Shown here: piece after piece, positions 1 through 6,021 of the stretch | How positions within the stretch are numbered: the stretch's first letter is position 1 | Layout of the letters: every line of letters begins with the position of its first letter | Origin: a virus | Taxonomy: Duplodnaviria > Heunggongvirae > Uroviricota > Caudoviricetes | Strand: one strand, 5' to 3' | Length of the DNA: 6,021 nt | Virus record (IMG/VR): IMGVR_UViG_2671180758_000013 | Notes under the pieces: model-generated | Told to the model about the DNA's origin: nothing | Database searches by the model: none | What the model saw: the letters and a program-made list of their open reading frames with translations, nothing else | Translations under genes and position numbers: made by a program

Positions 1-491
1 CGCTGATTGCCGCAGGTGCGCCTGCGCCTGAAATCCTCGACCAGTTTCTGGATGAAAAGGAAGGTAACCACACCACGGCATACCGTGATGGTGCGGGTAT
101 CTGGACCATCTGCCGTGGAGCCACCCGGGTGGATGGTAAGCCTGTCCTCCCGGGCATGAAGTTGTCGAAGGAAAAATGCGACCAGGTTAACGCCATTGAA
201 CGTGATAAGGCGCTGGCATGGGTGGCGAAAAACATCAGAGTGCCACTGACCGAACCCCAGAAAGCGGGTATTGCGTCATTCTGTCCGTACAACATTGGTC
301 CCGGTAAGTGTTTCCCGTCTACGTTTTACAGACGAATTAATGCAGGTGATCGAAAAGGTGCCTGCGAAGCGATTCGCTGGTGGATTAAGGACGGTGGCAG
401 AGACTGCCGTATTCGTTCAAACAACTGTTACGGTCAGGTATCCCGTCGTGACCAGGAGAGCGCGCTGGCGTGCTGGGGAATTGACAGATAA
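1..491 (+). CDS. Endolysin, GH24 phage lysozyme (T4/P21/P22 type), 5'-truncated by window start
   Basis: Open in frame 3 from nt 3 to stop TAA at 489-491 (listed ORF 129..491 is the same frame from an internal Met). Translation LIAAGAPAPEILDQFLDEKEGNHTTAYRDGAGIWTICRGATRVDGK... has the E-x8-D-x5-T catalytic spacing of true lysozymes. The hydrophobic LIAAGAPAP at the window edge may be the end of a signal-anchor-release domain. Not the lambda R transglycosylase type. Confidence 0.9.
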   Translation, partial: LIAAGAPAPEILDQFLDEKEGNHTTAYRDGAGIWTICRGATRVDGKPVLPGMKLSKEKCDQVNAIERDKALAWVAKNIRVPLTEPQKAGIASFCPYNIGPGKCFPSTFYRRINAGDRKGACEAIRWWIKDGGRDCRIRSNNCYGQVSRRDQESALACWGIDR

Positions 492-581
492 GCAGAATAT
501 TTTGCTGAAAAATGCGGTTTGCTCACACGGGCGGATAACACGAAATCCTGCGAACTGGCAAAAACTAAGTGAATAAAAGTA

Positions 582-619
582 AAACCCCGTTTGTTGGCCG
601 CAAGCGGGGTTTTGTGTTT
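582..619. terminator. Rho-independent terminator-like hairpin, possibly bidirectional
   Basis: AAACCCCGTTTG (582-593) pairs with CAAGCGGGGTTT (601-612) around a 7-nt loop, followed by TTTTGTGTTT. The reverse complement is also followed by a U-rich run (UUUUACUUUUAUU). Confidence 0.55.
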
Positions 620-685
620 CCTGACTCCGGAAAAGTCAAAGGAGAAAGTGTGTTTGATTTTAGCAAACTGATTCGGGAGATTCGA

Positions 686-787
686 ATGATGGCTGAAAAA
701 TTATCCACCTGGAAGTTCATCCTTATCTGGCTGGTGTTTGTGATTATGGCTTCCGGTTATTTCATTGGTCAGATACGCTGGTGGTGA
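686..787 (+). CDS. Hypothetical small membrane protein (33 aa; 45 aa if started at GTG 650), single predicted transmembrane helix
   Basis: GGGAGA (675-680) lies 5 nt before ATG 686; an alternative in-frame GTG at 650 follows GGAG (641-644). Product MMAEKLSTWKFILIWLVFVIMASGYFIGQIRWW has an 18-residue hydrophobic core. Stop TGA 785-787 is 1 nt before the Rz ATG at 789. Lambda has no gene at this position (from memory). No homolog recognised. Confidence 0.4.
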   Translation: MMAEKLSTWKFILIWLVFVIMASGYFIGQIRWW

Positions 788-788
788 A

Positions 789-1256
789 ATGAACCGCGTA
801 CTGTGCGTGGTCATCATTGCCCTGCTGGTGGCCTGTGGTGCGCTTAGTCTGGGGCTGAATCATTACCGTGATAACGCCATAACCTACAAAGAGCAGCGCG
901 ATAAAAAAGTCAGTGAGCTGGAGCTGGCAAATGCAACCATTACTGATATGCAGGTGCGCCAGCGCGATGTTGCTGCGCTCGATGCAAAATACTCGAGGGA
1001 ATTAGCCGATGCGAGAGCTGAAAATGAAACTCTGCGTGCTGATGTTGCCGCTGGTCGTAAGCGCCTGCGGATCAACGCCACCTGCTCCGGTACCGTGCGT
1101 GAAGCCACCGGCACCTCCGGAATGGATAATGCAACCGGCCCCCGACTGGCAGACACCGCTGAACGGGATTATTTCACCCTCAGAGAGCGGTTGATGACAA
1201 TGCAGAAGCAACTGGAAGGGGCACAGGACTATATCCGCACTCAGTGCCTGAAATAA
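789..1256 (+). CDS. Rz: Rz i-spanin (inner-membrane spanin subunit)
   Basis: 155-aa product MNRVLCVVIIALLVACGALSLGLNHYRDNAITYKEQRD...LEGAQDYIRTQCLK closely resembles lambda Rz (NHYRDNAITYK, RQRDVAALDAKY, DTAERDYFTLRERL, MQKQLEG), with an N-terminal TM segment. The track ORF 765..1256 begins at a TTG; ATG 789 matches the lambda N-terminus. Confidence 0.93.
   Translation: MNRVLCVVIIALLVACGALSLGLNHYRDNAITYKEQRDKKVSELELANATITDMQVRQRDVAALDAKYSRELADARAENETLRADVAAGRKRLRINATCSGTVREATGTSGMDNATGPRLADTAERDYFTLRERLMTMQKQLEGAQDYIRTQCLK
1009..1194 (+). CDS. Rz1: Rz1 o-spanin (outer-membrane lipoprotein), embedded in the +1 frame of Rz
   Basis: 61-aa product MRELKMKLCVLMLPLVVSACGSTPPAPVPCVKPPAPPEWIMQPAPDWQTPLNGIISPSESG has a signal peptide with lipobox (VVSAC), a proline-rich mature region and the C-terminal motif WQTPLNGIISPSE shared with lambda Rz1. 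It lies wholly inside Rz in another frame, as in lambda. Confidence 0.9.
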   Translation: MRELKMKLCVLMLPLVVSACGSTPPAPVPCVKPPAPPEWIMQPAPDWQTPLNGIISPSESG

Positions 1257-1516
1257 GTTTTGTTGATGCGCCGTATCGTCGCTGTATTCCCTCATTAACA
1301 GAGACCGCAGCCCGACAGGGAGACTCCTCTGCGCGAGTGTGCGGGGATAATCAAAAACGATACACACCGGGGTTTACCGCGTTAACGGAGCGCGGCGTTG
1401 TCCCCTCATAGTCGCCTGTCCGGTGCGATGGTGGAAGAAGCCGGATGTTTATCACTATTAATTGATGACACAGAAATGGATTCATTGAATTTCAGCACGT
1501 TTTTGTATTCGTGTTA

Positions 1517-1556
1517 TTGAACATCTGTTTATTTTACTTTTAACATATTGATAATA
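1517..1556 (+). promoter_or_regulatory. Candidate sigma70-type promoter in AT-rich island, upstream of small ORF 1607-1747
   Basis: TTGAAC (1517-1522) with TAACAT 18 bp downstream, and an extended -10-like TGATAATAA (1549-1557) about 50 bp upstream of ATG 1607. Pattern-based only. Confidence 0.2.
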
Positions 1557-1606
1557 AAAAGAGCTGTAAATCTTTAGATGAGTCGATTTTGTCCGGGGAA
1601 GTTCAA

Positions 1607-1747
1607 ATGGATTTTATGCTGACGGTTTCTGGTGTGGTTATCCTGTCCATTGCTTATACTGCAGATAAATATGGCTGCCATTTGTTATCACGTATTGGCG
1701 CTTATTGTTCGTTGATGCTGATTTTCTCGTCGCTTTTTTTTGAGTAA
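1607..1747 (+). CDS. Hypothetical small hydrophobic protein (46 aa, two short hydrophobic segments)
   Basis: ATG 1607 is preceded by GGGGAAG (1594-1600); stop TAA 1745-1747. Product MDFMLTVSGVVILSIAYTADKYGCHLLSRIGAYCSLMLIFSSLFFE. Below the ORF-track length cutoff; sits in the AT-rich island, convergent with the RHH gene. A 46-codon open frame in AT-rich DNA is only weakly significant. Confidence 0.3.
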   Translation: MDFMLTVSGVVILSIAYTADKYGCHLLSRIGAYCSLMLIFSSLFFE

Positions 1748-1879
1748 GTTATATTAATTATAACAAATAATTTTCTGTGTTATTTTTTCAGGCTATCCCG
1801 TCAGAGGGGAAGCCTGTACTGCCGGGGAGCGAATGGAAAACTGATGTGTCCGGTAACTGCGTGTTCTGTGAACACCATG

Positions 1880-2065
1880 TTACTTAATTATGTAATTCAT
1901 ACCCGAACTCTCTGTTGACAGCCTTCTTCTGCAGGCTTCAATAACCCACGCTGAAAAGTTTCCTGAACCTTTCAGATCAAGAGCGATGTTAATTTGTTCA
2001 ATCATCTGGTTTGGAAATCGGATGTTGCGGGTTGTTGTTCTGCGGGTTCTGTTCTTTGATGACAT
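1880..2065 (-). CDS. Small ribbon-helix-helix (Arc/MetJ-like) DNA-binding protein, probably YlcI/YnfO family (DUF3950), 61 aa
   Basis: Minus-strand ORF with ATG (complement of 2063-2065) 5 nt after GGGGAA. Product MSSKNRTRRTTTRNIRFPNQMIEQINIALDLKGSGNFSAWVIEACRRRLSTESSGMNYIIK has a basic N-terminal arm, a beta-strand (NIRFP), helix A, a G-S-G-N turn and helix B, the RHH pattern seen in Arc/CopG. From memory, similar small proteins sit near the cos-proximal right end of lambda and next to the Nu1 homologs of E. coli cryptic prophages (ylcI/ynfO); unverified here. Confidence 0.7.
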   Translation of the reverse strand: MSSKNRTRRTTTRNIRFPNQMIEQINIALDLKGSGNFSAWVIEACRRRLSTESSGMNYIIK

Positions 2066-2122
2066 AATGTTTCCCCATATTCAGTGTTGCTGATTTGTAT
2101 TATCTGAAGTTGCTTTTACGTT

Positions 2123-2164
2123 AATTTGACGCAGATCAATTAATACGATACCTGCGTCATAATT
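2123..2164. repeat. Imperfect inverted repeat (12-13-bp arms, 17-bp spacer), candidate protein-binding site
   Basis: AATTTGACGCAG (2123-2134), 17-bp spacer, CTGCGTCATAATT (2152-2164); the core TGACGCAG/CTGCGTCA is a perfect 8-bp inverted repeat. It lies 60-100 bp upstream of the RHH start codon on the minus strand and about 110-150 bp upstream of cosN. Confidence 0.5.
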
Positions 2165-2220
2165 GATTATTTCTCGTGGTTTGATGGCGTACACACATGT
2201 TGTGATAAACCTTATATAGA

Positions 2221-2235
2221 TGATAATCATTATCA
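2221..2235. repeat. 15-bp palindrome TGATAATcATTATCA in the cosQ-proximal region
   Basis: Perfect 7-bp arms around a central C, about 37 bp upstream of the cosN nick. The flanking sequence ...ccggcgatccgaccggttacg resembles the lambda right end (from memory). Confidence 0.5.
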
Positions 2236-2271
2236 TTTCGTGGGTCCTTTCCGGCGATCCGACCGGTTACG

Positions 2272-2283
2272 GGGCGGCGACCT
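2272..2283 (+). other. cosN: 12-nt cohesive-end sequence (terminase nicking site)
   Basis: GGGCGGCGACCT at 2272-2283 is identical to the lambda cohesive end, flanked by lambda-like sequence (...GGTTACG | GGGCGGCGACCT | CGCGG...), and sits about 190 bp upstream of the Nu1 start as in lambda. Confidence 0.85.
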
Positions 2284-2323
2284 CGCGGTTTTTCACTATT
2301 TATGAAAATTTTTCAGGGAAAAT

Positions 2324-2332
2324 CGTGTCGGT
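2324..2332 (+). promoter_or_regulatory. Candidate R3-like terminase-binding element (TCGTGTCGG)
   Basis: One-mismatch copy of the R1 motif TCATGTCGG in the same orientation; spacing to the other elements (about 60 and 40 bp) is comparable to lambda R3-R2-R1. Confidence 0.4.
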
Positions 2333-2380
2333 ACTTCTCGAATATAACTTTTTGTTTTTCTTTAATATTGCATCCGTAAA

Positions 2381-2395
2381 GGTCCGACATGAAAG
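2381..2395 (-). promoter_or_regulatory. Candidate R2-like terminase-binding element, inverted (GGTCCGACATGAAAG)
   Basis: Its reverse complement, CTTTCATGTCGGACC, matches the R1 element TTTTCATGTCGGGCC at 13 of 15 positions. A partial direct repeat GTCCGAAAATG follows at 2397-2407. Confidence 0.45.
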
Positions 2396-2420
2396 TGTCC
2401 GAAAATGCCTTTTTCTGGCG

Positions 2421-2435
2421 TTTTCATGTCGGGCC
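2421..2435 (+). promoter_or_regulatory. Candidate R1-like terminase-binding element (TTTTCATGTCGGGCC)
   Basis: Inverted partner of 2381-2395, located 26-40 bp upstream of the Nu1 start codon. Confidence 0.45.
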
Positions 2436-2460
2436 TTGTATTTGATAATGGGTTGTTTTC

Positions 2461-3009
2461 ATGAAGGTTAATAAAAAGAGGCTTGCCGAAATTTTCAACG
2501 TGGACCCGCGGACGATTGAACGCTGGCAGTCTCAGGGACTCCCTTGCGCCTCCAAAGGTAGTAAGGGCATTGAATCTGTATTTGATACTGCCATGGCAAT
2601 TCAGTGGTATGCGCAGAGGGAAACTGATATCGAAAACGAAAAGCTCCGCAAAGAACTGGACGATTTGCGTGCGGCAGCGGAGTCAGATTTACAACCCGGC
2701 ACCATTGACTATGAACGCTACCGACTCACAAAAGCGCAGGCAGATGCGCAGGAACTGAAAAATGCCCGTGAAGACGGAGTAGTGCTGGAAACTGAACTGT
2801 TTACCTTCATTCTACAACGTGTGGCACAGGAGATTTCGGGGATACTTGTGCGTGTGCCGTTGACATTACAGCGTAAATATCCGGACATTTCACCATCACA
2901 CCTTGATGTGGTGAAAACTGAAATCGCGAAAGCCTCCAATGTTTCAGCTAAGGCCGGTGAAAACGTGGGCGGGTGGATCGATGATTTCAGACGCGCAGAA
3001 GGCAGCTAA
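2461..3009 (+). CDS. nu1: Terminase small subunit (lambda Nu1 homolog)
   Basis: 182-aa product begins [28 protein letters not shown]... (lambda Nu1: MEVNKKQLADIF...RTIQNWQEQGMP, from memory) and shares [32 protein letters not shown]. The N-terminal winged-HTH region differs at several positions from lambda. Confidence 0.93.
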
Positions 3010-4909
3010 TGCAGCCGGTGCGATAGCTACAGGGCTTTTATCTCTCATTATTCCTGTTCCACTGACGACAGTTCAGTGGGCCAATAAACATTATTACCTT
3101 CCTAAAGAGTCGTCTTATACCCCGGGGCGGTGGGAAACACTGCCGTTTCAGGTTGGCATCATGAACTGTATGGGCAACGATCTGATTCGCACGGTTAACC
3201 TGATTAAATCTGCCCGTGTTGGTTATACAAAGATGTTGCTGGGAGTGGAGGCTTATTTTATTGAGCATAAATCACGCAACAGCCTTCTTTTTCAGCCCAC
3301 GGACTCAGCTGCTGAAGATTTTATGAAATCTCATGTTGAGCCAACGATAAGGGATGTTCCTGCATTGCTGGAGCTGGCTCCATGGTTCGGAAGAAAACAC
3401 CGCGATAATACGCTCACCCTGAAGCGTTTTTCCTCCGGTGTGGGGTTCTGGTGTCTGGGTGGTGCGGCAGCAAAAAACTACCGTGAAAAATCCGTGGATG
3501 TGGTCTGTTATGACGAGCTTTCCTCGTTCGAACCGGATGTTGAAAAAGAGGGTTCGCCAACCCTGCTGGGGGATAAACGTATTGAGGGCTCTGTATGGCC
3601 AAAATCCATTCGCGGCTCGACGCCTAAAATCAAAGGCTCCTGCCAGATCGAAAAAGCCGCTAACGAGTCGGCACACTTCATGCGTTTTTATGTGCCCTGT
3701 CCGCACTGTGGGGAGGAGCAGTATCTGAAATTTGGCGATGATGCCTCGCCTTTCGGTCTTAAGTGGGAGAAGAATAAGCCAGAAAGTGTTTTCTACCTTT
3801 GTGAGCATCATGGCTGTGTGATCCATCAGTCTGAGCTTGACCAGAGTAACGGGCGGTGGATCTGTGAAAACACGGGCATGTGGACCCGTGACGGCCTGAT
3901 GTTTTTCAGCGCCCGGGGTGATGAAATTCCGCCGCCGCGCTCCATCACTTTCCATATCTGGACGGCGTACAGTCCGTTCACCACATGGGTACAGATTGTC
4001 TATGACTGGCTGGATGCACTGAAAGATCCCAACGGCCTGAAAACCTTTGTGAACACCACGCTGGGCGAGACCTGGGAAGAGGCCGTGGGCGAAAAACTCG
4101 ATCACCAGGTACTGATGGATAAGGTTGTGCGTTACACGGCGGCGGTGCCTGCCCGGGTGGTTTATCTGACGGCGGGCATTGACTCGCAGCGAAACCGTTT
4201 TGAGATGTATGTCTGGGGATGGGCTCCGGGAGAGGAAGCCTTTCTGGTGGATAAAATCATCATTATGGGGCGTCCCGATGAGGAAGAGACGCTGTTACGT
4301 GTGGATGCGGCGATCAACAAAAAATACCGCCATGCAGACGGAACCGAAATGACTATTTCTCGTGTCTGCTGGGACATCGGGGGGATCGATGGCGAAATCG
4401 TTTATCAGAGGTCAAAAAAACACGGTGTTTTCCGGGTGCTGCCGGTAAAAGGCGCATCTGTCTATGGCAAGCCGGTGATCACCATGCCAAAAACCCGCAA
4501 TCAGCGGGGCGTGTATCTGTGTGAAGTGGGGACGGACACCGCAAAAGAAATTCTCTATGCCCGTATGAAAGCCGATCCCACGCCTGTGGATGAAGCCACG
4601 TCGTATGCCATCCGTTTTCCTGATGATCCGGAGATTTTTTCGCAGACAGAGGCGCAGCAACTGGTCGCGGAAGAGCTTGTGGAGAAGTGGGAAAAAGGAA
4701 AGATGCGTCTGCTGTGGGATAACAAAAAGCGGCGTAACGAAGCGCTGGACTGCCTGGTGTATGCCTACGCGGCATTACGTGTGTCCGTGCAACGCTGGCA
4801 GCTTGATCTGGCTGTACTGGCAAAATCCCGGGAAGAAGAGACGACCCGGCCAACCCTTAAAGAACTGGCAGCGAAGCTGTCCGGAGGAGTGAATGGTTAC
4901 AGTCGCTGA
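2981..4909 (+). CDS. A: Terminase large subunit (lambda gpA homolog)
   Basis: Long ORF with lambda gpA-like blocks throughout ([124 protein letters not shown]). Start placed at ATG 2981 (MISDAQK...), which gives the lambda-like N-terminal length and a 29-nt overlap with Nu1; the upstream in-frame ATG 2939 is an alternative. Confidence 0.93.
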
Positions 4910-5099
4910 ACTGCAGGCGCTGCGTCAGGCGCGCCTTGATTTATTAACCGGTAAACGGGTGGTGTCTGTCCAGAAAGATGGTCGCAGAATTGAATATACG
5001 GCGGCTTCTCTGGATGAGCTTAACCGGGCGATCAATGATGCGGAGTCGGTACTGGGGACAACCCGGCGTCGCCGTCGTCCGCTGGGAGTGAGGTTATGA
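4893..5099 (+). CDS. W: Head-completion / head-tail joining protein (lambda gpW homolog)
   Basis: 68-aa product [55 protein letters not shown]... matches lambda gpW in length and in LTGKRV--VQKDGRR-E-T. GGAGG sits 5 nt before ATG 4893; the start overlaps the end of A. Confidence 0.9.
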   Translation: MVTVAELQALRQARLDLLTGKRVVSVQKDGRRIEYTAASLDELNRAINDAESVLGTTRRRRRPLGVRL

Positions 5100-6021
5100 A
5101 ACGAACGCCTGTCCTGATTGATGTGAACGGCGTTCCGCTTCGTGAGAGTCTCAGCTACAACGGGGGCGGTGCAGGATTTGGCGGGCAAATGGCTGAGTGG
5201 TTGCCACCGGCGCAGAGTGCCGATGCGGCCCTGCTGCCCGCGTTGCGTCTGGGGAATGCCCGGGCAGATGATCTGGTGCGCAATAACGGAATAGCGGCTA
5301 ATGCGGTGGCTCTGCATAAGGATCACATTGTCGGGCATATGTTTCTGATCAGCTACCGTCCGAACTGGCGCTGGCTGGGGATGCGGGAGACCGCAGCAAA
5401 AAGCTTTGTCGATGAGGTGGAGGCGGCCTGGTCGGAATACGCCGAAGGGATGTCTGGCGAGATCGACGTGGAAGGAAAACGCACGTTCACGGAATTTATC
5501 CGTGAAGGTGTGGGCGTTCATGCGTTTAACGGCGAAATCTTTGTGCAGCCGGTTTGGGATACGGAAACCACGCAGTTATTCCGTACGCGTTTTAAAGCCG
5601 TGAGTCCGAAACGGGTGGACACGCCTGGACACGGTATGGGGAACCGTTTTCTGCGGGCCGGTGTGGAGGTCGATCGATATGGCCGTGCCGTCGCGTACCA
5701 TATACGTCCGGCCATGCTGCATATTTTCGAGCCGGTGGAGGACGGGCAGACCCGTGGGGCTAATCAGTTTTACAGCGTCATGGAACGGCTGAAGATGCTC
5801 GATTCCCTGCAGGCAACACAGCTTCAGTCGGCCATAGTGAAGGCGATGTATGCAGCGACGATTGAAAGTGAACTTGATACCGAAAAGGCCTTTGAATATA
5901 TCGCCGGCGCGCCACAGGAGCAGAAGGATAATCCGCTTATTAATATTCTGGAGAAGTTCTCCAGCTGGTATGACACGAATAACGTGACACTGGGCGGTGT
6001 CAAAATTCCGCACCTTTTCCC
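5096..6021 (+). CDS. B: Portal protein (lambda gpB homolog), 3'-truncated by window end
   Basis: ATG 5096 overlaps the W stop (ATGA). Translation MKRTPVLIDVNGVPLRESLSYNGGGAGFGGQ...GNARADDLVRNNG...HAFNGEIFVQ...HIFEPVEDGQTRGAN-FYSVME-LKMLD-LQ-TQLQSAIVKAMYAATIESELDT... is collinear with the lambda gpB N-terminal half. Open to the window end. Confidence 0.93.
   Translation, partial: MKRTPVLIDVNGVPLRESLSYNGGGAGFGGQMAEWLPPAQSADAALLPALRLGNARADDLVRNNGIAANAVALHKDHIVGHMFLISYRPNWRWLGMRETAAKSFVDEVEAAWSEYAEGMSGEIDVEGKRTFTEFIREGVGVHAFNGEIFVQPVWDTETTQLFRTRFKAVSPKRVDTPGHGMGNRFLRAGVEVDRYGRAVAYHIRPAMLHIFEPVEDGQTRGANQFYSVMERLKMLDSLQATQLQSAIVKAMYAATIESELDTEKAFEYIAGAPQEQKDNPLINILEKFSSWYDTNNVTLGGVKIPHLF

What the first reader, a model, noticed from the sequence alone, without database searches (positions are those of the whole stretch)
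492..788. ~300-bp insertion between endolysin and Rz: terminator hairpin plus a small TM peptide gene coupled to Rz
In lambda and most lambdoid lysis cassettes the endolysin stop and the Rz start are nearly adjacent. Here they are separated by ~300 bp holding a strong GC-stem/U-tract hairpin (582-619) and a 33-45-codon ORF with a good Shine-Dalgarno sequence. Its product has one transmembrane helix, and its stop lies 1 nt before the Rz ATG, suggesting translational coupling. A small membrane peptide inside the lysis operon could modulate lysis timing or spanin function, or be an unrelated moron. A terminator inside the late operon would be silent under Q antitermination but could block other transcription.
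Basis: partly seen in the sequence, partly recalled or inferred. Interest (0 to 1): 0.55.

Follow-up and report, generated by a model that had tools for sequence, protein, structure and literature searches.

The report
Portable terminator-plus-small-membrane-protein phage cassette
The ~300-bp gap between the endolysin and Rz genes holds a real 45-codon gene for a tiny membrane protein that always travels with its own upstream terminator hairpin, and because this unit also sits in tail and baseplate clusters of many temperate phages it is a mobile accessory cassette of unknown function, not a spanin-specific part.

Summary
R ends at 491 and Rz starts at 789. The gap holds a 15-bp hairpin with a T-tract (580-622) and a 45-codon ORF (GTG 650 to TGA 787) that stops 1 nt before the Rz ATG.

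The ORF is a real gene. It is annotated only as a hypothetical protein, belongs to phrog_6632 (function unknown), and has dN/dS of 0.08-0.34. Its predicted product has an N-terminal amphipathic helix and one transmembrane helix.

Homologues in Escherichia, Salmonella, Yersinia, Pseudomonas and metagenomic phages all carry the same hairpin 23-41 nt upstream, except one AT-rich locus. They lie between different endolysin and spanin families, after tail gene K, after the tape-measure gene, or in baseplate clusters. It is therefore a portable, low-GC, moron-like cassette and not a spanin accessory.

No sense promoter was found. The start codon is non-ATG and the Shine-Dalgarno (SD) sequence is occluded by a covarying stem-loop, so expression probably depends on antiterminated late transcription.

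One result is new but inferred from sequence only. Synonymous sites in codons 2-13 are strongly constrained. They encode a conserved extended -10 promoter on the minus strand. Together with the bidirectional hairpin, this predicts a ~80-nt antisense RNA covering the SD and start codon, as in type I toxin-antitoxin or P22 sas/sieB systems.

The protein's function is unknown.

The parts
3..491 (+). 3' part of the endolysin gene R (context; cut by the window start)
   Evidence: PF00959 Phage_lysozyme, E 1e-24. PGAP annotates it as 'lysozyme'.
492..569 (+). R-proximal leader. It is not part of the portable cassette and its function is unknown.
   Evidence: It is conserved in E. coli, E. albertii and partly in Salmonella. 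It is also kept in Sakai Sp15, where different cargo (ant) follows; there, homology to the window breaks at the 5' arm of the hairpin. It is absent from E. fergusonii, SEN34 and Pseudomonas copies.
570..622 (.). Bidirectional intrinsic-terminator-like hairpin. A-tract 570-583, stem 580-594/600-614, loop 595-599, T-rich tail 611-622.
   Evidence: Plus strand dG -21.3, z = -3.6; minus strand -15.1. It is present 23-41 nt upstream of the ORF in 15 of the 16 diverse loci (all but the AT-rich L122). In a set of 19 distinct hairpins, inner stems differ but stay paired.
617..645 (+). 5'-UTR stem-loop that occludes the SD. UUUCCU 617-622 pairs with AGGAGA 640-645, and GACU 623-626 pairs with AGUC 634-637.
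   Evidence: Fold. Homologues keep a 4-6 bp stem abutting the SD through compensatory changes: CCTTG/CAAGG, CCATG/CATGG, CCATA/TATGG, TGACT/AGTCA, CTTA/TAAG.
639..644 (+). Shine-Dalgarno AAGGAG for the GTG 650 start
   Evidence: Read from the sequence. An AGGAG/GGGAG/GAGGAG motif is conserved in most homologues; L119/L121 and L141 lack a clear one.
650..787 (+). 45-aa gene of family phrog_6632: N-terminal amphipathic helix plus one transmembrane helix, predicted N-in/C-out
   Evidence: phrog_6632, E 8e-30. PGAP WP_000459342.1 'hypothetical protein'. 66 family representatives at 50% clustering. dN/dS 0.08-0.34. Structure and hydropathy.
675..691 (+). Candidate internal start: SD-like GGGAG 675-679 and the nearly invariant ATG 689-691 (Met14), which would give a 32-aa form
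   Evidence: GGAG (enteric type) or GAGGT (Pseudomonas type) is maintained 7-9 nt before ATG14. E10 is GAG in 13 of 14 representatives. This is inference only.
657..685 (-). Predicted antisense promoter. Extended -10 TGcTAAAAT is the reverse complement of 657-665; -35 TCGAAT is the reverse complement of 680-685, with a 17-bp spacer.
   Evidence: It is the best sigma-70-like site on either strand, at the same (or, in L141, a 2-nt-shifted) aligned position, in 12 of 14 cluster representatives. Synonymous-recoding test: P <= 0.006 in 7 representatives and <= 0.035 in 9 of 14. Synonymous divergence pS is 0.0-0.55 in codons 2-13 against 0.4-0.85 in codons 14-45 in diverged pairs.
572..650 (-). Predicted ~80-nt cis-antisense RNA covering the start codon, SD and stem-loop, and ending at the hairpin plus its U-tract
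   Evidence: It folds like a classical sRNA: dG -22.0, z = -3.45, 0 of 200 shuffles as stable. No transcript data were found. This is inference.
777..791 (+). Cassette/Rz joint: codons R-W-W (which include a Chi octamer at 777-784), SD-like GGTGG 780-784, TGA 785-787, A788, Rz ATG 789-791
   Evidence: The same TGGTGGTRA followed 0-4 nt later by ATG occurs in E. fergusonii (before a DUF2514 spanin), Salmonella, L118, L121 and L122.
789..1256 (+). Rz i-spanin gene with Rz1 o-spanin embedded at 1009-1194 (context)
   Evidence: PF03245, E 3e-50, and PF06085, E 1.5e-19.

Best explanation
Window 570-788 is one copy of a portable late-operon cassette found in many temperate phages of Proteobacteria.

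The cassette has four parts:
1. a GC-rich hairpin flanked by an A-tract and a T-tract, which looks like a bidirectional intrinsic terminator;
2. a short stem-loop that hides the Shine-Dalgarno sequence;
3. a weak (GTG/TTG) start;
4. a 45-aa gene (phrog_6632) for a single-pass inner-membrane protein with a conserved cytoplasmic amphipathic helix.

The last codons (..RWW, TGG TGG TGA) supply the ribosome-binding site and the stop/start coupling for whatever gene follows. Here that gene is Rz.

The cassette has no sense promoter of its own. The protein is therefore probably made only when antiterminated late transcription reads through the hairpin, and then only at low level.

The most likely extra control layer is inferred, not shown. 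An extended -10 promoter on the opposite strand inside codons 3-12 would make a ~80-nt antisense RNA that ends at the same hairpin and covers the SD and start codon. This RNA would keep the long form of the protein off in lysogens and early in induction.

This is the logic of a tightly silenced, probably membrane-active or toxic small protein (type I toxin-antitoxin-like), not of a spanin accessory. What the protein does in the membrane is unknown.
For: Shown by tool results:
- The ORF is a conserved protein family. All 34 diverse members tested hit phrog_6632. An exhaustive HMM search finds 66 representatives. dN/dS is 0.08-0.34, with saturated synonymous sites in codons 14-45.
- The hairpin travels with the ORF in 15 of the 16 loci, from Escherichia, Salmonella, Yersinia, Pseudomonas and metagenomes. 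In a set of 19 distinct hairpins the inner stems differ in sequence but remain paired. Chimeric 5'/3' halves from different loci fold at a mean of -11.5 kcal/mol against -16.2 for native hairpins.
- Contexts differ: Phage_lysozyme/Rz (window; Salmonella); GH19 endolysin/DUF2514 spanin (E. fergusonii); after gpK; after the tape-measure gene; baseplate clusters; next to HicAB.
- Cassette GC is 0.43, against 0.54-0.55 in R and Rz.
- K-12 Qin has no spacer between its endolysin and spanin genes.
- No conserved plus-strand promoter was found.
- The SD-occluding stem-loop shows compensatory changes.

Supporting the antisense RNA:
- The best promoter-like site on either strand is the aligned minus-strand TGnTAnnnT in 12 of 14 representatives.
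- Codon choice favours that site beyond what the protein sequence requires.
- Synonymous divergence is 2-4 fold lower in codons 2-13.
- Ser5 is always AGC, Asp3 is GAT and codon 4 ends in T even in GC-rich Pseudomonas phages, and Arg12 is the rare codon CGA.
- The upstream A-tract is as conserved as the T-tract.
- The predicted RNA folds like an sRNA (z = -3.45).
- An unrelated neighbouring cassette in E. fergusonii has TGcTAGACT on the minus strand at the same relative position.
Against: - There are no transcript, ribosome-profiling or phenotype data for any member. The literature and sequence-string searches found nothing.
- Sakai Hfq-CRAC sRNAs could not be mapped to the cassette. The two Sakai prophages examined, Sp10 and Sp15, lack it.
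- The -35 element is weak (3 of 6 matches).
- The four most divergent representatives give no significant recoding signal.
- Synonymous constraint near a start codon can also come from selection for unstructured or AT-rich initiation regions, or from the internal SD.
- The hairpin is more stable on the plus strand in 12 of 19 cases, and markedly so in E. coli copies (-15.3 vs -9.2 for the core). Its main role may therefore be in the sense direction.
- In enteric lambdoid phages the cassette was seen only at the endolysin/spanin junction, always coupled to the i-spanin. A lysis-related role remains possible.
Confidence: 0.6

Rival explanations
1. Lysis-specific accessory. The peptide tunes lysis timing or spanin function, for example as an antiholin-like or holin-triggering membrane protein or as an Rz partner. 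Its position and coupling to Rz would then be functional.
For: - In Escherichia and Salmonella lambdoid phages the cassette sits at the endolysin/i-spanin junction with the same stop+1 nt+ATG joint. This holds even between a GH19 endolysin and a DUF2514 spanin.
- It is a small inner-membrane protein with a possible dual start, which recalls holin/antiholin pairs.
- The hokW-sokW system of Sp5 shows that a small membrane toxin can assist phage release (PMC8621323).
Against: - Homologues of 42-84% identity lie in tail and baseplate clusters, far from lysis genes.
- There is no match to any holin, antiholin or spanin family in Pfam or NCBIfam.
- The R/Rz junction is a general cargo site that also carries ant plus unrelated small ORFs.
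Confidence: 0.2
2. Classical lysogenic-conversion moron. The peptide would be made in the lysogen from a promoter not recognised here and would protect the host, for example as a superinfection-exclusion protein in the inner membrane like HK97 gp15.
For: - It is inserted between genes that are adjacent in relatives.
- Its GC content is lower than that of its flanks.
- It lies among other accessory cargo such as Bro-N, KilA-N and HicAB.
- All hosts look like temperate phages.
- From my own knowledge, small inner-membrane exclusion proteins are known moron products (HK97 gp15).
Against: - No plus-strand promoter was found, and none is positionally conserved.
- A strong terminator lies immediately upstream, where a canonical moron has its terminator downstream.
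- The start is non-ATG and the SD is occluded, which argues for very low expression.
Confidence: 0.12
3. No antisense RNA exists. The hairpin would be only a sense-strand terminator, insulator or mRNA-end stabiliser. The synonymous constraint in codons 2-13 would reflect translation-initiation requirements and an internal SD for a second start at Met14.
For: - The plus-strand hairpin is the more stable in 12 of 19 cases. Plus-strand MFE pairs include 19 G-U pairs, against 2 A-C mismatches.
- GGAG or GAGGT is maintained 7-9 nt before the nearly invariant ATG14.
- AT-rich early codons are common in bacterial genes (own knowledge).
- The -35 element is weak.
Against: - The internal SD does not explain the fixed GAT-NNT-AGC-AAR at codons 3-6.
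- It does not explain CGA at codon 12 or the conserved A-tract upstream of the hairpin.
- The TGnTAnnnT site is the top-scoring promoter-like site on both strands at one aligned position in 12 of 14 lineages, and it recurs in an unrelated neighbouring cassette.
Confidence: 0.35
4. The ORF is not translated, and its conservation reflects RNA or DNA function only.
For: There is no proteomic or ribosome-profiling evidence. Gene callers disagree on the start, giving 32, 45, 65 or 72 aa.
Against: - dN/dS is 0.08-0.34 with saturated synonymous sites in codons 14-45.
- Hydrophobic substitutions are conservative, and family-wide motifs (W21, K/R22, F23, G36, Y37) persist at 40% identity.
- The reading frame, length and a start codon are preserved in every lineage.
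Confidence: 0.02

Closest known systems
Morons of temperate phages (Juhala/Hendrix concept; cited in PMC4104026 and PMC7067206)
   Same: It is an extra gene inserted between two late genes that are adjacent in relatives. Its base composition differs from its flanks. It occurs at known cargo sites (the R/Rz junction and the K/I tail junction) next to Bro-N/ant, KilA-N and HicAB cargo.
   Different: A canonical moron has its own promoter upstream and a terminator downstream and is expressed in the lysogen. Here the terminator is upstream, no sense promoter is found, and the 3' end is fused by translational coupling to the next late gene.
Type I toxin-antitoxin systems, e.g. hok/sok and hokW-sokW of Stx2 prophage Sp5 (PMC8621323)
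   Same: The protein is small (under 60 aa) and single-pass in the inner membrane. The mRNA has its SD sequestered in a structured 5' region. A short cis-antisense RNA with a rho-independent terminator is predicted to overlap the translation-initiation region. The setting is a prophage.
   Different: The antisense RNA and any toxicity are only predicted. There is no sequence similarity to the Hok, Ldr, TisB, Ibs, ShoB, Zor or DinQ families. The toxin gene lacks its own promoter and sits inside the late operon. The domain order is an N-terminal amphipathic helix followed by a C-terminal transmembrane helix.
P22 sieB/esc with sas antisense RNA, and P22 sar RNA/ant (sas is cited in PMC7067206; details from my own knowledge)
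   Same: In P22 a phage antisense RNA covers the upstream start of a membrane-protein gene that also has an in-frame internal start, so the RNA can switch between long and short products. The window has GTG1 plus ATG14 with separate SDs, and the predicted RNA covers only the first.
   Different: The window's protein is much smaller (45 vs ~190 aa) and shows no homology. Both the dual start and the antisense RNA are untested here.
Lambda S / phage 21 S dual-start holins with the sdi RNA structure (own knowledge)
   Same: A small membrane protein encoded in the lysis cassette. Two candidate in-frame starts. An RNA stem-loop at the SD could set their ratio.
   Different: There is no holin family match. 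The extension is 13 conserved residues, not 2-3. Many homologues are not in lysis cassettes.
STnc6030 antisense RNA in late genes of Salmonella prophage BTP1 (PMC7067206)
   Same: An antisense RNA is made from within a late operon in the lysogen. It is proposed to silence late mRNA of incoming relatives, which is a form of superinfection exclusion.
   Different: STnc6030 is over 700 nt long, was detected experimentally, and is not linked to a small ORF or a bidirectional terminator.

Membership tests
phrog_6632 (phage protein family, unknown function) | Significant match to the family profile over its full length | tested here: met
   E 8e-30 over residues 1-45 of 45. All 34 diverse homologues tested also match.
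Moron | Inserted between genes that are adjacent in related phages | tested here: met
   rrrQ and rzpQ overlap in K-12 Qin. The cassette is present or absent at R/Rz, and other cargo occupies the same site in Sakai Sp10/Sp15.
Moron | Own promoter upstream of the gene | tested here: not met
   No plus-strand sigma-70-like site in 492-650. Plus-strand best sites are weak and not positionally conserved in the 14 representatives. Only sigma-70-type promoters were tested.
Moron | Own terminator downstream of the gene | tested here: not met
   In the window the ORF runs straight into Rz. The hairpin is upstream. A downstream terminator does exist in some tail-cluster copies (L026, L112, L113).
Moron | Expressed from the repressed prophage | not testable with these tools
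   No transcriptome data for a strain carrying the cassette were located.
Type I toxin-antitoxin system | Small hydrophobic membrane protein (about 60 aa or fewer) | tested here: met
   45 aa. Transmembrane segment 24-42, Kyte-Doolittle mean 2.13. Helix 20-44.
Type I toxin-antitoxin system | Antisense RNA overlapping the toxin's translation-initiation region | tested here: inconclusive
   Sequence evidence only: a conserved minus-strand extended -10, synonymous-site constraint, a bidirectional terminator and an sRNA-like fold. No RNA was detected.
Type I toxin-antitoxin system | Toxicity of the protein when over-expressed, neutralised by the RNA | not testable with these tools
   Requires an experiment.
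Holin/antiholin | Match to a holin family, or at least one transmembrane domain plus a lysis-cassette location across the family | tested here: not met
   No Pfam or NCBIfam holin hit. Many homologues are in tail or baseplate clusters. The true holin lies upstream of the window.
Spanin component (Rz/Rz1, u-spanin) | Periplasmic coiled-coil domain with an N-terminal transmembrane helix (i-spanin), or a lipobox (o- or u-spanin) | tested here: not met
   Only about 3 residues lie beyond the transmembrane helix and there is no lipobox (sequence). Rz and Rz1 are present separately.
Rho-independent (intrinsic) terminator | GC-rich stem-loop directly followed by a U-tract | tested here: met
   The stem is 15 bp including the A-U extension, dG -21.3, and the tail is UUUUGUGUUUCC. 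The reverse strand also has a stem plus UUUUACUUUUAUU. The simple scanner did not call it.
Rho-independent (intrinsic) terminator | Termination of transcription in vitro or in vivo | not testable with these tools
   Requires an experiment.
Known RNA families (Rfam 15) | Covariance-model match | tested here: not met
   No hit in 492-788 even at E <= 1.

The most novel reading that the evidence does not exclude
The cassette would be a self-contained three-part switch that moves between phage late operons. In the lysogen only the ~80-nt antisense RNA is made. It blocks the long (45-aa) isoform and, through duplex cleavage and loss of translational coupling, dampens the downstream late gene of the resident prophage and of incoming relatives. 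This would be an RNA-based exclusion or late-gene silencer, like BTP1 STnc6030. On induction, antiterminated late transcription outruns the RNA and produces long and short (32-aa, Met14) isoforms of a membrane-active peptide, as in P22 sieB/esc-sas. The conserved '..WW-stop-N-ATG' joint, which is Chi-containing in E. coli and repeated at both ends of stacked cassettes in E. fergusonii, would be the splice point that lets such cassettes insert into any operon without breaking it.
Probability: 0.25. Interest if true: 0.75.

Novelty: new variant of a known kind. Interest (0 to 1): 0.55.

Why it matters
About one in six complete E. coli genomes carries this unit, including many Shiga-toxin phages (H-19B, Stx1a, Stx2a and Stx2c phages). 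Relatives are common in Pseudomonas aeruginosa prophages. Even so, the gene is annotated only as 'hypothetical' and has no literature.

The work shows three things:
- The hairpin and the ORF form one portable unit with conserved RNA-level regulation.
- The unit has an architecture opposite to that of the textbook moron: the terminator comes first, there is no sense promoter, and it is coupled to the next gene.
- It probably encodes an antisense RNA.

Together these give a concrete, cheap-to-test model for how temperate phages add tightly silenced small membrane proteins to essential late operons without disrupting them.

If the antisense RNA is real, it adds a widespread class of prophage sRNA and a candidate type I TA-like or exclusion module inside late operons of Stx phages. 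If it is not, the family is still a well-defined target for small-protein studies of lysis timing or phage release.

Tried and rejected
- Rfam search of the whole window at E <= 1: nothing in 492-788.
- Pfam, NCBIfam and PDB sequence searches with the protein and with the family alignment: no meaningful hit. Only phrog_6632 matched.
- The minus-strand promoter-like site reported by the scanner at 772..743 is not conserved in Salmonella or E. fergusonii. Rejected.
- The 72-aa reading from GTG 569 has unconserved N-terminal extensions and would start upstream of the hairpin. Rejected.
- PasA/PasC and AgvB/AsxR sRNAs lie upstream of the holin, outside this window. Not relevant.
- Tree et al. Hfq-CRAC sRNAs: Sakai Sp15 and Sp10 carry ant cargo and not this cassette. 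EcOnc22 maps to the I/J tail gap and EcOnc11 lies downstream of Rz. This gives no evidence for or against the antisense RNA. I did not establish whether another Sakai prophage carries the cassette.
- MAFFT plus RNAalifold could not align the variable inner stems and recovered only the invariant outer stem. I replaced it with per-sequence folds and a chimera control.
- The G-U versus A-C count, intended to decide which strand's hairpin is selected, leans to the plus strand. It is biased by folding the plus strand first, and the energies are near-symmetric overall.
The viral scan with A3 returned only near-identical E. coli copies.
- Literature searches for the peptide sequence, accession or PHROG id, and for small ORFs between endolysin and spanin, found nothing.
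Full report
**1. What is in the window**

The window is the late region of a phage-21/H-19B-type lambdoid prophage of E. coli. It is 100% identical over 440-840 to several chromosomes and 98.8-99.5% identical to H-19B and to Stx2a and Stx2c phages.

- The endolysin (PF00959) stops at 491.
- Rz (PF03245) runs from 789 to 1256, with Rz1 (PF06085) embedded at 1009-1194.
- The 297-nt gap contains a hairpin: arms 580-594 and 600-614, loop 595-599. Its dG is -21.3 kcal/mol, z = -3.6, and it is followed by TTTTGTGTTTCC.
- The gap also contains an ORF from GTG 650 to TGA 785-787. AAGGAG lies 5 nt upstream. The stop is separated from the Rz ATG by one base.
- In K-12 Qin the endolysin and spanin genes overlap, so the spacer really is extra DNA.

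**2. The ORF is a gene**

PGAP annotates it as a 45-aa hypothetical protein, WP_000459342.1. It matches phrog_6632, a 45-aa family of unknown function, at E 8e-30. It has no Pfam, NCBIfam or PDB relative.

An indexed search and an exhaustive HMM search found relatives in Escherichia, Shigella, Salmonella, Yersinia, Pseudomonas and metagenomes. There are 66 representatives at 50% clustering. All 34 diverse members tested hit phrog_6632.

Pairwise Nei-Gojobori estimates give dN/dS of 0.08-0.34, with synonymous sites saturated in codons 14-45.

The product has a conserved N-terminal motif, xDFSK(L/I)IRE(I/V/L)RxM(A/T)(E/D)KL. This is predicted to form an amphipathic helix (hydrophobic moment 0.52; 5% of shuffles reach it). 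A break follows at residues 18-19, then one transmembrane helix (residues 24-42, Kyte-Doolittle mean 2.13; AlphaFold helices 4-17 and 20-44, pLDDT 81). Positive charges cluster on the N-terminal side, so the predicted topology is N-in/C-out.

The 72-aa reading from GTG 569 is not conserved.

**3. The hairpin belongs to the ORF, and the unit is portable**

In 15 of 16 diverse loci a hairpin of the form AAAGCAAAACCCCG-[variable]-CGGGGTTTTT lies 23-41 nt upstream of the start codon. The exception is the AT-rich L122. Across 19 distinct hairpins:

- The outer stem is conserved and the inner stem and loop differ freely while staying paired.
- Core dG ranges from -7.7 to -21.6 kcal/mol.
- Chimeras of 5' and 3' halves from different loci average -11.5 kcal/mol, against -16.2 for native hairpins.
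- L119 and L121 encode an identical protein with identical flanks but entirely different inner stems.

The contexts differ widely:

| Context | Source |
|---|---|
| Phage_lysozyme / Rz | window; Salmonella |
| GH19 endolysin / DUF2514 spanin | E. fergusonii |
| After tail gene K (Prok-JAB/NLPC_P60), before I/J, often beside a Bro-N gene | P. aeruginosa and enterobacterial prophages |
| After lambda tail gene I | P. reactans (L112) |
| After the tape-measure gene | metagenomic phages |
| Myovirus baseplate cluster | Salmonella phage SEN34; Yersinia similis (84% identical to the window's protein) |
| Next to HicAB | metagenomic contig |

The cassette's GC content is 0.43, against 0.54-0.55 for R and Rz.

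The ~80-nt stretch 492-569 is not part of the unit. It is kept in Sakai Sp15, where the cargo is ant plus an unrelated 48-aa transmembrane ORF, and homology to the window breaks at the 5' arm of the hairpin.

The unit is therefore a moron-like cassette. A spanin-specific function is not supported.

**4. How it is wired**

*(a) No sense promoter.* The scanner finds none upstream. In the 14 cluster representatives the best plus-strand sites are weak and not positionally conserved. With a strong terminator directly upstream, the ORF can only be reached by readthrough. In a lambdoid late operon that means Q-modified polymerase. This step is inference from established lambda biology.

*(b) Translation is set low.*
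- The start is GTG or TTG in most lineages.
- The SD is paired in a conserved stem-loop. In the window, UUUCCU 617-622 pairs with AGGAGA 640-645, and GACU 623-626 pairs with AGUC 634-637.
- Homologues keep a 4-6 bp stem through compensatory changes: CCTTG/CAAGG, CCATG/CATGG, CCATA/TATGG, CTTA/TAAG.

*(c) The 3' end is an adaptor.* Many members end ..(R/K)WW, encoded as TGG TGG TRA, with the next gene's ATG 0-4 nt later. This is seen in the window, Salmonella, E. fergusonii, L118, L121 and L122. GGTGG then acts as the next gene's SD. The 1-nt junction with Rz is thus a property of the cassette, not of Rz.

**5. A probable antisense RNA (inferred)**

Synonymous divergence in codons 2-13 is 0.0-0.55. 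In codons 14-45 it is 0.4-0.85 in the same diverged pairs. Specific codons are fixed:
- Asp3 is GAT.
- Codon 4 always ends in T.
- Ser5 is always AGC.
- Glu10 is GAG in 13 of 14 representatives.
- Arg12 is the rare codon CGA.
- Arg9, Leu18 and Phe23 vary freely, even in GC-rich Pseudomonas phages.

On the minus strand these bases spell an extended -10 (TGcTAAAAT, TGcTAATAT, TGcTATAGT or TGcTAAGAT) with TCGAAT, TCGCAA or TTCGCA 17-18 bp upstream.

A simple PWM scan shows this is the best sigma-70-like site on either strand of the 250-nt module, at the same aligned position (shifted by 2 nt in L141), in 12 of 14 representatives. Synonymous recoding with local codon usage reaches the observed score with P <= 0.006 in 7 representatives and P <= 0.035 in 9 of 14. 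The four most divergent representatives are not significant.

In the window:
- the -10 is the reverse complement of 657-662;
- TG is at 664-665;
- the -35 is the reverse complement of 680-685.

Transcription from about 650 would run through the complement of the SD and stem-loop. It would stop at the hairpin, whose upstream A-tract (AAAAGTAAAA) is as conserved as the T-tract and gives UUUUACUUUUAUU on the minus strand.

The predicted 86-nt RNA has a single-stranded 5' end, one stem-loop and a terminator. Its dG is -22.0 kcal/mol, z = -3.45, and 0 of 200 shuffles fold as well.

An unrelated cassette of the same architecture lies next door in E. fergusonii: a hairpin plus a 50-aa transmembrane ORF ending KWW. 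It carries TGcTAGACT on the minus strand at the same relative place.

Caveats:
- No transcript data were found.
- The -35 element is weak.
- The plus-strand hairpin is the more stable in 12 of 19 cases.
- Initiation-region effects could explain part of the constraint.

**6. Possible dual start**

ATG 689 (Met14) is nearly invariant, whereas ATG 686 is not. It is preceded at 7-9 nt by GGAG in the enteric type, where codon 9 ends in G. In the Pseudomonas type it is preceded by GAGGT, where codon 11 starts with G and codon 9 is free.

The N-terminal 13 residues are nevertheless conserved at the protein level with conservative hydrophobic replacements, so the long form is made. A 32-aa short form is plausible but untested. 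The predicted antisense RNA would cover only the first start.

**7. Comparison with known systems**

- **Moron:** the unit works like one (an accessory insertion in a late operon). It fails two defining features that I tested: an own upstream promoter and a downstream terminator.
- **Type I toxin-antitoxin modules:** it shares their logic, namely a small membrane protein, a sequestered SD and a short cis-antisense RNA. A precedent for a lysis-assisting role is hokW-sokW of Sp5 (PMC8621323). The RNA and any toxicity are unproven here, and there is no homology.
- **P22 sieB/esc-sas:** this is a precedent for an antisense RNA that selects between in-frame starts (mentioned in PMC7067206; details from my own knowledge).
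- **BTP1 STnc6030:** this shows that an antisense RNA inside late genes can act as an exclusion factor (PMC7067206).
- **Holins and spanins:** it is not a holin or spanin by family or by domain features.

**8. Verdict**

The 'moron' alternative is the supported reading, and the gene family is uncharacterised.

The cassette nature, the coupling adaptor and SD occlusion are well supported by comparative sequence analysis. Late-only expression is a reasonable inference. The antisense RNA is a specific, testable prediction, which I put at about even odds. The protein's activity in the membrane is unknown.

I rate this as a new variant of a known kind and of moderate interest.

Noticed in passing
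window 376-383, 777-784, 824-831 (all + strand): Three Chi octamers (GCTGGTGG) lie within 456 bp around the R/Rz junction. One is formed by the R-W-W codons at the end of the small ORF. The expected number is 0.27 per window, and 1 of 200 shuffles reaches 3. This could relate to the mosaic hot spot at this junction.
   Followed up: partly
L009 2686-2911 (E. fergusonii) and 3127-3142: A second, unrelated cassette of the same design lies upstream of the phrog_6632 one. It has a terminator hairpin and a 50-aa transmembrane ORF ending VKWW*. The 13-nt joint TGGTGGTGATATG is repeated at both cassette ends, which suggests cassettes stack at this joint.
   Followed up: partly
L142 23720-24760 (Sakai Sp15, minus strand) and L143 5285-6279 (Sp10): At the same R/Rz junction these prophages keep the ~80-nt leader (homologous to window 492-577). 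They then carry an antirepressor (Bro-N-type) gene and an unrelated 48-aa transmembrane ORF (ECs_5741 / ECs_1966) directly before Rz. A similar ORF follows the phrog_6632 copy in phiSTEC1589-Stx1c.
   Followed up: partly
L119 vs L121, about 2920-3000: The two loci encode an identical protein (P0066) and have identical sequence on both sides of the hairpin. The inner stem and loop are completely different, and each is self-complementary. How such a swap arises is unexplained.
   Followed up: no
window 492-569: The conserved non-coding leader after the endolysin stop contains a small inverted repeat, GGATaacacgaaATCC (532-547). It persists whatever cargo follows. No promoter, Rfam hit or ORF explains it.
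   Followed up: no
window 2381-2472: A long perfect-stem hairpin (GGTCCGACATGAAA...TTTTCATGTCGGGCC) lies just upstream of the small terminase gene. It gave only a weak Rfam hit (ncr1175, E 0.89, far below the gathering score).
   Followed up: no
window 1257-2220; L143 6800-7340: Downstream of Rz lie a minus-strand YlcI/YnfO-family gene (1880-2065) and a 46-aa hypothetical ORF (about 1607-1747). In Sakai Sp10 the Hfq-bound peak EcOnc11 of Tree et al. maps to the equivalent Rz-downstream gap on the minus strand.
   Followed up: no
L142 6691-6932 (Sakai Sp15, tail I/J gap): The gap holds a 39-codon ORF preceded by a hairpin and followed by a terminator. The Hfq-dependent ~85-nt sRNA EcOnc22 maps antisense over that terminator. 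This is another small cassette with an antisense RNA in a late operon.
   Followed up: no

Follow-up and report, generated by a model that had tools for sequence, protein, structure and literature searches.

A 0.4-kb AT-rich island at the lysis-to-packaging junction of a lambda-like Escherichia coli prophage: probably a moron cassette with a gene for a 46-residue membrane protein

What is an AT-rich island of 0.4 kb doing in a lambda-like E. coli prophage, between its genes for lysis and those for DNA packaging? In the window, by which we mean the whole 6,021-nt stretch of DNA that was analysed, the initial annotation had described an AT-rich stretch, a Shine-Dalgarno sequence (1595-1601), a 46-codon open reading frame (ORF, 1607-1747) and a convergent neighbouring gene, and all of these lie where it placed them. 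Its interpretation ranged from a horizontally acquired insert at the position of bor, via a toxin-like module shared with an RHH protein, to a chance open frame. Based on comparisons of alleles combined with published expression data, we propose, with a probability of roughly three in four, that the island is a self-contained moron cassette that carries its own promoter and genuinely encodes a 46-residue membrane protein. The features of the locus are the following.

1266-1447, plus strand: conserved non-coding block of about 180 nt, left boundary of the variable slot and candidate structured RNA
1447-1855, no strand assigned: AT-rich accessory island, the inserted module common to all alleles, GC about 0.35
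1517-1561, plus strand: promoter-like region, within a segment (1490-1562) that is 89% identical between the window and SHP24
1595-1601, plus strand: Shine-Dalgarno sequence GGGGAAG, 5 nt before the ATG at 1607
1607-1747, plus strand: gene for the 46-aa peptide MDFMLTVSGVVILSIAYTADKYGCHLLSRIGAYCSLMLIFSSLFFE, 46 aa and stop, ATG start
1734-1741, plus strand: T8 homopolymer tract, of variable length (T7, T8, T9), where the ORF ends
1748-1879, plus strand: 3' region, poorly conserved (69% identity and indels relative to SHP24)
1880-2065, minus strand: YlcI/YnfO (DUF3950) gene, 61 aa, context outside the module

The composition of the island is deviant, as a sliding-window profile confirms, with a GC content of 0.345-0.375 (windows over 1401-1900) versus 0.53-0.55 immediately to the left, and a T-rich plus strand (AT skew of -0.25 to -0.37). 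The earlier wording of GC-balanced flanks is true of the left side only, because GC in the right flank is just 0.36-0.45 as far as Nu1, the right-hand cos region being AT-rich as well. The three island alleles (window, SHP24 and L116/L117) are homologous over about 1447-1855, a little narrower than the 1440-1879 originally delimited. An inverted repeat bracketing the island (1465-1476/1772-1783) was set aside as a chance occurrence, since its conservation does not extend to the SHP24 allele. Known small RNAs were likewise discarded as candidates; Rfam searches, run at E<=1 for the entire window and at E<=10 for 1240-1900, returned chance-level matches only, and the EHEC prophage sRNAs Pas, AgvB/AsxR and HnrS have other locations (Sp9/10/12, or downstream of Q/pR').

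The slot that the island fills, where lambdoid phages pass from lysis to packaging genes, is a defined and recombination-prone site for cargo, limited by the conserved non-coding block on the left and by the ylcI stop codon on the right, and the flanks of the compared phages align up to the junction following GGAAGAARCCGGA. In phage 434 the island is absent and the conserved block directly abuts the DUF3950 stop codon, in BP-4795 its position is filled by an unrelated 170-nt sequence, and in K-12 DLP12 the slot is occupied by ybcV/ybcW. This is not where bor would be expected, as had been supposed, since bor/iss in 434, DLP12 and the ColV plasmids lies between Rz and the conserved block, i.e. 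to its left, whereas the island lies beyond the block in the ybcV/ybcW slot of DLP12. The bor slot of the window (Rz to conserved block, 1257-1265) is empty, and the absence of a bor-like ORF was correctly noted, K-12 BorD giving no tblastn match below E=2.5 within the window; the same search with K-12 YbcV and YbcW detected no homologues in the window either.

Of 5,426 complete E. coli genomes, 734 (13.5%) carry the island, and the assembly index lists the identical protein sequence in 14,746 of its blocks. Downstream of the island lie lambda-type Nu1/A terminases at 74 loci and HNH plus HK97-type terminases at 21, and three loci (L116-118) have no DUF3950 gene there. An exact search for the invariant 34-mer, with each species represented by one genome, gave no match in other species. 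Horizontal acquisition of an accessory insert, as suggested from the sequence originally, is borne out by the absence from the 434 and BP-4795 junctions, by the presence in 13.5% of E. coli genomes and by at least three downstream contexts. The island accordingly displays two marks of a moron, namely presence or absence at a precise junction of otherwise syntenic phages and a base composition that deviates from the neighbouring phage genes.

Taken by themselves, the length of the ORF, its hydrophobicity and the promoter hexamers are not significant, so that its reality rests on comparative and expression evidence. When 1447-1879 is shuffled with its dinucleotides preserved, 43% of the shuffles contain an ATG-initiated ORF of at least 46 codons (26% on the plus strand), and among the longest plus-strand ORFs of the shuffles 14% equal or exceed the real one in hydrophobicity. 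Promoter hexamers, as detected in a simple scan, are no commoner than in shuffles and none lies on the plus strand upstream of the ORF; of the promoter-like hexamers noted previously, it is hence not the number of sites, which is at shuffle level, that stands up, but the invariant promoter-like block upstream.

The comparison of alleles yields a different picture. Both the diverged allele (SHP24, L013, L097; 76-81% identity) and the ~95% identical allele (L116-118) retain ATG, Shine-Dalgarno sequence, frame and stop position, with the core GGGGAA common to all three alleles, and the ORF shows no indel in 138 nt as opposed to 10-16 gapped positions in the flanks. Between the window and the 83%-identical SHP24 ORF, 11 synonymous and 13 non-synonymous changes are observed (pN 0.127, pS 0.337), equivalent to a dN/dS of 0.31 (binomial p=0.017). 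Divergence of the non-coding island DNA in the same comparison amounts to 0.31-0.37, non-synonymous sites thereby being about 2.7-fold more conserved than synonymous sites or neighbouring non-coding DNA. Near-identical alleles add four synonymous SNPs and one non-synonymous SNP. Counting against coding are the five non-synonymous and two synonymous changes between the window and L116, as well as the distribution of SHP24 substitutions over the codon positions (8/6/10), in which 3-periodicity is not strong. We conclude that ORF 1607-1747 is a real coding gene, despite its chance-level length and hydrophobicity; the option of a chance open frame does not agree with the conserved start, Shine-Dalgarno sequence and stop, with the dN/dS of 0.31 obtained in the suggested comparison of related prophages, or with published RIBO-seq. 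Two further ORFs, a 35-aa frame on the minus strand (1574-1681) and a plus-strand frame at 1777-1887 (XECs148), were not retained as genes, neither being conserved in SHP24.

Among 90 copies, the T tract is T9 in 11 (peptide end ...LFF followed by the stop) and T7 in 2 (longer tail), variation that corresponds to protein clusters P0002 and P0006 and alters the last residues only; rare frameshifted peptide variants exist as well (P0008, P0010).

The peptide is identical to WP_000347013.1, ECs1538 of O157:H7 Sakai and EDL933_RS08445, which PGAP annotates as a hypothetical protein, and no publication discussing WP_000347013.1/ECs1538 came up under its accession, its locus tag or the peptide sequence. 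The two hydrophobic segments pointed out initially are in agreement with the AlphaFold2 model, which consists of two helices (2-22 and 24-44, pLDDT 72), and with a published prediction of an inner-membrane protein with two TM helices (PMC5597208). The hydrophobic helices are predicted at approximately residues 3-18 and 30-45, separated by a short basic loop (ADKYGCHLLSR), and no lipobox can be read from the sequence. A word-indexed search for relatives was negative, and an exhaustive HMMER search of 1.84 billion representatives recovered E. coli alleles only. No Pfam, NCBIfam, PHROG or PADLOC family matches at E<=1, and the PDB holds no sequence relatives. A holin or antiholin was considered and discarded, the ORF being located downstream of Rz and outside the S-R-Rz cassette, with a class II holin annotated upstream in related loci; nor does the peptide match a holin family in Pfam or PHROG. 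The gene is, in short, an ordinary accessory gene, an orphan already annotated as a hypothetical protein.

How would such a gene be expressed? Upstream of it, segment 1490-1562 stands out against neighbouring non-coding island DNA that is only 63-69% identical between the window and SHP24, and 35 nt (1527-1561) are invariant between the diverged alleles. The candidate promoter consists of a -35 element TTGAAC (1517-1522) and a -10 element TAACAT (1541-1546) at a spacing of 18 nt, with GATAAT (1550-1555) as alternative candidate -10. For Sakai, BPROM places a sigma-70 promoter at approximately window position 1546 (LDF 8.0 versus a mean of 3.4), and the Shine-Dalgarno sequence is listed 4 bp upstream with a dG of -3.6 (PMC5597208). 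RNA-seq of Sakai shows a rise in RPKM from 3.0 over ECs1537 (window 1247-1465) to 57.6 over ECs1538, about 19-fold (PMC5597208, S2-S4 Tables); as the flanking late genes reach 3-10 RPKM, ECs1538 is transcribed 6-19-fold above the flanking prophage DNA (PMC5597208). A transcript from the island, one of the points on which the initial annotation would have stood or fallen, is consequently on record.

Translation is indicated by the same study, where ECs1538 in LB has an RNA RPKM of 57.6, a RIBO-seq RPKM of 26.1, a ribosomal coverage value (RCV) of 0.46 and a coverage of 0.98 (PMC5597208, S2/S4/S9 Tables), above the thresholds applied there (RPKM >=1, coverage >=0.5, RCV >=0.25). RIBO-seq reads are few (mean counts of 4-7 in BHI), expression drops under stress, and footprint density over the non-conserved XECs147/148 just downstream is about 70% of that of the ORF, so that footprints alone are no proof of specific translation (PMC5597208). 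Plus-strand RNA persists at an RPKM of 38-50 over XECs147/XECs148, approximately window 1751-1915, and no terminator is predicted after ECs1538 (PMC5597208), in line with our scan of 1748-1879, where a weak hairpin (1861-1875) is the only candidate and no intrinsic terminator is convincing. Transcription from the island apparently continues into the convergent ylcI gene at its 3' end, and the cassette lacks one classical moron feature in having no intrinsic terminator.

Taken together, we propose that the cassette operates as follows. Inserted between the conserved block and the ylcI/ynfO 3' end, at the lambdoid lysis-to-packaging junction, it would be transcribed from its own sigma-70-type promoter (within 1517-1555), giving a leader of about 45-55 nt followed by the Shine-Dalgarno sequence and the ORF, and the transcript, without a clear terminator, would extend into the convergent ylcI end. 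The peptide, presumably produced at a low level in the lysogen, is predicted to enter the inner membrane as a helical hairpin, the basic loop likely facing the cytoplasm according to the positive-inside rule. During lytic growth, read-through from pR' would be expected as well, since the ORF points in the direction of the late genes and the stretch from Rz to the ORF showed no terminator. Our best guess is that the peptide is a lysogenic-conversion small membrane protein that binds and modulates an inner-membrane protein of the host or of an incoming phage; it would then belong with superinfection-exclusion factors or transporter/sensor modulators and not with pore-forming toxins. As no homologue exists outside E. 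coli and no family can be assigned, this function is guesswork.

Alternatively, the RNA rather than the peptide may be functional; the unterminated transcript would regulate ylcI/ynfO, either by pairing with it as an antisense RNA or by transcriptional interference, and the ORF would be incidental. No part of the island is better conserved than the promoter-like block (35/35 nt), no terminator follows the ORF (our scan and PMC5597208, S4 Table), plus-strand RNA carries on over XECs147/148 into ylcI (PMC5597208), the codon-position bias of the substitutions is weak and chance ORFs are common in the island, all of which would suit such a role. We nevertheless consider it unlikely, as the 2.7-fold excess conservation of non-synonymous sites and the maintenance of ATG, Shine-Dalgarno sequence and stop in an indel-free ORF point to the peptide, while the supposed antisense 3' part is the least conserved (69%, indels). 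Moreover, the L116-118 allele keeps the ORF without ylcI downstream, and folds of both strands of the island are no more stable than shuffles (z=-0.31), with no Rfam match. A reading that joins the two, in which the hairpin peptide is a new prophage membrane effector (superinfection exclusion/abortive infection) and the transcript is in addition an antisense regulator of ylcI/ynfO, appears similarly doubtful. It is well known that AT-rich DNA is pervasively transcribed, and the island could hence be a non-functional spacer, the remnant of an earlier insertion, with ORF, hexamers and low transcription as noise. ORF length, hydrophobicity and promoter-like hexamers within chance expectation, homologues in E. 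coli only and the frameshifted variants P0008 and P0010 would all be compatible with this. The conservation is however patterned (promoter 89-100% and ORF 83% versus a background of 63-69%), synonymous changes are in excess (p=0.017), the intact module occurs in three genomic contexts with the exact protein in 14,746 assembly-index blocks, and transcription exceeds that of flanking prophage DNA 6-19-fold (PMC5597208), rendering the spacer quite improbable.

The neighbour bears on a further alternative, that the peptide is a membrane-depolarising toxin, either of type I with an antisense RNA or with YlcI as antitoxin or regulator partner. The DUF3950 gene indeed lies on the minus strand at 1880-2065, convergent with the ORF as described. 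Its product matches Pfam PF13132 (E=9e-19, 67.5 bits versus a cut-off of 25), NCBIfam NF041551 (35.2 bits versus a cut-off of 30) and phrog_949, and there is essentially no DUF3950 literature. An RHH fold is plausible but putative: a HicB-like PHROG match is weak (E=0.012), and a single-sequence AlphaFold2 model of pLDDT 58 has an extended N-terminal segment and then two helices (19-31 and 37-52); a sequence search of the PDB found no relative. The toxin is suggested by a peptide that is small, hydrophobic and prophage-borne, by the adjoining gene for a small putative DNA-binding protein and by lower expression of ECs1538 under stress (PMC5597208). Nonetheless, a module of toxin and RHH protein is not sustained by the distribution, with ylcI but no island in phage 434, BP-4795 and K-12 DLP12, and an island but no ylcI in L116-118; ylcI is far commoner than the island (734/5,426 genomes), and the two genes neither co-occur obligately nor are co-transcribed, being convergent and not operonic. 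The peptide matches none of the Pfam, NCBIfam, PHROG or PADLOC families, type I toxin families in those libraries included, and the mRNA has no long structured 5' UTR. Direct or inverted repeats able to yield a complementary sRNA were not found, no repeat of at least 10 nt tying leader or ORF to their neighbours beyond chance-level 12-17-mers. In addition, ribosomes cover the ORF in Sakai cells during exponential growth, and the cells show no sign of harm (PMC5597208). A toxin is in our judgement very improbable. On the minus strand, a hexamer pair (1570-1542) has its -10 inside the invariant block, and its -35 TTTACA is changed to ATTACA in SHP24.

The moron reading can be placed among known systems. 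The concept reportedly goes back to Juhala/Hendrix and Cumby et al., with bor and lom of lambda and the superinfection-exclusion protein gp15 of HK97 as examples. Like the island, classical lambdoid morons are extra genes in some and missing from other syntenic lambdoid genomes, with deviant base composition; expression in the lysogen independent of the late genes and an envelope-acting product, also typical of them, are probable for the island. Unlike them, the island has no terminator of its own, and its product is a 46-aa, predicted integral two-helix peptide rather than a larger lipoprotein or outer-membrane protein. In sequence this peptide resembles neither Bor nor Lom, nor any PHROG family, and its gene points in the direction of the late operon, to which bor is antiparallel. 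The closest positional counterpart, ybcV-ybcW of DLP12, occupies the identical slot between the block downstream of bor and the ylcI 3' end and is similarly accessory and functionally uncharacterised, but is unrelated in sequence, consisting of two genes (versus one) in opposite orientation for soluble DUF1398 and YbcW proteins. Right-end ORFs of lambda are presumably equivalent to this pair.

Type I toxins (Hok/Gef, Ldr, TisB, ShoB, Ibs, DinQ, ZorO) share with the peptide small size, hydrophobicity and, sometimes, a prophage origin. They differ in that the peptide has two hydrophobic segments instead of one and no family match, and the island a short leader and no detectable antisense or divergent complementary RNA gene, the ORF being translated in normal growth (PMC5597208). 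A hokD gene resides in the same Sp6/CP-933 prophage as ECs1538. The regulatory small membrane proteins of E. coli, such as AcrZ, MgtS, MgrB and CydX, are encoded in the core genome, have a single TM segment and act on known partners. The peptide resembles them in having fewer than 50 residues, a helical inner-membrane nature and low expression as seen by ribosome profiling, but is an orphan limited to E. coli prophages with two predicted helices. By analogy, its mode of action would most likely be the binding and modulation of a larger membrane protein.

The gene is carried by medically important lineages, including O157:H7 (Sp6/CP-933), O104:H4 and strains labelled UPEC. Should the peptide have a phenotype, it would be an easily testable 46-residue addition to the few prophage small membrane proteins with known roles, and if effector and antisense activities were combined, a lysogenic-conversion function would be coupled to control of the packaging region at the cos junction. 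As an annotated hypothetical protein without a surprising property, it offers a modest practical gain. The conserved block at 1266-1447 is the more unusual object and probably the better follow-up target: unannotated and without an Rfam match, it is found in 4,145 of 5,426 E. coli genomes, three quarters of them, and in 398 phage records. Its coding reading ('Rz-like spanin' annotations, phrog_6954) was rejected because diverse copies have stop codons in all frames and indels that are not multiples of three. In the fold of the block, 97% of cells are paired and compensatory changes are seen in 12 pairs, compared to 2.9 in shuffles.

Based on alignments to related prophages, comparison of diverged alleles and published expression data, we propose, at a probability of about 0.75, that the AT-rich island of the window is a genuine mobile moron, i.e. 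an accessory cassette, that is expressed in the lysogen and encodes an orphan 46-residue, two-helix inner-membrane peptide. The window comes from a lambda-like E. coli prophage and covers a junction in its late region. E. coli chromosomes contain a stretch 100% identical to it, and O104:H4 outbreak strains carry copies that are 99.8% identical.

Features of the window
to 491, lysozyme gene, 3' part
581-619 (+), terminator-like hairpin
650-787 (+), hydrophobic ORF, 45 aa
789-1256, Rz/Rz1
1257-1447, GC-rich gap
right of this gap and left of the 1880-2065 gene, AT-rich stretch (the island)
1607-1747 (+), ORF with the 46-aa product MDFMLTVSGVVILSIAYTADKYGCHLLSRIGAYCSLMLIFSSLFFE, read directly from the sequence
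1880-2065 (-), 61-aa gene
between the 61-aa gene and Nu1, cos region
2461-3009, Nu1, then terminase A, W and the portal gene

In a sliding window, GC drops from 0.53-0.55 (1201-1500) to 0.345-0.375 (1401-1900). On the right, GC stays low (0.36-0.45) as far as Nu1, and the contrast is therefore sharp on the left only; of the AT-rich island between GC-balanced flanks described in the initial annotation, the low GC and the left flank stand, while the right flank does not. The Shine-Dalgarno sequence GGGGAAG (1595-1601), the ATG (1607) and the stop codon (1745-1747) are all located as described. Taken alone, however, neither ORF length, hydrophobicity nor promoter hexamers are significant: shuffling the dinucleotides of the island yields an ATG ORF of 46 codons or more in 43% of cases, its T-rich + strand can be expected to hold hydrophobic ORFs according to the same test, and a consensus scan found no excess of promoter sites in the island. 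What speaks for these features is instead the comparison of alleles, including the conservation of the promoter-like block at 1490-1562, and the expression data.

Of 5,426 complete E. coli genomes, 734 carry the 440-nt island region, nearly always at 95% identity or more, and 14,746 assembly-index blocks list the identical protein, WP_000347013.1. Alignment with related phages shows the island to be an insertion. In phage 434, a conserved block (1266-1447) runs straight up to the DUF3950 stop codon without the island, in BP-4795 an unrelated 170-nt filler takes its place, and in K-12 DLP12 the slot is occupied by ybcV and ybcW. The island also travels with differing neighbours, as downstream of the compared loci lie a lambda-type Nu1 (74), an HNH gene with an HK97-type terminase (21) or no DUF3950 gene (3), all of which agrees with the horizontally acquired moron suggested earlier. 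Bor is absent as first described, BorD, YbcV and YbcW of K-12 having no tblastn match in the window, but the island does not sit where bor would be expected: bor/iss, where found (434, DLP12, ColV plasmids), lies on the opposite side of the conserved block, adjoining Rz, and the island is hence cargo in a variable slot rather than in the bor slot. Across loci L001-L207, prophage homology ends abruptly after the terminal hairpin of the conserved block (…GGAAGAARCCGGA; window about 1441-1450), and what comes next in IMG/VR prophages is one of at least seven unrelated sequences, which points to a recombination junction or a slot for cargo.

Whether the ORF is a gene or, as the initial annotation allowed, a chance open frame was addressed using three island alleles: that of the window, one at ~95% (L116-118) and one at 76-81% identity (SHP24, L013, L097). 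Start codon (ATG), GGGGAA core, frame and stop position are preserved in 3/3, with no indels within the ORF, compared to 10-16 gapped positions downstream. Identity between the window and SHP24 is 63% in the left part of the island, 89% in the promoter-like block (1527-1561, 35 nt, being invariant), 68% in the leader, 83% in the ORF and 69% downstream. Within the ORF, pS is 0.34, equal to the non-coding background, and pN is 0.13 (dN/dS 0.31), an excess of synonymous changes (p = 0.017) that rests on small numbers. Near-identical copies display 4 synonymous and 1 non-synonymous SNPs and one ATG>GTG change. Counter-indications are that ORF differences are only weakly 3-periodic, and that non-synonymous changes (5) outnumber synonymous ones (2) between the window and L116. 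At 1734-1741 a T8 tract varies in length, affecting only the last residues of the peptide. Overall, the dN/dS, the maintained start, Shine-Dalgarno sequence, frame and stop, and ribosome profiling in LB favour a gene.

The product corresponds to ECs1538 of prophage Sp6 in O157:H7 Sakai (EDL933_RS08445 in EDL933), one of the 250 shortest annotated Sakai genes studied by Hücker et al. 2017 (PMC5597208). In LB, BHI and BHI under cold/salt stress, respectively, RNA RPKM is 57.6, 32.7 and 2.1, and RIBO-seq RPKM, from low read counts, is 26.1, 7.3 and 0.6 (RCV 0.46, 0.23 and 0.29; coverage 0.98, 0.81 and 0.13; PMC5597208 S2 Table); the LB values classify it as translated by that study's criteria (PMC5597208). 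Its neighbours are far lower in LB (RPKM of 8.4 for the holin, 10.1 for ECs1536 and 3.0 for ECs1537, a gene lying over the conserved block; PMC5597208), which places the start of transcription between about 1465 and 1607. The promoter predicted by BPROM for ECs1538 has an unusually high LDF of 8.0 against a mean of 3.4 (PMC5597208), and the distances listed for XECs147/148 place it near 1546, matching TTGAAC-18-TAACAT (1517-1546) or GATAAT (1550-1555). Since the downstream, non-conserved XECs147/148 have about 70% of the footprint density of the ECs1538 ORF (PMC5597208), RIBO-seq alone is not decisive. These two RIBO-seq "novel genes" of Sakai (XECs148, 1777-1887 (+); XECs147, about 1751-1915 (+); PMC5597208) overlap the 3' end of ylcI (ylcI/ynfO, the 1880-2065 gene) on the opposite strand and, being unconserved in the diverged allele, more likely represent read-through.

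ECs1538 is a predicted inner-membrane protein with two TM helices (PMC5597208 S9 Table), and an AlphaFold2 model places helices at 2-22 and 24-44 (pLDDT 72). No relatives were found in Pfam, PHROG, NCBIfam, PADLOC or PDB, and deep protein searches returned E. coli alleles only. The product is uncharacterised, of a familiar kind, and already annotated in RefSeq as a hypothetical protein. The convergent gene encodes a DUF3950/YlcI-YnfO protein (Pfam 67.5 bits, also matched in NCBIfam) with a putative RHH-like fold. The orientation is as first described, but a functional pair with the peptide is argued against: the association is positional, 434, BP-4795 and DLP12 carry ylcI without the island, the island is also found where ylcI is missing, and the two genes converge. 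No repeat able to encode a complementary antisense RNA was found, and a modulatory or exclusion function at the inner membrane seems to us more likely than that of a toxin. As a minor alternative, the island may affect ylcI at the RNA level; the data imply that the ECs1538 transcript runs on into the ylcI 3' end, consistent with the lack of a terminator, while the island RNA matches no Rfam family and folds no better than shuffles. At the ylcI site, Sakai RefSeq NC_002695.2 (L216, 16476-16565) gives ECs_1539 as an ORF of 29 aa on the + strand, inconsistent with the 61-aa minus-strand YlcI/YnfO gene shown in the earlier annotation of Sakai and in other entries.

The conserved block bounding the slot, ~180 nt, GC-rich and directly left of the island, is far more widespread: 4,145 of 5,426 E. 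coli genomes have it, in as many as 11 copies, and it is found in 434, BP-4795, Stx phages (including VT2-Sakai) and Salmonella ES18, and partially on iss plasmids, always between lysis genes (or bor) and ylcI/cos or terminase genes. It is either unannotated or mislabelled with a spurious ORF called 'Rz-like spanin' (phrog_6954, VT2-Sap50, ECs1537); a coding function was rejected owing to stop codons in every frame, and it has no Rfam match. Covariation supports that its variation preserves a putative multi-helix fold on the + (late-transcript) strand: among 47 distinct copies 97.1% of cells are paired (36-60% in slid controls) and 12 pairs carry compensatory changes (2.9 in shuffles), in an alignment fitted to the model, and one hairpin has five differing sequences that are all able to pair. 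Another RNAalifold run arrived at an alternative 3' domain, and the folding energy of single sequences does not stand out. In the Sakai lysogen the block is silent (RPKM 3.0), which is what a segment of the late transcript should show. In one IMG/VR prophage (L031, 3007-4335) a ~1.26 kb insertion, possibly an IS element, splits it near its 5' part.

Within the late operon, the strong, terminator-like hairpin at 581-619 (+) (AAAACCCCG…CGGGGTTTTGTGTTT) lies between the lysozyme gene and the small ORF with Rz. That ORF (650-787 (+), MFDFSKLIREIRMMAEKLSTWKFILIWLVFVIMASGYFIGQIRWW), situated just before Rz, is a second small hydrophobic frame; its product is listed as hypothetical protein WP_000459342.1 and matches phrog_6632 (function unknown; E=8e-30).

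Follow-up and report, generated by a model that had tools for sequence, protein, structure and literature searches.

A DUF3950 gene antisense to the late operon beside cos in an Escherichia coli lambdoid prophage: a conserved small protein and candidate regulator

Arc and Mnt of phage P22 are phage-encoded proteins of about 50-60 residues with a basic N-terminal arm; they are located in the immI region and control ant. In the Arc-operator complex, Arc residues N11 and R13 contact bases. The lambda morons bor and lom are accessory genes that have promoters of their own and are expressed from the prophage; they encode outer-membrane proteins. In E. coli K-12, two small genes adjoin homologues of the terminase gene Nu1, i.e., ynfO adjoins nohA (Qin prophage) and ylcI adjoins nohD (DLP12 prophage). 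Finally, Rpp of PICIs is a winged helix-turn-helix protein that dimerizes via a coiled coil, and its mimicry of the DNA-binding domain of the helper's small terminase subunit (TerS) is an established satellite strategy (PMC6739421). Here, we compare these systems with a gene of 61 codons beside cos which, by analogy, would work most like Arc/Mnt and be deployed like bor/lom.

The analyzed stretch of DNA (6,021 nt, in the following called the window) comes from an E. coli lambdoid prophage and covers its late-gene junction. An ATG-initiated open reading frame of 61 aa (window 2065->1880, minus strand, product MSSKNRTRRTTTRNIRFPNQMIEQINIALDLKGSGNFSAWVIEACRRRLSTESSGMNYIIK in the ORF listing) lies antisense to the late genes from lysis through terminase. 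The features of its surroundings are:

129-491: lysozyme (late genes)
765-1256: Rz
1009-1194: Rz1
between Rz/Rz1 and the 61-aa gene: about 600 bp with small ORFs only
1880..2065, minus strand: DUF3950 / YlcI-YnfO family gene, 61 codons plus stop (ATG 2065-2063, TAA 1882-1880)
2073..2076, minus strand: GGGG resembling a Shine-Dalgarno sequence, 7 nt upstream of the ATG and shared by lambda, Qin and DLP12
2242..2248, plus strand: cosQ-like GGGTCCT, identical in the alignment to lambda 48473-48479
2272..2283, plus strand: cosN cohesive-end sequence GGGCGGCGACCT
2461..3009, plus strand: terminase small subunit (Nu1-like), the divergent neighbor of the 61-aa gene
2939-4909: terminase large subunit

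To the right of the large subunit follow a head-tail joining gene and the beginning of the portal gene. The distance from the ORF is 177 bp to cosQ (which we take, from the Feiss laboratory's work, to be lambda bases 48473-48479) and 207 bp to the cohesive end. ORF listing and neighbor coordinates are thus in accordance with an earlier note on this DNA, which had placed the ORF opposite the late operon and close to cos.

The gene is already catalogued as a member of a named but uncharacterized family, and we file it as already known because of this family and its existing annotation. The protein matches Pfam PF13132 (DUF3950; E=9e-19, 67.5 bits vs. a cut-off of 25, residues 21-49), NCBIfam NF041551 (YlcI_YnfO_N; 35.2 bits vs. 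a cut-off of 30) and phrog_949 (E=9e-32), i.e., the suggested kinship to DUF3950 holds above the curated cut-offs of both Pfam and NCBIfam. RefSeq entry WP_001329960.1 is 100% identical and is named 'YlcI/YnfO family protein' by PGAP. In alignments, the protein is a single domain of a size class of about 55-80 residues with an invariant I-R-F ... F-S-A-W-V ... C core. Homologues were found by tblastn in 155 phage records, lambda included. The lambda homologue (NC_001416 48127-48303, minus strand) occupies the equivalent position, about 170 bp to the left of cosQ, and the reference record carries no feature over it. Together with the positions of ynfO and ylcI, this bears out the statement that similar ORFs occur in lambda and beside the Nu1 homologues of cryptic prophages. 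It also had been stated that none of these relatives has a demonstrated function, and our full-text literature search indeed returned no paper that gives DUF3950 or YlcI-YnfO proteins a function.

With regard to YlcI and YnfO, the window's gene shares size, core (residues 1-49), strand, a Nu1-homologue neighbor as well as the FNR and Fur boxes discussed below. It differs in its C-terminal tail, in one base of the FNR box, in the terminase module and in having no DUF1398 gene downstream. Of 5426 complete E. coli genomes, 4174 (77%) contain the core and promoter DNA, in up to 12 copies per genome. Intact orthologues of 35-60% identity are spread across Enterobacterales and Pasteurella, and intact ORFs of 35-45% protein identity stand between unrelated flanks in other genera; DUF3950 as a whole ranges over Enterobacterales and Pasteurellaceae only. 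At E<=0.001, the family comprises 183 clusters (50% identity) from 1.84 billion representatives, many of these clusters being sequencing-error variants of lambda control DNA.

Among the E. coli copies, residues 1-49 are nearly invariant and the tail varies in sequence and length. That is, codons 1-49 form a conserved core, and codons 50-61 a variable tail that is also of low confidence in the AlphaFold models. The tail reads STESSGMNYIIK in the window vs. TSEKRAYTSI... in the lambda type; the alignment thus confirms the impression that it departs from the lambda-type tail. Homology to lambda starts at window position 1931, i.e., at about codon 45, and homology to phage PPyecE_EH1910 stops exactly at the start codon (2065). 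Since these mosaic joints bracket the conserved core, the tail is whatever the neighboring module supplies. The terminase module right of cosN is not that of lambda.

The mosaic breakpoints that flank the core and the missing annotation in the reference lambda record would suit an incidental frame, i.e., DNA conserved because it serves as a linker in recombination or belongs to an extended cos or regulatory region, the peptide being functionless. The substitution pattern contradicts this. Among 24 distinct core coding sequences, variable sites are distributed 9/6/31 over the three codon positions (31 of 46 at the third), and pS is 0.43 and pN 0.044 in the frame of the gene (pN/pS 0.10) compared to ratios of 0.37-3.3 in the other five frames. 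High synonymous and low non-synonymous divergence is found in this frame only. Furthermore, the ORF is intact at 35-45% protein identity between unrelated flanks in other genera, and both its start codon and its Shine-Dalgarno sequence are conserved across lambda, Qin and DLP12. The frame is under strong purifying selection and more than a chance ORF, and we regard a functionless peptide as extremely improbable.

The earlier note had also spoken of a clear ribbon-helix-helix (RHH) signature. Two AlphaFold runs (with 18 and 93 sequences) gave the same layout: residues 1-18 extended, a helix at 19-32, the 4-residue turn G-S-G-N, and a second helix at 37-53/55. The helices 19-32 and 37-53 and the turn reach pLDDT values of 82-88. 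Low confidence for the extended residues 1-18, which include the basic N-terminal arm, is expected because an RHH strand finds its partner only in the dimer; in our monomer models, no beta-strand can form. The order of elements is that of Arc, i.e., an x-N-h-R-a-P strand motif (RNIRFP vs. FNLRWP in Arc), a helix, a G-x-x-N turn and a second helix. In a pairwise hhalign comparison, TTRNIRFPNQMIEQINI was aligned to PQFNLRWPREVLDLVRK of Arc in the register of Arc's beta-strand and helix A, which places N14 and R16 on Arc N11 and R13. We had tried hhalign against the single Arc and CopG sequences as a proof of the fold and dropped it: the Arc register is right, and the score (E=0.028, probability 1.8%) is not usable as proof.

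Profile and fold searches point in the same direction below significance. HicB-like RHH antitoxins match at E=0.012-0.016 (PHROG included), the Pfam HicB-like model matches 13 of 93 family members below threshold, and RHH_1 matches a single one of the 93 at E=0.24. In Foldseek against the PDB, ranks 2-3 are taken by HP0222 and AtaR2, both of them RHH proteins, and against BFVD the named matches are mostly RHH, Arc, CopG, PutA, AmrZ or NikA, in both cases without significance. No RHH family profile (RHH_1, Arc, MetJ etc.), solved structure or fold search reached significance, and the family profiles gave no match or only noise against all PDB chains; this sets the protein apart from Arc and Mnt, to which it has no significant sequence or structure match. 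Of the proposed signature, the arm, the turn and the second helix are predicted by the models, and the profile search contributes an enrichment of RHH proteins among sub-threshold matches in place of a significant hit. Taking the models, the Arc register and these weak matches together, we consider an RHH fold likely.

Upstream of the gene, the following elements are found:

2081..2093: short palindrome TCAG-N5-CTGA over the putative transcription start, present in lambda-type loci and absent in the HK97-type context
2099..2104, minus strand: predicted -10 hexamer GATAAT of the 61-aa gene's promoter
2126..2139: FNR-type box TTGAC-GCAG-ATCAA, one mismatch to TTGAT-N4-ATCAA
2200-2227, plus strand: promoter-like TTGTGA-16-GATAAT, overlapping the Fur box
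2221..2235: Fur-box core palindrome TGATAAT-C-ATTATCA (TGATAATCATTATCA), 6 bp left of cosQ

The FNR box is the left part of an inverted repeat (2123-2164), and lambda, Qin and DLP12 carry its perfect version TTGATctgcATCAA. On the minus strand, 21 nt separate the box from GATAAT (GACAAT in lambda), with GGGG and the ATG about 26 nt further on. Counting 7-8 nt past GATAAT, we infer a start site at about 2091-2092 and a 5' leader of about 26 nt. The box center (2132.5) would then lie at -41.5 from the start (A2091), and given this start the arrangement fits the geometry of a class II FNR-activated promoter, a type with no good -35 element. A consensus promoter scan made no call on this promoter, as is expected for one without a -35. 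All 75 lambda-cos-type loci that we collected have the FNR box at a fixed distance (51 perfect, 24 with one mismatch), and their hexamer is either GATAAT (47/75) or GACAAT (28/75). Taken alone, the window's own box is not rarer than chance (54/200 shuffles). The short palindrome 2081..2093 is a weak candidate for an autoregulatory site.

The homologous K-12 DNA is bound by FNR. ChIP-chip showed FNR peaks at nohA/ydfO and nohB, and purified FNR shifted the homologous K-12 fragment in an EMSA (PMC1802558); by ChIP-seq, nohA was among the peaks 'masked by Fur' (PMC3688515). On the other hand, nohA::lacZ fusions had low activity and showed nearly no FNR effect (PMC1802558). The small gene on the opposite strand was considered in neither study (PMC1802558, PMC3688515). 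Since FNR is bound and yet fusions in noh direction are nearly unaffected, the opposite-strand gene would be the natural target. For K-12, RNA-seq detected transcription of ylcI, which forms a convergent excludon by its overlap with ybcW in at least half of the data sets (PMC12288877). Under microaerobiosis, ybcV, located downstream on the ylcI strand, was up about threefold (log2 1.67), and ybcW on the opposite strand was up as well (PMC8910356). Overall, we lean slightly towards FNR-dependent expression of the 61-aa gene.

The second palindrome (2221..2235) did not arise in any of 200 shuffles and is conserved in 74 of the 75 lambda-cos-type loci. For K-12, a Fur site of 22.3 bits upstream of nohA, gel-shifted with purified Fur, and one of 25.3 bits upstream of nohB have been reported, and a Fur titration approach had previously yielded a clone of the nohA region (PMC2189734). 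The promoter-like site that overlaps the Fur box would, judged by its sequence, read through cos into the terminase genes. The two palindromes had been put forward as targets of the 61-aa protein. They are host FNR and Fur boxes that are bound in the homologous nohA/nohD regions of K-12, and no evident binding sites of the 61-aa protein. We also looked for repeated operator copies upstream of the lambda-type gene, and only the FNR/Fur elements and interleaved 8-bp inverted repeats came up. Likewise, no motif common to the lambda-cos and HK97-type contexts was found; one shared 11-mer is absent from other HK97-type clusters.

Members of the family occur in four contexts: lambda-cos modules, HK97-like modules, satellites, and chromosomal copies without phage genes. 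In the HK97-like modules, a nearly identical protein is encoded one gene from cos, with its start 41 bp from a divergent HNH gene. The DNA upstream is unrelated to that of the lambda type and holds neither an FNR box nor a shared motif. The satellites are P4-like or resemble capsid-forming PICIs, and carriers were found in Pectobacterium, Serratia, Xenorhabdus, Klebsiella and Enterobacter as well as in Brenneria, Gilliamella, Pasteurella (element Pmp7) and E. coli. They encode a P4-type integrase, AlpA, an Icd-like protein, a primase-helicase and sometimes AntA; the E. coli satellite additionally encodes TerS and an HK97-type capsid protein.

In these satellites, the DUF3950 gene is the sole gene on its strand and divergent from the icd-primase operon. 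In the upstream region (150-350 bp), a palindrome of 12-14 bp (GTG...CAC) occurs 2-4 times, its copies lying at about -123/-100/-77/-30 relative to the DUF3950 ATG. Shuffled controls had at most two copies, except for Gilliamella (locus L073), whose three copies were matched by a shuffle. A conserved CACGTCAA contains the -35 (TTGACG) of the opposite promoter and is overlapped by the repeats, which therefore span both promoters. While the positions of the repeats are fixed, their sequence varies from one satellite to another and tracks the residues before I-R-F-P (TTKG, YKG, KKG, KKN ...): TTKG goes with GTGyAyAwACAC in five genera, YKG with GTGTTTAAACAC. As read from the sequence, this layout is typical of a repressor that controls itself and a divergent operon, and the covariation of operator and protein could reflect linkage, not recognition. 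Long ORFs antisense to the satellite copies (224-429 aa) are artefacts. No Pfam domain covers the overlap and their sole conserved stretch mirrors the DUF3950 core, one of them (Pasteurella Pmp7) being annotated as 'transcriptional repressor'.

The one Salmonella member that we located (P0171) is not in a prophage; it is flanked by a chaperone-usher fimbrial operon and by hsdMS, without phage genes in its vicinity. In four Tatumella species, a copy is located upstream of a transporter-like gene, likewise without phage genes around it. The Gifsy-1 gene STMMW_26411, which is induced anaerobically (PMC7067206), was considered as a homologue and set aside, since we found no link to the DUF3950 family. 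Satellite and chromosomal contexts argue for a general small regulator over a dedicated cos-binding role.

Such a dedicated role would be that of a packaging accessory, which binds cos-side DNA or TerS and modulates cos recognition, cleavage or termination, e.g., by shielding cos of the prophage against stray terminase. Two unrelated modules have the gene as their last one ahead of cos, i.e., the Nu1/A type of lambda and the HNH-TerS type of HK97-like phages. Furthermore, in six satellite proteins (P0247 from E. coli, found on 39 contigs, P0201, P0266, P0267, P0271 and P0302), DUF3950 is joined to the DNA-binding N-terminus of a Terminase_2 small subunit, i.e., to a little over 50 residues of it. 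The fusion genes lie beside int and divergent from the primase operon, and in the satellite of E. coli another DUF3950 gene, which is not fused, lies ahead of the fusion. The fused part is closer to the TerS N-terminus of the adjacent HK97-like prophage than to the satellite's own TerS. Here, Rpp provides a precedent for TerS-domain mimicry (PMC6739421); it shares with the fusions, and with these only, a TerS-like DNA-binding domain combined with a separate dimerization element. Rpp itself contains no DUF3950 and was rejected as a member of the family, being a winged helix-turn-helix protein (PMC6739421), and the window's protein has no TerS-like part.

The fusion evidence concerns the fused proteins and not that of the window, whose gene is antisense to the late transcript and therefore not co-expressed with the terminase genes. 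Most satellite copies as well as those of Salmonella and Tatumella have no adjacent terminase or cos, and the conserved palindromes between gene and cos are FNR and Fur sites of the host. Lambda packaging in a defined in vitro system proceeds without a homologue of the 61-aa protein, i.e., terminase, IHF and proheads suffice. We thus judge a packaging accessory improbable.

RHH domains are common among type II antitoxins. In combination with the weak HicB-like matches, this could suggest an antitoxin-like protein or a partner subunit that acts by protein-protein contact, e.g., with the DUF1398 proteins YdfO/YbcV. A DUF1398 gene follows in Qin, DLP12 and lambda; ydfO starts 58 bp after ynfO on the same strand, and ylcI, ybcV and borD share one strand in DLP12. 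However, the neighbors differ among the window, lambda/K-12, HK97-type, satellite and chromosomal copies, such that no partner is conserved, and the window has no DUF1398 gene downstream. Across the compared contexts, there is no conserved adjacent toxin gene in the same operon, and PADLOC defence models gave no meaningful match. We consider a partner module very unlikely.

The best explanation overall, on which our confidence is evenly divided, is an FNR-driven, moron-type small RHH repressor and not a packaging factor. The gene would be a moron, i.e., an accessory unit transcribed from a promoter of its own, which runs opposite to the late operon within the mosaic stretch that separates the lysis cassette from cos. 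Its position, orientation and mosaic boundaries fit a moron, and the expression clues all come from the cryptic prophages of K-12. FNR would activate its promoter in the anaerobic lysogen. Given the class II layout, the protein would be made from the resident prophage under anaerobiosis, independent of lytic development. The product would dimerize via its RHH fold and, by analogy with the satellite members, may repress at least one promoter in a sequence-specific manner. That it is a DNA-binding regulator appears somewhat more probable than its FNR-dependent expression.

The likeliest targets would be the promoter of the gene itself and the one at the Fur box, which is directed across cos towards the terminase genes. 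The target is the weakest point of this explanation, since the lambda-type region has no operator array and shares no motif with the HK97-type; we thus take either cos-proximal promoter or own promoter as a tentative assignment that may well be wrong. With regard to the regulatory role beside the packaging site proposed in the earlier note, satellite operator arrays and the FNR-type promoter speak for it, and the palindromes named as its targets are host-regulator sites. Like bor and lom, the gene is independent of the late operon in the mosaic lysis-cos region, located in bor's tract in lambda and DLP12, and its promoter carries sites of host regulators. In contrast to theirs, its product is cytoplasmic and probably DNA-binding. 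Arc and Mnt differ in being encoded by immI genes, while the 61-aa gene lies by cos and without a satellite-like operator array.

A broader reading, which we think rather unlikely, would make DUF3950 an unrecognized class of RHH repressors of mobile elements in Enterobacterales. It would be the master repressor that acts on the icd-primase operon of satellites via the GTG...CAC operators, and the fusions would link this switch, or an interference with packaging, to the helper's terminase. In lambda and its relatives, it would be made from the prophage under FNR control and together with Fur silence the cos-proximal transcription of the terminase genes.

The find itself is ordinary, i.e., it has an identical RefSeq entry, a named family and copies in the majority of E. 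coli genomes. Judged by the literature that could be searched, what is new is that a published FNR site is placed to drive the 61-aa gene, that satellite members come with operator arrays, and that TerS-domain fusions exist. The search of this literature returned no report of the gene's expression in lambda lysogens. A conserved, selected gene is missing from the reference annotation of lambda, and the published FNR/Fur binding 'at nohA/nohB' was interpreted without this small gene, whose activation the FNR site suits by its placement, in contrast to that of the terminase homologue. The function of an old 'DUF' in lambda is now directly testable. If our explanation is true, lambda and hundreds of lambdoid prophages, Stx phages included, have an oxygen-responsive lysogenic gene, and a widespread group of phage satellites gains a candidate repressor. 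If the broadest reading were true, lambda itself would carry an unannotated, environmentally regulated lysogeny gene for the anaerobic gut.

The conserved core of the DUF3950 gene is flanked by mosaic breakpoints, i.e., similarity to lambda begins at window 1931, while similarity to phage PPyecE_EH1910 ends at the gene's start codon (window 2065/2066). Since these breakpoints bracket the core, the variable C-terminal tails are seen as by-products of recombination joints.

Upstream of each DUF3950 start at loci L048-L075, L079, L003 and L008 we find 2-4 copies of a GTG...CAC palindrome of 12-14 bp, candidate operators. They overlap the divergent promoters, and their sequence varies among satellites in step with the residues preceding the I-R-F-P motif. 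Some satellites furthermore encode DUF3950 fused to a terminase small subunit (TerS). The respective satellite features are as follows.

30-125 bp upstream of DUF3950 starts: GTG...CAC palindromes, conserved positions about -123/-100/-77/-30
L003 6001-6363 (E. coli satellite): DUF3950-Terminase_2 small-subunit fusion, also found at loci L004-L008
L079 3583-4257 (Pasteurella element Pmp7, OR544138): 224-aa CDS annotated as 'transcriptional repressor'

The satellite-encoded fusion proteins are P0247, P0201, P0266, P0267, P0271 and P0302, and the fusion partner is the N-terminal DNA-binding part of the Terminase_2 small subunit. The L003 version of this part is nearer to the TerS of the adjoining prophage than to the satellite's own TerS. 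The fusion could act as a TerS mimic or as a cos-binding decoy. At L003 8040-8881, the terminase large-subunit (TerL) gene of an HK97-like prophage seems to have been the insertion site of the satellite: an N-terminal TerL-like fragment of 93 residues is all that is left beside the satellite integrase, and TerS of the prophage is broken into pieces of 61 and 89 residues.

The Pmp7 CDS, probably a miscall, runs antisense across a DUF3950 gene that lacks annotation. Other satellites have comparable long antisense ORFs, in which conservation is confined to the stretch mirroring the DUF3950 core.

Family members also occur outside phages and satellites. One from Salmonella enterica (L160 5001-5174) is flanked by a fimbrial chaperone-usher operon and hsdMS, and four Tatumella species (L049, L053, L056 and L067, at about 6001-6153) share one locus, where the DUF3950 gene lies upstream of a membrane-transporter-like gene of about 445 residues. 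With regard to lambdoid prophages, the following downstream neighbours were recorded.

L077 3757-4458 (K-12 Qin): DUF3950-ydfO region, the DUF1398 gene ydfO being co-oriented with the DUF3950 gene and 3' of it
L078 3185-4446 (K-12 DLP12): DUF3950-ybcV region, ybcV being another DUF1398 gene on the same strand, further downstream
lambda 47042-47575, DUF3950 strand: lambdap78, in the position corresponding to ydfO/ybcV

A DUF1398-type gene is absent from the window. It is possible that ynfO and ydfO form one operon. For Gifsy-1 STMMW_26411 of Salmonella D23580, induction specific to anaerobic conditions was reported and a role as accessory gene proposed (PMC7067206).

Lambda-identical copies of the region are present in assemblies of unrelated bacteria (L011-L045; Kitasatospora, Cohnella, Brevibacillus, Pedobacter, Flavobacterium and others), often on contigs of about 3.5 kb, and such copies also appear as hundreds of error-ridden ENA proteins. 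These are almost certainly leftover lambda control DNA (the nanopore control strand of about 3.6 kb).

Finally, the cos region of the window contains the following elements.

2200-2236: Fur-box core palindrome and promoter-like site (plus strand)
2379-2437: inverted repeat of 27 nt, 81% complementary, 5-nt loop, in the cosB-equivalent region
2414-2433: terminator-like hairpin, also called within this repeat

The inverted repeat lies directly upstream of the terminase small-subunit start. The Fur-box core palindrome is just 6 bp away from cosQ and overlaps the -10 of the promoter-like site (TTGTGA-16-GATAAT). From this predicted promoter, transcription would run through cos into the terminase genes. 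The arrangement could account for the control by Fur that has been reported for nohA and nohB. It poses the question of whether terminase is expressed in the lysogen under iron limitation.

Follow-up and report, generated by a model that had tools for sequence, protein, structure and literature searches.

Does a cos site that carries the cohesive end of lambda next to a different set of terminase-binding repeats have a packaging specificity of its own? The question is raised by the intergenic DNA between the lysis and terminase genes in the stretch analyzed here, a 6,021-base segment of a caudoviricete genome (IMG/VR record IMGVR_UViG_2671180758_000013), which is referred to below as the window. 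A first-pass annotation of this segment proposed that its cosB keeps the architecture of lambda while being built on another repeat motif, and that it forms, together with the neighboring Nu1-type protein, a terminase-cosB pair of separate specificity.

Repeat motif between cosN and the terminase genes

The motif TCRTGTCGG has exactly three matches across the 6,021-base window, which a motif search placed at positions 2323 to 2331 (plus strand), 2384 to 2392 (minus strand), and 2424 to 2432 (plus strand). The layout is direct-inverted-direct, with start-to-start distances of 61 and 40 bp, and the arrangement described by the first-pass annotation (spacing of ~40 to 60 bp) is therefore present in the DNA. 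The three copies are flanked on the left by a cohesive end identical to that of lambda (2272 to 2283) and on the right by a gene of the Nu1 family (2461 to 3009). The claim that cosN is the same as in lambda was also confirmed, as the 12-nt cohesive end GGGCGGCGACCT and its flanks (2265 to 2288) are identical in the two.

The shortness of the motif (9 nt) is the only point in favor of regarding the repeats as chance matches in AT-rich intergenic DNA. The count expected by chance is 0.07, and three copies were reached in none of 200 dinucleotide-preserving shuffles, which argues against such a reading, as do two further lines of evidence given below, the identity of the repeats to studied sites and their conservation among relatives.

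Identity with the cos region of coliphage 21

In a megablast search of positions 2200 to 2520 against 50,697 phage records, the named match was coliphage 21, and window positions 2272 to 2520 are 99.6% identical to the left end of this phage in three phage 21 records. The reference records (GenBank X02501, M81255, and OL657228) annotate R3, I1, R2 ("in opposite orientation to R3 and R1"), R1, I2, I0, cosQ, and the cohesive end. Each of the annotated phage 21 elements, namely, cosQ, cosN, I2, R3, I1, the inverted R2, R1, and I0, is found in the window with 0 mismatches, and the three 9-mers correspond to the R3, R2, and R1 cores.

The packaging-termination subsite cosQ (GGGTCCT) lies at 2242 to 2248 on the plus strand and is identical to cosQ of OL657228 (42902 to 42908). 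About 30 bp separate it from the top-strand nick to its right, its distance to cosN equals that in phage 21, and it is overlapped by a putative "R4" box known from the M81255 annotation (2241 to 2252; 1 mismatch to that record). The plus-strand cohesive end at cosN equals bp 1 to 12 of both OL657228 and lambda, with the nicks falling at 2271/2272 on the top strand and at 2283/2284 on the bottom strand. In the alignment, positions 2265 to 2336 are identical to phage 21. This interval includes I2 (2301 to 2315, plus strand; 15/15 against I2 of M81255), an IHF-like site in the segment between cosN and cosB that is required for packaging termination (PMC4669245). It also includes R3 (2321 to 2336, plus strand; AATCGTGTCGGTACTT; 16/16 against M81255 and OL657228), the critical TerS site by homology. 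R3 occupies bp 50 to 65 counted from the cohesive end and has a G at bp 56 (position 2327) and a G at bp 59 (position 2330), both of the 21 type.

Farther to the right, I1 (2343 to 2357, minus strand) is identical to I1 of M81255 and OL657228. It is followed by R2 (2379 to 2394, minus strand; plus-strand sequence AAGGTCCGACATGAAA), a TerS site inverted relative to R3 and R1, and by the accessory TerS site R1 (2422 to 2437, plus strand; TTTCATGTCGGGCCTT), each matching its phage 21 counterpart at 16 of 16 positions. The rightmost element is I0 (2444 to 2458, minus strand; 15/15 against I0 of M81255), which is IHF-like and overlaps the ribosome-binding region of gene 1. The minus strand of I1, AAACAAAAAGTTA, matches the IHF consensus WATCAANNNNTTR at 12 of 13 positions and is a predicted IHF site, and a 12/13 match within I0 lies at 2446 to 2458 (minus strand). 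A consensus scan of the whole window gave 4 matches against 5.7 expected, i.e., no enrichment, and what carries meaning is only that two of the matches fall on the annotated I1 and I0.

When the window was aligned with lambda and two phage 21 records, a single departure from phage 21 was seen from cosN to the start codon, in a T-tract between I1 and R2. This tract reads GTTTTTCTTT in the window and GTTTTTTTT in phage 21, a change of one extra base and one T-to-C substitution, and the I1-R2 spacer of the window has the same length as that of lambda. Between cosQ and cosN, two substitutions separate the window from phage 21. Judged by these identities, positions 2242 to 2458 almost certainly represent a complete cos site of the phage 21 class, situated in the lysis-terminase gene interval of a lambdoid E. 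coli prophage.

Terminase genes downstream of the cos site

The gene at 2461 to 3009 (plus strand) encodes the terminase small subunit (TerS), corresponding to phage 21 gene 1 and homologous to lambda Nu1 (Pfam Phage_Nu1, E value of 3e-81). Its 182 codons specify a protein that shares 181 of 182 residues with 21 gp1; residues 1 to 160 are identical, and the sole change, at residue 162, lies outside the DNA-binding domain. Identity to lambda Nu1 is 52%. Residues 1 to 54 are 100% identical to PDB entry 7LWR_A ("Terminase, small subunit"), and the protein also matches two lambda domain structures, 1J9I and 6HN7. The recognition helix of its winged helix-turn-helix (residues 17 to 24) reads RTIERWQS, in which E20 and S24 are of the 21 type. 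The lambda helix reads RTIQNWQE, and the substitutions that the first-pass annotation had reported in the DNA-binding region of the Nu1 protein are thus real.

The gene for the terminase large subunit (TerL; phage 21 gene 2, gpA homolog) extends from 2981 to 4909 on the plus strand and contains the Pfam domains GpA_ATPase and GpA_nuclease. Its start at 2981, which follows the OL657228 and RefSeq annotations, makes terL overlap the end of terS. A gpW homolog occupies 4893 to 5099, and the DNA of TerL, gpW, and the portal gene is 99.6% identical to phage 21 (window 2272 to 6021).

Lambda versus phage 21 specificity

Neither CGTTTCC nor its complement GGAAACG occurs anywhere in the window, while lambda has this core at bp 53, 114 (minus strand), and 155. 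The absence of the lambda core had been noticed correctly, but the two motifs are not unrelated. When the 21-type CGTGTCGG is aligned to the lambda CGTTTCCG, 2 of 8 core positions differ, bp 56 and bp 59, and the lambda and 21-type R motifs are by this alignment homologous. The likeness extends to the entire site: lambda has the same cosQ, cohesive end, R3 at bp 50 to 65, I1, inverted R2, and R1 layout and spacing as the window, and the start of its small-subunit gene is near bp 190 in both. Each of the three R cores departs from its lambda counterpart at bp 56 and bp 59, and the recognition helix differs too, with Q20/E24 in lambda Nu1 and E20/S24 in the TerS of the window. A cosB of lambda specificity has three CGTTTCC boxes (a T:A pair at bp 56 and C at both bp 58 and bp 59), and these are not in the window.

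Published work on the two phages established that lambda and 21 have cosQ and cosN in common and diverge in their R sites and in the recognition helix of TerS (PMC4669245). In helper packaging, each packages its own DNA >1,000-fold better than that of the other, reciprocally (PMC4669245), with cross-packaging values of about 1e-4 to 8e-4 against 1.2 to 1.75 for self-packaging (prophages per cell; Table 6 of PMC4669245). The same account traces the discrimination to the R sites and the TerS helix, places the contacts and clashes at bp 56 and bp 59 of R3 and at TerS residues 20 and 24, and describes a clash of lambda E24 with the G:C pair at bp 56 of 21 R3 (PMC4669245). The order R3-I1-R2-R1 with an inverted R2 has likewise been published for phage 21 (PMC9026076). 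The expectation that a phage with this cosB would not cross-package efficiently with lambda despite the shared cosN agrees with these lambda/21 data.

A pair of cosB and TerS that belongs to neither lambda nor phage 21 might be considered, given that the motif is not the CGTTTCC of lambda and that the DNA-binding domain of TerS differs from that of lambda. However, R3, R2, R1, I1, I2, and I0 are all identical to phage 21, the first 160 residues of TerS are those of 21 gp1, and the published determinants (bp 56, bp 59, and residues 20 and 24) are without exception of the 21 type. A third specificity is extremely improbable on this evidence and was ruled out, since every determinant is identical to that of phage 21. 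The predicted specificity is that of phage 21 itself, which is non-lambda and already known. Of the original proposal, the combination of R boxes with a diverged Nu1 domain in a non-lambda pair stands, and the part that does not is that the pair has a specificity of its own. Alignment with lambda and phage 21 likewise upheld a non-lambda cosB while finding nothing new among its determinants, all of which belong to phage 21. The cos site of phage 21 is known in detail, having been sequenced since 1985 to 1993 and dissected genetically, with the structure of the DNA-binding domain solved, and the question of lambda versus 21 specificity has already been worked out genetically and structurally.

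Two other types of cos site share features with the window. Phage N15 has a lambda-like cosQ and cosN and a Nu1-family TerS, as the window does, but it possesses just one critical R3, has no IHF site, and lacks R2 and R1 upstream of gene 1, whereas the window has a tripartite cosB with I1. The cos sites of PICIs also resemble the window in their lambda-like cosQ and cosN. They have no R repeats, and the gene that follows them is rpp (139 to 154 aa, no TerL-binding tail) instead of a full-length terS, in contrast to the three R boxes of the window, which are followed by a 182-aa Phage_Nu1 protein and a gpA-type TerL. A 21-type TerS, that of CFT073 prophage 4, is a reported target of Rpp proteins (PMC9026076).

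Conservation of the cosB elements among relatives

A scan of IMG/VR with the TerS protein identified 80 loci at 93 to 100% protein identity, 77 of which had enough upstream DNA for comparison; together with the window, these represent 44 distinct cosB sequences. The recognition helix is invariant in 80 of the 80 relatives. The core of R3 starts at bp 55 in 75 of the 77 loci, that is, in all of those in which cosN could be placed, the exceptions being the two most diverged loci (L082 and L083), whose cohesive end differs in sequence and in which the automatic locator did not place cosN. The distance between the cores of R2 and R1 is 43 bp in every locus that keeps both, while the distance between those of R3 and R2 ranges from 56 to 59 bp among the relatives through changes in T-tract length; the R3-to-R2 spacing of the window is common to 11 of the 77.

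The most diverged relatives (L081 and the clade of L082, L084, and L086) differ from the window at 34 to 37 of 177 cosB positions, and 0 or 1 of these differences fall within the 24 core positions (hypergeometric P of 0.002 to 0.03, with three of the four relatives belonging to one clade). The sole core change, in L081, turns TCGTGTCGG of R3 into TCATGTCGG, which is the version present in R2 and R1. Because so few differences fall in the cores of the diverged relatives, the repeats are conserved and not chance matches. The doubt attached to the first-pass annotation, that the repeats might be fortuitous and not conserved in related cos sites, is settled by the retention of these cores. A chance origin, which is contradicted by the shuffles, by the conservation of the cores at fixed spacing, and by the identity of the repeats to annotated and genetically studied sites, has a negligible probability and was rejected.

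The clade spanning L082 to L086, at 93% TerS identity, has kept both the 21-type R cores and the recognition helix. Two of its members, L084 and L086, have a cohesive end that differs in the right half (GGGCGGCAGCGG), in line with a published remark that bp 7 to 12 vary among lambda-like cohesive ends.

The T-tract between I1 and R2 (2349 to 2363) is polymorphic, with G T5 C T3 in the window, G T8 in phage 21, and ~4 lengths among the relatives. This spacer polymorphism could show the phasing slack that is tolerated by an IHF-bent R3/R2 hairpin. There is also a slim chance that the T-tract spacer, together with the lambda-type flank on the cosQ side, tunes packaging efficiency or IHF dependence, as opposed to the specificity class.

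The R2-R1 palindrome

R2 and R1 form a palindrome at 2379 to 2437, with 27-nt arms at 2379 to 2405 and 2411 to 2437. The palindrome reaches past the 16-bp R boxes and covers nearly the entire R2-R1 interval. Folded as RNA, it has a predicted energy of −35.5 kcal/mol (z-score of −8.5; 26 pairs), and 0 of 200 shuffles fold as well. Such a fold would agree with a hairpin in the late transcript upstream of gene 1, by which the palindrome would act mainly or additionally as RNA in the role of a terminator, a stability element, or a translational regulator; the complementarity beyond the 16-bp R boxes and a terminator-like pattern match at 2414 to 2433 point in the same direction. The comparison among relatives speaks against it, as none of the 26 pairs showed a compensatory (two-sided) change in 11 distinct relatives, and the score for covariation was not higher than that of every one of 500 shuffles. 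In addition, a search of Rfam gave no match, the full stem is not followed by a proper T-run, and a terminator at this place would presumably block late transcription into the head genes. Most of the symmetry is explained by two inverted copies of one binding site, and a role as RNA is very unlikely beside that of the R2 and R1 boxes as TerS sites in the DNA.

Scans of positions 2050 to 2520 gave two promoter-like sites against 1.5 expected from shuffles and two terminator-like sites against 0.6 expected, one of the latter being cosN itself; these numbers are near chance.

Prophage context, mosaic joint, and portal deletion

The genes of the window are ordered as lysozyme, Rz and Rz1, a DUF3950 gene (minus strand), cos, terS, terL, gpW, and portal. 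Over 5.7 kb, the window is 99.86% identical to a prophage in E. coli Z1322HEC0005 (NZ_CP148578.1), which has the full lambdoid set of exo/bet, N, repressor, O/P, Q, lysis, head, and tail genes to J, and whose RefSeq annotation places nothing in the cos interval. At least 80% of the 461-bp cos segment is present in 635 of 5,426 complete E. coli genomes, and the segment is 100% identical in three complete genomes of this set. The lambdoid prophage that holds the element appears complete and is common in E. coli.

To the left of cosN, the window is lambda-like, at 82 to 100% identity per 40-nt bin over 1931 to 2290 (100% for 2131 to 2170), and rightward of about 2251, it is 98 to 100% 21-like. 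This change places a mosaic joint within the cosQ-cosN block, which is conserved. Left of cosQ (1931 to 2240), where the window resembles lambda, it has no relation to the right end of phage 21, and the window is a natural hybrid between a lambda right end and a 21 left end. Immediately upstream of cos, on the opposite strand, is the 61-aa DUF3950 (YlcI/YnfO family) ORF at 1880 to 2065 (minus strand). The 3′ part of this ORF falls in DNA that is 82 to 95% identical to lambda 48.2 to 48.3 kb, a stretch without an annotated gene in NC_001416.

The portal gene (start at ~5096) has a 69-bp in-frame deletion at 5703/5704 relative to both phage 21 and the NZ_CP148578.1 prophage, by which residues CEDDFPFSGSGRWERIPRELPTG are removed. 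A 36-mer across the deletion junction had no match in the 5,426 complete E. coli genomes, and in the best matches listed, the two flanks align separately, with 69 bp between them. The deletion could be genuine but rare, in which case it may cripple the portal, or it could be an artifact of sequencing or assembly; a prophage carrying it may not form virions alone. An intact cos site in a defective prophage, acting as a substrate only for a co-resident or superinfecting helper of 21 specificity, is suggested by the deletion relative to phage 21 and the closest prophage and by a junction missing from all of these complete genomes. Nevertheless, this scenario is unlikely, in that the deletion is in frame and could stem from assembly, and the nearest relative among the complete genomes carries the full lambdoid gene set. 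Moreover, it bears on the viability of the prophage and not on the identity of its cosB, whose assignment to the phage 21 class met with no contrary evidence.

Proposed packaging mechanism and implications

The steps of the mechanism proposed for this cos site come from the lambda/21 literature, and the present analysis contributes the identity of the elements and the conservation of cores and spacing. TerS (21 gp1) dimers would read the R boxes, with the core C(G/A)TGTCGG, through recognition helix residues 17 to 24. IHF bound at I1 would bend the DNA and bring R3 and the inverted R2 to face each other, with R1 in an accessory role. Bound TerS would then anchor TerL, which is expected to lead to nicking of cosN 12 bp apart and to the GGGCGGCGACCT cohesive ends, while cosQ, cosN, and I2 would serve the termination of packaging at the next cos on the concatemer. 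Under this model, lambda terminase would package this DNA inefficiently, and vice versa, because of the differences in the R boxes (bp 56 and bp 59) and in TerS (residues 20 and 24). Packaging and protein binding by this particular copy are predicted from its sequence identity with phage 21.

RefSeq leaves the cos intergenic region unannotated, and a confident label as a phage 21-class cos site with all of its subsites is possible for it. From the specificity class of a prophage, one can predict the co-resident phages, cosmids, or PICIs that its terminase is able to package.
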